A stretch of DNA of 64,000 bases from Candidatus Daviesbacteria bacterium (lineage in GTDB: Bacteria; Patescibacteriota; Microgenomatia; Daviesbacterales; UBA10151). Positions 1 through 64,000 of this stretch are shown here, piece after piece. Below the pieces are notes generated by a model that searched no databases, was not told where the DNA came from, and worked only from the letters and a program-made list of their open reading frames with translations. The DNA is taken from the NCBI GenBank assembly GCA_016176465.1, contig JACOXD010000010.1, positions 7,497-71,496 of the forward strand. The letters are read 5' to 3'. Each line of letters opens with the position of its first letter. The stretch's first letter is position 1. The position numbers and the translations under genes were made by a program.

Positions 1-228
1 TTTCTTGGAAGTATAGTAAGGGACCTGGGTTTAATTGCTGTTAGAGGAGTTGCGCAAGAAGTTCCACCCACTCCAACTCCGACTACATCTCCTAATGATA
101 ATGCAACTAGGAACTCAGAAGATTTAAGAGAATGGTTGGAGGCGCGCAAATTTCCGCTAGCGATAATGGTTGGGTTGTTAATATCTTGTGGGGTATTTGC
201 TCTTCGTGATCACATTGAGAATCCTTAA
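1..228 (+). CDS. C-terminal fragment of a gene starting upstream of the window; hydrophobic C-terminal segment; product unknown
   Basis: Open frame from position 1 to TAA at 226-228; translation ...REWLEARKFPLAIMVGLLISCGVFALRDHIENP. Confidence 0.4.
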   Translation, partial: FLGSIVRDLGLIAVRGVAQEVPPTPTPTTSPNDNATRNSEDLREWLEARKFPLAIMVGLLISCGVFALRDHIENP

Positions 229-296
229 ATTAATTCTTTAATCTATATGCCTAAAGTTACTCTAGTTGAACCTCAAATGGAAAACTTGTATTCTCT

Positions 297-355
297 GTCA
301 TTCCCGCGGAAGCGGGAATCCATTTAAATAGATTCCGGATCAAGTCCGGAATGAC
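297..355. repeat. Palindromic repeat element: GTCATTCC ... GGAATGAC inverted repeat enclosing two hairpins (TTCCCGC-GGAA-GCGGGAA and CCGGA-TCAAG-TCCGG)
   Basis: Perfect self-complementarity read directly; core related to the in-frame repeats in recX, copA and the reductase gene. Confidence 0.6.
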
Positions 356-376
356 AATATAGACTATAATTCAAGT

Positions 377-1057
377 GTGAAGATTACCCAGGTAGAACCT
401 CAAAAAACCCTTCGATTTCGCTCAGGGCAAGCCCCCAAAAGATTTAATATTTTTTTAGATGGGCAGTTTGCTTTTGGGGCAGATGAAGATTTGGTAGTGG
501 AATATCGTTTATTACCTGGAAAACAGCTTGACAACTCGGAGTTGGAAAGGTTGATTTTTGAGGCTGAGGTTGGAAAATTAATGGAGAGGATGTATGGGCT
601 GTTTAATATAAGACAAAGAAGCGAAAAAGAAATTAGAAACTATTTGAGGAACTTATCTTTTAAAAGAAAAATAAGGACCCGCTTCGCCTCGCGCTCTGAA
701 AATATTATAGCGCTTGCTCGCGGAACCTTGCCTTTTGCTACGCAAAACGTTAAAGAATTTGCTAAAGCTTGGGTGGAGGCAAGGAGAAAATCTAAGAAAA
801 AAGGGAAAATTGCTTTAAAAAGTGAGCTATATCAAAAAGGGATTAGTAGAGAAATAATCGAGGGAGCGTTAAGCGTTAAGGGTGAAGGAGAAAGTGAAGA
901 AGAACTGGCAAAGCAAGCTATAGAGAAAAAGTTAAAAAAATGGACTAGCCTCCCCTATTTGGAAAAAAAGAAAAAGATGTATGAATTTTTAATGAGGAGA
1001 GGATTTGAATACAGTGTTGTTAAGAATGTGGTTGATAATTACCTTAAAAAAGAGTAA
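377..1057 (+). CDS. recX: Regulatory protein RecX
   Basis: GTG start; three-helix-repeat protein with RecX-like pattern (YLRNLSF..., ELYQKGISREIIEGAL, MRRGFEYSVVKNVV); contains an in-frame palindromic insert at ~675-726. Confidence 0.7.
   Translation: MKITQVEPQKTLRFRSGQAPKRFNIFLDGQFAFGADEDLVVEYRLLPGKQLDNSELERLIFEAEVGKLMERMYGLFNIRQRSEKEIRNYLRNLSFKRKIRTRFASRSENIIALARGTLPFATQNVKEFAKAWVEARRKSKKKGKIALKSELYQKGISREIIEGALSVKGEGESEEELAKQAIEKKLKKWTSLPYLEKKKKMYEFLMRRGFEYSVVKNVVDNYLKKE
675..726. repeat. In-frame GC-rich repeat (reverse orientation, CGCTTCGCCTCGCG / CGCTTGCTCGCG) inside recX, encoding ~RTRFASRSENIIALARG
   Basis: Local GC spike in AT-rich gene; motif shared with 51816-51846, 52128-52154 and 56514-56559. 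Confidence 0.5.
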
Positions 1058-1063
1058 AATAAA

Positions 1064-1110
1064 CTCACGTCCGGCATAGCCGGAGGCAAGGTTCTGTGAG
1101 TGCGAAGTAT
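1064..1110. repeat. Intergenic hairpin element (CTCAC-g-TCCGGcataGCCGGA ... GTGAG-tgcgaagt), related to element at 297-355
   Basis: Inverted repeats read directly; contains the TCCGG/CCGGA hairpin module and a GCGAAG core. Confidence 0.4.
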
Positions 1111-1302
1111 AATATTACAAACTGAAGCACGAACAGGTCCTTATAGTAGTCAGAAGTTTGGAAGAAGATATGCAAACTTTTAAGTTTCATTTTTATCTCT
1201 CCCCTAGCTCCGATTAAATAGGAGATCTTCTGATGTCATCTTGAACGATTTGAGTGAAAGATCTGCAAGTTAATTTAGAGATTCTTCGCTAAAACGCTCA
1301 GA

Positions 1303-2718
1303 ATGACAAAAAAGATCATGAAAAAAACATTTGGACCAGCTAAAAATACAGATGAGCAAGTTAATGCTCAACCCTCCGCTATTCCGGTGATCACTGATGC
1401 TGCGCTTAAGGACGTTAGTACGCAAGCTTCGCTTATTACCAAAGAAACAGAGCTAGCTAAAAGAGAAGGGATTTTAGAAGAGAGAGAGCGACAAATTGAG
1501 GAAAAATTAAAAATCCTTGATCAAAAATTAGAGCAAGTAGAAAAAGTAAGAAAAGATTTACTAAGTAAACTTGAAAAATCCTCCAAGATGTCTGCAGAGG
1601 ATGCTCAAAAAATACTTTTAGAAAGTGTTGAAAAAGATTTAGCTTCTGAAATATCTAAAAAAGTAAAAGAAGCAGAGGATCAAATCAAACTCCAAGCTGA
1701 TGAAAAAGTAAGGGAAATTTTAGCAGATTCTATGCTTCATGGAGTCACTGATGTAATCAGCGAATTTACAACCTCAAAAGTCACACTGGAGGATGAAGAA
1801 CTAAAAGGAAGGATTATTGGAAAAGAAGGAAGGAATATCCGTTCTTTTGAACAAGCAACAGGGGTTGACGTAGTTATGGATGATGAATCCCCTAATAATT
1901 TAATTTTATCTTCCTTTGATCCTGTAAGGAGAGAAATTGCTAAGGTATCTTTAGAGAGATTAATTGCTGATGGAAGGATTCAACCCCAAAGAATTGAAGA
2001 GATTGTAGAAAAAACTAAAGAAGATATTGAAAAGTTAATGTTACAAGCTGGAGAGAAACTTTGCCATGATGTTGGAATTTATAACATGCCAGTTGAGTTA
2101 ATGGCGCTACTCGGAAGATTTAAATATAGATACTCATATGGGCAAAATATGATTCAACATACTTTGGAAGAAACCCAAATTGGAGTTGAAATTGCCAGGC
2201 AAATTGGGGCTGATGTTAATGTAGTTAAACTTGGATGCTTGTTGCATGATATTGGAAAAATTTTAACTGATTGGGATGAAGGAACTCACGTTGAAAGAGG
2301 AGTGCAGCTTGCTAAAAAGTTTGGATTCCCGGAAAAAGTTGTTAATTGTATTGCGGAGCATCATGAAGACCAGCCATTTTCTGCAGTTGAATCTATCTGT
2401 GTATATTTGGGAGATGCAATTTCAGGTGGTCGCCCTGGCGCTCGCCATGAAAATGTTCAAGATTACATAAAACGTTTGGAAGATATCGAGCGGATTGCTA
2501 CTTCTTTTGAAGCAGTGGAGAAAGCTTTTGCAGTCCAAGCAGGAAGAGAAGTTAGAGTTGTAGTTTTTCCAGATAAAATCTCAGATGATGAGTTACCAAA
2601 ACTTGTACATGATATTGGTACCCAAATTCAAAAAGAAGTTATGGTTCCTGGTGCTGTTAAAATTACTGCTATTAGAGAAACAAGAGCTTCTGATCAATTC
2701 TTAACTTCAGGTGGGTAA
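1303..2718 (+). CDS. rny: Ribonuclease Y (KH domain + HD domain)
   Basis: KH motif GRIIGKEGRNIRSFEQATGVDV; HD motif LLHDIGK...HH; typical RNase Y C-terminus; no obvious N-terminal TM helix. Confidence 0.9.
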   Translation: MTKKIMKKTFGPAKNTDEQVNAQPSAIPVITDAALKDVSTQASLITKETELAKREGILEERERQIEEKLKILDQKLEQVEKVRKDLLSKLEKSSKMSAEDAQKILLESVEKDLASEISKKVKEAEDQIKLQADEKVREILADSMLHGVTDVISEFTTSKVTLEDEELKGRIIGKEGRNIRSFEQATGVDVVMDDESPNNLILSSFDPVRREIAKVSLERLIADGRIQPQRIEEIVEKTKEDIEKLMLQAGEKLCHDVGIYNMPVELMALLGRFKYRYSYGQNMIQHTLEETQIGVEIARQIGADVNVVKLGCLLHDIGKILTDWDEGTHVERGVQLAKKFGFPEKVVNCIAEHHEDQPFSAVESICVYLGDAISGGRPGARHENVQDYIKRLEDIERIATSFEAVEKAFAVQAGREVRVVVFPDKISDDELPKLVHDIGTQIQKEVMVPGAVKITAIRETRASDQFLTSGG

Positions 2719-3271
2719 AATGGAACCCAAGATTGTTTTTCAAGGACAAACAAAAACCGGTAAAAAAGTAATCATCCGCTACCCTACCATGGATGATCTT
2801 TTACCAATGCTTAATTTTATAAATACTATTTCTGTTGAACAAACTTTTGTACGGCCTCAAGGTGAACAATTCACACTAGAACAAGAAGAAGATTATTTAA
2901 AAGATCAGCTGGAAAAAATTGAAGCCAAAAAAGTTGTTAAATTAATAGCTTTTATTGATGGTAAATTTGTTGGGACAGCTGATATTTTTATGAAAGCTCA
3001 AGTTGAATCTCATGTAGGGGTATTTGGGATAATAGTAGCTAATGGATATAGAAGCGAAGGTATTGGAAGGCTGTTAATGGAGAATGTAATTAAAGAATCC
3101 CTTAAAGAGATGCCCCAGCTTAGAATAGTTGAGTTATCTGTATTTGCCAATAATCCGCTAGCGCTAGATTTTTATAAAAAGATGGGTTTTATAGAGTTTG
3201 GCAGATTACCTGAGGGTGTCTTGCACAGAGGCCAATATGTAGACCATATCTATATGTATAAAAAACTCTAG
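2711..3271 (+). CDS. GNAT family N-acetyltransferase
   Basis: Acetyl-CoA binding pattern RSEGIGRLLM, LALDFYKKMGF. Confidence 0.75.
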   Translation: MGKMEPKIVFQGQTKTGKKVIIRYPTMDDLLPMLNFINTISVEQTFVRPQGEQFTLEQEEDYLKDQLEKIEAKKVVKLIAFIDGKFVGTADIFMKAQVESHVGVFGIIVANGYRSEGIGRLLMENVIKESLKEMPQLRIVELSVFANNPLALDFYKKMGFIEFGRLPEGVLHRGQYVDHIYMYKKL

Positions 3272-3324
3272 AATAGTCTCTTTACAAACGCCTAAACATT
3301 TGTTATCTTTTTGCCACACTAATT

Positions 3325-3597
3325 ATGACCAAGAATCAGCTTATTGAAAAAGTAGCTAAAAAATCCCATTTGACCAAAAGAGCTGCACAGGATGCAGTTA
3401 ATGCTGTTTTTGATTTAATCAGAGATAATCTGCAAAGGGGAGAAAAAACAATTATCACTGGATTTGGTACTTTTTTAGTTAGATCTCGTGCAGCTAGGAG
3501 GGGCAGAAATCCTCAAACAGGTGAGGCTATTCAAATCCCCAGTAAAAAACTCCCTGGTTTTACTGCAGGTAAAACTATCAAAAGACAAGTGAGATAA
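3325..3597 (+). CDS. hup: DNA-binding protein HU
   Basis: 90 aa; MTKNQLIEKVA...GFGTF..RAARRGRNPQTGEAIQIP signature of HU/IHF family. Confidence 0.9.
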   Translation: MTKNQLIEKVAKKSHLTKRAAQDAVNAVFDLIRDNLQRGEKTIITGFGTFLVRSRAARRGRNPQTGEAIQIPSKKLPGFTAGKTIKRQVR

Positions 3598-3609
3598 TTT
3601 TTGTAAGTT

Positions 3610-5091
3610 GTGACAAGATCGAACAAATATCTCCTACTAATTCTCATTACTTTACTAGCAGCGCTACTTCGTTTAAACAACTTTCAATACGAATATGGTT
3701 TCTACGGCGATCAAGGACAGGATTTATTAGCAATTAATGATTGGATTAGAACTAATCAGGTTCCACTTCGGGGAATACTTACAAGTATCGGAAGTTTTTA
3801 TAATGGGCCAATCTATTACTACTTGATTTTTCCCCTAGTAATTTTTTTTGACGGTGATCCAATTGCGCCAGTAATTCTTTTTTTGATTGCAGGAATTCTC
3901 ACTACCCCCTTGGTATTTTACATGGTTGAAAAGTATGTTGATTCCTGGACTGCATTTATTAGCTCGGTACTTATTGCTCTCTCCTCTCATACAATCTTTA
4001 TATCTAAAGGAGCTTATGCACCTAACCTGCAAGTTTTTATATTTATTCTAATGTTTTATTTTTTCTTAAATTTTATTAAAACTGATAAAGCATTAAGTTT
4101 ATTCCTAGGATATCTGGTTATAGGAGTTGGTGTACAGTTTCACTATACGTTTTTTGCAAACCTATTTAGTTTTAGTTTGTTGCTTTTAATTTTAAAAAGA
4201 AAGAAAATAGTTTCAGCTAGGATGATACTATGTGCGATTGGAGGATTTTTACTAACCTTACTCCCTTTTATACTGGGCCAGTTTTTTTATAACTTCGCAG
4301 ATTTCAAAGGTATGGCATCATATATCATAAACGGAAATGATCAATCAAGAATAATAACCTTTCAGAGCATTACAGATAGGTTGGTTTTCCCATTTTTAAT
4401 TTATTTTAGAGTTGAACTAGTTCCTTGGTTTCTAACCTATTTTTTAAAACCAATTTTTTTACTCATCTTAATATTATGTTTTGTTATTGGTTTTACAAAA
4501 AACAGACTAGCGTCTTTTACAAAAGTTGTTTTATTTATTTTTTTTGCGAGTTTAACTTTGGTAGTTGTAGGTAATTTAAATTTTTGGTGGTGGTATAACG
4601 ATTTCTATTCTCTTACATCAATTTTTATGCTAGCGATTGTCTGTTCATACCTTATTCAATATGGCAAATTAAAATTCCTTGGATTATTTATATTTTCTGT
4701 TTTAATATTTTGGGAAATCGTGGGACTACCCTTTGCATACGGAATTTTAAGATCACCTCAGATAGCAAAGGAGATAGCCAGTATAATTAAAGCAGACATT
4801 GCTAAAAATAAAGATAAAGAAAGTTACGGTATCCTGGCGTTAAATCCAATTGCTCCATCCCAAGGTTTTGAATATAGATATTTGCTTGAAAAAGATGGTT
4901 ACCGTACAAGAAATGCTGTGGATTTAGCGGATGCAGATTATGTGATTGTAGAGGGTAAGGAAAGTAGAGGCATTAAAATAGATACTAAGTTAAAGATTAA
5001 TAAAATAAATACTTTAAACTTTAATGATAAAAGTCTTTTAATTAAATACGGCGAAATTTATAAAGTAGAAAGAAATCAAGAAACCCAGTAG
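3610..5091 (+). CDS. GT-C fold glycosyltransferase, ArnT/PMT_2-like (family 39/83) polytopic membrane protein
   Basis: GTG start; >10 predicted TM helices; N-terminal loop motif YGDQGQD...; architecture of dolichyl/undecaprenyl-phosphate-sugar dependent transferases. Confidence 0.6.
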   Translation: MTRSNKYLLLILITLLAALLRLNNFQYEYGFYGDQGQDLLAINDWIRTNQVPLRGILTSIGSFYNGPIYYYLIFPLVIFFDGDPIAPVILFLIAGILTTPLVFYMVEKYVDSWTAFISSVLIALSSHTIFISKGAYAPNLQVFIFILMFYFFLNFIKTDKALSLFLGYLVIGVGVQFHYTFFANLFSFSLLLLILKRKKIVSARMILCAIGGFLLTLLPFILGQFFYNFADFKGMASYIINGNDQSRIITFQSITDRLVFPFLIYFRVELVPWFLTYFLKPIFLLILILCFVIGFTKNRLASFTKVVLFIFFASLTLVVVGNLNFWWWYNDFYSLTSIFMLAIVCSYLIQYGKLKFLGLFIFSVLIFWEIVGLPFAYGILRSPQIAKEIASIIKADIAKNKDKESYGILALNPIAPSQGFEYRYLLEKDGYRTRNAVDLADADYVIVEGKESRGIKIDTKLKINKINTLNFNDKSLLIKYGEIYKVERNQETQ

Positions 5092-6455
5092 TGGTTAAAA
5101 TACATAACGGCAAGTAGACTCATTAATGTTAAAAAAATAAAAGTTCCTATCTTTTGCAAATATTCATTTCTGATCATTCCAAAAATAATAAATAAGGGAA
5201 AAATAACTAGGGCATATCTATGAATTGCGATAAGGGTCCCTGAGAATAAGGGTAAGCTAAATGCAAGCAAATAAAAAATACTGTAGGAGTATCTTAATTT
5301 ATAAGTAGAAAATAAAAGACCAACTAGCAATATACTAAATGAAAAAAATTCTATAATAGAGTGGGCAGTCCAAGGTATAGTAAATATGTTTTTGGCAATT
5401 AAAAAATTAAAGTAAGATATTGGAGCCTCCCAAGGAAGAGATAATTTTCGATGCCAGTTCTCCTCGTTTGTTAAAAAACTAAATGGAGCATTAAATTCTA
5501 GGTGCATAAAGAAAAGATAACCTAAAAAAGGGATTATAGAAACTAAAATAAGGATTAAAGCTTTAGATAATACTGTATTAAAAATTAAATTATTTAGGAT
5601 AAATTCTAAAACAACCAAAGCTAAAATAGCTCCAGCGATGGGGAGAAGAAATGGTACGTAAATATCCATTGCTCCAACAATTGGCCAAAGTTTTAAGTTA
5701 ATAAATATTGTTTGAAGAGATTTTACAAAAAAGGTAAATATTAGAAAGTAGAGGAAAAATCTTCTTAATTTAGTTGAAAACAAGTATTTTAAACTAAATG
5801 GATGAGGATTTTTTAATAAATACTCCGCTAAAATCGCTATGATTACTGCGATGCCGATTAATCGGGTAACTGCTGCCAATCCAGCCAGAAAAAAGGCTAG
5901 CAACCATCTTTTGCTAGATTGGTTAGAGTTTAATCCAAGCTTTGCGGTTCTGGAAAAATAAAAAGCAGAGATTGTTAAAAATAAAAACAATGGTTCAGAA
6001 TAAACGGCACCTAAATAAAAACTGGTAGGAAAAATCAAAAGTGCAAAAATTGCTCTTTTGGCGATTGTTTGGTCAAAATCAATTAGGATGAGTTTATATA
6101 AGAAAAAAAGAGCAATTATTGTTGATAAGTTAGTAATAAGCAGACCTCCCCACAGGGAGGGAATTCCAAGGTGCATTAGGATATTTATTAGTAAAGGGAG
6201 TAAGGGGAAGAAAACTGTTTGGACGCTTTTATATCCTGCTTCGGCAATTCCTCTAAAATGTCCTCCGTCCCAGTTTGCCCAATGATTTAAGTATCTGACC
6301 TCTATGCTTGGAGTACCGTTCCCTTCATTTAAAAAATCAGGAAATTTATTAGGTAAAAGACTTACTCCAATAAAGGTAAGAAAAAGCAGTGCTACCCGCC
6401 ACCCAAGAAATATCAAAACTACATATTTTAAAATTCCAAGATTTTCTTTTGACAA
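5076..6455 (-). CDS. Polytopic integral membrane protein, putative GT-C glycosyltransferase (GT87/DUF2029-like)
   Basis: ~12 hydrophobic segments, conserved loop W..GGHF.GIAEAGY; convergent overlap with 3610-5091. Confidence 0.45.
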   Translation of the reverse strand: MSKENLGILKYVVLIFLGWRVALLFLTFIGVSLLPNKFPDFLNEGNGTPSIEVRYLNHWANWDGGHFRGIAEAGYKSVQTVFFPLLPLLINILMHLGIPSLWGGLLITNLSTIIALFFLYKLILIDFDQTIAKRAIFALLIFPTSFYLGAVYSEPLFLFLTISAFYFSRTAKLGLNSNQSSKRWLLAFFLAGLAAVTRLIGIAVIIAILAEYLLKNPHPFSLKYLFSTKLRRFFLYFLIFTFFVKSLQTIFINLKLWPIVGAMDIYVPFLLPIAGAILALVVLEFILNNLIFNTVLSKALILILVSIIPFLGYLFFMHLEFNAPFSFLTNEENWHRKLSLPWEAPISYFNFLIAKNIFTIPWTAHSIIEFFSFSILLVGLLFSTYKLRYSYSIFYLLAFSLPLFSGTLIAIHRYALVIFPLFIIFGMIRNEYLQKIGTFIFLTLMSLLAVMYFNHYWVS

Positions 6456-6481
6456 CTTAAGAAGGATTATATATTAAAATT

Positions 6482-7015
6482 TTATGGAGTATACTTAAAA
6501 GATTTTGCAATTTGATCAAGATCATCATAGAGCTCTTTAGAGGAGGTAGAGAGTTTATAGACAAAATTGTCAGAATATATAAAATAAATCTTCTCACCAG
6601 TGGGAGAGACATCTGTAGACTTGTAAATACGCACAGAACTTTGATACTTATTGATTTTAATTTCTTTCTTTTCTAAAACTTCTAATTTGGTTACTTTATC
6701 AAAATTGTCTAAATAGCTGACAAGATCATTAAATTGTGTCCCGTTCCTATTTACATATATTTTTCCGTCCGGTGAAGTAAGTATTAATCTAGAAGTTTCC
6801 TCTTTCATATTAAATTCTGGGGGAACATCTAGCTGGAGTTTCAGATTTGAGGAAGAAAATAAATCATGCTTCTGAGTGGAGTTATTTAGAGAACTACTTG
6901 TGCTTCCATTTAATGTTTGGCTATCTTCTTTTTTGTTAAGTAAATTTTGCTTACTATAAACACTTAATAATCCAAAAAGGAAGATTATCCCGATAATTAT
7001 AAAAATAAATTTCAT
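6482..7015 (-). CDS. Hypothetical membrane-anchored secreted protein
   Basis: N-terminal TM/signal anchor MKFIFIIIGIIFLFGLL; Ser/Asn-rich linker. Confidence 0.4.
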   Translation of the reverse strand: MKFIFIIIGIIFLFGLLSVYSKQNLLNKKEDSQTLNGSTSSSLNNSTQKHDLFSSSNLKLQLDVPPEFNMKEETSRLILTSPDGKIYVNRNGTQFNDLVSYLDNFDKVTKLEVLEKKEIKINKYQSSVRIYKSTDVSPTGEKIYFIYSDNFVYKLSTSSKELYDDLDQIAKSFKYTP

Positions 7016-7088
7016 TACGAGTAACTATATTTAAGTGTACCTTTTTCTTTAAAAAACATATAATATTTTTATTCCAAAGTAATTACCT

Positions 7089-9432
7089 TTATTCTGTATG
7101 ATCATGAGGAACAATAATAGGTATTTCCTCAATATTTTCATTTCCCGCCAAATCTCTTGCTATCAATCTTATTATATACACCCTACCATCTTTATCACCA
7201 CCTTTTCTTTTTGCTGGTAGTTGAATGATATCTTGGAAGTTGGTTGCTACTATTTTAGTTGAATCGAATTCGTGGTACTCATCGTCAATCTCCAAAGTTG
7301 TGCTATCAAAATGTTGATCATTACTACTCCCTGTTATATTAATATCTGCCATCTCTCCTGAGGGTGGCCAGAGGATTTTAGGGTTTGCATCTAAAGAAGC
7401 TTCAGGTTGAGTTTTATCAATGTTAAACTCTATTGTTTTCACTTCTTCTAAATTCTCATCGTTATCAACAGAGTAAAATTCAACTCTATGATTGCCCTCA
7501 TTACTAAAAACCAGCGGTGGGCTATATCTTTCCCAATCACCACCTTCTACTTTGAACAAAGTGTAATCTACCCCTAAGCCACTATCATTAGATTCTAAGA
7601 GCACTTCTACATCAGACCTAAACCAGTTTTCCTGACCTTTTTCTCCTTTTAATTTGGCTGTAGTAGTTGGTGCTTCAGTATCTATTCTTTCAGCCAATAA
7701 AGCAAAATAGCTAAAGTGATTTAAATTGGCAACTGCAGTTTTATTATTTAAATTAACAGTGGTTTGCTCTTTAACCCAATTTTTTCCATCTGGGCTGGAA
7801 TATATAGAAATTGTATTTGGGTCAATATTAGAAATATCTTGATTATTAAAGTTGACAGTTAGAGTATAGATACTATTAAACTGATCAACTATATTACCAA
7901 AGCCATTTAATGCGCTCGCAAATAAAGAAGTTCCTATGGAGATGAGATTGTTAGAAGTCTTAGTTGTGGGAGCAGATTCCAATTTTATATCTAAATCATC
8001 ATTTGTCGCCCCTGAGGGAAAATTTAAGTTAAATTTTTCTAAGTTAAAAACCCCACCGTTACTAGTTAACTTGCTATTAAGATTATCTATTTGTTTTTTC
8101 CATAAATAATAGCTTTTAGATCCAGACCTATTTTTGCCTCCGTAGGAAAAAGTATAATTTTCCCATGGGTCGAGTTCGCTGCTTTGCCAGCCAAAAGGAT
8201 CTATTACTCCATCAGGTAAATTATTTTCAAAATCGCCATCACCATCTTTATCATAAACAACCATAAAATGGATATGAGCACCTGTAGATTTACCAGTACT
8301 GCCAGTTAATCCAATCTGTTCCCCTGCCTTTACATCAACATTATCGTTGGGATCACTAATGATAAGTTCTTTTGCTAATAGGTGGTAATATCGAGTTTGG
8401 AAACCGTTACCGTGATCTATTAAAATGGTATTGCCGCAAGCACCACAAGAATTCGTAAAACTTGCTTTTCCATCAGCTGCTGCTAAAACTGGGGTTTCTA
8501 GCGTTACTTTTGCAGGCTTGCCATAATCATAGCCATCATGTGAGGAATAGTCATCAGTAGATCTTGGTGGTCCCAAATAGCTAATTACAGAATTGCTTGA
8601 ACCTGATGGTTCTCCCAACCCACTACTTAGTAATGGATACTCATGGTCAAAAAAAGAATTAATTGATAAAGCAGCATCAGTAAAGGTAAGACCGCTAGAT
8701 TGATAATCCCAAGGTAGTTCTAAGAAAGGCTGAGGAGGAATATCTTTTACTCTAATATAATCTACAATAAAATTTGTCCAATCTGGTAGAGGAGGACCAA
8801 AATAGTCTGGATTTCCCATCCAAATGTATTGAACTTGTTCTGGAATTGGAAGGGAGGTATGAATTAATATATTATCAAGATAAATTCTATATATTATCAA
8901 GATAAATTCTATAAATTTGTTTATCCCTTTCAATTTTTAGTATATGGTCATTTGTATTTGTGGGACTTGTGTAAATACTACTCCCATTAAAATCTATTCT
9001 CATATTTGGACCGACAGATAGATCCTGCCAAACATTTATAGTTAGTAAAAGATCCACAGCTTCCCCATTTTTTGGTTCTTTTTCTGAAAGACCAATTCCA
9101 GTTCCCCAGTATGTAACTTTGGTATATCTAAATTTAATTTCAGCTTCAAAGTTAGAATTTGGCAAAGCATTCTTTGATACAGCTAGGGGGAATTTTGAAG
9201 TATTAAATTTCTGGGTAAAAAGTACAACCCCATTTGACTCTCTAATGGTGAAATTAAAAGGTTCATTATTTGGATAGACAGTCCACTTATTATTATCCAG
9301 GGTATTTACTGCTCTCTCAGTATTAAACTCATCGTTAAAATAATATTCCTGAGCAAAAACTTTTTTGGGCAATAGGATAACTAAAAATGAAGATAAAAAA
9401 ACAATCCAGATAAATTGTCTAATTCTGGGCAA
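7089..9432 (-). pseudogene. Secreted M23 (LytM-type) metallopeptidase with N-terminal GH16/ConA-like lectin domain and C-terminal Ig-like domains, split into two ORFs (8887-9432 and 7089-8933) by a 22-bp tandem duplication
   Basis: Signal peptide in 5' ORF; DEFN..W GH16-like motif; M23 motifs IDHGNGFQTRYYHL and GAHIHF in 3' ORF; both ORFs share YRIYLDNI encoded by the duplicated 22-mer; removing one copy restores one ~780-aa frame. Confidence 0.65.
8869..8912. repeat. Perfect 22-bp tandem duplication (ATATTATCAAGATAAATTCTAT x2) causing the frameshift in the M23 peptidase gene
   Basis: Read directly; 22 is not a multiple of 3. Confidence 0.9.
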
Positions 9433-9546
9433 TTTAATTTAATCTTCTATCCAAATAAACCTAAAGTCAATATAATTACTTTTGGTTTTGGAATTTTTCA
9501 CTGAAGCACTATACATCAGCCAGCTCTTAGTATTAAAATTTAGCTT

Positions 9547-10536
9547 ATGGTAAATCAAGTTATTAAAGTTAAAAACTTAAGAAAATATTACAAGGTTCAC
9601 CAAAAAGAGCCTGGCTTAATTGGTTCTATAAAGTCTTTTTTCAGTAGGAAATATTATGATGTCAAAGCAGTAGAAAATGTCTCCTTTACCATAGATGAAG
9701 GAGAGCTGATTGGGTTTATTGGGCCAAACGGTGCAGGTAAAACTACAACCTTAAAAGTTCTATCTGGATTGCTTTATCCAACCTCAGGAGATGTATCAGT
9801 TTTAGGATATGAACCTTTCAAAAGACAAAGCGAATTTCAAAAACAATTTTCCTTAGTAATGGGTCAAAAAAACCAGTTATGGTGGGATCTGCCTCCTTGG
9901 GAGAGTTTTATTTTAAATAAAGAGATTTATGAAATTCCAGAAGAACAGTTTAAAAAGACAGTTGAGGAGCTCTCAAGAATGTTGGAAATTACTGATATTT
10001 TAAAAATCCAAGTTAGAAAGTTGTCTTTAGGACAGAGAATGAAAGCAGAGCTTGTGGCAGCGCTACTTCACAATCCCAAAGTTTTATTTTTAGATGAACC
10101 AACAATTGGTTTAGATGTATTAGCCCAAAAAAAGATGAGGGATTTTATCAAAGAGTATAATCTTAAATTTAATGCAACAATTATTTTAACTTCTCACTAC
10201 ATGGGAGATGTCAGGGAGCTTTGCAATAGGGTAATTATTATTGATAAGGGGCAAATATTATATGATGGTTTACTTGATGATATAGTCCAAAAATTTGCCC
10301 CTTATAAAGTTATTAAAGCTGATTTAGAAAAAGAAGTTGATGAAAAAAAATTATCAGGGGTTGGAGAGGTAAAAGAGTATCGAGACCTTCAAGTAATTAT
10401 TCATGTACCAAAAGATGAGGCAAGTAAGAAAGCTGCTAAACTTTTGGGGAAGTTTCCCGTAGCTGATTTAACAATTGAGGATCCTCCTATTGAAGATATA
10501 ATTAGAACTGTTTTTTCAAAGGGAATGGATATATGA
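9547..10536 (+). CDS. ABC transporter ATP-binding protein (ABC-2 type exporter)
   Basis: Walker A GPNGAGKTT, signature LSLGQRMK, Walker B LLFLDEPT. Confidence 0.85.
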   Translation: MVNQVIKVKNLRKYYKVHQKEPGLIGSIKSFFSRKYYDVKAVENVSFTIDEGELIGFIGPNGAGKTTTLKVLSGLLYPTSGDVSVLGYEPFKRQSEFQKQFSLVMGQKNQLWWDLPPWESFILNKEIYEIPEEQFKKTVEELSRMLEITDILKIQVRKLSLGQRMKAELVAALLHNPKVLFLDEPTIGLDVLAQKKMRDFIKEYNLKFNATIILTSHYMGDVRELCNRVIIIDKGQILYDGLLDDIVQKFAPYKVIKADLEKEVDEKKLSGVGEVKEYRDLQVIIHVPKDEASKKAAKLLGKFPVADLTIEDPPIEDIIRTVFSKGMDI

Positions 10537-10811
10537 CAAAACCTAAAGAAGATAAAAAATTTACTGTTCCAGAATCAATCATCAAGAACCTTTTAACCCC
10601 CTCTGAAATTAGGATGGTGAAAAATAGATATTTTATCATCCAGCTTTTATCTGAAGGTTTATCAATCAGGAGCGTTGCAAAAAAAGCAAAGGTAGGAACA
10701 GATACTGTTGTTAGAGTTGCCAGATTGATGGAGAAAAGCAACCTTAAAAAAAATATAGTAGTGAAAAAAACCTCAAAGACTTCTTGGGTTTTTGGCAAGG
10801 GTAATGAATAA
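10533..10811 (+). CDS. TrpR/YerC-YecD-like small DNA-binding protein
   Basis: 92 aa; HTH pattern SIRSVAKKAKVGTDTVVRVAR typical of TrpR-related YerC/YecD family; overlaps both neighbours by 4 and ~20 nt. Confidence 0.55.
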   Translation: MTKPKEDKKFTVPESIIKNLLTPSEIRMVKNRYFIIQLLSEGLSIRSVAKKAKVGTDTVVRVARLMEKSNLKKNIVVKKTSKTSWVFGKGNE

Positions 10812-11598
10812 ATATTTGGCGGTCTTCAAAATTAACTGGGAGAATGCCTTGGTTTATAGACTCAACTTTTCTTTATGGAGAGTGCGCTCAGTATTGCAAT
10901 TACTTTTAGTTTACTTTATTTGGTTTAGTGTTTTTCAATCACAACAAAGAATTTTTGGCTATGATCAAAGTTCGATATTAACTTATATTTTAATAGCGGC
11001 TTTGGTTAGGGCAATAGTTTTATCATCCCGGGTAATGGATGTGGCCAATGTAATTAACGAAGGGAGTGTTGCCAATTTTTTTCTAAAACCCATAAGTTTT
11101 ATTGGGTATTATTTTATCAGAGATCTCTCTGATAAGTTATTAAATATTTCTTTTGTTATATTTGAGCTCGCATTAATTCTTTTTCTTCTTAAACCCTCAA
11201 TTCTTATCCAAAAAAATTTATCTATTCTAGCCCTTTTTTTATTAGCCGTTTTTTTAGGGTTATTTCTATTTTTTATAATTTCTTTTATTGTAGGTTTAAT
11301 GTCATTTTGGGTAGAAAATTCTTGGGGTTTGTTTTTTTTAATGTATATATTCCTTGAAACTTTTGGAGGAGGAATATTCCCAATAGATATTTTGCCAAGT
11401 CCCTATTCTCAAATATTTTTAATCGCCCCATTTCCTTATCTTCTTTATTTCCCTGCCAAAATATACTTGGGAACACTCGCAGTCCCAGAGCTCGTTAAAG
11501 GCTTTTTTATTCTTTCTTTTTGGATAATTGTTTTGTATTTTTTAATGGTTAAACTTTATCGCGCTGGTATAAGGCAATACAGCGCTGTTGGTCATTAA
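10792..11598 (+). CDS. ABC-2 family transporter permease
   Basis: 6 TM segments; follows ABC ATPase; TTG start (alternative ATG at ~10804). Confidence 0.6.
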   Translation: MARVMNKYLAVFKINWENALVYRLNFSLWRVRSVLQLLLVYFIWFSVFQSQQRIFGYDQSSILTYILIAALVRAIVLSSRVMDVANVINEGSVANFFLKPISFIGYYFIRDLSDKLLNISFVIFELALILFLLKPSILIQKNLSILALFLLAVFLGLFLFFIISFIVGLMSFWVENSWGLFFLMYIFLETFGGGIFPIDILPSPYSQIFLIAPFPYLLYFPAKIYLGTLAVPELVKGFFILSFWIIVLYFLMVKLYRAGIRQYSAVGH

Positions 11599-11599
11599 A

Positions 11600-12388
11600 A
11601 TGAAAAAATTCTATAAATATTTAAAGGTTTGGTGGATCTATGCTGTTAATACTTTACAAATTCAATTGGTTGTTCGCTGGGCAGTTGCCCTCTTCTTAAT
11701 AGCTAAACTTTTAAGGTTTGGAATATTCTTATTTTTTATTATTATTTTAGTTTCTCAGACTAGAGTTTTAGCAGGATACAGTTTGGATCAAACAATACTA
11801 TTTTTTTTATCTTTTAACTTAGTTGATATCTTAGCTCAAATGTTATTTAGGGAAGTATATCGATTTAGGCAAGCGATAGTTTCAGGAACTTTTGATTTTT
11901 ATTTAATGAAGCCGATTAATGTTTTGTTTAGGTCACTCCTTGGAGGACCTGATATTATTGATTTTATTACTTTAATTCCCTTAATTTGGGCAATAGTATA
12001 TTTTATTAATAGTTTAGATATTTCTTCCATAAATTTATTTATCTATATATTTCTTATAATTGCTGGATTTATTATTAGCATGGCCTTTCATATACTAGTT
12101 TTATCTTTGGCTGTTGTGACAACAGAAATAGATAGCGCAGTGCTTTTATATAGAGACGTCTCCGGAATGGGAAGAGTGCCAATTGATATTTATAAGGAAC
12201 CTATTCGGGGACTGTTAACTTTCGTGATTCCTGTTGGAATTATGATGACATTCCCCACTAAATCACTACTCGGATTGCTTTCTCCGCTAAGTATTTTATA
12301 TGCTTTTTTGTTTTCAATTGTATTTTTATTTACATCCTTAAAAGTTTGGCATCAAGCTGTATTAAAATATTCCTCCGCCAGTAGTTAA
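11600..12388 (+). CDS. ABC-2 family transporter permease (second subunit)
   Basis: 6 TM segments; ATG immediately after stop of previous permease (alternative TTG at 11588). Confidence 0.6.
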   Translation: MKKFYKYLKVWWIYAVNTLQIQLVVRWAVALFLIAKLLRFGIFLFFIIILVSQTRVLAGYSLDQTILFFLSFNLVDILAQMLFREVYRFRQAIVSGTFDFYLMKPINVLFRSLLGGPDIIDFITLIPLIWAIVYFINSLDISSINLFIYIFLIIAGFIISMAFHILVLSLAVVTTEIDSAVLLYRDVSGMGRVPIDIYKEPIRGLLTFVIPVGIMMTFPTKSLLGLLSPLSILYAFLFSIVFLFTSLKVWHQAVLKYSSASS

Positions 12389-13644
12389 AAAGGATTTTTT
12401 GTTAAATTAGTAAGGAAAAAATATTCAAGTAGGTTTTTTGGTAAAGGAATGCCAACTAAAATTGGAAAGGTAAGTAAAAATCCAAATAAAATCAAAAATA
12501 AAAGTAAAGTAGCATATTTTTTGTAAGAGTTATTTTCATATAAATGGTTTAGTTGATACCCAAGTGCTAAAGATAAAAAAGGAATTGAAGGGCTATAATG
12601 ATAAAGAAACATTATGCGTGGGGAAAAAGCCCAAGGAAGTAAAAAAACAAAATATCCCGCCAATATAATGAATAAGGCAAAAGACCTTCTTCTTAAAAAC
12701 TCAATAAATGAAAGTATTATTGCAACAACTCCACTGTAAAAAACGACTATATTACCAGATGCAAAAATATTAGAAATTGAATTTTTATGATAATCAACAA
12801 AATACCAAACCGGGTATAAATTAAATGGCCAGCTCCACCAAGGTGAAGAATAATCATGGGAGGCTTTTAAGCCGGTATGATACCAGAACATTTGTTTTTG
12901 CAGCTCTATAAATTGGGAAAAATTATGACCAAGTGTAAAAAAAGGAATATAAGTTATTAAATAAATGGCTGGCGGTATAGAAAGAAAGTAGATTAATTTT
13001 TTTAGAAAATTAAGATTTATTTTTTTGCTATGGTTTTGAAAGGTAAATATTAAAAAAAGGAATAAATAAAGATAGAGGGCGCTCCATTTTGAGGAAAGAG
13101 ATAAGCCTAAAAAAACAGAAGAAAGAAAATACTTTTTTTTAAAAAAAAATAGTAAACAAAAAAGCGCAAACGTTATAAAATAAATATCATTCATTCCTAT
13201 CCTTGATTGGACAAAATTTAATCCGTCAAAGGAAAATACAAATGCAGAAAATAAAGCCAAAGTAGTATTTTTAAAAAGAAATGAGGCTATTTGATATATT
13301 AATAGAATAGAAATTAATCCAAGGATTACACCCGGAATTCTCCATGCCCAAGCATCAGTTGATTGAAGTACAAACATGGAAGCAGTCATTATTTCTTTTG
13401 CTAGTGGTGGATGAGTCCACTCAAAAGCAACATCTTCAGGAGGCTTTGTCCACCACTCCCAGGCTTCTTTTGACCCCTTTAAATACTCCTTGGCTGTAAA
13501 TGCGTGATAAACCTCATCAAATACGAAAGAGTTGGGATAATCCAGCCTAAAAAAGCGCAAAAAAGCACTAAACAATATAAGAATCACTAACAGTTTTTTT
13601 ACTCGTAGGAAACCTCTGAATATAGAGAGTTTATTTTTTAGCAT
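12385..13644 (-). CDS. GT-C glycosyltransferase family 39 (protein O-mannosyltransferase PMT-like)
   Basis: Loop-1 motif FVFDEVYHAFTAKEY (catalytic DE of GT39) followed by many TM helices. Confidence 0.65.
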   Translation of the reverse strand: MLKNKLSIFRGFLRVKKLLVILILFSAFLRFFRLDYPNSFVFDEVYHAFTAKEYLKGSKEAWEWWTKPPEDVAFEWTHPPLAKEIMTASMFVLQSTDAWAWRIPGVILGLISILLIYQIASFLFKNTTLALFSAFVFSFDGLNFVQSRIGMNDIYFITFALFCLLFFFKKKYFLSSVFLGLSLSSKWSALYLYLFLFLIFTFQNHSKKINLNFLKKLIYFLSIPPAIYLITYIPFFTLGHNFSQFIELQKQMFWYHTGLKASHDYSSPWWSWPFNLYPVWYFVDYHKNSISNIFASGNIVVFYSGVVAIILSFIEFLRRRSFALFIILAGYFVFLLPWAFSPRIMFLYHYSPSIPFLSLALGYQLNHLYENNSYKKYATLLLFLILFGFLLTFPILVGIPLPKNLLEYFFLTNLTKNPF

Positions 13645-14860
13645 AGACTTCTTTTATAATGATAATTGTAACTAAATAAAAAATAACTGTTGAGAGTAGT
13701 GATAATATTTTGGAATAATCCTGCGCAAAAAAGTATAGAAAAGGTATATATAGAACTTTTGGCAAACTTAAGTAAAATTCATTGTAATAAATATAAACAT
13801 AATAAAGATTTAAGAAATGGATTAAAGATAAAATAAAATAAAGCAAAATAAGCCACTTATTTTTTATTTGAATTGCAAAAATTATTAAAAATATTAGGGC
13901 TGGGTAAAGATATCTTTCATGGACTCTAGTTGGTAAGAAAAAAAAGCTTAAGAAAGCCAAAGTGGAAAGACTGAAAAAGAAAAACTTTCTTTTGAAATAA
14001 GAATAAAAAATAATCAGCCAATAAAATATTAACAATATATAACCCCAGTGCTTATAAGAGATACCCTGCCAGATTGTTGAATCATTAATCCAAAATCCAA
14101 TCATGCCCCAAAAATTGTATGCATAAAGACTAATGAATTGATAATCTTCAACCATTCTAAAAAAAAGTTTCCAGATTCCCAATATAGGCTCAGATGGAAA
14201 AAAAGGAAGTGATAGAAAAAAAATGACAGCTATTGAAGACAAAGTTAATTGCAAAAAATGCCTTAAGCTTGGATATTTTAACAGATAAAAACAATAAACA
14301 GGAACTAACGCAATAGCTTGGGGTTTAATTAATATGGCTAATGCAATAAAAATTGAGGAAAGAGTAAGCCTTTTTGAATTTAAATAATAGATACTTAGAA
14401 ATAAAAATAAAGTTAAAATGGAATCAATTTGTCCCCAAATACTACTATTAAATAAAAATGCTGGATTAAATAAAACTACGATTGCAGCAAATAGCGCCAG
14501 CTTTTTCTTTCCCAATAGCTTAAATACTAAAAATGCAAGAATTAAATCTGCAATGATTGCCGGCATTTTTAATAAGTAGTAAAAGTTATAATCAGTAATA
14601 CTAAAAAAATTTTTAAAAGCACCTAAAAAAGCTAAGATGTATAAATACCCTGGAAGATAATTTGTCCAAACCTCATCTGAGTAAAATTTAGAAAACCCGA
14701 ACTCATTTAATCTAACTGCCCAGGCAAACCATGCACTCATATCAATCACCATCCCTGGGAGTGTTGCTAAAGTAAGTCTAATAATTAAAGCAACTATAAA
14801 AACAAATATCGTAATTTTTGCCATCTTTGACAATTTAGAACAAAAAAAGGAAATATTCAA
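13631..14860 (-). CDS. GT-C fold glycosyltransferase-like polytopic membrane protein
   Basis: ~11 TM helices, loop motif FYSDEVWTNYLPGY; adjacent and overlapping with GT39 gene. Confidence 0.5.
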   Translation of the reverse strand: MNISFFCSKLSKMAKITIFVFIVALIIRLTLATLPGMVIDMSAWFAWAVRLNEFGFSKFYSDEVWTNYLPGYLYILAFLGAFKNFFSITDYNFYYLLKMPAIIADLILAFLVFKLLGKKKLALFAAIVVLFNPAFLFNSSIWGQIDSILTLFLFLSIYYLNSKRLTLSSIFIALAILIKPQAIALVPVYCFYLLKYPSLRHFLQLTLSSIAVIFFLSLPFFPSEPILGIWKLFFRMVEDYQFISLYAYNFWGMIGFWINDSTIWQGISYKHWGYILLIFYWLIIFYSYFKRKFFFFSLSTLAFLSFFFLPTRVHERYLYPALIFLIIFAIQIKNKWLILLYFILSLIHFLNLYYVYIYYNEFYLSLPKVLYIPFLYFFAQDYSKILSLLSTVIFYLVTIIIIKEVYAKK

Positions 14861-14868
14861 TCTATAGA

Positions 14869-16125
14869 GTGAATACGTTATTATCTACAGTAATGAATAT
14901 GTTAGTCAAAAAATCTTGGATTTTATACTTACCTTTTTTAACACTTGGAATATTGATATTTCAATCCACACTCCCTTTGTGGTTTGGACATATTTCTACA
15001 GATACTTATGTCTATTATAATAGAGCAAGCTATTTTTTTAACAATCTTAACCTGGCTGATTTCGAGGGAAATGAGCATCTGCCAGGAGCAATCATTTATT
15101 TTATTTTAGCAACCCCTGCATTTTTCTTTAAGTCAACTTGGGAAAGTTATGTTTGGGGCTTTATAACTGTCAATTCAATTGCCACTTTAATAATAGATTT
15201 TTTTATTGCAAAAATTGCAGGATTAAAAAATATATTATTTTTATCCTTAATTTTATTATCAGTTGGCCCGATCTCTCTTTTTAGGTTTGATCTTTTAGTT
15301 GTTTTATTAACTATAATTTCTTTCTATTTTTTTATAAAAGAAAAAAATTTAAAATCTGCTTTCTTTCTTGGAAGTGCAACTTTAGTAAAAATATACCCAG
15401 TAATTTTTTTACCCTATTTACTCTATTTAATATATAAAAAACAAAATATTTTAGAAACTCTTAAATTTTTTTCTACTTATATATTAAGCCTAGTAGGTTT
15501 ACTGTGGCTTTATGTGCTTTTTTTTCAAGTTAGCATGGAAAATATTCTATTTAGTCTAACTTTTCATACATTAAAACCGGTACATACAGAGAGTCTTTGG
15601 ACAACCATCTTAACTATCTATTCGTATCTGGTTAATAATACTTACCCTGAAATTGTTAGTGCCTGGGGAATAAATGGGTTAGCAGAAAAATATTGGCTAC
15701 TACCGCTTTGGTTTTACAACTACGCCTGGGTTTTACCTGTGGGATTGTTTTATATATGGCTTCTTAAAAATAGAAAAAAATTTGAAAATTTTGATATTAG
15801 GATACCAATCTTGATTGTTTTACTTTTTTTAATATTCTCTAAAGTGCTGTCTCACCAATATCTTCTTTGGTTTTTATTACTAATTCCCCTTTTAAACTAT
15901 AAAAGATTAATGAGTAGAGCTTGGATTGTAAATATTTTTTTAATCCTACTAACTAATCTATTACATCAATATATTTATCCTTTAAATTACACACAATTCT
16001 TAAATGATTATTACAACCATAATGTTCTTTCAAGCTATTTATTTTGGCTAAATGCTTTAAGTAATTTAATTTTAGTGATTATTTTTTGGAGAATTTTTAG
16101 GGAAATAAAAATTAAAGATGATTAA
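14869..16125 (+). CDS. Polytopic membrane protein, putative GT-C glycosyltransferase (GT87/DUF2029-like)
   Basis: ~12 TM helices; same architecture as 5076-6455. Confidence 0.45.
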   Translation: MNTLLSTVMNMLVKKSWILYLPFLTLGILIFQSTLPLWFGHISTDTYVYYNRASYFFNNLNLADFEGNEHLPGAIIYFILATPAFFFKSTWESYVWGFITVNSIATLIIDFFIAKIAGLKNILFLSLILLSVGPISLFRFDLLVVLLTIISFYFFIKEKNLKSAFFLGSATLVKIYPVIFLPYLLYLIYKKQNILETLKFFSTYILSLVGLLWLYVLFFQVSMENILFSLTFHTLKPVHTESLWTTILTIYSYLVNNTYPEIVSAWGINGLAEKYWLLPLWFYNYAWVLPVGLFYIWLLKNRKKFENFDIRIPILIVLLFLIFSKVLSHQYLLWFLLLIPLLNYKRLMSRAWIVNIFLILLTNLLHQYIYPLNYTQFLNDYYNHNVLSSYLFWLNALSNLILVIIFWRIFREIKIKDD

Positions 16126-17116
16126 GCAAAGCTTCTCTACGAGTAAAAAAATCCTGGTAATCTTGGGTCCAACTGCAACTGGTAAAACTGATTTAGCTTT
16201 AAGTGTGGCAAAAGAATTTAATGGAGAATTGGTAGCTGCTGACTCCAGACAAGTATACACTTGTTTAGATATTGGAACCGGTAAGTATCCAAGTAAAATT
16301 CCCCTTTGGGGGGGCGATGTAAAAAGGCAAAAATATTACTGGGAAATTGATGGGGTAAAGATCTGGATGTATGACATGGTTGATCCAAAGACTCAATACA
16401 GCGCTTTTGATTATGTTAAAGATGCTATGAGGGTTGTTGAGGATATTTCTAAAAGAGAATTACTGCCTATTATAGTAGGAGGGACTGGGTTTTATTTAAG
16501 AGCTTTAATAGATGGATTCTCCAATTTAGCCATTCCCGTAAATCAAAAGTTAAGAAGGGAGTTAGAGAAGTTAAATTTAGAGAAGTTGCAAAATAAATTA
16601 AGATTACTCTCCCCTGGTATATGGGAGGAGTTAAATGAATCTGATAGAAAAAACCCACGTCGACTCCTCCGTTCAATTGAGTGCTTATCTATGTATCCAT
16701 ACGCTAATAAACCTCAAATTCCAAATCTTAAATCGCAAAATTATAATATTTTAAAAATTGGTCTCGCTGCTCCTAAGCCCTTTTTGTATGAAAAAATAAA
16801 TTCCAGAGTTTTAGGATGGATTAAAGAAGGATTGATTGAGGAAGCATTAACTATCCATAAACAAGGTCTAAGCTTTAAGAGGATGGATGAACTTGGGCTA
16901 GAGTTTAAATATTTGGCAAAGTATCTTAAAGGGGATATAAATAAGGAGTCTCTTATTAGAGAAATTCAAGCTTCAACTCGAAGATATGCTAAAAGACAAC
17001 TTACTTGGTTTAAAAAAGAAAAAGATATTAAATGGTTTGATGTCTCTAAAAATAATTGGGATGCTTTAGTGGAAAAGTTAGTTTCTGATTGGTACAATAA
17101 CCTCTATGATTCGTAA
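16118..17116 (+). CDS. miaA: tRNA dimethylallyltransferase
   Basis: P-loop GPTATGKT, ADSRQVY, DIGTGK motifs. Confidence 0.9.
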   Translation: MIKQSFSTSKKILVILGPTATGKTDLALSVAKEFNGELVAADSRQVYTCLDIGTGKYPSKIPLWGGDVKRQKYYWEIDGVKIWMYDMVDPKTQYSAFDYVKDAMRVVEDISKRELLPIIVGGTGFYLRALIDGFSNLAIPVNQKLRRELEKLNLEKLQNKLRLLSPGIWEELNESDRKNPRRLLRSIECLSMYPYANKPQIPNLKSQNYNILKIGLAAPKPFLYEKINSRVLGWIKEGLIEEALTIHKQGLSFKRMDELGLEFKYLAKYLKGDINKESLIREIQASTRRYAKRQLTWFKKEKDIKWFDVSKNNWDALVEKLVSDWYNNLYDS

Positions 17117-18113
17117 GATTGATATTTCGCATAAAACTATATTTTTTATCGCGGGTTTTTTGGGGTTGCTTTGGGTACTCTACCAAATTAGAGATGTAAT
17201 AATTTTACTGTTTGTGGCGATCATTTTTATGTCAGCGCTGTCTCCATATGTAGAAAAAATGATGACTTGGAGAGTCCCGAAAGCATTAGCGATCACAATT
17301 GTTTATTTAGTTGTCATTTCTTTACTTGGTCTACTTTTGATATTGGTAATAAGGCCATTAATAGAACAAACCTCCAATTTAACTACCAGTTTGCCTGCAA
17401 CCCTAGAAACTATATTACCCCCAGGAACGATAAATAGAAACCTCTTAGAGGATAGATTGGGTGACTTTTTTGGTAATGTACCTAATGTAATATTGACAAT
17501 TTTTTCCAATATTCTTGCCATAATTTCTGTTACAGTTTTAACTTTTTACCTTTTGATTGATAAAAAAAGATTTGAAAGGTTGCTTTCCCAGGTTTTTGTT
17601 CCCCAGCAAGATAGAGCAAGAGGGATAATTGAAAAGATTGAAGAAAAATTAGGAGCGTGGCTACGTGGACAAATAGTTTTAAGTATCGTAATTGGCACGT
17701 TGTCTTATTTATTACTTTTTGCGCTAGGGGTTGATTATGCGCTTCCTTTGGCAATTTTGGCCGGAGTAATGGAGGTTGTTCCGGTTATTGGCCCCATAAT
17801 TTCTGCTATTCCAGCAGTATTAATTGCCTATATTATAAATCCTCCTTTGGCAATTGCAGTTGCAGTTGGGTATTTTTTAATTCAACAATTGGAAAATAAT
17901 ATAATTGTTCCACAAGTTATGAAAAGGGCTGTCGGACTAAATCCGCTAGTTGTAATTGTTGCCATTGCGATTGGTGGTAGATTGCTAGGGATATCTGGGG
18001 CATTGTTGGCAGTGCCTATAACCGTTTTGGTTCAAATTATAGCGGAGGAGTTATTGAATCTAGATTTGGGTTCAAGACCTTTGACCAAAAATAATACTCC
18101 AAAGAGTGTTTAA
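17106..18113 (+). CDS. AI-2E family transporter (PerM/UPF0118)
   Basis: 8 TM helices, conserved C-terminal LGISGALLAVP motif. Confidence 0.8.
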   Translation: MIRKIDISHKTIFFIAGFLGLLWVLYQIRDVIILLFVAIIFMSALSPYVEKMMTWRVPKALAITIVYLVVISLLGLLLILVIRPLIEQTSNLTTSLPATLETILPPGTINRNLLEDRLGDFFGNVPNVILTIFSNILAIISVTVLTFYLLIDKKRFERLLSQVFVPQQDRARGIIEKIEEKLGAWLRGQIVLSIVIGTLSYLLLFALGVDYALPLAILAGVMEVVPVIGPIISAIPAVLIAYIINPPLAIAVAVGYFLIQQLENNIIVPQVMKRAVGLNPLVVIVAIAIGGRLLGISGALLAVPITVLVQIIAEELLNLDLGSRPLTKNNTPKSV

Positions 18114-18125
18114 CTAATAATTTGT

Positions 18126-18524
18126 GCTTAGGAAGCTTGTAAGCCAGATTCTGTTTTAGGCAGAATTTATCTGTAAGAGAGGCTTCGCCTCATCTAATGC
18201 TCCTGATTCCAACTATTAGTGCGAGCAGCTTAGTTGATTCTAGGATTGCAGCGGGGAGGATTGCCCTTCGACTCACTCTGTTCGCTCAGGGTTAAAACCC
18301 ATTGCTAATTAGTAAATCAAATACCCGTGTCGCTTGGTCGTTTCATCTGGCGCCACCCAGTTCGTCACTGTTGCTCTAACTAGGCCTTAGCCTTCGACTT
18401 CGCTCAGGCTACCCTGACTCCTATCGAAGGGTACAGCTTCCGGCTTGCACCGGACACCCTGCTCTATGCTGTCTGGACTTTCCTGTCCGATATAAATCGG
18501 ACTACTGCCCATCTTCCTAAGCTT
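18126..18524 (-). ncRNA. rnpB: RNase P RNA (bacterial type A)
   Basis: On minus strand: P1 pairing GCUUAGGAAG...CUUCCUAAGC; CR-I AGGAAAGUCCAGAC..AUAGAGCAGGGUG; CR-V ACAGAAUCUGGCUUA near 3' end; GC-rich island in AT-rich DNA; not in ORF track. Confidence 0.85.
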
Positions 18525-18582
18525 ACTAATTATACATTTTTTTAAATCTAAATTCAAAAAATTATGTGTTAAACTAAAATAG

Positions 18583-19158
18583 ATGACTGGAAGAACACAT
18601 GATTTGGCGGCATTCACTGCACTAAACTATGTAATTATCTCGCAACCTCTTCAAGAGATATCCCTGTCTACAAGCTTAGTAGCGCTTGGAGCTAACTTGC
18701 TGGGGGGACTCGCACCTGATTTAGATCAATCTACCTCCAATTTTTGGCGTTTTGTGCGGGGAGGATCTTTTTTTTCCAGATTAATATCCCCACTTTTAGG
18801 AGGTCATAGATTTATTTCCCACTCAATACTTGGTGTTATTTTATTTGGGGTTTTAATAAAACAGCTTTTAGGGTTGCTTAGTGATGTTTTATTGGTTGAC
18901 ATGGAAATTGTTTGGTGGGCATTTATGATTGGGTTTATTTCTCATTTGGCAATAGATACTTTCACCAAAGAAGGAGTTCCGTGGTTATTCCCAATTCCAA
19001 TCCGTTTTGGAATCCCACCACTTAAGTTTTTAAGAATTAAAACAGGAGGATTACTTGAAAAGTCTTTACTCTTTCCCGGACTTTTAATTTTAAACGGCTA
19101 CTTATTTTATATTCACTATCATAAATTTCTGGATTTTCTCCGCCAATATATAAGATAG
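18583..19158 (+). CDS. Membrane-bound metal-dependent hydrolase YdjM family (DUF457)
   Basis: MTGRTHDLAAF..., His-rich TM segments HRFISHSILG, ISHLAIDTFTKEG. Confidence 0.7.
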   Translation: MTGRTHDLAAFTALNYVIISQPLQEISLSTSLVALGANLLGGLAPDLDQSTSNFWRFVRGGSFFSRLISPLLGGHRFISHSILGVILFGVLIKQLLGLLSDVLLVDMEIVWWAFMIGFISHLAIDTFTKEGVPWLFPIPIRFGIPPLKFLRIKTGGLLEKSLLFPGLLILNGYLFYIHYHKFLDFLRQYIR

Positions 19159-19175
19159 ATATATTTGCATTTAGA

Positions 19176-19204
19176 TTGACAAATTGAATCATTTGTTTTA
19201 TGTT
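19176..19204 (+). promoter_or_regulatory. Sigma70-like promoter TTGACA-17-TATGTT
   Basis: Consensus -35 with 17-nt spacer, read directly. Confidence 0.4.
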
Positions 19205-19210
19205 TAGGGT

Positions 19211-19369
19211 GTCCGATAGGAAGCATGCATATTGGACTTGCCTAAGATAGCGACTCTAGATAAGTGTATTTTAGGGACTTGTTAGTTTTGGTAATACCTC
19301 ACTTATGTCTTAGAGGATATAAGCATAGAGGATTACCGACAAAAAGGCCTGCGAGCAGCGGGCTTTTTT
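19211..19369 (+). ncRNA. Candidate small RNA (~160 nt) of unknown class, bounded by its own promoter and an intrinsic terminator; contains SRP-domain-IV-like GUCC-GAUA-GGAAGCA
   Basis: No ORF >6 codons; promoter upstream; GC hairpin GCCUGCGAGCAGCGGGC + U6 at 19346-19369. Confidence 0.3.
19346..19369 (+). terminator. Rho-independent terminator (A-tract, 6-bp stem, T6; probably bidirectional)
   Basis: GCCTGCGAGCAGCGGGC followed by TTTTTT. Confidence 0.6.
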
Positions 19370-19379
19370 GTGGATAACT

Positions 19380-19700
19380 CTAGTTAGATCCCTCTCCCCA
19401 GTGTGCCATTTCGTCAAAAATTTGATTTAGTGATAGCCCTTTTTTAGTCAAACTATACTCCACATGAAGAGGTATTTCCGGGAATATTTTTTTCTTAAGT
19501 AATCCTACTTTTTCTAGTTCATCCAAGCGCAGTGATAGCGTTTTTGGACTAACAGTTTGCAATAATCTTTGCAACTGCCCAAATCTTTTTGGTCCATCAA
19601 ATAAATTATGGAGTATATACATACTCCACTTACTGCCAATAACTTTTAGAGTTTTAACAACCCCACAATTTTTTGGGCAATGATCATGAGTAATATTCAT
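19380..19700 (-). CDS. HxlR family winged-helix transcriptional regulator
   Basis: CP...VIGSKWSMYIL..L..GPKRFGQL...SPKTLSLRL..LE..GLL. Confidence 0.8.
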   Translation of the reverse strand: MNITHDHCPKNCGVVKTLKVIGSKWSMYILHNLFDGPKRFGQLQRLLQTVSPKTLSLRLDELEKVGLLKKKIFPEIPLHVEYSLTKKGLSLNQIFDEMAHWGEGSN

Positions 19701-19782
19701 ACTTCATAAAATGTAACTACTTTACTTTTTATAGTAACTATTGATAGTATAGCAAAATCTAGGATTTGTCAAGGATAAAAAT

Positions 19783-20403
19783 ATGTCAAAAAAAATATAT
19801 AGTAAAATACCACTAATTGAGGAAATTAATAAAACCATGTCTGCGCTTAAACAAAACGGCATGGAAGCTTATTTTGTTCCAGATAGAAAAGCCGCCAAGG
19901 AAAAAGTTTTGCAAATAATCCCAAAGGGATCTGAAGTTATGAATATGACTTCGGTTACACTAGACAGTCTTTCCTTATCCAGAGAAATTACTAACTCTAA
20001 TAACTATAAATCTATAAGAAAAATACTTTCAAATATGAATAGAGAAACAGAGGGTTTGAGAATGCAACAGTTGGGAACAGCGCCTTCTTGGGCAATTGGA
20101 AGTGTTCATGCTATAACCCAAAATGGTCAAGTTATAATAGCTTCAAATACAGGTAGTCAGTTGCCATCGTATGCTTACGGTGCAACAGGCGTAATTTGGG
20201 TAGTTGGGGTACAGAAAATTGTTACAGATTTAAATCAGGGAATGGATCGAATCTATCAATATGTTCTTCCTCTTGAGTCCAAGCGGGCTAAAAAAGCATA
20301 TGGGGCATCAGGAAGTAATGTGAGCAAACTATTAATTATTAATAAAGAAATAAAACCTGGAAGAGTTCATATAATTTTAGTTAATGAAGTATTGGGTTTT
20401 TAA
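19783..20403 (+). CDS. LUD-domain (DUF162, LutC-like) protein
   Basis: Length and N-terminal pattern typical of LutC/YkgG-like proteins; weak assignment. Confidence 0.45.
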   Translation: MSKKIYSKIPLIEEINKTMSALKQNGMEAYFVPDRKAAKEKVLQIIPKGSEVMNMTSVTLDSLSLSREITNSNNYKSIRKILSNMNRETEGLRMQQLGTAPSWAIGSVHAITQNGQVIIASNTGSQLPSYAYGATGVIWVVGVQKIVTDLNQGMDRIYQYVLPLESKRAKKAYGASGSNVSKLLIINKEIKPGRVHIILVNEVLGF

Positions 20404-20430
20404 ACAGATTTGTGTTATATAAAATCTGTA

Positions 20431-21948
20431 ATGTTAGCTAAAGTATTATCAGGGGCAAATGTAGGATTGGATGCCCTTTTGGTTACTGTTGAGGTAGATA
20501 TTGCCTCGCAAGGTTTGCCATCTTTTACCATTGTAGGTTTGGCTGATCGTGCAATTGAGGAATCAAAAGAGCGGGTTCGCTCTGCTATTAAAAATAGTGG
20601 CGGGGAGTTTCCTGCCAAAAGGATAACAGTTAACTTAGCCCCAGCTGATTTTCCCAAAGAAGGACCAATTTTTGATTTACCTATTGCTCTTGGATTATTA
20701 ATCGCATCTGGACAAATAACTGCAAATTTAGATGATACATTAGTGTTGGGTGAGCTTTCACTTGATGGGACGCTACGTCGAGTCAATGGAGTTTTACCCC
20801 TTGCACTTCTTGCGCAAAGACTTAATCTAAAAAGAATCTTTCTTCCGAAAGATAATGCACCAGAGGCAGCAGTGGTTGAGGGGGTGGAAATTTATCCAAT
20901 GGAAAGTTTACTCCAAGTTTCCAAGTTTTTACTCAATCAGGAAGAGATAAATATCCAGCCAAAAACACAGTTTAATATTCAATCTTTCGATGAAGAATTT
21001 GATTTTGCCTATATTAAAGGGCAAGAACAAGCAAAAAGAGCCTTGGAAATTGCAGCAGCAGGAGGTCACAATATTTTACTTAAAGGCCCACCAGGTGCAG
21101 GGAAAACTTTGTTAGCCAGGTCTTTCTCTTCTATTTTACCTAAGTTAAGCTTTGATGAAGCAGTTGAAGTTACTAAAATTTATTCGGTTATGGGAAATTT
21201 ATCTGCAGATGAGCCAATTATAACTACGCGCCCATTTAGAGCTCCTCATCACAGCGCTTCTTATGTAGGTATGATAGGTGGAGGAAATACAATTAGGCCT
21301 GGGGAAGTTTCACTTGCTCATCGAGGGGTATTGTTTTTAGATGAATTTCCAGAGTTTTCCCGTCAAGTAATAGAAGCACTAAGACAACCATTGGAAGATC
21401 GGGTTATCTCAATTTCTAGAGCATCTGGATCTATGAGTTTTCCTGCTCAGTTTATTTTAATTGCAGCTTCTAACCCTTGCCCATGCGGATTTTTAGGAGA
21501 TCAAAAAAGGAACTGTATTTGTTTACCAGGACAAATCTCCCGCTATCAAAAAAAAGTTTCAGGCCCAATTTTAGATAGAATAGATATACATCTGGATGTT
21601 CCACCTGTAGATATTGATAAATTAACAGGCAAGGAGCTAGGGGAAGCTTCCAAAAAAATAAAAAAAAGGGTAGATGAGGCAAGGAAAATCCAAAGGCAAA
21701 GGTTTAGAGACTTTAGAATTTTAACTAATTCCGAAATGAATAATATTCAAATTAAAAAATTTTGCTCAATTAGCAAAGATGCGTTAGATTTATTAAAAAT
21801 GGCTATTGCCCAGATGAATTTATCTGCCAGATCCTATCATCGAGTTTTAAAGCTCGCCAGAACAATAGCAGATTTAGGCAAATCTGAATATATTAAAACA
21901 GAGCATATCGCAGAAGCCTTGCAATACCGGGCAAGAGAGGAGTCCTAA
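20431..21948 (+). CDS. comM: YifB/ComM family Mg-chelatase-like AAA+ ATPase
   Basis: Lon-like N-domain, Walker A GPPGAGKT, ChlI motifs; ATG at 20431 preferred over TTG at 20410. Confidence 0.85.
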   Translation: MLAKVLSGANVGLDALLVTVEVDIASQGLPSFTIVGLADRAIEESKERVRSAIKNSGGEFPAKRITVNLAPADFPKEGPIFDLPIALGLLIASGQITANLDDTLVLGELSLDGTLRRVNGVLPLALLAQRLNLKRIFLPKDNAPEAAVVEGVEIYPMESLLQVSKFLLNQEEINIQPKTQFNIQSFDEEFDFAYIKGQEQAKRALEIAAAGGHNILLKGPPGAGKTLLARSFSSILPKLSFDEAVEVTKIYSVMGNLSADEPIITTRPFRAPHHSASYVGMIGGGNTIRPGEVSLAHRGVLFLDEFPEFSRQVIEALRQPLEDRVISISRASGSMSFPAQFILIAASNPCPCGFLGDQKRNCICLPGQISRYQKKVSGPILDRIDIHLDVPPVDIDKLTGKELGEASKKIKKRVDEARKIQRQRFRDFRILTNSEMNNIQIKKFCSISKDALDLLKMAIAQMNLSARSYHRVLKLARTIADLGKSEYIKTEHIAEALQYRAREES

Positions 21949-21950
21949 AG

Positions 21951-21978
21951 AAAATCCCCCAAATTGGGGGATTTTCTT
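21951..21978. terminator. Bidirectional intrinsic terminator ATCCCCC-AAATT-GGGGGAT flanked by A- and T-runs
   Basis: Perfect 7-bp GC-rich stem between convergent genes. Confidence 0.6.
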
Positions 21979-21999
21979 TAGACAGGTATTTATCAAAAT

Positions 22000-22143
22000 T
22001 TAGGCGGCTCCGCCAATTCGATACATTCCTGTTCCACAAACAGAGCAAACACCTTTCATAGCTTTTTTACCATTTTTCATGGTAACTTCTTCTGTGTTGT
22101 TTGCATCTCTTTTTTGCCTGCACTTAACACAATACATTTGCAT
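22000..22143 (-). CDS. Small zinc-ribbon protein (47 aa, two CxxC pairs; DUF5679-like), missed by ORF track
   Basis: MQMYCVKCRQKRDANNTEEVTMKNGKKAMKGVCSVCGTGMYRIGGAA; strong SD AAAGGAGGTGA 8 nt upstream of ATG. Confidence 0.6.
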   Translation of the reverse strand: MQMYCVKCRQKRDANNTEEVTMKNGKKAMKGVCSVCGTGMYRIGGAA

Positions 22144-22174
22144 TTTAAAAGTCACCTCCTTTAAGATCTAGTTT

Positions 22175-22504
22175 TCAAAGCCATATTTGTCCAAAAAGGC
22201 TAAATCTGGCAAGACTTAAATATAATAAAGCTTGTAATCCTAAAGCTAAAAAGGATAAAATAAAAATTTTTAAAAGATCTAACTTTAGGTAGTTAAAATC
22301 CGAGTATAAGCTATCTTTGTTGGCTTTACTCGCAGAGAAGTTTTGCTTATCCGAAGGAAAGCTTTGCTTATCACGAAGGGACAAGCTTTGCTTACTTACA
22401 GGAAAGGTAAGTTTGCTTTTTATACTAGAGGTAGTTGAAGCGCTGCCATATAGCTGCTTTTTTAAATTCTGAAGCTTCTTTTCATCTAAAGTTAATTTAT
22501 ACAT
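22175..22504 (-). CDS. Hypothetical membrane-anchored protein with degenerate tandem 7-8-aa repeats (DKQSFPS-like)
   Basis: ~22-bp imperfect DNA repeats AAGCTTTGCTTAT x4 at 22331-22425; C-terminal TM helix. Confidence 0.45.
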   Translation of the reverse strand: MYKLTLDEKKLQNLKKQLYGSASTTSSIKSKLTFPVSKQSLSLRDKQSFPSDKQNFSASKANKDSLYSDFNYLKLDLLKIFILSFLALGLQALLYLSLARFSLFGQIWL

Positions 22505-22718
22505 CTTTAGCCTCTCCTACTATGGCAATGAGCCTAGCACGTTCAATTGAGCCTGTCAAGCACGAAATGCATTTTTGCACCTTGCCCTATAGTTGAAAAT
22601 ACGATATAATTTTTGAAATGAATGCTAAACTTTTAAGTAAAATGATTAATACCTATTGGTTTTACTTCCTCTAAAAAGGGAGTATTTTCTAACGCCAATA
22701 AAAAGGCCTTGGAAGAAA

Positions 22719-22741
22719 CCTCCCTAAGGGGAGGTTTTTTT
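22719..22741 (+). promoter_or_regulatory. CCUCCC-UAAG-GGGGAGG hairpin plus U7, ending 5 nt before the start codon (SD sequestered in 3' arm; terminator/attenuator-like)
   Basis: Read directly; same architecture at ~39289, ~41219 and ~41787 (minus strand). Confidence 0.5.
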
Positions 22742-22746
22742 GACCT

Positions 22747-23463
22747 ATGAGAGATGAAATTGGAGAATTAGTAAAAGCAAACGTGAGAGATTATGTAGCC
22801 CAACAGGGATCATTAGAACGTTGTGGACTATGTTGTGTTGTTATTCCTACTGGAACTTTTTCAAAAGGTGGAATGGTGTGTAAAGATCTATCTGTAAGTA
22901 CTGGCATTGCAGTATGTCAAATTTATGCTTCAAGACCAGCTGGTTGCCGACAGTTCGACTGTGGTAACTGCAAAGGACAATTTGAAAGACTTGATCATCT
23001 TGTATTAGAAGCTTTAGGTGGTCTAAAAAGTGCAGTTTACTATCACGAATATGAAGAAGGTTACTCAGAAACTGAAGCCATACCTAAAGCGATTAAGGAT
23101 ATGGCAAGGCTAGATTTATTAAGATTTTCACCAACAGTTTTAGGTTTAATAGAAGATGTCGAACTTACTAATAGAACTGCACCAGCTATTTGGGCTTTGG
23201 TAAGACCAGGCCGCCTTGGAGGAGTAGCACTACCAGATGATATTGTAATGGATTGCTTGGGGGTAGACACTTTCTTGAGAAATACTTCTGTAGCTGGAGC
23301 AAGAGAAACTTTAGTTTTTTCCAGGATGGTCGTTGCTAATGGGAACTCAAGTCCAAATGGTTTGTGGAGACCTGTTGAGAATTTAGTTGCCAGAGGATTA
23401 GGTTTAGGAAATAATGCATTCGCAAATTCCAATATTGGTGACCTATTATATGAAACAGGTTAA
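22747..23463 (+). CDS. YkgJ-family cysteine-cluster (CxxCxxCC) protein with uncharacterised C-terminal domain
   Basis: N-terminal ERCGLCCVV...C...C..C.C..C; K-poor C-terminal half; overlaps aroA start. Confidence 0.5.
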   Translation: MRDEIGELVKANVRDYVAQQGSLERCGLCCVVIPTGTFSKGGMVCKDLSVSTGIAVCQIYASRPAGCRQFDCGNCKGQFERLDHLVLEALGGLKSAVYYHEYEEGYSETEAIPKAIKDMARLDLLRFSPTVLGLIEDVELTNRTAPAIWALVRPGRLGGVALPDDIVMDCLGVDTFLRNTSVAGARETLVFSRMVVANGNSSPNGLWRPVENLVARGLGLGNNAFANSNIGDLLYETG

Positions 23464-24730
23464 AAGTCTAAGAATAAGAAAACTTAAAAAGATACTCTCT
23501 AAAAAAATCTCTATCCCTGGTTCAAAAAGTTATACCAATAGAGCTCTAATTTTAGCAGCTTTAACTAAAGGTAAAGTAGAAATTATTAATCCTTTATTTA
23601 GTGATGATACAGAGGCGATGATTGATTGTATAAAAAAATTAGGGATAAAAGTAGAAAAAAAGGAGGGTGATTTAGTAGTCTATGGATCTTTTAGTGATGT
23701 TAAGAATAAAATATTTAAATTAAATTGCAGACTTTCGGGAACTACTATTAGGTTTTTGCTGGCTTTTAGCTGTATTGTGCGAGGGATTGAAATTTTATTC
23801 GGAGAGAAAAGTTTAAATAAAAGGCCTATCAAAGAGTTAGTAGATGGGTTAATAAAGTTAGGAGCAAAAATTGAATATATAAATAAGGTAGGTTATCCTC
23901 CCATCAAAGTTAGCTCATCAAGCTTAAATGGAAAATCGACTCAACTTAAAGGTGATATAAGTAGCCAGTATTTCTCAGCGATTTTAATGATTGCACCAGT
24001 GGTGGGAAAAATGACTATTAATGTTTTGGGTAGGCAAATATCCAAGCCCTATATAGATATGACCATTGATACCATAAATAAGTTTGGGGGGAAAGTAAAA
24101 AATAATAAATATAGACAATATATTATTCCTAGAAAACAGAAATATAAAGCTAAAAAATACCTAGTGGAAGGAGATTATTCATCAGCAGGATATTTTTTTG
24201 CAATTGCAGCTTTAGCTAAAAGCAACCTAACTTTAACAAACTTAAATAAAGATTCCCTGCAAGCTGATAAAAAATTATTAGAGATTTTAGGAAAAATGGA
24301 CAACCAGGTAGTTTATGAAAAAAATGGCATCACCATAAAAGGAAAAGGGGTTAAACCAATTAGCACTGATATGGAGGACTGTCCTGACCAAATCCAAACT
24401 GTTGCAGTGATGAGTGCCTTTGCTGATGGGGAAACACAAATTAGAGGAGTTAGTAGCTTGCGAATTAAAGAAACAGATAGGGTAGCTGCGCTGCAAAACG
24501 AATTAGCTAAGATGAAAATTAAAACTAAAGCAAACAAAGATACATTATTAATATATGGGGGAAGTCCCAAGGCAGCATCGATTGATACCTATAATGATCA
24601 TCGCATGGCAATGTCTTTTGCCATAGCCTCCTCCAGGCTAGATGGAATGGTAATAAACAATCCTGAAGTTGTCTCAAAAACATTCCCACAATATTGGGAG
24701 AAATTAAAAGAGATAGGATTTAATTTATGA
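23450..24730 (+). CDS. aroA: 3-phosphoshikimate 1-carboxyvinyltransferase (EPSP synthase)
   Basis: ISIPGSKSYTNRALILAAL, LNCRLSGTTIRFL motifs; ATG at 23450 chosen over upstream ORF-track start. Confidence 0.9.
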   Translation: MKQVKSLRIRKLKKILSKKISIPGSKSYTNRALILAALTKGKVEIINPLFSDDTEAMIDCIKKLGIKVEKKEGDLVVYGSFSDVKNKIFKLNCRLSGTTIRFLLAFSCIVRGIEILFGEKSLNKRPIKELVDGLIKLGAKIEYINKVGYPPIKVSSSSLNGKSTQLKGDISSQYFSAILMIAPVVGKMTINVLGRQISKPYIDMTIDTINKFGGKVKNNKYRQYIIPRKQKYKAKKYLVEGDYSSAGYFFAIAALAKSNLTLTNLNKDSLQADKKLLEILGKMDNQVVYEKNGITIKGKGVKPISTDMEDCPDQIQTVAVMSAFADGETQIRGVSSLRIKETDRVAALQNELAKMKIKTKANKDTLLIYGGSPKAASIDTYNDHRMAMSFAIASSRLDGMVINNPEVVSKTFPQYWEKLKEIGFNL

Positions 24731-25230
24731 AAATTATATTAATTGGTTTTATGGGTTCTGGTAAAACAACTGTTGGTAAGGAGTTGGCTAAAAGATTAGG
24801 GGTAAAGTTAATTGATACTGATTCTTTAGTAATTAGAGCATCTGGAAGAAAAAGTATAAAGGAAATTTTTCAAAAAGATGGGGAAATTAGGTTTAGAGAG
24901 TTGGAAATCGAAGTTGCCAAAGAAGTTGCTATGCGAAAAGAAGATCTGGTTGTGGCAACAGGAGGGGGAGTCGTTTTGAACAAAATTATTTTGGATTACT
25001 TAAAAAAAGAGGGAGTAGTTGTCTACCTTGAGGCCTCTTTTAAGGAAATTGCCAAAAGATTAGAAGGTTTTAAAGATAGACCTTTATTTAAAAATTTAAA
25101 AGATGCGAGAAGGCTTTATCTGCTTCGAAAAATACTCTATCGCAGCTATAAAGATATTAAAGTTTTCACAAATAATAAAGATATAAATGAGATTGTTGAT
25201 AATATAATGAAAAAAATAAGGATTTATTAA
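24727..25230 (+). CDS. aroK: Shikimate kinase
   Basis: P-loop GFMGSGKTTVGK; size 167 aa. Confidence 0.85.
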   Translation: MKIILIGFMGSGKTTVGKELAKRLGVKLIDTDSLVIRASGRKSIKEIFQKDGEIRFRELEIEVAKEVAMRKEDLVVATGGGVVLNKIILDYLKKEGVVVYLEASFKEIAKRLEGFKDRPLFKNLKDARRLYLLRKILYRSYKDIKVFTNNKDINEIVDNIMKKIRIY

Positions 25231-26313
25231 ATGTCTGGAAATTCTTTTGGAACACTTTTTAAAATAACAACTTTTGGAGAATCCCATGGTAGGGCAGTTG
25301 GGGTAATTATTGATGGGTGTCCTCCAGGAATAGAAATTACTGAGGAAGAAATCCAAAAAGAATTGGATAGGCGAAAACCCGGACAAAGTAAAATTACCAC
25401 CCCAAGGAAAGAGGCAGATACTATCCAAATTACATCAGGGGTGTTTGAGGGCAAAACTACAGGAACTCCCATTATGATGATCGCTTACAATGAGGATATT
25501 GAATCTGATGATTATTTAGACTTAAAAGATTTGTACAGGCCTTCTCATGCTGATTATACATATGAAGCAAAGTATGGAATTAGAGATTGGCGAGGTAGTG
25601 GTCGAGCTTCAGCCAGAGAAACTATGGCTAGAGTTGCAGCAGGAGCCATTGCTAAAAAATATCTTAAGGAAAAATTAGGAATAGAAATTTTAAGTTATGT
25701 TGAGCAAGTTGGGGATTTAAAAACCAATATTGATTTTGAAAAGGTAACCCCCAAGCAGATTGAATCTAATATTATCCGCTGTCCTGATTCTAAAATAGCT
25801 TCAGAAATGATTAAGCTTATAGAAAAAGTTAGAGATGCTGGTGATTCGCTCGGAGGGATAATCAAAGGAGTTATCAAAGGAGCTCCGCCAGGTTTAGGGG
25901 AACCTGTTTTTGATAAGTTACATGCAAACTTAGGAAAAGCTATGCTTTCCATAAACGCTGTTAAAGGCTTTGATATAGGCTCTGGTTTTGCGGGAGTTTC
26001 TATGAGAGGATCGGAGCATAATGATCCTTTTTATATTGATGAAGGTAAAGTTAGAACTAAAACAAACTATGCTGGTGGAGTCTTGGGTGGAATCTCCTCT
26101 GGCCAAACAATTTATTTTAGAGTTGCCTTTAAGCCTGTTTCAACAATTAAAAAAAAGCAGCAAACAATAAATACCGCAAAAAAACAAGTTTTCTTGGAAG
26201 CTTCAGGAAGGCATGATCCTTGTGTTTTGCCTCGGGCTGTACCAATTGTTGATGCAATGGCAGCCCTAGTAATAATGGATTTTTATCTAGTTCATAGAGG
26301 TAAAAGTGAGTAA
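25231..26313 (+). CDS. aroC: Chorismate synthase
   Basis: GNSFG..F...[18 protein letters not shown] motifs. Confidence 0.9.
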
Positions 26314-26362
26314 TTTGTTGACAAATTCTAAAGCGTCAGGTTAATATTAAAAAGAGTAATAT

Positions 26363-26824
26363 ATGTATCCGGCTTGGGTATGGGATACCTTCCTTCTTTT
26401 AGGGTTAGTTTGGCTTTGTATTTTAACTTATTTTTTTTGGAAGGAAAGAAAAATATATAAAAAATTTTTTCCAAATGAGCAGGATAAAGATTTTACTGAT
26501 AAATTAAAAGAGATCTTAGCTAATTTAAAAGAGGGGGAAATTAAAGATAGGCTGATTATTAAAAATCAAAGGCAGATATCCTTTGAAGGCTTAAGTCATC
26601 TTCAAAATATAGCTGTTTTAAGATATAACCCTTACGAGGATACAGGTGGGAGTATGAGTTTCTCGCTTGCTTTGCTGGATGGTCACAGTAACGGAGTAGT
26701 ATTAACGAGTTTACATACCAGAGCAGGAACCAGAGTTTATACTAAAGAAATTAAAAAAGGCGAAAGTGAAATTGCACTCTCAAAAGAAGAAGAGCAGGTT
26801 ATAGAAAAAGCAATTAACAAATGA
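26363..26824 (+). CDS. Hypothetical membrane protein (N-terminal TM helix)
   Basis: ORF with sigma70-like promoter TTGACA-17-TTAATA at ~26318-26346. Confidence 0.4.
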   Translation: MYPAWVWDTFLLLGLVWLCILTYFFWKERKIYKKFFPNEQDKDFTDKLKEILANLKEGEIKDRLIIKNQRQISFEGLSHLQNIAVLRYNPYEDTGGSMSFSLALLDGHSNGVVLTSLHTRAGTRVYTKEIKKGESEIALSKEEEQVIEKAINK

Positions 26825-28002
26825 GTCCAATAACTTCAGTATTTAATAATTTAACTAAAATTCAAAAATATTTGGTCATTGCCATCTTGGTTGTTTTAAT
26901 GTATATAGCGACATCAACAATTTCTTATTCCTTACTTATAAAATCTTTTGTAGGTAAACAGTCTGAAGATTTAGCCTCATCTATCCCTACTCCCAGTAGT
27001 ATTGTTGAAGAAGATCCTAAAGAACCAAAGACTGAGGAGTGTCCATTAAACGGTAGAATGCATACTAAAAAAGCTAAAGCAGCCTGGGATTTAAGACGCC
27101 CACTGGCTATAATGGTTGAGAACCACAGCGAAGCAAGACCACAATCAGGTTTGACATCAGCAGATGTAATCTATGAGGCTGTGGCCGAAGGAGGAATTAC
27201 TAGGTTTATGGCTGTTTTTCTTTGTAATTTGTCTGAGGTTCAAGTTGGACCTGTTAGATCAGCAAGGACTTACTATTTAGATTGGTTATCCGAATATGAT
27301 GCCCTTTATGCTCATGTAGGAGGAGCCAATACTCCAGGTCCTGCTAATGCCTTGGGACAAATTATCCAATTTGATCTTAAATCCCTAAACCAGTTTGGAA
27401 TTGGCTATCCCACTTATTGGAGAGATTACCAAAGATTAGGTAAACCTGTGGCAACGGAGCATACTATGTATTCCACAACTAAAAAGTTATGGGAAGTTGG
27501 CGCTAAAAAAGAATGGACAGCAACCGATTCATCAGGGCTTCGCTGGGACTCTGAATTTGAGAAATGGTTGTTTAAAGATGATAGTGCATCTGATGCCTCT
27601 GCTAAATTAATAACTGTGAATTTCTGGGAAGGCAAAGGAGATTACCAAGTTGAGTGGATATATGATGGCGCCTGCAATTGTTATAAACGTAAAAACGGCG
27701 GAGCTGACCATACGGATTTAAATAACAAACAACAAATTTCTCCTAAAAATGTAGTAATTCAATTTATGAGAGAATCAAGGGCAAATGACGGTTATGAGGG
27801 AAATGTCCATTTACTTTATGCCAATAAAGGGCAGGGCAAAGCATTAATTCTCCAAGATGGTAAAGTCATTGAGGGGCAATGGGTTAAGCCAAATAGGCAG
27901 TCAAGAGAAAAATTTATAGACAGTGAGGGTAGCGAAATTGAATTTAATAGAGGTCAACTTTGGATCCAAACTGTCCCGGAGGGATCCAAAGTTAGCTATT
28001 AA
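26821..28002 (+). CDS. DUF3048 (YerB-like) lipoprotein-type domain protein
   Basis: N-terminal TM; conserved MVENHSEARPQSGLTSADVIYEAVAEGGITRFMAVF block. Confidence 0.55.
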   Translation: MSPITSVFNNLTKIQKYLVIAILVVLMYIATSTISYSLLIKSFVGKQSEDLASSIPTPSSIVEEDPKEPKTEECPLNGRMHTKKAKAAWDLRRPLAIMVENHSEARPQSGLTSADVIYEAVAEGGITRFMAVFLCNLSEVQVGPVRSARTYYLDWLSEYDALYAHVGGANTPGPANALGQIIQFDLKSLNQFGIGYPTYWRDYQRLGKPVATEHTMYSTTKKLWEVGAKKEWTATDSSGLRWDSEFEKWLFKDDSASDASAKLITVNFWEGKGDYQVEWIYDGACNCYKRKNGGADHTDLNNKQQISPKNVVIQFMRESRANDGYEGNVHLLYANKGQGKALILQDGKVIEGQWVKPNRQSREKFIDSEGSEIEFNRGQLWIQTVPEGSKVSY

Positions 28003-28042
28003 TTATTAGTCAAATTAATCTGTCCAGAAGGGTGGTGGGAGA

Positions 28043-28627
28043 ATGGATGAAATTATAATTTCCAAAGTCCGGGTAAAAATCCTTCAGCTTTTTTTATCTT
28101 CAAGCGAGAACTTGTTTCATGTAAGAGAAATAGTCAGGCGTGTTGATGAAGAAATCAATGCAGTAAGACGTGAATTAGCGCGGATGGAAAAATATGGACT
28201 ACTCTCTTCAGAATGGCGGGCAAATAGAAGATTGTATAGATTTAGGAAAGAATATATTTATTTTCCCGAACTTCTAGCGATGGTTGTAAAATCCGCTGGG
28301 ATAGGAGGAGATATCATCAAAAATAAAGTGAAACTGGGAAAAATTAAATATGCAATGTTGGCAAAAAGATTTGTTAATAATGAACCATCCGGTGCTGAAG
28401 ATGTTGATATATTAATAGTAGGTCAAATTATTTTACCCGAACTTCAGGTAGTAGTAGCAGATGAACAGGCAAAAAGAGAGAGAGAAATAAATTACTCCTT
28501 TATGGATGAAGCGGAGTTCAATTTTAGAGTCAAAAGAAGAGACCCTTTTATTTTGAGGGTTTTAATCCAGCCTAAAATTATGTTAATTGGGGATGAAGCC
28601 GACTTTTTATCTGGTGTAATACTTTAG
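28043..28627 (+). CDS. Hypothetical protein with N-terminal winged-helix-like segment
   Basis: ORF only; weak wHTH-like pattern. Confidence 0.35.
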   Translation: MDEIIISKVRVKILQLFLSSSENLFHVREIVRRVDEEINAVRRELARMEKYGLLSSEWRANRRLYRFRKEYIYFPELLAMVVKSAGIGGDIIKNKVKLGKIKYAMLAKRFVNNEPSGAEDVDILIVGQIILPELQVVVADEQAKREREINYSFMDEAEFNFRVKRRDPFILRVLIQPKIMLIGDEADFLSGVIL

Positions 28628-28630
28628 TTT

Positions 28631-29992
28631 ATGAATCGCTCTCGCTTAAGTTTGTGGTCTATTATTTTTTTAACCCTGATTGCAATTTTTGTGAATCTGC
28701 CCTTTATTCCCTCAAATATTGAAATCAAACTTAAACAAATTAATTTACCCTTCAATAGATCTATTCCAGAAGTTGAATTTAATCCTACGAAGCTTACTAA
28801 TTTATTTCCCCTAAAATTAGGGCTAGATCTACAAGGAGGTACGCAACTAGTTTTGCAAACTAATATGGAAAAAATTACTAGAGAAGCTAAAGATGATGCT
28901 TTGGAATCTGCTAGGCAAGTAATTGAGAGAAGAGTTAATTTATTTGGAGTATCTGAAGCAATTGTCCAATCATCCAAATTAGGTAATGAGCGAAGAATAT
29001 TAGTTGATCTTCCGGGTATCAAGGACGCATCAAGCGCTGCTTCTTTAGTTGGTAAAACAGCGCAGCTAGAATTTAGGGAAGTGCCAGCATCACAATCCGC
29101 AGAGGCTACCCAATCTGCTTTTTTAGCAATTTATTCAGCAGTTCCGACAGGATTAACTGGCGCAGATTTAAGCAAGGCGCAAGTAGTTTTTGGACAAAGT
29201 GCTACCGCTTTAGCGGGCGCTGAAGTCTCAATTCAGTTTACATCTTCTGGTGCAAAAAAGTTTGCTGATTTAACCAAAAGAAATATTGGTAAACAAATCC
29301 CTATTTTTTTGGATGGAGAAGTAATTTCCTCTCCTGTCGTTCAAACAGAAATACTTGATGGAAATGCGCTAATAACCGGGGATTTTAGCACAGATGAGGC
29401 AAAAAATTTAGTAGTTCAACTAAATGCCGGTGCACTTCCAGTACCAATAAAAATTATTGAACAAAGATCAATAGGAGCCAGCTTAGGATTAGAATCAATA
29501 AATAAAAGTATAATAGCCGGCGTGGTAGGGTTTGCTATTGTCATGATTTATATGATTGCATATTATGGCTTTTGGGGATTAATTGCTGATTGCGCACTAG
29601 TAATTTATACGTTAATTGTTTTGACAATTTTCAAAACAGGTTTATTTATATTACCTCCTGTTACTTTGACACTAGCCGGTATTGCTGGGTTTATTTTATC
29701 TATTGGAATGGCAGTTGATGCCAATATATTGATTTTTGAAAGAATGAAAGAAGAAAGAAGGTGGGGAAAATCACCCTCATTGGCTCTTGAGTTGGGTTTT
29801 AAAAGAGCTTGGTCATCAATTAGAGATTCCAATATTTCCTCACTAATTACTGCATTGGTTTTATACATTTTTGGTAGCGGTTTAGTAAGAGGGTTTGCAG
29901 TTACATTGGCAATTGGTGTTGCAATCTCAATGTTCACGGCAATTATTGTTACCAGAACCATCCTTAGATTATTCTTTAATAGATTAAGTTAA
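28631..29992 (+). CDS. secD: Protein translocase subunit SecD
   Basis: GLDLQGGTQL motif, 6 C-terminal TM helices. Confidence 0.85.
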   Translation: MNRSRLSLWSIIFLTLIAIFVNLPFIPSNIEIKLKQINLPFNRSIPEVEFNPTKLTNLFPLKLGLDLQGGTQLVLQTNMEKITREAKDDALESARQVIERRVNLFGVSEAIVQSSKLGNERRILVDLPGIKDASSAASLVGKTAQLEFREVPASQSAEATQSAFLAIYSAVPTGLTGADLSKAQVVFGQSATALAGAEVSIQFTSSGAKKFADLTKRNIGKQIPIFLDGEVISSPVVQTEILDGNALITGDFSTDEAKNLVVQLNAGALPVPIKIIEQRSIGASLGLESINKSIIAGVVGFAIVMIYMIAYYGFWGLIADCALVIYTLIVLTIFKTGLFILPPVTLTLAGIAGFILSIGMAVDANILIFERMKEERRWGKSPSLALELGFKRAWSSIRDSNISSLITALVLYIFGSGLVRGFAVTLAIGVAISMFTAIIVTRTILRLFFNRLS

Positions 29993-29993
29993 T

Positions 29994-30854
29994 ATGAAAT
30001 TCAAATCAAGAAATCCAAAATATGAGCACTTAAGAAAAAAGTGGACCCAGGATAATAAAAACTTAGCGGAAAACTTATTTGACAAACATTTAAGACATAT
30101 GGCAATTGGTTCACTAGGAGGACTTATGCTTTTAAACACCTCAGGTTTATCTCTAGCACCTTTTTCTCCAATGAGTAGCGACCAATTTAAAGTAACCGGC
30201 GAAGAAAATAAGAACTTAATTTTAGCTGCTAAATTAAAAGATAAAATTCCAAATGAAATAAGATCCTTAACTCCTTTAGAAGAAGATGAAATTACTCAAA
30301 TTTTAAGCCAAGATTTTGGTTTTAAAGTAGCATCAGAGTTAAATGGCAAACGATTAAATAGATATTATGGGTTAATTGGTGGAGAGCAGCATTTGTATAG
30401 ATATCCAGGAGATACAATTTATGCTCATGCTAAAACAGCTCAAGATTGGGCAATGTATGGGAGTTCTGGAATCGCCCCTGGGCTTGGAGCATGGGGATAT
30501 TTTGCACCTTCTAAAGAGGAATTCACAAGCTTAGATGAACAAAAAGAAAGATATTATTTAGCTATACAAACATTTCTAGCCTCTGGTTTTGCAGAAAGGG
30601 TGGGAGAATATAGGGATTTTTTTAAGTTTAGAAAAATGCTGGTGGTGAACCCAAATACTGGTCAAGCCGTGGTTGCTGTTATTGGAGATGCTGGTCCAGC
30701 AGAGTGGACAGGTAAACACTTAGGAGGTTCCCCAGAGGTGATGCATGAAGTTGGACTAGCAGGAGGACCAAGAAAAGGAGCGGTACTTTATTTTTTTATT
30801 GATGATCCGACAGATAGTATCCCTTTGGGACCTGTTAAAGTTAAGGAAACTTAA
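29994..30854 (+). CDS. Membrane-anchored protein with RlpA-like double-psi beta-barrel (DPBB) domain, inserted between secD and secF
   Basis: C-terminal VVNPNTGQAVVAVIGDAGP...GGSPEVMHEVGL resembles RlpA VTNL.NG.S..VR.NDRGP... block; weak. Confidence 0.4.
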   Translation: MKFKSRNPKYEHLRKKWTQDNKNLAENLFDKHLRHMAIGSLGGLMLLNTSGLSLAPFSPMSSDQFKVTGEENKNLILAAKLKDKIPNEIRSLTPLEEDEITQILSQDFGFKVASELNGKRLNRYYGLIGGEQHLYRYPGDTIYAHAKTAQDWAMYGSSGIAPGLGAWGYFAPSKEEFTSLDEQKERYYLAIQTFLASGFAERVGEYRDFFKFRKMLVVNPNTGQAVVAVIGDAGPAEWTGKHLGGSPEVMHEVGLAGGPRKGAVLYFFIDDPTDSIPLGPVKVKET

Positions 30855-30857
30855 GAT

Positions 30858-31181
30858 ATGAAATTTTACTCACATTTAATTGAGATAGAATCAATAATAC
30901 TTGAGCTGGATCATCTTGATTTATCTGATAAAGAAAAAAAACACTTAGCAAGTTTAATAGATGATAATTTGCATCAGTGCATTTTAGATGCAGTATTATC
31001 CCACCTAACACCTGAAGATAAAAAAACTTTCATCAACCACTTAAATGCTAAGGATCAAGAAAAAATTTGGGAATTTCTAAATAATAAAGTTGAAAATATA
31101 GAAGAGAAAATTAAAGTAGCAGCTAAAGATTTAAAAACAAAAATTCATAAAGATTTAAAGATAGCAAAAAGGATTTCTTAA
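30858..31181 (+). CDS. Hypothetical acidic coiled-coil protein
   Basis: ORF only. Confidence 0.35.
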   Translation: MKFYSHLIEIESIILELDHLDLSDKEKKHLASLIDDNLHQCILDAVLSHLTPEDKKTFINHLNAKDQEKIWEFLNNKVENIEEKIKVAAKDLKTKIHKDLKIAKRIS

Positions 31182-31182
31182 A

Positions 31183-32046
31183 ATGCTAAGATTAATGCGT
31201 TATAAATATGTTTTCTTTATTATCTCCACTTTAGTGATTTTACCTGGTTTGTATTTTCTAATAACTAGTGGATTAAAGTTAGGTATAGATTTTACCGGAG
31301 GTTCGCTTCTTGAATATCATTTTGAAAAAGAAATAAACATTGATGAGCTAAAAAAGTATGGGCAAGTCGTTAAATCCGGTGATAAAACTTATATTCTAAG
31401 AACAAAGCCTCAAGAATTCCAAGAGTTGCAGAAGTTAAAAAGTGAATTAGCTAAACTATTTGGAAAATTTGATGTTAGAAGAGAGGAAAATGTTGGGCCA
31501 ATTATTGGTCAAGAGTTAAAACAAAAAGCCATCCTGGCAACTATTGTTGCTTGTGTGGCAATTTTAATTTATATTAGTATTTCTTTTAGAAAAGTTCCTA
31601 AACCAACATCCTCTTTTCGCTTTGCCCTCTCAACAATAGTTGCACTTATTCATGATGTATTACTCATAGTGGGAGTTTTTGCAATTTTAGGGAAATTTTA
31701 CAATATAGAGATAGATACTTTATTTGTCAGCGCATTACTTACTATAATTGGGTTTTCCGTTCATGATTCTATTGTAGTTTTAGATAGGGTTAGAGAAAAT
31801 CTAACTAAGTTTTCAGGAAAAAAATTTAGCGAAATTGCTGATATTTCTATTACCCAAACTTTAGCAAGATCCTTAAATACTTCTTTAACAGTGGTATTTG
31901 TTTTAGTGGCCCTGCTTTTGTTTGGAGGAGAAACAATCCGCTATTTTACGATTGCCTTGCTTGTAGGGGTGATCTCAGGCACATACTCCTCAATTTTTAA
32001 TGCACTAGCTTTCCTTACTTGGTGGGAAGAAAAATTAGGACATTAA
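31183..32046 (+). CDS. secF: Protein translocase subunit SecF
   Basis: GIDFTGGSLLEY motif, 6 TM helices. Confidence 0.85.
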   Translation: MLRLMRYKYVFFIISTLVILPGLYFLITSGLKLGIDFTGGSLLEYHFEKEINIDELKKYGQVVKSGDKTYILRTKPQEFQELQKLKSELAKLFGKFDVRREENVGPIIGQELKQKAILATIVACVAILIYISISFRKVPKPTSSFRFALSTIVALIHDVLLIVGVFAILGKFYNIEIDTLFVSALLTIIGFSVHDSIVVLDRVRENLTKFSGKKFSEIADISITQTLARSLNTSLTVVFVLVALLLFGGETIRYFTIALLVGVISGTYSSIFNALAFLTWWEEKLGH

Positions 32047-32049
32047 ATA

Positions 32050-32433
32050 TTACTTTTTTTGTCCAAGAAGGTAAAGAGCATAAAGTCCTGGTAAACCTAA
32101 TATTACTCCGATTAAAACAGATGAAACATTTGGATCAGCTGTTGAATTTTCAAAAAGCAAATCTATTCCATACAGATTTTGAGTTCGAAGGAAGCTATAA
32201 TATAAAATATCCAAAGTCCAAGCTATAGTTAATACCCAAAATAAAACTCGAGCAGTTTTTCTGGAAAAAATAACTTTAGAAAATGCAAGTGAATAAACTG
32301 CAACTAAAATTATAATCATCTCAACAAAACCTCTATAATCTGCTAAAGTTAACAGTGAAATTTGAGCAAAACTACCAATCACTCCTAAAACAAAAAGTGC
32401 TAAATAGATGGCAAAAATAATCTTCCAGATCAT
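32050..32433 (-). CDS. Hypothetical small membrane protein (4 TM)
   Basis: ORF, hydrophobic profile. Confidence 0.4.
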   Translation of the reverse strand: MIWKIIFAIYLALFVLGVIGSFAQISLLTLADYRGFVEMIIILVAVYSLAFSKVIFSRKTARVLFWVLTIAWTLDILYYSFLRTQNLYGIDLLFENSTADPNVSSVLIGVILGLPGLYALYLLGQKK

Positions 32434-32469
32434 AATTTAATATTCTAACTATTTTTTAAAAATGTCAAG

Positions 32470-33918
32470 CTAGGCTTGCTCTTTGATTTTACTAAACAAG
32501 TATTCTTTGGTATTTTTAGATGAATCATCTGACACTTCTTTAAATAACTTTTCTAAAACTTCTCCCACTTTTGGTCCTGGTTTTATATTTAATATTCTCA
32601 TCACATCATTACCATTTACTTTTAAATCATTTATAGAAAAGGGTTTTTTTAAAACTTGTTTTATTCTTTCTTTAAATTTTTCCATTCTCCAAGAAACAGG
32701 TTTGCTGGTATCCCCTCCAAGTCTATCCCCAATTCTTAAAGCAAACATATCATCTAAATTTTCTAAGCCTACATTTTTAATAAATCTTCTAATAGCAGAA
32801 TCTGTTTGTCTTTCATCTGTTGAAAACATATGCCACCTAATTAGCGAGTATAATTTATCGGTTTGTTTTTTAGAAAGATTAAACCTTTTAGCAATATTTA
32901 ATGCTAAATCTGCTCCAACGATATCATGATTGTAAAAAGTTACATTCCCCACGGAGTCTTTTTTAAAAGTTTTAGCTTTCCCAATATCGTGTAAGAGAGC
33001 GGCAAACTTCACAATAGGATCTAGTGAGGGAGTTTCTCGCATAGTTCTCAAAGAGTGATCTCCAATGTCATAAATCCTATCATGCTTAGGTCCTTCTTGG
33101 ATTATCCCAAAACATTTTTCTACCTCAGGCAGTATTAGTTTTAGTATCCCAGTCTCTTTTAATAGCTTTATTCCGAAATAAGGACTGCCTGATTCTAGAA
33201 TTTTAAAAAGTTCATCCCTAATTCGCTCCCTAGCAATTTCTTTAATTAGTTTGGCATTTTCCTTAATGCTAGAAAAAGTAGTTTTTTCGATCTCAAATTC
33301 CAACTCTGTGGCAATCCTAATTGCTCTCATTAGACGCAGTGCATCCTCCTGGAAGCGTTTGGAGGAATCTCCAACTGCTCTGATTAATTTTTCCTTAAGA
33401 TCTTTTTGTCCATTAAATGGATCAATAATCCCTTTTTTGTCATCCTGAGGTGCGGGTCCCTTTAGGGAGGAAGGATCTAGAGATTCTTCGCTGGCGCTTA
33501 AAATGATAGAAGGAAGAAACGCCATTGCGTTGATTGTGAAATCGCGTCTTCCTAAATCTTCTTCAATTTTATTAGTCCAAGAAACTTCAACTGGGTGACG
33601 ATGATCTTTATAGTTTCCCTCTTTTCTCATTGTTGTAATTTCATAAACTTTTAAATCTTCGCTATGGTCGGCATCCCCGCTCACTTGTTCACTAACGCTA
33701 GCAGGGATTCCCACAGTTCCAAATTTATTATCATAAAAACCATCCGGGAAGATTTTTAAAATCTCTTCTGGCTTAGCATCTGTTGTGAAATCAAAATCTT
33801 TAACCTCCTTCTTCATTAAAAGATCACGAACAGCTCCTCCCACAATATAAATTTGGAAATTTGCTTTTTTAAACTTATTTATAATCTCTAAGATATCTTT
33901 AGGTATTGCAAGTTTCAT
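32470..33918 (-). CDS. cca: CCA-adding tRNA nucleotidyltransferase / poly(A) polymerase family with HD domain
   Basis: IVGGAVRDLLM..DFDFTT head motif; HD motif HDIGK; C-terminal tRNA-binding region. Confidence 0.8.
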   Translation of the reverse strand: MKLAIPKDILEIINKFKKANFQIYIVGGAVRDLLMKKEVKDFDFTTDAKPEEILKIFPDGFYDNKFGTVGIPASVSEQVSGDADHSEDLKVYEITTMRKEGNYKDHRHPVEVSWTNKIEEDLGRRDFTINAMAFLPSIILSASEESLDPSSLKGPAPQDDKKGIIDPFNGQKDLKEKLIRAVGDSSKRFQEDALRLMRAIRIATELEFEIEKTTFSSIKENAKLIKEIARERIRDELFKILESGSPYFGIKLLKETGILKLILPEVEKCFGIIQEGPKHDRIYDIGDHSLRTMRETPSLDPIVKFAALLHDIGKAKTFKKDSVGNVTFYNHDIVGADLALNIAKRFNLSKKQTDKLYSLIRWHMFSTDERQTDSAIRRFIKNVGLENLDDMFALRIGDRLGGDTSKPVSWRMEKFKERIKQVLKKPFSINDLKVNGNDVMRILNIKPGPKVGEVLEKLFKEVSDDSSKNTKEYLFSKIKEQA

Positions 33919-33971
33919 ATAAGGGAATTTTAACCTGATTACCTCTATGTTACAATTAGCGCTGCCTAAAA

Positions 33972-35609
33972 ATGATTACTGCCAAGATTTGGAAAGTTAA
34001 AGAAAGAAGTAAAGAGGATTTAATAGAGCAGCTTTTGCTTAATAGGGGGCTAAATTCAAAAAAACAAAAGGATGAATTCTTTAATCCTAAATTGGAAAAC
34101 TTCCAAAAGGATTTAGAAATCAAAGGAATAAAGATAGCCCAAAAAAGAATACAGAAAGCTATATATAACCAGGAGCTAATTATAGTCTATGGGGATTATG
34201 ATGTTGATGGAATTGCTGCATCGGCCATAGTATATAAGGCCTTAACTTCTTTGGGAGCAAAGATTTTGCCCTATATTCCCCACCGCGAAAAAGAAGGATA
34301 TGGATTGTCAAAATTAGGTTTAGAGCATGCCAGGGATAGTGGTGCAACTTTAGTTATTACAGTTGATAATGGAATTGTAGCAATAAAGCAGGCTGAATTT
34401 GCTAAAGAATTGGGTTTGGATTTAATTATTACTGACCATCATTTACCGCTTGATGAAAAACCACAAGCTTTTGCAATTGTCCACTCTATTAAAATGTGCG
34501 GAGCTGGTGTGGCTTGGTGTTTAGTTAAAGATTTAATAAAAAAAGATCTAAGTGATGAACTTTTACAGTTTGTAGTAATTGCCACCATTGCAGATTTAAT
34601 GCCTTTAGTGGGATTAGGTAGAGCATTTGCAGTTGAAGGTTTAAAACAGCTTAATCAAACTAAAAACTTAGGTCTAGTTGCACTGATGAAAGAATCTGGT
34701 TTAGAGCCAGGTGAGATTACTGGTTATGACGTAGGTTATATTTTAGCTCCCCGCCTAAATGCTATTGGCAGGTTGGAACATGCAATTGATGCATTAAGGC
34801 TTCTTTGCACTAATGACCCTATTAAAGCTACAAAATTAGCAAAGCTTTGCAGTGATACAAATTCCATAAGACAAAAAATAACAGAGGAGGCTATGATTGA
34901 TGCTAAAGCTCTTATAGATAGTAAGGACAAAAGCAAGATTCACATTGTTGATAGCGAAAAATGGGTTCCGGGAATTATAGGTTTAATAGCAGGTCGGATT
35001 TCTGAGGAGTATTATCGTCCGGCCATAGCAATATCTATCGGTGAGGGTATATCCAAAGGATCTGCCAGATCAATAAATGGGGTAAATATTGTTGAAATAA
35101 TTAGGACCTGCTCTGATATTTTAGTGGATGTAGGAGGACACTCAGGAGCTGCGGGATTTAGCATAGCAAATGATAAAATTGCTGAATTTAAATTAAGAAT
35201 TCGTAAACATTTAGAAAGTTTAGAGGATTTTTCAGACCCAATCTTGGAAATCGATGCAGAAGTTTCAAAAAAGGATTTGACGCTACATTATGCTAGGTTA
35301 ATAGAAAAATTTGCACCATTTGGATTGGGTAATCCTAGGCCCTTACTTATTAGCTCTGCCATGGCAGTTTCCGATTTAAGAACAGTGGGAGAGGGAAAAC
35401 ATTTAAAATTTAAAGTCTCTCCCTCTGTCATCCACAGTGGAGCAGCACGGAATGAAGGATCTATTGATTGTATAGCTTTCAATATGGGAGATTTAAAAGA
35501 TATTTTAATTGATGGAATTTTAGTTGATTTGGTTTTTTACTTAGAAGTGAATAGGTTTAACGGAACAGAAAAAATACAATTAAAAGTTAAAGATCTTAAG
35601 TTAGCTTAA
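33972..35609 (+). CDS. recJ: Single-stranded-DNA-specific exonuclease RecJ
   Basis: DHH motifs IVYGDYDVDGIAAS, ITDHH; DHHA1 GGH..AAG. Confidence 0.85.
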   Translation: MITAKIWKVKERSKEDLIEQLLLNRGLNSKKQKDEFFNPKLENFQKDLEIKGIKIAQKRIQKAIYNQELIIVYGDYDVDGIAASAIVYKALTSLGAKILPYIPHREKEGYGLSKLGLEHARDSGATLVITVDNGIVAIKQAEFAKELGLDLIITDHHLPLDEKPQAFAIVHSIKMCGAGVAWCLVKDLIKKDLSDELLQFVVIATIADLMPLVGLGRAFAVEGLKQLNQTKNLGLVALMKESGLEPGEITGYDVGYILAPRLNAIGRLEHAIDALRLLCTNDPIKATKLAKLCSDTNSIRQKITEEAMIDAKALIDSKDKSKIHIVDSEKWVPGIIGLIAGRISEEYYRPAIAISIGEGISKGSARSINGVNIVEIIRTCSDILVDVGGHSGAAGFSIANDKIAEFKLRIRKHLESLEDFSDPILEIDAEVSKKDLTLHYARLIEKFAPFGLGNPRPLLISSAMAVSDLRTVGEGKHLKFKVSPSVIHSGAARNEGSIDCIAFNMGDLKDILIDGILVDLVFYLEVNRFNGTEKIQLKVKDLKLA

Positions 35610-36526
35610 GAGGAGATTTTAGTTAAAAATTCTAAATATTTTGGGTATTCCCCATGGACTAATTTGTTATAAATATCTTGGACTTTGCCAGTAATTTCTC
35701 CTACCACACCATCTCCAATCTTTCGATCATCAATTTCTATAACTGGTAAAATCTCTGCTCCTGTTCCAACTAAAAAAACCTCATCAGCAGATGTTAGTTG
35801 GGTTTTAACTAAACTTTCCTCCTTAACCTCAATGTTTAAATCTTCCTTTATGATTTTTATAACAGTGTCTCTGGTTACACCTTGTAAAATATCATCTGAA
35901 ATAGGAGGAGTGTAAGCAATATTGTTTTTAACAATAAATAAATTTTCTGCACTTCCTTCCACTACATTACCTTTATGGTCTAAAAATAAAGCTTCATCAT
36001 ATCCCGCTAATGAACTCTCTGTCTTAGCAAGTGAGGTATTAACATAAGACCCAGTAATTTTGCCTCTAGGAGGAATTTGATTATCTGATACCCTAACCCA
36101 GGATGAAATTTTACAATGAATACCTTTTTTTATATCTCCATACCTTCCAAGAGGGACAGTGTAAATAAGGAAGCTATCTCTTAAGGTTTTTAAATTAAAA
36201 TTACCAACAGCGGGATCTGATTTAAATGCTAGCGGTCTAATATAAAGGTCAGTTTTTTCAAAATTTTTTTTGACCAATTCTTTAGTTATATCAATCAACT
36301 TTTCTAAAGAGTAGGGCAAGTCAATAAATAAAATTTTGCATGATTGAAGCATCCTCTTATAGTGATCATCAACTCTAAAAATAAATAGTGCATCCATCTT
36401 TTTTGAATAATAGGCCCTAATCCCTTCAAAACAACCAGTCCCATAATGCAAAGCATGAGTAGTTATGGGCACATTAGCTTCATCTAGTGGGATAAATTTT
36501 CTATCAAAAAATACTTGTGGTTTCAT
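35606..36526 (-). CDS. ilvE: Branched-chain amino acid aminotransferase (class IV PLP)
   Basis: HYGTGCFEGIRAY, GTGAEI fold motifs. Confidence 0.8.
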   Translation of the reverse strand: MKPQVFFDRKFIPLDEANVPITTHALHYGTGCFEGIRAYYSKKMDALFIFRVDDHYKRMLQSCKILFIDLPYSLEKLIDITKELVKKNFEKTDLYIRPLAFKSDPAVGNFNLKTLRDSFLIYTVPLGRYGDIKKGIHCKISSWVRVSDNQIPPRGKITGSYVNTSLAKTESSLAGYDEALFLDHKGNVVEGSAENLFIVKNNIAYTPPISDDILQGVTRDTVIKIIKEDLNIEVKEESLVKTQLTSADEVFLVGTGAEILPVIEIDDRKIGDGVVGEITGKVQDIYNKLVHGEYPKYLEFLTKISS

Positions 36527-36816
36527 TTTTCTATTTTATACGAAATTTTAAATAAAGCATGCCAAACATTTTTAATTACCTCTTCGTTTATTCCAAGGGC
36601 TCTCGCCTCTATAATTAAGGTATTAATCTTAGCCTTCTCTCTACTTGGATCCTTTACTTCTTTACCATTTATTTTTTTTATTTTCCCGATTTTTTCGACT
36701 ACTATTATTCTTTTTTTCAGTAACTTTAGAATTTTTTTGTCTATTTGATCAATATCTTTTCTATATTTACTTAAACTATCCATTAAACTGCTCCTAAAAT
36801 CTTGGTTACCGGGCAA
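36523..36816 (-). CDS. Chorismate mutase (AroQ class)
   Basis: 97 aa; IDQIDKKILKLLKKR.. helix typical of CM_2. Confidence 0.7.
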   Translation of the reverse strand: MPGNQDFRSSLMDSLSKYRKDIDQIDKKILKLLKKRIIVVEKIGKIKKINGKEVKDPSREKAKINTLIIEARALGINEEVIKNVWHALFKISYKIEK

Positions 36817-38408
36817 TATTGTTTTAAAATATTTAAAGCTTGAGTTAACTTTTGATCATTTAAGTTTACCTCAACTTCAATAAAAAAGTAATAATCCCAT
36901 ACCTTTTCTTTACTAGGACGGGATTCAATTTTATTTAAATTAATTCCTAAATCCGCAAACACACTTAAAATATCCCTTAAAATTCCTACTCTGTTAAAAA
37001 TAGTTAGAAAGAGTAAGGTTTTCGTAGAAACTTTTGCCAAAGGATTTAAGTGTTTGGAAATTAAATAAAATTTGGTGATATTATTTTGATTATCCTCAAT
37101 ATTTTTGGCCAAAATATTTAAGTTATAAAGTTTTGCCGCGAGTGATGGGCCAATAAAAGCTACTCCTTTTTTAGCTGCATCATTAGCAATCCCGGATAAT
37201 GTGCTGGCAGAGTATTCCAACTGTACTTGTGGCAAATTCTCATTCAAATAGTGTTTGCATTGAGCAATTCCTTGAGGATGGGAAATTACTTTTTTTATTT
37301 TATTTAAGCTAGATTCCTTGGAAAGTAAGTTTTGATTAACTTTAAGTTCTAAAGATCCATTAGTTTTCAAGTTAAACTTTACAAGAAAGTCTAGTGTTTC
37401 CCGGATAGTCCCTTCAGTTGAATTTTCTGCTGGGACTACCCCAAAATCTAGCTCACCATAAGATAGCGCTTGAAAAATATCAAACAAAGTGGGTTTAGGT
37501 ATTAGAGTTTGTTCGTTACTATCAACAACTTTTAAAGCTGCTTGGTGAGAAAAAGTTCCATTTGGTCCTAAAAAACCCAATTTTACCTTTTTTAGATTTA
37601 GCTTTAAACTTTTATGTTTGTCAATAATAGTTTGGATTTTTGTAGGATTTGGTTCAACTTGGGATTTCAAAGTTCTAATTTCTTTTTTAATTAAATCTTC
37701 TTTCTTTTTGATAATTAATTTAATTAAAACTTCCTGGTTTTTAAGATGATTTTTTAAAATAGCAGGATACTCAGGGTTATTAATCTGTAGTTGAGAGATT
37801 AATTCTTCATCTTGAGCGAGTACTCTACTCAAAACAGAAACTTGATTTAAAAAAACAGGTGTAGAAATTTTTCCTGCTGTATTTATTTTATTTTGAAGTA
37901 AGGTTTTTGCCAAACTTATGTTGATGAAATGAATTAGGGCTTGAATGTGAGCCATCTGGAAATCGTGTTCTTTAAGTCCTAAGTTTATGATTTGTCCTCC
38001 CGCATTTTGAATTAGCTTTCTTAAGTTTTCAATAAGTTTATGTTTTTTAATTTCCACAAAAATTACTTTTTGATTCTCAATAGATGATAATTTAGGTCCA
38101 AATAATAAATGCATACATAAAGCTCCATTTTTAGTTTTTTCTAAACTTTTTGATGTTTTGGAGATGATGGAAGATAAATCCACCAATAAAACATCATCCC
38201 TGCTAATTTTGGAAGTCTCATCAATTACTTTTGGTGCAATAGAAATCGGGACAGAGATAAAAATAATATCTGAATTTTTTACATCATCTGATTTGGAATT
38301 ATTTTTCCCACTGATAGTACTAGATACTCCTTGGCTTTCCAAAAAATTTTTAAGCCAATTACCCATTGCACCAGTTCCACCAATAATGTGAATTCTTAAG
38401 TTGTCCAT
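36783..38408 (-). CDS. Bifunctional prephenate dehydrogenase (TyrA) / prephenate dehydratase (PheA) fusion with C-terminal ACT domain
   Basis: N-terminal Rossmann IIGGTGAMG + PDH region; central PDT motif GFLGPNGTFSHQAA; C-terminal ACT LLFLTIFNRVGILRDIL. Confidence 0.75.
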   Translation of the reverse strand: MDNLRIHIIGGTGAMGNWLKNFLESQGVSSTISGKNNSKSDDVKNSDIIFISVPISIAPKVIDETSKISRDDVLLVDLSSIISKTSKSLEKTKNGALCMHLLFGPKLSSIENQKVIFVEIKKHKLIENLRKLIQNAGGQIINLGLKEHDFQMAHIQALIHFINISLAKTLLQNKINTAGKISTPVFLNQVSVLSRVLAQDEELISQLQINNPEYPAILKNHLKNQEVLIKLIIKKKEDLIKKEIRTLKSQVEPNPTKIQTIIDKHKSLKLNLKKVKLGFLGPNGTFSHQAALKVVDSNEQTLIPKPTLFDIFQALSYGELDFGVVPAENSTEGTIRETLDFLVKFNLKTNGSLELKVNQNLLSKESSLNKIKKVISHPQGIAQCKHYLNENLPQVQLEYSASTLSGIANDAAKKGVAFIGPSLAAKLYNLNILAKNIEDNQNNITKFYLISKHLNPLAKVSTKTLLFLTIFNRVGILRDILSVFADLGINLNKIESRPSKEKVWDYYFFIEVEVNLNDQKLTQALNILKQYCPVTKILGAV

Positions 38409-39271
38409 ATTGAATTTTCATCCTCTCTATTTAACTTTCTGTATAATTTTAAAATTAACCCTGCCAGTTTATCCCAAGTTAAGTGTTGGTTAGAATCTGT
38501 TAGTGCGTTTCCTGGATCAATCCTAGTTTCTATAATAAACCCATCAAAGTTCTTTCCTAAGTTTTGACTAAAGGTTAGTGTTTCCTCTATTACTTTTTCA
38601 ACATTAGCAGTTGTGCCGCCAATATGGGAAGGATCAATTATCATGGATAGATCTGATGTTTCTTTGACCCTTAAAGCCATTGCTAAATCATGAGGATTTC
38701 TGTAAGAGTTTGGATTTCTTGGTTCCTCAGTTCCTGGATCAAACCCACGATGACATAAAATTATTTTACCCTCTAATTTTTTAGCCCTCTCCTCATCACC
38801 TAATACATGGGATAAAATTCCCAGCCAGTGTTTTTCACTTTTCCAGGGTTGATTTTTAATCATTAAATAAACTCCCCCACCTTGAGTGGAAACCAATTCT
38901 CCAATCTCATCTTGATCCAGGTGCTCTTGCATCCTGGAGCCAATCCAGATTAAGACTTGAGGATTATTAGATTTTTGTTTAATGGTTTTTATTATATCTT
39001 TTGCCATTGAAACATTTCGCACCTCGGTTGCAGGAATCATTCCTAAATTTGCTATCTCCACAAGTCCATCTAAAAATTCCTGCCTTTTATCTTTTGATTC
39101 ATGGTACATCCCACTCCAGGATCTTACAGTTCTTGGTTTATAGCCAGATGCCCTAAAAATTAATCCACCCATTTTTTTAAAAACTAGGGCATTCTCAAGC
39201 ATCTGCTTTCTACTTTCAGCAGCACATGGTCCTGCTATTATTATTGGTGATTTAAGATTTATTAATTTCAT
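38396..39271 (-). CDS. 3-deoxy-7-phosphoheptulonate (DAHP) synthase, type I-beta (KDO8PS-like)
   Basis: IIAGPCAAES...GYKPRT motif. Confidence 0.8.
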   Translation of the reverse strand: MKLINLKSPIIIAGPCAAESRKQMLENALVFKKMGGLIFRASGYKPRTVRSWSGMYHESKDKRQEFLDGLVEIANLGMIPATEVRNVSMAKDIIKTIKQKSNNPQVLIWIGSRMQEHLDQDEIGELVSTQGGGVYLMIKNQPWKSEKHWLGILSHVLGDEERAKKLEGKIILCHRGFDPGTEEPRNPNSYRNPHDLAMALRVKETSDLSMIIDPSHIGGTTANVEKVIEETLTFSQNLGKNFDGFIIETRIDPGNALTDSNQHLTWDKLAGLILKLYRKLNREDENSIWTT

Positions 39272-39282
39272 ATTTTTCCATT

Positions 39283-39304
39283 AAAAAACCTCCCATGAGG
39301 GAGG
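39283..39304 (-). promoter_or_regulatory. CCUCCC-UCAU-GGGAGG hairpin + U6 located 17 nt upstream of DAHP synthase start (minus strand)
   Basis: Read directly; member of the recurring anti-SD/SD hairpin family. Confidence 0.45.
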
Positions 39305-39441
39305 TTTGCTTTTAAAGACTTTTAGTCTTTAAACTACTAACAAACCCCCTCCTTACGGAAGGCAAAATAAGCAAAAAACCACTTATTAACTTGGTTTGTT
39401 TTCATAACTTTAAAAAAGTCTAACAAATACTATATAGCTTG

Positions 39442-41211
39442 TCAAATTTTATAAAAGCCTCTACCTGGTTCTAATATAATTTGATCAACGTTAGCACCAG
39501 GAGGCATAATTGGTAATATCTTTTCATTAGGATCAACCCAGAAATCCAATAAATAAGCATCAGGAGAGGTAAGCATTCTAACAAGACCAGGTTCTACTTC
39601 ATCCCACCTTGTAACTTTTTCCCCTCCAAAACCACGAGACTCTGCAATCTTTACAAAGTCAGGAGGTTTTCTATCGACTGAAGAGCGTTTTCTATCGACT
39701 GAAGAGCGTCTCCCATCCCAAAAATCTTCTTGCCACTGTCTTACCAAACCTAGTCCTCGATTATTAAATAGAGCTATTTTTACAGCTACTCCATGATTAG
39801 CAGCTGTTGTTAATTCTCCCTCTGTCATTTGAAAACCGCCATCTCCTACTATTAAAACTACTTCCTTTTCTGGGTGGGCAATTTTTATTCCAATAGCGGC
39901 TGGTAATCCCCATCCCATGGTTCCTGCTCCTCCGGTTGTAAAAAAACTGTAAGGATCTTCTTGCATTAAATGTTGAAACGCAGCCATTTGATGTTGACCC
40001 ACATCTGCCACAGCTATTGTTTTTCCTTGAGTTAATTTTGAATATATGTGTGTTATTCCTGCCATTGTTAATGGACCTTCAATGGCTATTGCTTTCCTAG
40101 TTACTCTTTCGTATTGGACTCGAGCAAGCTTTCTAAATTCTTCCAGCCATTCCTCATGACTATTTTCTCTCAAAGCTTCTGCTAATGCTTGTAATCCCAG
40201 AAGTGCATCAGCTTGAATTGCTACATCAGCATTAACTACTCGATTGAACTCCTCTAGATTAATATCCATGTGTATGATCTGTGCTTGTTTTGCGTACCCT
40301 GCTACTTTTCCAGTTACTCTATCATCAAATCTCATTCCAACCCCGAGTATAGTTTGTGCCCTATTAGTGTTTATATTTGCTCCTAAGTCACCATGCATAC
40401 CCAGTCCTCCAACATATAAAGAATGATCACTTGGCATACTAGATAACCCCAGTAATGTGGTAGCAACTGGTATTCCTCCTTTTTCAGCAACTGCTTTTAG
40501 AGCTTCAGCAGCTCTGGATCTCGATACTCCTTGACCAGCAAGAATATAAGGCCTTTTAGATTTATTTAACAAATCAGCAGCCCTTTCTATTTGCCCCAGT
40601 GCTTGAGGTGTAAGTTCTGGGCGCATAAAGCCTGGCGCTGGGGAAAATATCTTAAATTCTGCTTTAGCAACCTGCCAATTTCTGGGTATATCAATTAATG
40701 CAGGACCAGGAGCACCATCTTGGGCGACGTGGAAAGCTTGATCCATGATAGCAGGGATTTCTTCCACGTTTTTTATTTGATAGGCCCACTTAGTAAAGGG
40801 GAGAGCTCCAGAAACTATATCTGCTTCTTGGAATGCTCGGGTTCCTTCTACAGTTGAAGCAACATTTCCAGTTATAATTACCATTGGCACATTATCCATT
40901 TGCCCGGTATAAAGACCAGTTAGTGTGTTTGTTGCTCCGGGACCTGATGTAAATAAACCTACACCCACTTCCCCTGTGGCACGAGCGTAACCATCCATTA
41001 TATGTGTACCACCCTGTTCATGAGTTACCTCAATTCGTTCGAAGGGATAATCATATAAGGCATCAAAGGTAGGCATAATTGCCCCTCCCGGAAGAACGGC
41101 AATCTTCTTGACATGATGACGCTCTAATGATCTCATCACTGCTTGACCACCTGTTAACGTTTCTCGCCCAGTGGATGACTGGGCTTCTAATTGTCTCTCT
41201 GCTATTGCCAT
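39442..41211 (-). CDS. Thiamine-pyrophosphate enzyme, acetolactate synthase large-subunit-like
   Basis: TPP motif GDGGFQMT...N, FAD/central domain; start taken at MAIAERQ (ATG 41211) because upstream codons are the hairpin; K-poor, GC-richer than neighbours. Confidence 0.75.
   Translation of the reverse strand: MAIAERQLEAQSSTGRETLTGGQAVMRSLERHHVKKIAVLPGGAIMPTFDALYDYPFERIEVTHEQGGTHIMDGYARATGEVGVGLFTSGPGATNTLTGLYTGQMDNVPMVIITGNVASTVEGTRAFQEADIVSGALPFTKWAYQIKNVEEIPAIMDQAFHVAQDGAPGPALIDIPRNWQVAKAEFKIFSPAPGFMRPELTPQALGQIERAADLLNKSKRPYILAGQGVSRSRAAEALKAVAEKGGIPVATTLLGLSSMPSDHSLYVGGLGMHGDLGANINTNRAQTILGVGMRFDDRVTGKVAGYAKQAQIIHMDINLEEFNRVVNADVAIQADALLGLQALAEALRENSHEEWLEEFRKLARVQYERVTRKAIAIEGPLTMAGITHIYSKLTQGKTIAVADVGQHQMAAFQHLMQEDPYSFFTTGGAGTMGWGLPAAIGIKIAHPEKEVVLIVGDGGFQMTEGELTTAANHGVAVKIALFNNRGLGLVRQWQEDFWDGRRSSVDRKRSSVDRKPPDFVKIAESRGFGGEKVTRWDEVEPGLVRMLTSPDAYLLDFWVDPNEKILPIMPPGANVDQIILEPGRGFYKI
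39667..39708. repeat. Perfect 21-bp tandem duplication (in frame) inside the TPP enzyme gene, encoding RSSVDRK twice
   Basis: TTTTCTATCGACTGAAGAGCG x2 read directly. Confidence 0.9.
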
Positions 41212-41240
41212 AAAAAAACCTCCCATTTGGGAGGCTAAAA
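41212..41240 (-). promoter_or_regulatory. CCUCCC-AAAU-GGGAGG hairpin + U7 immediately followed by ATG of the TPP enzyme (minus strand)
   Basis: Read directly; downstream of mini-ORF 41261-41356. Confidence 0.5.
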
Positions 41241-41260
41241 AAATCCTTTCTCTTTTAGTT

Positions 41261-41356
41261 TTACCTAAAAGCGCCTCCCAACATAAGGGTAATAATAATT
41301 ACCCCAAGAGAGACTAAAATTTCTTCATTTAAATTTATTGTTACTATCTTTATCAT
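41261..41356 (-). CDS. Mini-ORF, 31 aa, Ile/Val/Leu-rich (MIKIVTINLNEEILVSLGVIIITLMLGGAFR); candidate leader peptide or small membrane peptide
   Basis: ORF below track threshold; paralog of 41832-41942 (both end LGG-x-FR); followed by hairpin+U-tract then ALS start. Confidence 0.35.
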   Translation of the reverse strand: MIKIVTINLNEEILVSLGVIIITLMLGGAFR

Positions 41357-41429
41357 ATTTTTGTCTTAATTTAGACTTTTATGAAGTGTTTAATCAGGGG
41401 TGCGAACAGAGCACCCCCATTAAAAACTC

Positions 41430-41717
41430 TTAGCGATTCCCTGATATTCTCTGACGATCTCTAAATGTTCCAAATTTTGTATCCACATATTCTGCATAGA
41501 ATGGATGTCGTCCCTCCGCTATTTCTGGTACTGGCCTTAAACCATTGAAGGAAATACTGCCTGTTGGATTCATAGGTATTGTAGATTTTACTCTAGAACC
41601 CTCAGGTTGATAAAGTACATCTCGTGTTCCAAATACTGCTGTATCCTTACTTACCCTAATAGGTGAAATTCCTTCTCCAACCTGGACTTTGACAGTTTCT
41701 TTATTTCTTCCTTCCAT
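41430..41717 (-). CDS. Hypothetical 95-aa protein (K-poor, Gly/Arg/Pro-rich)
   Basis: ORF with SD AAAGGAGGTG 9 nt upstream; atypical composition for this genome. Confidence 0.45.
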   Translation of the reverse strand: MEGRNKETVKVQVGEGISPIRVSKDTAVFGTRDVLYQPEGSRVKSTIPMNPTGSISFNGLRPVPEIAEGRHPFYAEYVDTKFGTFRDRQRISGNR

Positions 41718-41786
41718 TTTTTAACACCTCCTTTCTAATTTTTAGACTAAGCAAAGCTTTCCTTTTGCTTCTCAAAACGTAAAAAA

Positions 41787-41802
41787 CCTCCCCGTAGGGA
41801 GG
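41787..41802 (-). terminator. CCUCCC-UACG-GGGAGG hairpin + U-tract on minus strand, after mini-ORF 41832-41942
   Basis: Read directly. Confidence 0.5.
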
Positions 41803-41831
41803 CTAAATTCTTTCTTTAGGTTTATTTAAAT

Positions 41832-41942
41832 TTACCTAAAAAGACCTCCCAAGATAAATCCTCCAACAAGGAGGACCTCAAGTAGGAGGCCAAGAACTAA
41901 AACTAACTGTGTTTTTGAATCAATTGCTAAAACTTTACTCAT
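41832..41942 (-). CDS. Mini-ORF, 36 aa, Leu/Val-rich (MSKVLAIDSKTQLVLVLGLLLEVLLVGGFILGGLFR)
   Basis: Paralog of 41261-41356; preceded by promoter/operator at 41967-41995. Confidence 0.35.
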   Translation of the reverse strand: MSKVLAIDSKTQLVLVLGLLLEVLLVGGFILGGLFR

Positions 41943-41966
41943 AACTATTCTAAATATTTTAATATT

Positions 41967-41995
41967 TATGCCTGCTATTGTCAAGCTAGGCATAA
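41967..41995. promoter_or_regulatory. Divergent promoter region with 10/11-bp palindrome TTATGCCTaGC-N7-GCaGGCATAA overlapping a TTGACA-17-TAAAAT promoter (minus strand)
   Basis: Read directly; likely operator. Confidence 0.45.
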
Positions 41996-42044
41996 AACTG
42001 GTACTATTCCTTCATGGAAAGAACACTAGTTTTATTGTGGCTGG

Positions 42045-43370
42045 GTGCAAACAAGGCGTGATCATGGCAAGATTGCCTTTTTAGATATTAGGGATAGATC
42101 TGGGATTATTCAGGCTGTGGCAACTGGTGAGAAGTTAGGAAATTTAGGGACTGAGGATGTAGTGGAGGTAGAAGGAAAAGTAGTTGAGCGAGGGGAAAAA
42201 AATATTAACGATAAAATCCCAACAGGCAAAATTGAGTTACAAGTTGAAAAACTAACTATTATCTCTAAAGCAACTGAGTTGCCGCTACCAATAGATAGCG
42301 ATGGCCATGATATTTCTGAAGAGACTCGTTTAAAATATCGCTATTTGGATTTACGGCGCCCGAGAATGACTAAAAATTTAAGGATTCGCTCCAAAGTGGT
42401 TAACTTTATTAGAAACTATTTATTTAATGAGGATTTTGTAGAGATTGAAACCCCAATTTTAACTAAAACCACCCCTGAGGGGGCAAGAGATTTTATTGTT
42501 CCATCCAGGTTACAAAAAGGAAAATTTTACGCACTTCCTCAATCTCCTCAACAATATAAACAGCTCTTAATGGTTTCTGGTTTTGAGAGGTATTTCCAGA
42601 TAGCCAGATGTTTTAGGGATGAAGATCCAAGAAAAGATCGAGCTTATGGTGAGTTTACTCAACTTGATTTAGAGATGTCTTTTGTTACTCAGGAAGATAT
42701 TTTAGAGCTTACTGAAAAAATGTTTACCCAGCTAGTCTCTGAATTATTTCCTGAAAAGCATATTACAAAATCTCCCTGGCCTAGACTTTCTCATAAGGAA
42801 GTAATTGAAAAATATGGAACTGATAAGCCTGACTTAAGAGTTAACAAAAATGACCCAAATGAACTAGCTTTTTCTTGGACAATTGATTTCCCACTATTTA
42901 GCGAACAATCTGAAGAGGATTTTTATCATGGCTCAGGAAGTGCAAAATATGCTCCTTCCCATCATATGTTTACATCTCCTCATCCAGATGATCTTGCCCT
43001 TTTGGATACTGAGCCTTCCAAAGTAAGGGGTTTGCAGCATGATTTAGTGTTAAATGGATTTGAAGTTGGGGGAGGAAGTATTAGAATTCACCAAAGCGAA
43101 ATCCAGGAAAAGATTTTTGGTTTGATTGGATTTTCAAAAGAGCAAAAGAAACAATTTAGCCATATGCTAACTTCTTTTGAATATGGTGTCCCGCCTCACG
43201 GTGGGATTGCTCCTGGAATTGATAGATTTTTAATGGCATTACTTGGGGAACCAAGCGTAAGGGAGGTAATCGCTTTTCCAGCAACTTCTTCAGGTCAAAT
43301 AGCTGTTATGGATGCTCCATCAAAGGTTGACCCGAAACAGTTAAAGGAACTAGGAATATCTCTTAAATAG
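42045..43370 (+). CDS. aspS: Aspartyl-tRNA synthetase, compact form lacking GAD domain; N-terminal ~25 aa of OB fold absent
   Basis: Class II motifs (FRDE, HHMFTSP, GGGSIRIH, GIDR); GTG start; in-frame TAG at 42027 precludes longer N-terminus. Confidence 0.8.
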   Translation: MQTRRDHGKIAFLDIRDRSGIIQAVATGEKLGNLGTEDVVEVEGKVVERGEKNINDKIPTGKIELQVEKLTIISKATELPLPIDSDGHDISEETRLKYRYLDLRRPRMTKNLRIRSKVVNFIRNYLFNEDFVEIETPILTKTTPEGARDFIVPSRLQKGKFYALPQSPQQYKQLLMVSGFERYFQIARCFRDEDPRKDRAYGEFTQLDLEMSFVTQEDILELTEKMFTQLVSELFPEKHITKSPWPRLSHKEVIEKYGTDKPDLRVNKNDPNELAFSWTIDFPLFSEQSEEDFYHGSGSAKYAPSHHMFTSPHPDDLALLDTEPSKVRGLQHDLVLNGFEVGGGSIRIHQSEIQEKIFGLIGFSKEQKKQFSHMLTSFEYGVPPHGGIAPGIDRFLMALLGEPSVREVIAFPATSSGQIAVMDAPSKVDPKQLKELGISLK

Positions 43371-43381
43371 TTCTATATAAT

Positions 43382-44371
43382 ATGCCCAAGAAGAAAAAGA
43401 ATCGTTTTCTACAAAGATACTGGGAAAAACTTTTCTATTTTAAATTAATTACTTTTTTATTATTTATTTTTTTCCTAACCAGCGGCGCGTTACTACTACT
43501 TCCTAATTATTTAAATCAAGCTCAAGGGGAAATTACTTCGCTTTCTTCCACTAAAGTTTTATCCTACAATATCGCCCCGGAAAAAAATGAGCCAACAAAG
43601 AAATTAGAAGATAAAATAATTGAAGGTGAGCTCTCGCCACCTATTTTAACAGCAGAGGCTGTATTGGCGCTAGATTTACTAACAGGTCAGACACTTTATC
43701 AAAAAAACATCCATAAACGCCTTCCTCCTGCCTCAACTACAAAATTAATGACTGCCTTGGTGGCAATTGAGCACTACAAAAATCCTGACATTTTAACAGT
43801 TTATCCTGAGGCAATAGTTGGTGGGGCTGATATGGGGTTAAACCCGGGTGAGGTCTTAAGTTTTAGGAGCTTACTTTACGGTATGCTTTTAAATTCAGGT
43901 AATGATGCCTCTTTTACTATTGCTTTAAATTATCCAGGAGGGTTACCGATGTTTGTCATGCATATGAATAAAAAGGCCAAAAGTTTAGAACTTATTAATA
44001 CTAACTTTGATAATCCAGCTGGGTTTGATTCCCCAAATCACTATTCATCTGCATATGATTTATCTTTAATTGCCAAGGAAGCTATTGCCAATCCGCAAAT
44101 TTCCCGAGTTGTTGCTACAAAAGAAACAACAGTTACTTCAACAGATAGTAGCAAGCTACACATTTTGAAAAATTTAAATGCCTTACTAAGTGAGGGATTC
44201 TTGGGTATAAAAACAGGCTATACTGAAAATGCAGGAGAGAATTTTGTGGGTCTTTTTGAAAAAGACACTCATCGGATTTTAACAGTTGTATTAAATAGCA
44301 AAGATCGGTTTGGGGAGACTAAAAAATTGACCAATTGGATTTTTCAAAATTTTACATTCATAAAAATTTAA
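43382..44371 (+). CDS. D-alanyl-D-alanine carboxypeptidase (S11 family, PBP5-like)
   Basis: SxxK ASTTK, SGN LNSGND, KTG motifs; N-terminal TM. Confidence 0.8.
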   Translation: MPKKKKNRFLQRYWEKLFYFKLITFLLFIFFLTSGALLLLPNYLNQAQGEITSLSSTKVLSYNIAPEKNEPTKKLEDKIIEGELSPPILTAEAVLALDLLTGQTLYQKNIHKRLPPASTTKLMTALVAIEHYKNPDILTVYPEAIVGGADMGLNPGEVLSFRSLLYGMLLNSGNDASFTIALNYPGGLPMFVMHMNKKAKSLELINTNFDNPAGFDSPNHYSSAYDLSLIAKEAIANPQISRVVATKETTVTSTDSSKLHILKNLNALLSEGFLGIKTGYTENAGENFVGLFEKDTHRILTVVLNSKDRFGETKKLTNWIFQNFTFIKI

Positions 44372-45480
44372 CGGGCTAGCGAGTCTTTTCTAATAGCCCC
44401 CACATAGCCAACATAATTTTCCCCCTCAAATACATAAATGGGTTGAATATAGGGAAGATACTCAAAACTTACTAAATATGCTAAGTAAATTTTACGCAAA
44501 GAAACATTAGGAGTTTGTGGATCAATAACAACAACGCCTTCCCCTCCTTTTAGTTCTTCAAAAGCTTCCGTAACAGCTTTTACGGGATAAGTTCCAAAAC
44601 CACCTTCGTTTTCATCAATGGGCCAGAAAGTGAAGTCAAAGTTTAAATAAATATATTTTTCTTCGCTATATTTAGAAACACTTGCTTTAATTAAACCGGT
44701 ACTAAATTGGGGTGTTACAATAACGTATTGATCAAGGTCTTTTGGCCAAACTGTGACGATTGCTGATTCAGAGTCTGCAATATTTTGGCCACCATATATA
44801 ACCTCGCCTCTTCCAGTCCTTAAAGACTCATTAAGCAACCCCTTTTCATTTAAGAATCCCTTAAAATTTTCGATTATTTTTTCTCTTGTCGCTAGAGTTT
44901 CTAATCGGGGAATATCCAAAGTATTTGCCAAATTCCTAAAAAAACTAAAATTTCCATTTTCTAAGTTGATAGTTATTTCACTACCTAATTCATCATTGAA
45001 TTTATGCAACGTTGGATTGATTACCTCCGGGCCTAAAGGAAAACCTAAATTTTCTGCCAACTCTTTTGCAGCAGATGAGGAGCGTAAATTAACACTCAAG
45101 GGAGTTGAGAGATAAACCTTCATTAACTTAGGGATATTGGTGGGCAGGTTGCCTGTTTCAGTGTCAAGTGAATAAGAAAAGTTTGATGAGGAAACGCTAG
45201 ATTCTGGAAGAGCAGGTGGAGAAAGAGGGCCAAACTTATAATCAGGTAGAATTTCAACCGGTGGTAAATTAGGCAAGTAGATATTGTAATAGTAAAAACG
45301 ATAACTTAGCCAAATTGTTAGGGATACAACAATAAAGATGGATGAAAAAAGCAAAACTTTTTTGGTTATTTTGGCGGCCTCAGTTAAAGTCATATTTTCT
45401 TTGGACGAAATCGGACTTACTTTGACTGTTCTTGTTGTCTCTACTGCCGATTTGTCCAATCCAAACAAAGATTTATTCAA
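44368..45480 (-). CDS. Hypothetical membrane-anchored extracytoplasmic protein
   Basis: ORF, single N-terminal TM. Confidence 0.4.
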   Translation of the reverse strand: MNKSLFGLDKSAVETTRTVKVSPISSKENMTLTEAAKITKKVLLFSSIFIVVSLTIWLSYRFYYYNIYLPNLPPVEILPDYKFGPLSPPALPESSVSSSNFSYSLDTETGNLPTNIPKLMKVYLSTPLSVNLRSSSAAKELAENLGFPLGPEVINPTLHKFNDELGSEITINLENGNFSFFRNLANTLDIPRLETLATREKIIENFKGFLNEKGLLNESLRTGRGEVIYGGQNIADSESAIVTVWPKDLDQYVIVTPQFSTGLIKASVSKYSEEKYIYLNFDFTFWPIDENEGGFGTYPVKAVTEAFEELKGGEGVVVIDPQTPNVSLRKIYLAYLVSFEYLPYIQPIYVFEGENYVGYVGAIRKDSLAR

Positions 45481-45533
45481 ATAGAGACTAATTTAAATTA
45501 TACAGTAACAGATCTGGCTGCTATAATAACCTC

Positions 45534-47009
45534 ATGAAAAATGTTCGGGTTCGTATAGCTCCCTCACCAACTGGTTACCCTCATATTGGCACAATTTATC
45601 AAGCAATGTTTGATTTTGTTTTTGCTAAAAAATATGGTGGTAAATTTATTGTCAGGATTGAGGATACAGATAGAAATAGGTTTGTAGAAAAAGCAGAAGA
45701 AATAATTTTTAACTCCCTTGATTGGTTTGGACTTAAATCGGATGAAAACCCCAAAATAGGTGGACCTTATGCTCCCTATCGGCAATCAGAAAGGTTAGAC
45801 ATTTATAAAAAATATGCCTTTGAATTAGTAGAAAAAGGGCATGCCTACTATTGTTTTTGCACTAAAGAAAGATTAGAAAAAATGCGAGGAGATCAGGAGA
45901 CAAAAAAATTACCTCCCATGTATGATAAAACATGCTTGAATTTAAACAAAGACCAAGTGGAGGAAAATTTAAAAAATAATATACCTTATGTTATTAGGAT
46001 GAAGGTTCCGGAAAATAGGAAGGTAGTAGTTTTAGATACTTTAGCTGGGGAGATAGGGTTTAACAGTAGTCAAATTGATCATCAAGTAATTTTAAAATCA
46101 GATGGTTTTCCTACCTATCATTTAGCGGTTGTTGTTGATGATTATTTAATGAAGGTAACCCATGTATTTAGGGGTAAAGAATGGCTTCCATCAACACCTA
46201 AACATATATTACTTTATGAGTTTTTAGGTTGGGAAGACTCAATTCCCACCTTTATTCACTTGCCTGTCATTTTAAATGCAGATGGTAAAGGCAAGCTCTC
46301 AAAAAGGCTTAAGACTGCATCTGTTGATTACTATAAAAATATGGGATTTTTGCCCGAAGCAATTTTAAATTATTTAGCAAATATAGTTTGGAATCACCCA
46401 GAAGGTAAGGAAATTTATCCTTTAATGGATTTAGGTTTAGCTTTCCACGAGGATCCTTTTAGAGTAGATGTTACATCATCTGGTCCAAGGTTTGATTTAA
46501 CTAAATTGGAGTGGATGAATGGGGAGTATTTAAGAAAGATGGATGATGAAAGTTTAAGTAAAAGGTTAATGGAATTTTTAGGAAGTAAATATGAAGGGGA
46601 AGTTGTAAAAAAGTTAGTACCGTTAACTAAAGAAAGAATTAAAAAATTCGCAGATTTCATTCCTTTAACTTCTTTTATTTTTGAGGAGCCAAAATATGAT
46701 ATGGAAGTGTTAAACAAAGTAAAAATAGAAAGCCCCAAAGAGATTTTGGAGGAAGTTATTAAGACTTTAGATAGTTTGGGAAAGCCCTGGAAGGTAGATG
46801 CTTTTGAAAAGACTTTTAGGCAGTTAGCTGAAAAACTTGAAATTAAAGTTGGGGATTTTTTTCAACTTTTTAGGTTTGCTATATCTGGTAAATTAGTTAC
46901 TCCTCCACTTTTTGAGTCCATTCAAATATTAGGTGAAAAAGAAACTATTGATAGGATTAAAAAACTTGTAGTAATATCTAATAGGATTGGAGGTGAAACA
47001 AATGGCTAA
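45534..47009 (+). CDS. gltX: Glutamyl-tRNA synthetase
   Basis: HIGH-type PHIGT and KMSKS-type KLSKR motifs. Confidence 0.9.
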   Translation: MKNVRVRIAPSPTGYPHIGTIYQAMFDFVFAKKYGGKFIVRIEDTDRNRFVEKAEEIIFNSLDWFGLKSDENPKIGGPYAPYRQSERLDIYKKYAFELVEKGHAYYCFCTKERLEKMRGDQETKKLPPMYDKTCLNLNKDQVEENLKNNIPYVIRMKVPENRKVVVLDTLAGEIGFNSSQIDHQVILKSDGFPTYHLAVVVDDYLMKVTHVFRGKEWLPSTPKHILLYEFLGWEDSIPTFIHLPVILNADGKGKLSKRLKTASVDYYKNMGFLPEAILNYLANIVWNHPEGKEIYPLMDLGLAFHEDPFRVDVTSSGPRFDLTKLEWMNGEYLRKMDDESLSKRLMEFLGSKYEGEVVKKLVPLTKERIKKFADFIPLTSFIFEEPKYDMEVLNKVKIESPKEILEEVIKTLDSLGKPWKVDAFEKTFRQLAEKLEIKVGDFFQLFRFAISGKLVTPPLFESIQILGEKETIDRIKKLVVISNRIGGETNG

Positions 47010-47244
47010 AAGAAATTTTGGAAGAATTGCTGCTATTGGTGCAGCAGGAATTGTTTTAGCAGGAGCAGCATCTGCAGCAGCAGCTGTTTTAGCAAATAAA
47101 AAATTAAGAGATGCGTTTGGTAAAAAAACAACTGAGGCTTTAAAAACAGTTTCTGATTTGGCAAACAATATCCAAGTCAGTGTGGGTGGAGAAGAAAAAA
47201 AGAGTCCCAAGAAAAAGGCATCCAGAAAAAAAGTTAAGAAGTAG
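47002..47244 (+). CDS. Hypothetical small protein (Ala-rich helix, basic C-terminus)
   Basis: ATG at 47002 with SD GGAGGTGA; ORF-track start 46987 less likely. Confidence 0.4.
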   Translation: MAKRNFGRIAAIGAAGIVLAGAASAAAAVLANKKLRDAFGKKTTEALKTVSDLANNIQVSVGGEEKKSPKKKASRKKVKK

Positions 47245-47249
47245 CTTTT

Positions 47250-47597
47250 TTATGAAATAGGCTCTTTGTGCGAAGTAAGGTTATTTATTTTTGCTGCCAG
47301 AATAAAATCATTTTCATGGAGTCCTTTAATAAAGTGAGTGGTTAAGGTAATGGTTACTTTATTGTAGGCAATAAAAATGTTTGGGTGATGTTCCTCTTCC
47401 TCCGCTAAATTAGCTACCTTATTTACAAATTCCATTGCCTCTTTAAAATCTTTAAACTCAAATTTCTTTTTAATTTTTAAATTTTCTTCTGTTTCCCAAT
47501 CTTTTACTTTTTGTAGCATCTCCATTACTTTTTCAGGCGCCATTGGCGGAACCCAACTTTCACAAGGAACACATTTTTTAGAAGTTAGATCGTCCAT
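47250..47597 (-). CDS. Pterin-4-alpha-carbinolamine dehydratase (PCD/DCoH)
   Basis: EEEHHPNI...Y.KV.I.L.TH...GL...DF motif. Confidence 0.75.
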   Translation of the reverse strand: MDDLTSKKCVPCESWVPPMAPEKVMEMLQKVKDWETEENLKIKKKFEFKDFKEAMEFVNKVANLAEEEEHHPNIFIAYNKVTITLTTHFIKGLHENDFILAAKINNLTSHKEPIS

Positions 47598-47647
47598 GGT
47601 ATTAGTTTATTAATATTCTTTAAAATGTTTACTAAAATGATTATGAC

Positions 47648-47671
47648 ATGACGAAAATTTCTGCATTAGCA
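47648..47671. repeat. 24-bp direct repeat copy 1 (ATGACGAAAATTTCTGCATTAGCA), upstream of PCD gene
   Basis: 22/24 identical to copy at 48283-48306. Confidence 0.55.
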
Positions 47672-47681
47672 AAAAAATTAG

Positions 47682-48236
47682 TCAAATACCAAAATACCTT
47701 TTATAAACAGATTCTGCCTCCAGTTCTTTTATAGTTAATAATGTTACATTATTACCCAGGTTGTAAAATTTCTTTAATAACTCTATTTCCTCTTTGCAAG
47801 GGTAAGGAATTAACCATAAACTTTTTTGCAAATTATAAAACTGCATCTTTTTAAGAAGCGACCTAAAAGCTTCTGCTTGGCTTTTCTTCCCCTTAGGAAT
47901 ATCATAAGCCACTAATCTCCATTTCCCATCCCATTTTCTTTTCTCTATTTTAGGGTTATTTAAATTTAGCTTGAATAGTTTATTGCTCCCCGTACTGGTT
48001 AGTTTATAGACAATATCTCCATCCTGGTCGATTTTTTCTACTATTCCGGATTTTTGTAACCTATTTAGCTCAAATTTGAGTCTTCGCTTATCAAAATGAC
48101 CCCAAGTTTTATATTGTTTTCTGAGCAAAGGGGACAAAACAACTGGAAGTCCAGGCATTAACAAACTGAGAGCTACAAATCCCGTAATCCCAAGCAAAGT
48201 TAAAACTTCTTTGGTATAAGGATAAGATTTAATCAT
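47682..48236 (-). CDS. PaaX-like regulator family protein (wHTH + PaaX_C/Cas2-like domain) with N-terminal hydrophobic segment
   Basis: W.G.WRLVAYDIP......R..L...L.....SLW pattern; flanked by 24-bp direct repeats. Confidence 0.5.
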   Translation of the reverse strand: MIKSYPYTKEVLTLLGITGFVALSLLMPGLPVVLSPLLRKQYKTWGHFDKRRLKFELNRLQKSGIVEKIDQDGDIVYKLTSTGSNKLFKLNLNNPKIEKRKWDGKWRLVAYDIPKGKKSQAEAFRSLLKKMQFYNLQKSLWLIPYPCKEEIELLKKFYNLGNNVTLLTIKELEAESVYKRYFGI

Positions 48237-48282
48237 TAGTTTAAATATAACTTTATTTTCAAAGTATTAAATAACGTATCAA

Positions 48283-48318
48283 ATGACGAAAATTTATGCA
48301 ATAGCAGATTTTTTCGTC
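48283..48318. repeat. 24-bp direct repeat copy 2 (ATGACGAAAATTTATGCAATAGCA) with internal inverted repeat GACGAAAA...TTTTCGTC, upstream of PaaX-like gene
   Basis: Read directly. Confidence 0.55.
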
Positions 48319-48377
48319 ACTCTTAGCTAGTAATCAGGTACCTTCTTTGATAAAATTTACATAGCTAAATTAACATT

Positions 48378-48446
48378 GCGGGATCGTCTAACGGCAGGAC
48401 AACGGACTCTGAATCCGTTTATCTAGGTTCAAATCCTAGTCCCGCA
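48378..48446 (+). tRNA. tRNA-Gln (anticodon CUG), no encoded CCA
   Basis: Acceptor GCGGGAU/GUCCCGC, anticodon stem ACGGA/UCCGU with loop CUCUGAA, T-arm GGUUCAAAUCC. Confidence 0.7.
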
Positions 48447-48496
48447 GCACGAAGAGTTAGCGGGGTGCTAAGGGTCCAAGGTTAGCCTAGCAGTCT

Positions 48497-48509
48497 TAGT
48501 CCCGCAGCT
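48497..48509. repeat. tRNA-Gln 3'-end fragment copy (TAGTCCCGCAGCT)
   Basis: 12-nt identity to tRNA 3' acceptor/T-stem region, 50 nt downstream of the tRNA. Confidence 0.4.
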
Positions 48510-48535
48510 TTTTGAGGTATGCCCAGTGTCCTATG

Positions 48536-48985
48536 TTAGAACTTTCTTGGTATACTTTCTTCAGTGAATACATCTCCAATTGTCTCTTTTGCTTTATGGA
48601 CTTGCCCAAGGAGTTTTCCTAAAGCAAAGCATTGATCATTATTTAGTTCGCTTTTAGAGGCATTTGATCCAGAGATAAAATTAAATAAAGCTGCAGGATA
48701 CTTATCTAAATAAAAAATTAATTCTCCCTTTTTATTTTTGATAGGATGGGTAATATTTTTTATTCCACAATTATTAAAAAGCCTATATGTTAAATCAAAA
48801 CGCAATTTGTATTCTTCTAACATAATATGAATCTTAAAAAAGAATGTCTCTTTTTCAGTTTCTACTTTATAACCCCAAGACGCCTCACCTCCAATTACAT
48901 GGGTGAGGTTAGTTATGTTTATTCCATAACTTTCTTCAATCTTTGCTTTAATTACCTTTTTATCAATATTGGGTTCAGTTAACAT
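48536..48985 (-). pseudogene. N-terminal fragment (149 aa) of an aminoglycoside/choline-kinase-type phosphotransferase (APH family)
   Basis: N-lobe pattern; protein about half expected length; ends next to tRNA-fragment repeat. Confidence 0.45.
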
Positions 48986-49028
48986 AATATAAGGAATAAC
49001 AGACGCTTCAATCCATTATAATATTCTT

Positions 49029-49307
49029 GTGTCTTACTCTGTCTATATTTTAAGAACTTCATCGAACACTTTATATATTGGGCAAACCAATAATTTAGAA
49101 AAAAGAATTAAAGAGCATAAAAATAAAAAAGGTAAGGGAGCAAAATATATTAGGTCTTTTTCCTCATTTGAATTAGTTTACTTTGAAAAACTCAAAACTA
49201 GATCTGAAGCAATGAAGAGAGAATGGCAACTAAAGGGATGGACAAAAGCCATGAAAGAGACTTTAATCAACTTGGGAAGCAAGTATTTATCCAAGTCCCG
49301 CAGCTAA
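49029..49307 (+). CDS. GIY-YIG nuclease superfamily protein (YhbQ/UPF0213-like)
   Basis: VYILRTSSNTLYIGQTNNLEKRIKEH GIY-YIG motif; 3' end formed by direct repeat. Confidence 0.7.
   Translation: MSYSVYILRTSSNTLYIGQTNNLEKRIKEHKNKKGKGAKYIRSFSSFELVYFEKLKTRSEAMKREWQLKGWTKAMKETLINLGSKYLSKSRS
49278..49305. repeat. Left 28-bp direct repeat AGCAAGTATTTATCCAAGTCCCGCAGCT (att-like, contains tRNA-Gln 3' motif)
   Basis: 27/28 identical to 63612-63639. Confidence 0.65.
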
Positions 49308-49323
49308 GTAAGATCAGGAAATA

Positions 49324-49371
49324 TTGACACTTTAACTTATTGGTATTAGTATATCCCTACTAGGGGGATAT
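49324..49371 (+). promoter_or_regulatory. Promoter TTGACA-17-TAGTAT followed by palindrome ATATCCC-N7-GGGATAT (CsoR-type operator)
   Basis: Read directly, 20 nt upstream of csoR start. Confidence 0.55.
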
Positions 49372-49390
49372 CCTCCAAAGGCGGACAAGT

Positions 49391-49663
49391 ATGGCATATA
49401 GACCAAAAGATACTCAAGAAAGAATTGTTCATAGGTTAAAAATAGCTAAAGGTCATTTAGAAAAGGTTATCAAGATGGTTGAGGATGACTGCTACTGCAT
49501 TGATGTTCTCCACCAATCTCAAGCTGTTCAAAAAGCATTAAGAGAAACAGATAACCTCATGCTAGAAAATCATCTTAAAACTTGCGCTATGGATGCCATA
49601 GGTAAAGGTAGAAAAGAAGAAGCAGTTGCTGAAGTGATCCAGGTATTTAAGAAAATGTCTTAA
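49391..49663 (+). CDS. csoR: Copper-sensing transcriptional repressor CsoR/RcnR family
   Basis: 90 aa; RL.RI.GH...V.KM.ED..YC.DVL.Q..AV..AL helix pattern with conserved Cys/His. Confidence 0.8.
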   Translation: MAYRPKDTQERIVHRLKIAKGHLEKVIKMVEDDCYCIDVLHQSQAVQKALRETDNLMLENHLKTCAMDAIGKGRKEEAVAEVIQVFKKMS

Positions 49664-49786
49664 AGAAAGGAGCAGATATGTGCCCTAATTGCGGTTAAGT
49701 AAACTATGACACCAGATAAGAACCTGCTTCGCAGAACCTTGCCTTTTTGACTAGCGTCAAAAACGTAAAATTTTAGTTTTAAAATT

Positions 49787-50149
49787 ATGGAATTAGATAA
49801 GATTTTTGTAGCACTATTTAGTTTAGGAGGTATTCTATTTACTTATTGGTTTTTCTTAATGAGAAATGAAAAGGAGGTAGCTGTTACCTCTGATTCTATA
49901 GATATTACAGTTGAAGGTGGTTACCAACCAGAGGTTATATCTATTCCCAAAGGAAAAACTACCAAGCTTAATTTTCTCAGAAAAGATCCTTCCAGTTGCT
50001 TAGAAGAAGTAGTTTTAGGAGATTTTAAAGTTAGAAAAACACTACCTCTAAATCAAACTGTAACCATTCCGATTACTCCTCAAAAAGAGGGTGAATATGT
50101 TTTTAGCTGTGGAATGAACATGTTCCATGGAAAGATAAAGGTTGTCTAA
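49787..50149 (+). CDS. Membrane-anchored cupredoxin-like domain protein
   Basis: N-terminal TM, C-terminal FSCGMNMFHGKIKVV; paralogous to C-terminus of 62235-63275. Confidence 0.55.
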   Translation: MELDKIFVALFSLGGILFTYWFFLMRNEKEVAVTSDSIDITVEGGYQPEVISIPKGKTTKLNFLRKDPSSCLEEVVLGDFKVRKTLPLNQTVTIPITPQKEGEYVFSCGMNMFHGKIKVV

Positions 50150-50150
50150 T

Positions 50151-50300
50151 ATGAGTAAAAGTAAATTATATACCTGTCCTGAATGTAGATTCTCTTATAA
50201 AGATAAGGCTTTAGCTAAAAAATGTGAGGCTTGGTGCAAAAAGTACAATAGCTGTAATTTAGAAATTACAAAATACTCAGTAAACAGGGAGGTGTTGTAA
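50151..50300 (+). CDS. Small Cys-rich protein (49 aa; CPEC...C..WC...SC) between cupredoxin gene and copA
   Basis: ORF below track threshold; ATG 1 nt after upstream stop; 3' end supplies SD for copA. Confidence 0.4.
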
Positions 50301-50305
50301 AAAGT

Positions 50306-52735
50306 ATGCCAGCAGTGAGCAAGCTCTCTCCTTTGGAGATAAAAAGAACATTTTCAGTACAAGGAATGCACTGTGCTTCCTGCGTGAGGCTTATTGAAAG
50401 AGCTTTGAGTAGAACTAATGGCATATCAGAGGCAAATGTTAATCTTGCAACTAACAAAGCCACCATCACTTATGATCCTAAAAGTGTTAATGATGAGCAA
50501 ATAGAATCTTCTGTATCCAATATAGGTTATAAAGCATTATTAGACGAGGAAGTTAAATCAGAAGATGATGAGAAAAAAGAAAAACAAAAAGAATTAAGAA
50601 AGTTACAGCATAAAGTTGGTATAAGTTTATTTTTAGGATTACTAATTTTATGGGGTTCTTTTCCGGGTTTAATGAATACTGCCCCAGCTATTTTAAGAAA
50701 TTTTTGGATACAGCTTCTCCTTGCTACCCCAGTTCAATTTTGGGCAGGTTTAGATTTTTATAGAGCTACTATTCCAGCATTAAAACATAGAACAGCTAAC
50801 ATGGACACTTTAGTGGCAATTGGTACAACTGTCGCTTATAGTTATTCAGCTTTTGTCACAGCCCTTCCTCAGGTAGTTAAAAGTATTGGTATTGATCCTC
50901 TCCCTTACTTTGATGTGGCAACTATAATTATTGGTTTAATACTTCTTGGTAGATATTTTGAGGCTAAAGCTAAGGCTGGTACGTCTGAAGCAATTAAAAA
51001 ACTAATAGGTTTGCAGGCAAAAACAGCCAGAGTTTTGAGACTCTCCTCTGTCATCTCGAACGATAGTGAGAGATCTGCAGATTCTAATCTAGAGATTTCT
51101 CTCCGCCAGCTGGCGGATCGAAATGACAAAAGTGAAACAAGTGATGAGAGCAAATATTTAGAAGTAGATATTCCTATAGATCAGGTGGTTATAGGAGATA
51201 TCATTAGAGTACGTCCTGGAGAAAAAATTCCAGTTGATGGAGAAATTTTGGAGGGAGAATCCTCAATTGATGAATCAATGATTACGGGAGAAAGTATTCC
51301 AGCTGACAAAACTAAGGGCGATACAGTCGTAGGTGCAACAATTAATAAATCAGGAACATTTACTTATAAAGCTACCAAAGTAGGACAAGAGACTATGCTT
51401 GCCCAAATTATTAAACTTGTTCAAGAAGCTCAGGGTTCAAAAGCTCCTATCCAAAGAATTGCAGATCTTATTTCCTCTTACTTTGTACCTATTGTCATAA
51501 TACTTGCTTTTGCTACCTTTGGTATCTGGTATGTATTTGGTCCAACCCCAGCTCTTTTATACGCACTTCTAAATACTGTAGCAGTTTTAATTATTGCCTG
51601 TCCTTGTGCCATGGGACTGGCTACACCAACAGCTATTATGGTAGGTACAGGAAAGGGTGCAGAGCATGGAATTTTAATTAAAGATGCAGAAAGTTTAGAA
51701 ACTGCCCACAAAATTAAGACGGTCATCTTTGATAAAACTGGAACTTTAACAAAAGGAAAACCAGAAGTGACAGATATCATTGCGAGGAGTGAAATGATGA
51801 AGCAATCTATAAAGAGAAGATCGCCACGCTTCGCTCGCGATGGCATACTTCGTTTGGCTGCTTCAATAGAAAAAGGCTCTGAACATTCTTTAGCTGAGGC
51901 AATAGTCCAAGAAGCTGAAAAACAAAATATTCAACTGGAACCTGTCACAAAGTTCAAAGCTATTGCAGGGCATGGAGTGGAAGGAGTTGTTGATGGAAAG
52001 CAAGTTTATTTTGGAAACCGAAAATTAATGGAAAGAGAAAAAGTAAGAATCCTAAAACTTGTTCAGGATGACATAGAAAGGTTAGAAAGTGAAGGTAAAA
52101 CTGTAATGATATTAGCAACCTCCTCCCGTCATTCTGAGCGAAGCGAAGAATCTCAACTTATTGGTCTTGTGGCTGTAGCAGATACCGTCAAAGATACTGC
52201 TAAAGAAGGTGTAAAAGCTTTGCAGAAAATGGGTATAGAAGTTGTTATGATCACTGGAGATAACACAAGAAGTGCTAAAGCTATTGCAGATCAGGTAGGT
52301 ATTAAAAGAGTTTTGGCAGAAGTACTACCAGATCAAAAAGAAGCTGAAGTAAGGAAGATTCAAGCGGAGGGCAAAAAAGTGGCAATGGTTGGAGATGGGA
52401 TTAATGATGCACCCGCCTTAGCAGCAGCAGATATTGGAATAGCTATGGGAAGTGGTACGGATGTGGCAATTGAGGCAGCGGATATTACCTTAATAAATAA
52501 GGACCTTAAATCTGTAGCTCAAGCTATTAACCTCTCCAAAAAGACAATGAGAACTATAAAATTAAATCTTTTTTGGGCATTTGGCTATAATGTTTCACTG
52601 ATTCCTGTAGCAATGGGAGTTTTATATCCTTTTTGGGGAATATTGTTAAATCCAATCTTTGCCTCAGTTGCTATGGCCACAAGTTCTATATCAGTTGTTG
52701 GAAACTCATTACTTTTAAAAAGAGTAAGGATTTAA
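50306..52735 (+). CDS. copA: Copper-translocating P1B-type ATPase
   Basis: N-terminal HMA GMHCASC, CPC motif [26 protein letters not shown]; contains at least three in-frame low-complexity/palindromic inserts. Confidence 0.9.
51040..51140. repeat. ~100-bp in-frame palindromic insert in copA (includes perfect 14-bp palindrome CCGCCAGCTGGCGG) encoding ~35 aa [36 protein letters not shown]
   Basis: Segment has no counterpart in canonical CopA between TM4 and the actuator domain. Confidence 0.5.
51816..51846. repeat. In-frame GC-rich repeat (reverse orientation, CGCTTCGCTCGCG) in copA N-domain encoding ~[11 protein letters not shown]
   Basis: Shares core with recX insert. Confidence 0.5.
52128..52154. 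repeat. In-frame repeat GTCATTCTGAGCGAAGCGAAGAATCTC in copA encoding [10 protein letters not shown]
   Basis: 29/32 identical to 56521-56552; GTCATTC head shared with element at 297. Confidence 0.6.
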
Positions 52736-52736
52736 A

Positions 52737-53324
52737 ATGAAAGCATTACCTTCAAAGTTTATTTTAACAAAAAAACCTAAGGAATATTTAAAACAAGGGC
52801 TAACTCATTGTGGTGCTTACTCTGTAAAAGCTATTATAGAAGCATTTGATAAAGACTACAAAAAAGATCCAAGAGATTATCACACTTTTTGGTTAAATAG
52901 ATTAATAGGTACAGGGCTATGGAGATCTTATTATGTGGATATATTAAAATCATTTGATTTAAACGCAAAAGCCAAAGAAGCTAAGAGTCTAACAGACAAA
53001 GAACATTTAGATTTACTTAAGCAATTATTATCCACTAATAATCCTGTGATGATCTATGTTGGGAATGGTTATACAAAAACTGGTGAATACAATAAGCTGC
53101 GAGCAGCACTAGTTGGTCATTGGGTCACTCTTTGGGGTTATTCTGATTCAGAACAAGTATTTTATGTATATGATTCTGCTGCCCCAAAAAAGTTATACGA
53201 TAATGTTCCAGTCGGTAATAAAAAAAGAACTTATGAGCAAATATTAAGAGATTGGAAGGGTGCAAAAATTACTAAATTTATTTGGCCCTGGGAATATTTC
53301 TATATAGAAGTAAAAAATCAATGA
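52737..53324 (+). CDS. Papain-like (C39-like/BtrH-like) cysteine peptidase domain protein
   Basis: Candidate catalytic Cys in LTHCGAYSV and His in GHWVTLWGY; weak. Confidence 0.4.
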   Translation: MKALPSKFILTKKPKEYLKQGLTHCGAYSVKAIIEAFDKDYKKDPRDYHTFWLNRLIGTGLWRSYYVDILKSFDLNAKAKEAKSLTDKEHLDLLKQLLSTNNPVMIYVGNGYTKTGEYNKLRAALVGHWVTLWGYSDSEQVFYVYDSAAPKKLYDNVPVGNKKRTYEQILRDWKGAKITKFIWPWEYFYIEVKNQ

Positions 53325-53602
53325 AAAAACATTTCTTACTATTTTTTCTAGATGATTTTCATCAAGGGGCTATGAATCATTTAATACATTTTGTGGGTTT
53401 CACAGTTTTAGGATACGGATTAGGAAAACCAAGTTTATTTTTAATAATACTCTCTCCTTTTATAATGGAATCAGGACATATTTATAATTATTTAACTGGA
53501 AGACATAAAGAGCTAGCTATAAAAATAATTCCTTTACAGCTTTTAGCATGGGTTATATTTGTAGGCATCGGCTATTTAATTGCTAATTTTTTTGGATACT
53601 AA
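53321..53602 (+). CDS. Small His-rich membrane protein (3 TM)
   Basis: ATG overlapping upstream stop (ATGA); His clusters HQGAMNHLIHF, ESGHIYNY. Confidence 0.4.
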   Translation: MKKHFLLFFLDDFHQGAMNHLIHFVGFTVLGYGLGKPSLFLIILSPFIMESGHIYNYLTGRHKELAIKIIPLQLLAWVIFVGIGYLIANFFGY

Positions 53603-53603
53603 A

Positions 53604-53739
53604 TAATGGGTCTTTGGATAATATTTTTAACTGGTCTAACAGTTGGAGGCTTAACTTATTTAGCCGTACAAGGAGGTCTTCTTGCCTCAGTTGCTATGGC
53701 CACAAGTTCTATATCAGTAGTTCTAACTCTTTATTGTTA
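53604..53739 (+). pseudogene. Chimeric gene remnant: first ~28 codons of a 62235-like gene (MGLWIIFLTGLTVGGLTYLAVQGGLLAS) fused to last ~12 codons of copA ([11 protein letters not shown]...)
   Basis: 5' part matches 62235-62320 at protein and DNA level; 3' part GCCTCAGTTGCTATGGCCACAAGTTCTATATCAGT identical to copA 3' end (52661-52695). Confidence 0.6.
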
Positions 53740-53834
53740 AAGAGGTTCAAGATATGAACCAGACATGTCCTTTCGTTGAGGTATTCTTCCCATTTTTGAA
53801 ATAACTAGTTAACTCTGATTCTGTAGTTTAACTC

Positions 53835-53873
53835 TTTGACATCTGAATGCAGGGATACTACACTTAGTAGTAG
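53835..53873 (+). promoter_or_regulatory. Promoter TTGACA-17-TACTAC with operator palindrome TACTAC-ACTTA-GTAGTA (copy 1)
   Basis: Same palindrome at 58048 and 61442, each ending at a start codon. Confidence 0.55.
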
Positions 53874-53894
53874 ATATTAGAACGAACCAATAAA

Positions 53895-54941
53895 ATGAAC
53901 AAAATACTAATTCTTATAGTTCTATTAATCGTATCAGCAGCAGGGATATTTTTGTATATAAATAGATTTCAAAAACCAGTTGAAGTCTCTCAAGAGGTCT
54001 TGAATAAACTTAATGAAAATAAACCTACTCTTTCCCAAGATGAGGATAGGTTTTTAAATCTGCTTGAGCAAAACGCAGTCTCAGGTGGTCCTCCAAAAGA
54101 TGGCATCCCCGCCATAGATAAACCTCAATATACAACTGCTGCTGAAGCTGATTCTTGGCTTTTACCAAATGATGTTGTTTTTGGAATAGATTACCAAGGT
54201 TTTGTTGCAGCATACCCTCAAAGGATTTTAGTTTGGCATGAAATATTAAATGATCAAATAAACAGACAAAAGGTATCTATTAGTTATTGTCCTCTAACTG
54301 GCACTGCCATTGGTTTTGAGGCTTCAGTAACTAAAGATCTAGATTCATCCTTTGGAGCATCAGGAAAGTTGGTTAACTCTAATTTAATTATGTATGACAG
54401 AATTAGTGATTCCTACTGGCCTCAAATTTTAGGTAAAGCCATTAATGGTCCAGCTAAGGGGAGGAATTTGCAAGAGTTTCCAGTAGTTTGGACAACATGG
54501 GATAAATGGAAAACAAAGTTTCCAGAAACAAAAGTACTTTCTAAAAATACTGGATTTGTTCGTAACTATGATGTTAATGGTGATCCCTATGGATCATATC
54601 TTAGAGAAGATAAAGGATATTATGCTTCTGACAGGCTAATTTTTGAACCGATAAATAAGCAAAGCTTTTCTTCGAATAAGGATGATCGTTTAAAACCGAA
54701 AACAGTAGTAGTGGGAATTCGTGATAAGGATGGTAATGCTGTAGCAATTTTGAAAGATTCTCTGCGCCAACAAAAGAAAATGGAAGTTTCTTTAGGAGAT
54801 AAAGTGGTGGTAGTTGATTATGATCAAAGCCTAGATTTTTACCAAGCATCTGTAAAAGATACAAAAGAAGCGATTAATGCTTTTGATGCTATGTGGTTTG
54901 CCTGGGTAGCATTCTATCCCAATACTAAGTTAATAGAATAA
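53895..54941 (+). CDS. DUF3179 domain protein
   Basis: N-terminal TM; conserved SYCPLTGT block. Confidence 0.55.
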   Translation: MNKILILIVLLIVSAAGIFLYINRFQKPVEVSQEVLNKLNENKPTLSQDEDRFLNLLEQNAVSGGPPKDGIPAIDKPQYTTAAEADSWLLPNDVVFGIDYQGFVAAYPQRILVWHEILNDQINRQKVSISYCPLTGTAIGFEASVTKDLDSSFGASGKLVNSNLIMYDRISDSYWPQILGKAINGPAKGRNLQEFPVVWTTWDKWKTKFPETKVLSKNTGFVRNYDVNGDPYGSYLREDKGYYASDRLIFEPINKQSFSSNKDDRLKPKTVVVGIRDKDGNAVAILKDSLRQQKKMEVSLGDKVVVVDYDQSLDFYQASVKDTKEAINAFDAMWFAWVAFYPNTKLIE

Positions 54942-54942
54942 A

Positions 54943-55506
54943 ATGTTAGCGTTATTTTTATCAATAATTACACAGAGAAAATTTTTCTTAGTAGCCTTGA
55001 TTGTTTTTGTGGTATATATTCTAATTTATTTAGCTGCAGTAGGACATTTGATCTTCACATCCCGCATGGAGCCAGCTTATTCATTTTTAGAAGTAAAATT
55101 CTTGACAAACTGGCAACAACTTCTACTGCGACAAAGGTCACCTTTTTTGTTTGAAGCAATTGGGGCAATCTATATAGGTCCCAATATCAAACTATTTCTC
55201 TCAATTCCTAACTTGATACTTGCTTCAGTGTTAGGATTTCTTGTCGGATCTAACTTTGCCTTAAGTTATTATAACTTTAAGAGATTAGGGTTATCAGGTG
55301 GAAAAGGAGCAGTTGCACTTTTGGGAACCATTCCGGCTATTGTTTCGGGAAGTGTTTGTTGTGTTCCTACTCTGATTCTGGTGCTAGGATTACAATTAAC
55401 AGCTACTTTAGCCACAGCGTGGTCTTTTTTTATTCCACTTTCAATAATCCTGCTTATTTTAAGTCTAGTATGGTCTGTAAAAAGAATTGAAACTGGAAGA
55501 TTGTGA
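54943..55506 (+). CDS. Membrane protein with MerT-like intramembrane Cys-Cys motif (GSVCCVPTLILVLG)
   Basis: 4-5 TM; CC pair in TM resembling MerT TM1 (TCCLGPLVL). Confidence 0.4.
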   Translation: MLALFLSIITQRKFFLVALIVFVVYILIYLAAVGHLIFTSRMEPAYSFLEVKFLTNWQQLLLRQRSPFLFEAIGAIYIGPNIKLFLSIPNLILASVLGFLVGSNFALSYYNFKRLGLSGGKGAVALLGTIPAIVSGSVCCVPTLILVLGLQLTATLATAWSFFIPLSIILLILSLVWSVKRIETGRL

Positions 55507-55522
55507 GGGGAGGTGAAGAATA

Positions 55523-55771
55523 ATGGCAAAAGTAAAAGTTTATTCAATAACAACGTGTCCATATTGTCATATGCTCAAAGAATATTTAAAGGAGAAGAAT
55601 GTAGCTTTTGAAGATATAGTTCTTGACTACAGTCCCGATAAGGCAGTCGAGGCTATTCACATATGTCAGTCAATGGGTGTCCCTTGCACACATATCGTAA
55701 AGGACGATGGAAAGGAAGTTGCCATCTTGGGATTTGACAAAGAAGCAATAGATCGCGCACTCGGACTGTAA
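55523..55771 (+). CDS. Glutaredoxin/NrdH-like redoxin (CPYC)
   Basis: 82 aa; VYSITTCPYCHMLKEYL. Confidence 0.75.
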   Translation: MAKVKVYSITTCPYCHMLKEYLKEKNVAFEDIVLDYSPDKAVEAIHICQSMGVPCTHIVKDDGKEVAILGFDKEAIDRALGL

Positions 55772-55804
55772 TGGAGGGAGGTGCAAAAGGTTATTAATAA
55801 AAAC

Positions 55805-57193
55805 ATGAATAACAAATATGATGTTATTGTAATTGGGGGAGGATCGGCAGGGTTTTCTGTTTTGGAGCAGATTGCCCATAAAGGCTTAAAGATTGCCCTG
55901 GTGGAAAATAGAAAATTGGGAGGATCTTGTCCTAATTTTGCCTGTGTACCCTCTAAAGCTTTAATCAAATGTGCTGAAGTTCTACACACAGCTTTGAATG
56001 CTGATAAATTTGGTATAAATGTTTCTAATATAGGATTTGACTGGAAAAGAGTACAAGAATTTAGAGCAGGTAAGGTAGCTAATACTGCTGCTGCAGAGTC
56101 TGAACAAGATTTAAAAGAAAAAGAGGTTGATCTTATTTGGGGCACTGCCAAGTTTATTTCAGCTTCTGAGATTGAAGTAGATGGGAAGATTTATTCAGCT
56201 GATAAGTTTGCCATTACCACCGGCTCAAGGCCTTTGGTTTTACCAATTGATGGTTTGGAAGAGATTGGTTTTTTAGATTCTGATCAAGGTCTGCAAATAG
56301 ATAAATTGCCTAAATCCTTAACTATACTAGGTGCTGGGCCTGTGGGAATTGAAATAGCTCAGATGTTTGCCAGATTTGGGGTCAAAGTAGCAGTGATCAA
56401 TAGAGGTGGACAGATACTTGGTAGAGAAGAACCAGAAGTGGCAAATCTCGTTCAGGGATTTTTAGAAAAAGAGGGAGTGGAGTTTTTATTAAATGCTCAA
56501 GTTAAAAAAGTGATGCTTCAGCGTCATCCTGAGCGCAGCGAAGGATCTCAAAATCTGAAGCTACTGGAGATAGAAGTCAGTGGGCAGAAAGGAACAATGG
56601 AAGTGGAGCAAATTCTGGTTGCTCCAGGTAGGATTCCCAATATTGACATGCTTGATCTTAAAAAAGCTGGAGTGAAAACTTATGAGAGAGGAATTGTGGT
56701 TGATGAGTACATGCAGACCTCACAGCCTCACATCTATTCTGCTGGAGATGTGGCAGGAATCATGCTTTTTACCCATGCAGCATCTTATGAGGGCTTTATT
56801 ATTGGACAAAACCTCTTGGGCAACAAAATGGAGGTAGATCATAAGGTGATACCAAGAGGAACGTTTTCTGATCCGGAGGTAGGTAGCGTGGGAATAATGG
56901 AAAAAGAGGCCAGGGACAAGGGTTTGAAAGTACAAACTGCTTTGATGGATTATACAGGAGGGAGAGGAGATATCCAGGATGACCCCCTAGGATTAACTAA
57001 GGTGACTGTTGATGCTAAAACCAGACAAATCCTTGGGGCATCAGTAGTGGGTAGAGGCGCTGCTGAGTTTGTGCATATGATAGCCATGGCCATGCATCAT
57101 AAAATTAAAGTTGATGATTTAGATACTCTTGTTTATGCCTTTCCCACTTATGCAGAAGGGTTAGCTGGAATTACTTCCTATCTTAAGGATTAG
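55805..57193 (+). CDS. Class I pyridine nucleotide-disulfide oxidoreductase (MerA/Lpd-like; lacks NmerA and C-terminal Cys pair)
   Basis: GGGSAGF, redox CxxxxC GGSCPNFACVPSK, HPxE-type dimer interface; ATG 55805 preferred over GTG 55781; carries in-frame repeat at 56514-56559. Confidence 0.8.
   Translation: MNNKYDVIVIGGGSAGFSVLEQIAHKGLKIALVENRKLGGSCPNFACVPSKALIKCAEVLHTALNADKFGINVSNIGFDWKRVQEFRAGKVANTAAAESEQDLKEKEVDLIWGTAKFISASEIEVDGKIYSADKFAITTGSRPLVLPIDGLEEIGFLDSDQGLQIDKLPKSLTILGAGPVGIEIAQMFARFGVKVAVINRGGQILGREEPEVANLVQGFLEKEGVEFLLNAQVKKVMLQRHPERSEGSQNLKLLEIEVSGQKGTMEVEQILVAPGRIPNIDMLDLKKAGVKTYERGIVVDEYMQTSQPHIYSAGDVAGIMLFTHAASYEGFIIGQNLLGNKMEVDHKVIPRGTFSDPEVGSVGIMEKEARDKGLKVQTALMDYTGGRGDIQDDPLGLTKVTVDAKTRQILGASVVGRGAAEFVHMIAMAMHHKIKVDDLDTLVYAFPTYAEGLAGITSYLKD
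56514..56559. repeat. In-frame repeat GCTTCAG-CGTCATCCTGAGCGCAGCGAAGGATCTCAAAAT-CTGAAGC encoding QRHPERSEGSQNLK
   Basis: Flanked by 7-bp inverted repeat; homologous to copA insert at 52128. Confidence 0.6.
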
Positions 57194-57196
57194 CAT

Positions 57197-57730
57197 ATGT
57201 ACAATCAACAAAAACTTTTAAAATTCAGAAAGCAAAAAGACGAAGCTTGGAAAGAAGATGCCCAGTCTCCCTTAGCTGAGGAGCAAAAGCGAAGCTTTAA
57301 AGGTCTAAATTATTTTCCTCCTAATCCTGATTTTAGTTTTGAACTAGAGTTAAATAAAAATATCCCTGGTGTGGGTGAGAGAGTAGTAATTAAAACAACG
57401 GGTGGGGATGAGCAGGTCTATTTAAGAGCTGGAAGGGTCAAGTTCAATGTTGAGGGTAAAGAGGTAGAGGCATTAGTGTTTGAAGATCCAGAGCAAGAAC
57501 AGTTTCAATATTATTTATTATTTAGAGACCAAACAACAGGAAAGGAAACTTATGAAAATGGCAGAATGTTACAAATCCCTAAAAAAGGAGATAAGTTAGT
57601 AATCGATTTTAATTATGCATATAATCCCTATAGCTCATATAATAACAATTGGGATTGTCCAATTACCCCTCAAGAAAATATCTTACCTTTGGCAATTCAG
57701 GCTGGAGAAAAGATTTTTAAGAACTTATGA
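57197..57730 (+). CDS. DUF1684 domain protein
   Basis: Pattern F.GL.YFPP...F; WDCPITP motif. Confidence 0.5.
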   Translation: MYNQQKLLKFRKQKDEAWKEDAQSPLAEEQKRSFKGLNYFPPNPDFSFELELNKNIPGVGERVVIKTTGGDEQVYLRAGRVKFNVEGKEVEALVFEDPEQEQFQYYLLFRDQTTGKETYENGRMLQIPKKGDKLVIDFNYAYNPYSSYNNNWDCPITPQENILPLAIQAGEKIFKNL

Positions 57731-57772
57731 ATGTTGTGTATAAAATTCTGCCTGGAAGGGGGTGATAGCTTA

Positions 57773-58000
57773 ATGAAGAAACTTCTTATAGGAGGGGTTG
57801 CAGCTGCAATAATGTATGCAAGCATGGTAGTACCTGTTTTTGCTGATGGGCCAACTAGTCCCAATGTTAGTCCAGTTGTTGTTCCCTTAGCTCAGACAGG
57901 AACTTTTGGTCAAACTGTTTGTAGCGTTCTTGGCCAGGCTAATCTTGAGAATAATGTGGTTTTAACAGTACAGGGGCATGACCCCTCTCACATTAACTGA
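57773..58000 (+). CDS. Small secreted protein (signal peptide)
   Basis: MKKLLIGGVAAAIMYASMVVPVFA signal; SD GGAAGGGGGTGA. Confidence 0.4.
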   Translation: MKKLLIGGVAAAIMYASMVVPVFADGPTSPNVSPVVVPLAQTGTFGQTVCSVLGQANLENNVVLTVQGHDPSHIN

Positions 58001-58047
58001 AGTGGTCTACTTCCTAAAAATAAACAGTTGCTTTATTAAAAACTTAG

Positions 58048-58067
58048 TACTACACTAAGTAGTAGTA
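58048..58067 (+). promoter_or_regulatory. Operator palindrome TACTAC-ACTAA-GTAGTA (copy 2) ending 2 nt before blaI-like start
   Basis: Read directly; nested larger palindrome ACTTAGT...ACTAAGT. Confidence 0.55.
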
Positions 58068-58069
58068 AT

Positions 58070-58462
58070 ATGGAAAAACAGCAAAAGGTTGGTAAAGTGT
58101 TAGGTGAGTTAGAATCAGAAGTGATGGAGATAATTTGGCAATCTAAAATGCCAATTTCTGTAAGAACTGTTACTCAAATCTTGCAAACAAAGCGCCAGAT
58201 TGCTTATACAACAGTCATGACCATTATGGGGAGATTAACTGATAAAGGTTTGCTTAAGCGTACAGAATCTGGTAAAGCATATATTTACAGATCAGTCTAT
58301 TCAAAAGAAAAGTTTCTTACCAGAGTATCCCGCCAGATTATTAAAAATTTTGTTGCTAATTTTGGTGACGGCGCAGTAGCTCATTTTGCAGCGGAAGTGG
58401 AAAAACTAGAACCTTCTAAGAGGAAAGACTTAACTAAATTATTAAAGGAGGTAAGAAAATAG
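58070..58462 (+). CDS. BlaI/MecI/CopY family winged-helix repressor (no C-terminal metal-binding Cys motif)
   Basis: LGELESEVMEIIW....VR.V..IL...R.IAYTTVMT...RL..KGLL. Confidence 0.8.
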   Translation: MEKQQKVGKVLGELESEVMEIIWQSKMPISVRTVTQILQTKRQIAYTTVMTIMGRLTDKGLLKRTESGKAYIYRSVYSKEKFLTRVSRQIIKNFVANFGDGAVAHFAAEVEKLEPSKRKDLTKLLKEVRK

Positions 58463-58463
58463 C

Positions 58464-59477
58464 ATGGGTGCTAACAAAGCCTTCTGCATGCTCCTACTCT
58501 CTTTTGTTGTTGCTTTAGTTGGTTTGGGTACTGTGTTTTTTAAAACAGTTCCGCTCCTTCTTTCTCATGCAGTTTATGTTTGCCAAGAGACTTTCTCTAA
58601 TATTCTTTTTGGCATCTCGCATTCTGTTCCTCTTGTTCTAATTACTTTAGTAATCATGGTTTTACTTATTGGTCTTGTAACTTTATTGATACAAGTTTTA
58701 AAAACTAGAAATTATCTTAAGAAGCATATGAGAGAAAGAGTACCCATCCCCTCTAGTTTGATAGAAATAACCAAAGAACTTGGCTTAAATGATAGCGTTG
58801 ATGTTGTTAAAGATAGAAGTAAATTTTCTTTCTGTTATGGATTGATTCACCCTAGAATTTGTTTAAGTACAGGTCTTTTAAGATCATTAAATACAAGAGA
58901 ACTTAAAGCAGTGATACTTCATGAGAGTTACCATGTTAAAAATCGGGATCCACTTAAAATAATCCTTGGCAAAACAGCATCTTTAATGTTCTTCTTTATT
59001 CCATTGCTAAAAGATATTCAAAACTTCTATGCTTTATCAAAAGAGATAGCTGCAGATAAACTTGTGGTCGGTAATGGATATAGACATTCCCTAATTTCCG
59101 TTCTTTCAAAGCTTTTAGTGGCTGGCTCATCTAAATTCAGTGGCGTAGCAGCACTAGCTAGTTTAGATGATTTAGAAAGAAGGATACTGTTGCTCACAGG
59201 TAATCAGAAAAGATCAATATTTAAACCCTCACTGCTCAACATATCAATGTCGGCTTTTGTAGTTTTGTTTTCCCTGGCACTTATGAATACCCCAGCTTAT
59301 GCAGTTTCTGATCATGAAGGGTCTATGGAAAGCTCAATGTTTACTGCGAAGCAGGAAGTTTACTTCATTTGTCCTTTTGGGGATAAATGTGCGCTGTCTT
59401 GCAAGGCAAAGGAAGAGGAGGGTGGAAATTACAGTCAAGACTTAATGTATACACCGATGCATTACACACCAAAATGA
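58464..59477 (+). CDS. BlaR1-like M56 family membrane metalloprotease lacking penicillin-binding sensor domain; Cys-rich C-terminal tail
   Basis: HEXXH HESYHVKNRD; 4 TM; C-terminal CPFGDKCALSC. Confidence 0.7.
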   Translation: MGANKAFCMLLLSFVVALVGLGTVFFKTVPLLLSHAVYVCQETFSNILFGISHSVPLVLITLVIMVLLIGLVTLLIQVLKTRNYLKKHMRERVPIPSSLIEITKELGLNDSVDVVKDRSKFSFCYGLIHPRICLSTGLLRSLNTRELKAVILHESYHVKNRDPLKIILGKTASLMFFFIPLLKDIQNFYALSKEIAADKLVVGNGYRHSLISVLSKLLVAGSSKFSGVAALASLDDLERRILLLTGNQKRSIFKPSLLNISMSAFVVLFSLALMNTPAYAVSDHEGSMESSMFTAKQEVYFICPFGDKCALSCKAKEEEGGNYSQDLMYTPMHYTPK

Positions 59478-60442
59478 ACAGTAAATTAGTTTATATCATA
59501 GTTGCGGTTTTGCTTTTAGGAGGAGTAGTTTTCTTTGCTCAAAAACAAGCGGGTGCTCCGAAACTTAAATCTGAAACAGCACAAAGCTTACCTGCAACAA
59601 CGCAAGAAGAATCTGTTAGGGAAAATTCAACTTATGGTCATGTACACGCTTTAATTTCTAATCCTCAAGATAACAGCCTATTGTTGGGTACTCATGAAGG
59701 TTTGTTTAAGAGTGCAGATGGAGGGAAAACTTTTCAGAAAGTGGGTGTTAAAGGTGAAGTTAATGCAATGGATTTCATGAACTTTGCGTATGACCAGAAT
59801 AATAAAATCATTTATGCTGGTGGACATGATTTGGGAGTTGTTAAAAGCACTGATGGTGGAGTAACTTGGGCAAAAACAGATTCAGGGATTCAAGGTACGG
59901 ATATTCATGCTTTGGCTATGAACCCCCTTGATACTAACAGGTTATATGTTTTCTCAGTAGGTAATGGAGTTTATGGAACTAAAGATGGGGCAAAAAGTTG
60001 GTATAGAATTGATGATGGACCAGCGAACCCATCTGTAGTAGCTTTTGGATATATGGCAACTCCCTCAAGTATGGACCGCGGTATGAAAACTGATAAAACT
60101 ACTAATATTGGCTACCTTTGGGCAGGAACTGGAGGAGGGTTATATAGCTCATTTGCTTGTTTCTGTGGCTGGACTAAAACATCAGGTGTAACAGATAGAG
60201 CCACTATTTATACACTTGCTCCTGATCCAATAGACAAAAGTAGTATGCTTGCAGGAACCAAAGATGGTATTTACAAAACGACTGATGAGGGGAGAAATTT
60301 TACTAAGATAAGTGATATTAAAGACATTGCTGCCCTTAATTTTAATACATCTAATCCTAAAACAATTTATGCTGCTACTGCCGATGGTGCGATTTATAGA
60401 AGTGATGATGAAGGTAAGAATTGGAGTAAAGTGAATGAATAA
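59474..60442 (+). CDS. Ycf48-like/BNR-repeat beta-propeller protein, membrane-anchored
   Basis: Repeated S.DGG.TW / T.DG..W blades; ATG overlaps upstream stop (ATGA). Confidence 0.55.
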   Translation: MNSKLVYIIVAVLLLGGVVFFAQKQAGAPKLKSETAQSLPATTQEESVRENSTYGHVHALISNPQDNSLLLGTHEGLFKSADGGKTFQKVGVKGEVNAMDFMNFAYDQNNKIIYAGGHDLGVVKSTDGGVTWAKTDSGIQGTDIHALAMNPLDTNRLYVFSVGNGVYGTKDGAKSWYRIDDGPANPSVVAFGYMATPSSMDRGMKTDKTTNIGYLWAGTGGGLYSSFACFCGWTKTSGVTDRATIYTLAPDPIDKSSMLAGTKDGIYKTTDEGRNFTKISDIKDIAALNFNTSNPKTIYAATADGAIYRSDDEGKNWSKVNE

Positions 60443-60671
60443 GCAAAGCTTGTCTTTTGCTGTCGCAAAACGTAAGTTTTTTAACAGCTGTAGGCGCTGT
60501 TTAAACCCCTGGATAATTGCCTTAATTACTGTTGTAGTGGTTGGATTATTAATTTTTCTTCCTATTTTAGGAGTAGCAACTTTGATAGCAGCTCTTCCTC
60601 TGGTAGGTTGTACTGTAATGTGTGGTGCAATGGCTCTTATGATGCGGGATCACAAAAAAGATAAAAGTTAA
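60435..60671 (+). CDS. Small membrane protein with intramembrane Cys cluster (GCTVMCG)
   Basis: ORF, 2 TM. Confidence 0.4.
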   Translation: MNKQSLSFAVAKRKFFNSCRRCLNPWIIALITVVVVGLLIFLPILGVATLIAALPLVGCTVMCGAMALMMRDHKKDKS

Positions 60672-60673
60672 GT

Positions 60674-61414
60674 ATGAGATTGATTTTCCTGCCCATTGTT
60701 GTATTTATTATCTTAGCTGTAACGCTTTTATCGCAAAATTTATTTCCAAAAAATACACTCGAGTCAACTATTGCAAATTGGAATGATGGAACAGATGCTT
60801 TTTATCAGCAGGTTTTAAAAAGTGATGGTGATTGGGTAGATCATGCAGGTGAGGCAGTTTTTGATAACTATCCTGTAAAAAGTATTTCAAAGCTGGAAAC
60901 AGAAAATATTTTGGCACAAGCAAGGCAGCCACAACCACCAGTTTTGGGACTGCATACTGCACCTGACGGAGCAGAAAAATGGATTGAGATAGACCTATCT
61001 AATCTTAAACTTTATGCTTGGGAAGGAAACCGCAAAGTTTATGAATTTTTAATATCAACAGGCCGTCCTGGCTATAACACCCCTACAGGTGAGTTTAGGG
61101 TTTGGAGAAAGGTACTATCACAAGCCTATAAAGGCGGCTCAAGAGAAAGGGGCGATTACTACTACTTACCTAATGTTCCCTTCTCTTTATTTTTCGGTGG
61201 CGGAAATGTTTCTAACTGGAAAGGTTATGCTATCCATGGAGCATATTGGCACAGTGACTTTGGTATAAAAAACAGGAGTAGTGGGTGTGTAAATGTGAAA
61301 CCTGAAGAAGCAGGACTTTTGTACCAATGGGCTGGTCCTGCTATGCCTGCTGGGACAGGAGTTTTAAATTCAACTCCTGATAACCCTGGTGTAAGAGTAA
61401 TCGTACATGATTAA
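60674..61414 (+). CDS. L,D-transpeptidase (YkuD domain)
   Basis: YAIHGAYWHSDFG...SSGCVNV catalytic His/Cys motif. Confidence 0.75.
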   Translation: MRLIFLPIVVFIILAVTLLSQNLFPKNTLESTIANWNDGTDAFYQQVLKSDGDWVDHAGEAVFDNYPVKSISKLETENILAQARQPQPPVLGLHTAPDGAEKWIEIDLSNLKLYAWEGNRKVYEFLISTGRPGYNTPTGEFRVWRKVLSQAYKGGSRERGDYYYLPNVPFSLFFGGGNVSNWKGYAIHGAYWHSDFGIKNRSSGCVNVKPEEAGLLYQWAGPAMPAGTGVLNSTPDNPGVRVIVHD

Positions 61415-61421
61415 TTTCCCC

Positions 61422-61461
61422 TTGACAAGTTAAAGTTTATCTACTACAGTAAGTAGTAGTA
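61422..61461 (+). promoter_or_regulatory. Promoter TTGACA-17-TACAGT with operator palindrome TACTAC-AGTAA-GTAGTA (copy 3) abutting start codon
   Basis: Read directly. Confidence 0.55.
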
Positions 61462-62231
61462 TGGATAAACAGTCAGGTATTCGAATCAACCTTTTTATTT
61501 CAACCCCAATAGCTATTTTAATTGGGTCTGTGATAATCGCTTTAGCTATTCTGGTAAATGGTGGAATCATCAAATTTAAAGGATCAGTTGCTACTAAATC
61601 ACCAACTACTCAAGCAGCTCAAGCTCCAACTGCAACAGCCCCACAAGCTCCCCAACCAGAACCTCAAGCTGGCCCTGTAGAACCCCTAAAAGATGAAGAT
61701 CATGTCAGGGGTGAAAGAAAAGCTAGGATTTTACTTTTTGAATACTCAGATTTAGAGTGTCCCTTCTGTAAAAGATTTCATCCCACTGCTAAACAAATAG
61801 TAGATACCTACAAAGGAGAAGTGGCTTGGGTATATAGGCATTTTCCTTTGGATCAAATCCATTCTAAAGCAGATAAAGAAGCAGAGGCTATAGAGTGTGC
61901 AAATGAGTTGGGTGGTGAAGATGGGTTTTGGAAGATGACAGACAAGATATTTGAGGTAACACCTTCTAATAATGGTTTAAATTTGGAAGATCTGCCAAAA
62001 CTGGCAGGGGAAGTAGGGCTAAATCAAGCTACATTTAAGTCATGTTTAGATAGTGGTAAATACACAGCTCATGTAGAAGAGGATTATCAGGGTGGAATAA
62101 AAGCTGGTATTACAGGTACACCTGGCAATATTCTACTTGATACTAAACTCAATAAGACTAAATTAATACCTGGTGCACTACCCTTTGAGCAATTTAAACA
62201 AGCAATAGATGCTATGCTTAAGGAAGCATAA
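61461..62231 (+). CDS. DsbA-family thiol:disulfide oxidoreductase (CPFC), membrane-anchored
   Basis: FEYSDLECPFCKRFH thioredoxin-fold active site. Confidence 0.75.
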   Translation: MDKQSGIRINLFISTPIAILIGSVIIALAILVNGGIIKFKGSVATKSPTTQAAQAPTATAPQAPQPEPQAGPVEPLKDEDHVRGERKARILLFEYSDLECPFCKRFHPTAKQIVDTYKGEVAWVYRHFPLDQIHSKADKEAEAIECANELGGEDGFWKMTDKIFEVTPSNNGLNLEDLPKLAGEVGLNQATFKSCLDSGKYTAHVEEDYQGGIKAGITGTPGNILLDTKLNKTKLIPGALPFEQFKQAIDAMLKEA

Positions 62232-62234
62232 CAA

Positions 62235-63275
62235 ATGGATCTTTGGTTAATATTTCTAACTGGTTTAACTGTTGGTGGACTTACCTGTCTAGCTGTGCAG
62301 GGGGGTCTTCTCGCCTCTACTATTGCTGCAAGGGAAGAGGAAGATATAGACGCAGGAAGCAGAAGAAAACATACTATATTCCCCACTGCAGCCTTTTTAA
62401 CTACTAAGCTTATTGCCTATACGATTTTAGGCTTTCTTTTAGGACTATTCGGACAAACCCTACAGATCTCTGGTAGTGCTCAAACTGTGATGCAGCTTCT
62501 AGCTGGAGGATACATGATAGCTGTGGCACTAAATCTTCTTAATGTTCACCCAATATTCAGATACGCCATTATTCAACCCCCAAGATTTTTAACCAGATTA
62601 ATTAGAAATCAAACTAAATCTAAAGATATTTTTGCTCCAGCCTTGCTTGGTGTTATGACCATCTTTATTCCTTGTGGAACAACTCTAGCTATGGAAGCAT
62701 TAGCAATCTCTTCAGGTAAACCATTTCTCGGCTCAATGATTATGGGAGCATTTACTTTAGGCACTATGCCACTATTTTTTGGTATTGGGTTCTTAACTTC
62801 TTTGCTGGGGGATACTTTCAGAGCCAAATTTTTCAAAATAGCAGGAGTTTTGGTGTTATATCTAGGTATTATCTCATTTAATGGGGCACTAGTTGCTAGC
62901 GGTTCTCCTATTACTTTACAGTCAATTGGACAAGCTTTACCAATTGAGATTGATTTATCTGGAGGGCAAGCTGCAGCATCTGCTGATTCAAATGTAAAAC
63001 TCGTTGGTGGAGTTCAAACTGTCGATATGTCTGTTTTCCCCACCAGCTATAGTCCAAACTACATTCAGGTAAAAGCAGGCACTCCTGTTAGGTTGAATTT
63101 AACTCCATCAGGTGGTTTAGGATGTACTTCATTTTTTAGAATTCCAAAACTGAGAATTACTAAAAAATTGGCTCAAGGCGCAACTGAAACTGTTGAGTTT
63201 ACCCCTCAAAGTCCTGGAAGATTAACCTTTACCTGTTCAATGGGAATGTATACAGGGACAATAGAGGTTATATAA
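62235..63275 (+). CDS. DsbD/CcdA-like (DsbD_2) membrane protein with intramembrane Cys pair fused to C-terminal cupredoxin-like domain
   Basis: TM Cys in GGLTCLAVQGG and FIPCGTTLA; C-terminal FTCSMGMYTGTIEVI. Confidence 0.55.
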   Translation: MDLWLIFLTGLTVGGLTCLAVQGGLLASTIAAREEEDIDAGSRRKHTIFPTAAFLTTKLIAYTILGFLLGLFGQTLQISGSAQTVMQLLAGGYMIAVALNLLNVHPIFRYAIIQPPRFLTRLIRNQTKSKDIFAPALLGVMTIFIPCGTTLAMEALAISSGKPFLGSMIMGAFTLGTMPLFFGIGFLTSLLGDTFRAKFFKIAGVLVLYLGIISFNGALVASGSPITLQSIGQALPIEIDLSGGQAAASADSNVKLVGGVQTVDMSVFPTSYSPNYIQVKAGTPVRLNLTPSGGLGCTSFFRIPKLRITKKLAQGATETVEFTPQSPGRLTFTCSMGMYTGTIEVI

Positions 63276-63320
63276 GCGGAGCTTGATACTTCGTATTGAG
63301 GCGAAGCCTCTAATTTCATT

Positions 63321-63557
63321 ATGAGTAAAATAGTAAAGAAAAAATTAAAGATTGATGGGATGCACTGCAGCAGCTGTGCCATGAATATAGAGTTTGATTT
63401 AGAGGATGTGGAAGGTATTAAATCGGCTAAAGCTAGCCTGGTAAAAGAGGAATGCGAAGTAGAATTTGATGAAGAAAAAGTTAATGAGCAAATGATTATC
63501 CAAACTATCCAGAAAACTGGGTACCAAGCAAGGTTACAAGAAGAGTCTAAGCAGTAA
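63321..63557 (+). CDS. copZ: Heavy-metal-associated (HMA) copper chaperone
   Basis: GMHCSSC motif, 78 aa ferredoxin-like. Confidence 0.8.
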   Translation: MSKIVKKKLKIDGMHCSSCAMNIEFDLEDVEGIKSAKASLVKEECEVEFDEEKVNEQMIIQTIQKTGYQARLQEESKQ

Positions 63558-63611
63558 TAGGGTTTCTGATTCCTACTGCGCACCAGTTCCTGACAAGCTT
63601 TTCTTTTGCAA

Positions 63612-63639
63612 AGCAAGTATTAATCCAAGTCCCGCAGCT
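63612..63639. repeat. Right 28-bp direct repeat AGCAAGTATTAATCCAAGTCCCGCAGCT (att-like)
   Basis: 27/28 identical to 49278-49305. Confidence 0.65.
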
Positions 63640-63673
63640 TTGAACTGAAACCATCCCTTGTGGGACATAAAAC

Positions 63674-63994
63674 TTAGTTGTCATGAACGTTTAATGAAGC
63701 TCCAGCAGCATCAACTTCAACTTCCCTATCCTTAATAGTGAACTTTCCATCCTGTTGTATTGCTATTCTTCCTCTTGTATTTACGACATTTATTCTTTCA
63801 ATAACTACTCTGTGAGGGTTTTTAGCAGAATTTGGCTTATATCCTAAATCAATGTTATAGCACATAGCTTGAGGTATACTATGTCTTGTGTAAACCTCAT
63901 TTTTAAATAACTCCATAGATCCTCGTTGAGTAAATACCCATTCAATTTCTTCCCATGTTTTTCTGCCTCGTAATACTTCAACAATATCTCTCAA
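63674..63994 (-). CDS. Hypothetical protein; 5' end may lie beyond window
   Basis: ORF only. Confidence 0.3.
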   Translation of the reverse strand: MRDIVEVLRGRKTWEEIEWVFTQRGSMELFKNEVYTRHSIPQAMCYNIDLGYKPNSAKNPHRVVIERINVVNTRGRIAIQQDGKFTIKDREVEVDAAGASLNVHDN

Positions 63995-64000
63995 TGCTTC

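Follow-up and report, generated by a model that had tools for sequence, protein, structure and literature searches.

A candidate chaperone-coupled copper translocator: a DsbD_2-type membrane protein with a CupA-type domain encoded beside CopZ

Introduction

When a membrane domain of the DsbD superfamily is joined to a copper-binding fold and encoded beside a copper chaperone, does it carry electrons across the membrane or does it carry copper? This question is raised by three adjacent genes of a CPR bacterium, which lie in a 64-kb stretch of DNA that was analysed as a whole (the window; all coordinates refer to it). A preliminary description of these genes proposed that a DsbA-like protein, a DsbD-like protein fused to a cupredoxin, and a CopZ-like protein form one unit behind a BlaI-type operator, with the fusion acting as a disulfide-reductant conduit linked to extracytoplasmic copper handling. 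We find that the fusion protein is probably a second route for copper across the membrane beside the CopA pump, because it joins a cysteine-lined membrane domain to a predicted outward-facing Cu(I) domain and is nearly always encoded beside CopZ. The specific form of this idea that we prefer, with a probability of roughly 0.45, is a chaperone-coupled copper(I) translocator in which the metal would pass from CopZ through cysteines and methionines of the membrane domain to an outer CupA-like domain. In the literature on DsbD_2, PF13386, COG2836, or CupA-type fusions and copper we found no experimental study of this family, and the sole relevant item was PMC4938975.

Organization of the locus

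The three open reading frames are on the + strand at 61461-62231, 62235-63275, and 63321-63557, separated by gaps of 3 nt and 45 nt. Matches to Pfam models bear out the domains first assigned to their products (DsbA-like, DsbD-like with a cupredoxin fold, and HMA). The first gene encodes a membrane-anchored, extracytoplasmic DsbA-like thiol-disulfide oxidoreductase of 256 aa that matches Thioredoxin_4 (PF13462, E 9e-21) and DSBA (PF01323, E 3e-15). This protein has the thioredoxin fold with a CxxC motif, inserted helical domain, and single N-terminal anchor of the DsbA family; the anchor is a transmembrane helix at residues 19-37 with Lys and Arg residues on its N-terminal side. The CPFC motif at residues 100-103 is invariant in 14 of 14 homologues, there is a second conserved pair, C146/C195, and the cysteines as a whole are invariant or nearly so in this set. 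Its matches in the PDB include 4n30 (1.7e-20), followed by ScsC and BdbD (1e-7 to 1e-4).

The second gene encodes the fusion protein, which is 346 aa long and ends in FTCSMGMYTGTIEVI. Residues 1-222 (62235-62900) form a membrane domain with six helices that matches DsbD_2 (PF13386) over residues 6-212 with an E value of 4.5e-31 and 108.7 bits. This is followed by a flexible linker at residues 223-255 (62901-62999), which appears in the AF2 model as a block of low pLDDT (74, then 51) in an otherwise confident structure. The remainder, residues 256-346 (63000-63275), is a cupredoxin-fold domain matching Cupredoxin_1 (PF13473) over residues 260-343 (E 5.4e-13).

The product of the third gene is 78 aa long with the motif GMHCSSC and matches the HMA model PF00403 (3e-15). 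No transmembrane, signal, or hydrophobic segment is predicted in it, and like CopZ and Atx1 it combines an HMA fold carrying GMxCxxC with a soluble, cytoplasmic character. It matches NCBIfam CopZ models at 1.5e-18, which is below their cut-offs, and the MerTP model also matches. The cysteines of GMHCSSC are invariant in 74 of 74 homologues. We refer to it as a CopZ-type cytoplasmic Cu(I) chaperone.

The CupA-type domain and its paralogue

Several comparisons place the C-terminal domain of the fusion close to CupA of Streptococcus pneumoniae. Its best sequence matches in the PDB are CupA (2mry/4f2e), with 8e-5 for the single sequence and 6.3e-18 with the family profile, and the metal-binding domain of pneumococcal CopA (4f2f) is also among them. 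The AF2 model of the domain has a pLDDT of 90 and superposes on CupA with a TM-score of 0.90 and an rmsd of 1.1 Å in Foldseek, which also matched it to CuA domains and nitrosocyanin; this is the Greek-key cupredoxin fold. Cys297, Cys334, Met336, and Met338 of the fusion align with C74, C111, M113, and M115 of CupA, residues whose roles as ligands in the S1 bis-thiolate and S2 Met-rich sites are described in section 9 of PMC5646241 and in PMC7558416. When relatives of the fusion were clustered at 50% identity, these four ligands were retained in 115-125 of the 129 representatives.

The domain had initially been taken for a cupredoxin with His, Cys, His, and Met ligands, and the absence of these residues was to mark a fold that does not bind metal. 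The ligand set proved to be a different one. The ligand loop reads C334-S-M-G-M-Y-T-G and has no His, and the upstream ligand position is occupied by Cys297. With both His positions absent from the ligand alignment, a type-1 (blue) copper site was rejected. The domain would fail the proposed test, yet the test itself is wrong, since what the domain has is the Cu(I) ligand set of CupA: Cys, Cys, and CxMxM. Thus, the fused domain is a CupA-type domain predicted to bind Cu(I), not a blue-copper domain.

A second protein of this type is encoded on the + strand at 49787-50149, within a csoR-cupA-copA operon that also contains the CsoR gene (49391-49663) and the CopA gene (50306-52735). Its 120 aa comprise a transmembrane anchor and a cupredoxin fold (Cupredoxin_1, E 1.2e-22), with FSCGMNMFHGKIKVV at the C-terminal end. 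The protein aligns with pneumococcal CupA at an E value of 1.4e-21 with all four ligands in register (C71, C108, M110, and M112). Judged by this alignment, it is a straightforward CupA homologue, likewise lacking His ligands and not a blue-copper protein. The orientation of its single helix, at residues 6-24, is weakly indicated. The suggested paralogy between this protein and the fused domain held, with 28% identity over 86 aa (E 1e-11). At its N terminus, the CopA of the window carries a classical HMA domain where pneumococcal CopA has one of the cupredoxin type.

Topology and conserved residues of the membrane domain

Charge distribution gave a consistent picture of how the fusion is placed in the membrane. 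The K/R count was 11.1 in loops 1-2, 3-4, and 5-6 compared with 0.33 on the other side, and the bias was present in 51 of 51 sequences. The protein is therefore predicted to have both termini outside, with the fused CupA-type domain on the outer side of the cell. This prediction agrees with the link to extracytoplasmic copper handling made in the preliminary description. An N-terminal extension is present in 34 representatives, and in 32 of these it adds exactly one helix. Eighteen of the extended representatives have a CxxC (HMA-type) motif, with one helix between the motif and the DsbD_2 domain in 17 of them, and the 10 relatives that we scanned show HMA-DsbD_2-Cupredoxin_1 variants. The extra helix places the HMA and cupredoxin domains on opposite sides of the membrane in these predictions, which supports the outer location of the fused domain.

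Within the six hydrophobic helices, Cys18 is in TM1 and Cys147 is at a break in TM4; they are retained in 125 and 128 of the 129 representatives, respectively. Also conserved in the membrane domain are M94 (115/129), M153 (92/129), M170 (95/129), and H105 (87/129), together with invariant Gly and Pro residues. Across the whole fusion, four Cys and two Met residues are near-invariant (115-128 of 129). Seven of the 129 relatives have HCxxMCG in TM1 and MPCGPLQAM in TM4, which amounts to a His/Cys/Met cluster inside the membrane.

The core of the fusion thus resembles that of CcdA/DsbD proteins, with one Cys in TM1, one in TM4, six helices, and termini that are both predicted to be outside. In the Pfam search the CcdA/DsbD model PF02683 (DsbD_TM) did not match the window protein at E ≤ 0.01; it does match some of the homologues. 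Among CcdA structures, only 5vkv matched the fusion (E 0.057), over TM5-6 only, and no solved structure matched the membrane domain when a membrane-only profile and the model were compared with the PDB. With its match to PF13386 and not to PF02683, the term disulfide-reductant conduit describes one reading of the DsbD_2 domain and no established property. Homologues carry the source label "sulfite exporter TauE/SafE family protein", and the name occurs only there: no TauE-type Pfam or NCBIfam model matched the window protein at E ≤ 0.01. The family is wrongly labelled and the annotation should be replaced. M. tuberculosis Rv2963, a permease of the RicR regulon, and the Bacillus nickel permease UreH are proteins that we take to be possible members of PF13386, and they were not used as evidence.

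Gene neighborhood and distribution

We compared the surroundings of the fusion gene in 80 related loci. The gene is usually located directly after copA. A CopZ gene lies directly downstream of it in 75 loci, with open reading frames that often abut or overlap, and a CopA-like ATPase is encoded within 5 kb in 72 and CsoR within 5 kb in 40. By contrast, a DsbA-like gene was found in 12 loci and was absent from 68. These counts rule out the three genes of the window as an obligatory unit, as first proposed; the conserved unit is the fusion with CopZ. In the window and in three of the related loci (L041, L065, and L075) the fusion-CopZ pair is kept without an adjacent copA.

The check on distribution called for by the preliminary description showed that the fusion is widespread, occurring in at least several hundred species. 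On plasmids of Mycolicibacterium, Streptomyces, and Deinococcus the pair is found beside P-type ATPases. The pair is G6N59_RS29465/RS29470 on pJCM15296 of Mycolicibacterium aubagnense, SMIR_RS42365/RS42370 in Streptomyces mirabilis P16B-1, and M1R55_RS18340/RS18335 in Deinococcus sp. QL22. At a distance of 3-4 kb from it, the Deinococcus plasmid encodes merB and a MerR-family gene. The plasmid of S. mirabilis has bona fide CcdA genes and a thioredoxin-fold partner in the vicinity of the fusion gene, so the role of CcdA seems to be already filled there. Culturable hosts of the family include Mycolicibacterium aubagnense, Tsukamurella, Streptomyces mirabilis, and Deinococcus, and the question of what the fusion transports is therefore directly testable.

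We considered the "Rosetta-stone" idea that an N-terminally fused HMA domain replaces a separate CopZ. This was rejected since two of three informative loci retain a separate HMA gene downstream of the HMA-fused relative. The arrangement is the same as that of CopA, which has an N-terminal metal-binding domain plus CopZ, and the HMA fusion is still informative both on topology and on the analogy with CopA. One gene of the HMA-fused set comes after a multicopper oxidase.

Operator and regulation

An exact 17-bp palindrome, TACTAC-N5-GTAGTA, occurs three times on the + strand of the 64-kb window, and the notion of a shared BlaI-type operator was upheld in the form of this repeated element. The copy in front of the DsbA-like gene, TACTACAGTAAGTAGTA, is at 61442-61458 and ends 2 nt before the ATG. 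The second copy (58048-58064) is 5 nt before blaI and the third (53856-53872) precedes an operon for a DUF3179 protein, a Grx-like protein, and a MerA-like flavoprotein disulfide reductase. The scan of the window found seven other matches, each with two mismatches, and shuffled sequences averaged 1.6 matches at two or fewer mismatches. The same palindrome is found upstream of blaI and upstream of the DsbA-like or fusion gene in eight related loci, seven of which carry blaI/blaR. The classical cop/bla box TACAnnTGTA is absent from the window, and the operator palindrome differs from it.

At 61422-61450 on the + strand there is a promoter-like site for the three-gene unit, TTGACA-17 nt-TACAGT, which agrees with the consensus at 10 of 12 positions and has its -10 hexamer overlapped by the operator. 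It is the best sigma-70-like site in 61300-63900, a region where such sites are no more frequent than in shuffled sequences, and the argument for it is its position beside the operator.

The putative regulators are encoded on the + strand at 58070-59477. The BlaI/CopY-family repressor (58070-58462; PF03965, 3.8e-28, 98.6 bits) has no CopY-type C-terminal Cys motif in its translation. It is followed by a short BlaR1-like M56 protease of 337 aa (58464-59477; PF05569, 2.5e-16, 60.1 bits) with HExxH in 10 of 10 homologues. BlaR1 models match this protein only over about 94-300 of their 585 positions, and there is no penicillin-binding or transpeptidase-type domain. Its C-terminal tail contains a Cx5Cx3C motif in which C303, C309, and C313 are conserved in 7-9 of 10 homologues. 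In the third operon, the flavoprotein at 55781 scores 381 bits with TIGR02053, short of the MerA cut-off of 454, and a C-terminal Cys pair is missing; its identification as MerA was rejected. The arrangement in the window is best explained by a fusion unit that moved out of the copA operon and was placed under a BlaI-type repressor with an optional DsbA-like oxidoreductase.

Discussion

In the relay that we propose, cytoplasmic CopZ would hand its Cu(I), by exchange of ligands, to a mid-membrane thiolate/thioether site formed by Cys18 in TM1 and Cys147 at the TM4 break and flanked by Met94, Met153, Met170, and His105. From there the metal would move to the tethered bis-thiolate/Met2 site of Cys297, Cys334, Met336, and Met338 on the outer face, and the relay would act beside the CopA ATPase in copper detoxification. 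We infer that these sites bind metal, that the metal passes from one station to the next, and which way it moves, on a topology that is itself predicted. Outward movement seems to us the more likely, since the gene shares its regulation with copA through CsoR or, here, stands under a BlaI/BlaR1-like sensor of the envelope; inward movement of the MerP-MerT kind would be the less likely alternative. Among the points against the relay are that no energetic reason is apparent for a passive second exporter beside a CopA driven by ATP and that the adjacency of CopZ could simply serve CopA.

The same membrane cysteines could instead form a conduit like that of CcdA or ScsB, moving two electrons from a cytoplasmic thiol system outward and keeping Cys297 and Cys334, and the DsbA-like protein where it is present, reduced for Cu(I) binding; alternatively, the domain could reduce Cu(II) to Cu(I), an idea put forward in the preliminary description. 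The homology to the DsbD superfamily, the cysteines in TM1 and TM4 that are the exact CcdA/DsbD catalytic signature, and the homologues that match PF02683 all speak for this, and an outward Cys-pair domain on a tether mirrors the layout of DsbD beta-gamma or ScsB. In the window, the unit also encodes a DsbA-like partner that resembles ScsC, and the Grx-like protein and MerA-like flavoprotein disulfide reductase belong to the same BlaI regulon. CupA is reported to reduce Cu(II) in vitro via C74/C111 in PMC5646241, and PMC3140484 describes copper stimulons elsewhere that induce envelope thioredoxin-like proteins. However, most loci have CopZ and lack the DsbA-like gene, and a cytoplasmic-side N-terminal HMA domain with an adjacent CopZ is the hallmark of a metal transporter, not of a conduit fed by thioredoxin. 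Neither the conserved membrane Met and His residues nor the HCxxMCG variants have a role in disulfide exchange, TM1 has no Pro corresponding to the PC motif of CcdA-type proteins, and genuine CcdA genes sit beside the fusion in the S. mirabilis plasmid island. Genomic context supports metal transfer at least as strongly as a reductant conduit because CopZ adjoins the fusion, HMA is fused N-terminally on the predicted cytoplasmic side, and the membrane Met and His residues are conserved. On balance we consider electron transfer the leading alternative to the relay, somewhat less likely than it.

Two further explanations seem to us far less probable. The outer CupA-like domain might only catch Cu(I) freed by CopA, as CusF or CopL would, with the membrane domain as an anchor or a scaffold for docking to CopA; the usual position of the gene directly after copA and the high-affinity Cu(I) fold at a predicted outer location would suit such a sink. 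Yet six helices with two invariant intramembrane cysteines, invariant Gly and Pro, and conserved Met are far more than an anchor needs, one helix suffices for CupA, and the fusion-CopZ pair persists without an adjacent copA in the four loci named above. It is similarly improbable that the proteins take up a thiophilic metal (Hg(II), Ag(I), or Cu(I)) for processing in the cytoplasm, with the outer domain as MerP, the membrane Cys pair as MerT, CopZ as NmerA, and the MerA-like flavoprotein as reductase. Formally, the three stations correspond to those of the Mer relay, the flavoprotein gene has the same operator, and merB and a MerR-family gene accompany the pair on the Deinococcus plasmid; against this stand the score of the flavoprotein below the MerA cut-off and its missing C-terminal Cys pair, the frequency of CopA-like ATPase and CsoR genes around the fusion (72 and 40 of 80 loci), and CxMxM, which is a Cu(I)-type site.

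If the copper relay exists, the copper efflux operons of at least several hundred species hold a second translocator, driven by a chaperone instead of ATP and hidden under a wrong name; Cu(I) sites of the CupA type then also function extracellularly, and a DsbD fold is able to transport metal in place of electrons. More tentatively, and with the odds somewhat against it, a DsbD-fold domain may have been put to use in carrying Cu(I) without ATP, as a new class of translocator in which copper, bound to thiolate and thioether ligands, runs from CopZ by way of two cysteines within the membrane to a CupA-type acceptor outside the cell. Such a class would belong to the core of the copper operons in Patescibacteria and Chloroflexota and be carried on actinobacterial and Deinococcus plasmids, and in some lineages it would be controlled by a BlaR1-like protease in which a tail with a Cys motif replaces the beta-lactam sensor and senses envelope copper or thiol stress. 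Were electron transfer the function, the protein would have no precedent as a reductant conduit that serves solely an extracellular thiol site for copper binding, with a bearing on how cells without a periplasm shield the thiols of their envelope, for instance those in L,D-transpeptidases, from copper.

Among the closest described systems are the COG2836 "heavy metal transport/detoxification" proteins (HMA plus DsbD_2), which PMC4938975 assigns to the CsoR regulon of gut Firmicutes by regulon inference only. They share the membrane domain family and the link to HMA and CsoR copper operons; a C-terminal CupA-type domain is not part of their description. The regulators in the window resemble CopY and BlaI-BlaR1 in having a PF03965 repressor, an M56 HExxH protease, and an operator palindrome that overlaps the -10 hexamer. 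They differ in the C-terminal Cys motif of CopY, which the window repressor lacks, in the short tail with conserved Cx5Cx3C where BlaR1 has a penicillin-binding sensor, and in the operator sequence (TACTAC-N5-GTAGTA instead of the TACAnnTGTA of the classical box).

The MerP-MerT-NmerA system has three thiol stations, namely an outer metal-binding domain that is sometimes fused (MerTP), a membrane Cys pair, and a cytoplasmic HMA domain. The fusion and CopZ share this three-station logic, but the membrane and outer domains have no homology to MerT or MerP and the context (CsoR, CopA) is one of copper. CcdA, DsbD, and ScsB belong to the same superfamily as the fusion and likewise have cysteines in TM1 and TM4, termini outside, and a Cys-pair domain tethered outside; the window also recalls ScsB-ScsC copper tolerance in pairing the fusion with a DsbA-like, ScsC-like protein in a copper context. 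The fusion differs from them in tethering a metallochaperone fold rather than a thioredoxin or Ig fold and in having CopZ, not a thioredoxin-fold protein, as its conserved neighbor. CupA, which PMC7558416 describes as restricted to a few streptococci, has its counterparts here in a CPR bacterium. The fused domain has the same fold and the same Cys...Cys-x-Met-x-Met ligands as CupA (4f2e/2mry) and the CopA metal-binding domain (4f2f), and like CupA it is tethered to the membrane and encoded in a copper efflux context. Whereas CupA is cytoplasmic and follows a single N-terminal helix, the domain of the fusion is C-terminal to six helices and is predicted to be on the outside of the cell.

The fusion gene and its relatives

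The protein of 346 aa encoded at 62235-63275 is a mis-named, uncharacterised component of copper operons that is widespread in bacteria. It contains a DsbD_2 domain (PF13386, residues 6-212, E 4.5e-31) and a Cupredoxin_1 domain (PF13473, residues 260-343, E 5.4e-13), and a database protein that is 100% identical to it carries the title 'sulfite exporter TauE/SafE family protein'. This fusion gene begins 3 nt after an ORF (61461-62231) encoding a protein 256 aa long in which a linker rich in Pro, Gln, and Ala follows a single N-terminal helix (residues 19-37) and leads to a DsbA-type thioredoxin domain (Pfam Thioredoxin_4 at 9e-21, DSBA at 3e-15) with CPFC at residues 100-103. A copZ-type gene (63321-63557) encodes a 78-aa HMA protein with the motif GMHCSSC. 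All three ORFs are thus present as the preliminary description had them. It had also named a paralogous cupredoxin domain at 49787, and this too was confirmed: the ORF at 49787-50149, flanked by a CsoR gene and copA, encodes 120 aa with one helix and Cupredoxin_1 (E 1.2e-22), and its product and the fused domain are homologues, 28% identical across 86 aa (E 1e-11).

The 49787 protein is a clear homologue of pneumococcal CupA (PDB 2mry/4f2e, E 1.4e-21), encoded in a csoR-cupA-copA operon (49391-52735). CupA is also the best solved relative of the fused domain (E 8e-5 for the sequence alone, 6.3e-18 for a profile of 51 sequences); next comes the metal-binding domain of cupredoxin type in pneumococcal CopA (4f2f, 6.8e-15). 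An AlphaFold2 model (pLDDT 90, pTM 0.83) superposed on CupA with a TM-score of 0.90 and an rmsd of 1.1 A. CupA binds two Cu(I), at a high-affinity S1 site formed by C74 and C111 and an S2 site formed by C74, M113, and M115 (PMC5646241; PMC7558416). These four residues align with C71, C108, M110, and M112 of the 49787 protein and with C297, C334, M336, and M338 of the fusion. Neither of the aligned type-1 His positions is occupied by His, so the His-Cys-His-Met ligand set anticipated for the C-terminal domain is lacking, a result that by the criterion of the preliminary description would count against metal binding. The proposed copper-binding fold nonetheless stands in altered form, as the aligned ligands place the domain in the recognised CupA type, predicted to bind Cu(I). 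CupA has been described as limited to a few streptococci (PMC7558416). The window CopA has a classical HMA at its N-terminus and therefore the rule that a cupredoxin chaperone pairs with a cupredoxin metal-binding domain fails here.

When 1.84 billion cluster representatives were searched, 4930 clusters matched at E <= 1e-3, 447 of them at E <= 1e-30. We aligned 129 representatives, each at least 300 aa long. The membrane cysteines C18 in TM1 (125/129) and C147 in TM4 (128/129) are conserved among them, as are the predicted outer-domain ligands C297 (125/129), C334 (124/129), M336 (115/129), and M338 (117/129). Other membrane residues are conserved as well (M94, 115/129; M153, 92/129; M170, 95/129; H105, 87/129), and seven of the 129 have both HCxxMCG in TM1 and MPCGPLQAM in TM4. 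A pattern scan in which each GTDB species was represented by one genome gave at least 585 confirmed relatives, of which a few may be CupA-only. The best 80 of these at least 585 all have near-complete query coverage; judged by record title, they are mostly from Patescibacteria, with others from Chloroflexota/Anaerolineae, one from Sulfotelmatobacter, and many under the bare label 'uncultured Gammaproteobacteria/Pseudomonadales'. Full-length plasmid copies were found by tblastn in Candidatus Chlorohelix, Deinococcus, Mycolicibacterium, Tsukamurella, Streptomyces, and Acetoanaerobium. Full-text searches of mainly open-access literature turned up no experimental paper on the fusion family. Both modules, the DsbD_2 membrane domain and the putative CupA-type Cu(I) domain, are known; their combination and location are new.

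Predicted topology

The fusion has six hydrophobic helices. Across 51 sequences, the mean number of Lys and Arg residues was 11.1 in loops 1-2, 3-4, and 5-6 and 0.33 at the N-terminus and in loops 2-3 and 4-5, with the bias in the same direction in all 51. The positive-inside rule therefore predicts that the two termini, and with them the CupA-like domain, are outside the cell. The N-terminally extended representatives offer independent support: 32 of 34 have exactly one extra helix, and in 17 of the 18 extensions with an HMA-type CxxC motif exactly one helix, usually preceded by K/R, separates the motif from DsbD_2. Because the helix count is then odd and a signal-less N-terminal HMA would be cytoplasmic, the HMA and cupredoxin domains would lie on opposite sides of the membrane. 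The extracytoplasmic location of the cupredoxin domain, for which a topology prediction had been proposed, thus appears likely.

Gene neighborhood

We searched the ORFs of the best 80 of the at least 585 loci with the window proteins. In 75 of these 80, the next gene downstream of the fusion is copZ, the two ORF spans often abutting or overlapping, and 72 have a CopA-like ATPase no more than 5 kb away, usually encoded just upstream. CsoR is found in 40, CupA homologues with CGMNM(F/Y)HG in 26, a DsbA-like protein in 12, and BlaI/BlaR in nine; the usual order is csoR-(cupA)-copA-fusion-copZ. From these counts, the conserved functional unit is the fusion and CopZ with the DsbA-like gene an optional addition, rather than the three-gene unit first proposed. 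The window's order, blaI-blaR-...-dsbA-like-fusion-copZ, is shared by a minority of related loci (L002, L026, L029, L042, L050, L051).

On plasmids, Mycolicibacterium aubagnense has a P-type ATPase, the fusion, and an HMA protein in that order, and Deinococcus sp. QL22 has the fusion and then an HMA protein. On plasmid pI of Streptomyces mirabilis P16B-1 (353168-366172), the fusion is followed by a small gene annotated 'cation transporter', and next to them the island encodes a P-type ATPase, two proteins annotated as CcdA, a peroxiredoxin-family protein, a BlaI/M56 pair, and CopC. The window's regulatory and redox themes thus recur in a heavy-metal island of a culturable host. Among three readable loci of HMA-fused relatives, one has csoR-fusion-copA without a separate copZ and two retain a separate HMA gene downstream, in one case behind a multicopper oxidase. 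This last order is seen on a metagenomic contig (L085, 187-4136), which encodes a multicopper oxidase, an HMAx2-DsbD_2-cupredoxin fusion, and then an HMA protein, placing a Cu(I) oxidase directly upstream of a family member.

The BlaI regulon

The classical TACAnnTGTA box has no match in the 64-kb window. The window instead has three exact copies of a 17-bp palindrome, TACTAC-N5-GTAGTA: at 61442-61458, ending 2 nt ahead of the dsbA-like ATG, at 58048-58064, ending 5 nt ahead of blaI, and at 53856-53872, ahead of a DUF3179 gene. The remaining seven matches all have two mismatches, and shuffled sequence gave a mean of 1.6 matches at up to two mismatches. The palindrome also occurs in eight related loci, seven with blaI/blaR, directly before blaI and/or the dsbA-like or fusion gene. 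This repetition supports the BlaI-type operator of the preliminary description and defines a three-operon regulon. In the best promoter-like site (TTGACA-17-TACAGT), the -10 hexamer falls within the 61442 copy. With start codons 2-5 nt past the operators, the -10 hexamer inside the palindrome, and no Shine-Dalgarno sequence visible at 61442-61463 or 58048-58072, mRNAs from these two operators would be leaderless or almost so.

The regulator genes (58070-59477) encode a BlaI/CopY-family repressor and a BlaR1-like M56 protease of 337 aa without a penicillin-binding domain. Past its last helix the protease has an acidic tail in which the motif Cx5Cx3C (C303, C309, C313) is conserved, and the pair may sense envelope copper or thiol stress. 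The last 91 nt of the blaR-like gene overlap an ORF at 59387-60442, whose true start is probably an internal Met preceding a hydrophobic signal-like segment (MNSKLVYIIVAVLLLGG).

From DUF3179 onward, the regulon includes a membrane protein with a CC pair (54943-55506; 187 aa, four helices, SVCCVP) and, behind one operator copy, a YruB-type glutaredoxin-like protein with CPYC (55523-55771) and, downstream, a flavoprotein disulfide reductase (55781-57193). The latter is closest to MerA (TIGR02053, 381 bits, under the 454 cut-off) and lacks an HMA domain and C-terminal Cys pair; L002 and L026 have a similar gene ahead of blaI. Further members are DUF1684, a BNR/F510_1955-like protein, a 78-aa membrane protein (60435-60671; two helices, GCTVMCG) found again in L026, L042, and L050, an L,D-transpeptidase with a YkuD domain (60674-61414) that belongs to the operon under BlaI control, and the dsbA-like/fusion/copZ unit directly downstream of it. 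Both small membrane proteins have intramembrane cysteines, and neither matches a family above curated cut-offs. An L,D-transpeptidase homologue lies between the 78-aa and dsbA-like genes only in L026 and at other positions in four further loci. Copper is known to inhibit Cys enzymes such as L,D-transpeptidases and an inducible copy would therefore make sense.

Possible function of the fusion

Our leading interpretation, to which we give a probability of about 0.45, is that the fusion may act as a Cu(I) ligand-exchange relay, with binding, transfer, and a most likely outward direction alongside CopA all inferred. Three cysteine-built stations would be aligned across the membrane: a cytoplasmic one provided by the CxxC motif of CopZ or a fused HMA, one halfway through the membrane formed by Cys18/Cys147 with conserved Met and His alongside, and an outer one, the CupA-type site. 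In the AlphaFold2 model, Cys147 is at a break in helix 4 (133-144 and 148-160).

The main alternative is the electron conduit of the preliminary description, whose interpretation as a whole is supported in part. A CcdA/ScsB-like protein would maintain both the outer thiols and the DsbA-like protein in reduced form or would drive Cu(II) reduction. The Cys signature in TM1 and TM4, PF02683 matches in some homologues, the resemblance of the DsbA-like protein to ScsC, the glutaredoxin-like protein and MerA-like flavoprotein within the regulon, and the reduction of Cu(II) in vitro by the CupA Cys pair (PMC5646241) all fit this role. However, the DsbA-like partner is rare, the fusion is coupled to HMA/CopZ, and the membrane Met and His are conserved, and we consider it less likely than the relay. 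A passive surface copper sink and a Mer-like uptake relay are lesser alternatives.

We favor the Cu(I) relay because of the three Cys stations, the flanking Met and His, and the association with HMA and CopZ, and because CsoR control of COG2836 (HMA and DsbD_2) proteins had already been inferred in gut Firmicutes (PMC4938975). The N-terminal HMA and adjacent CopZ of the fusion family are arranged as in CopA-type transporters.
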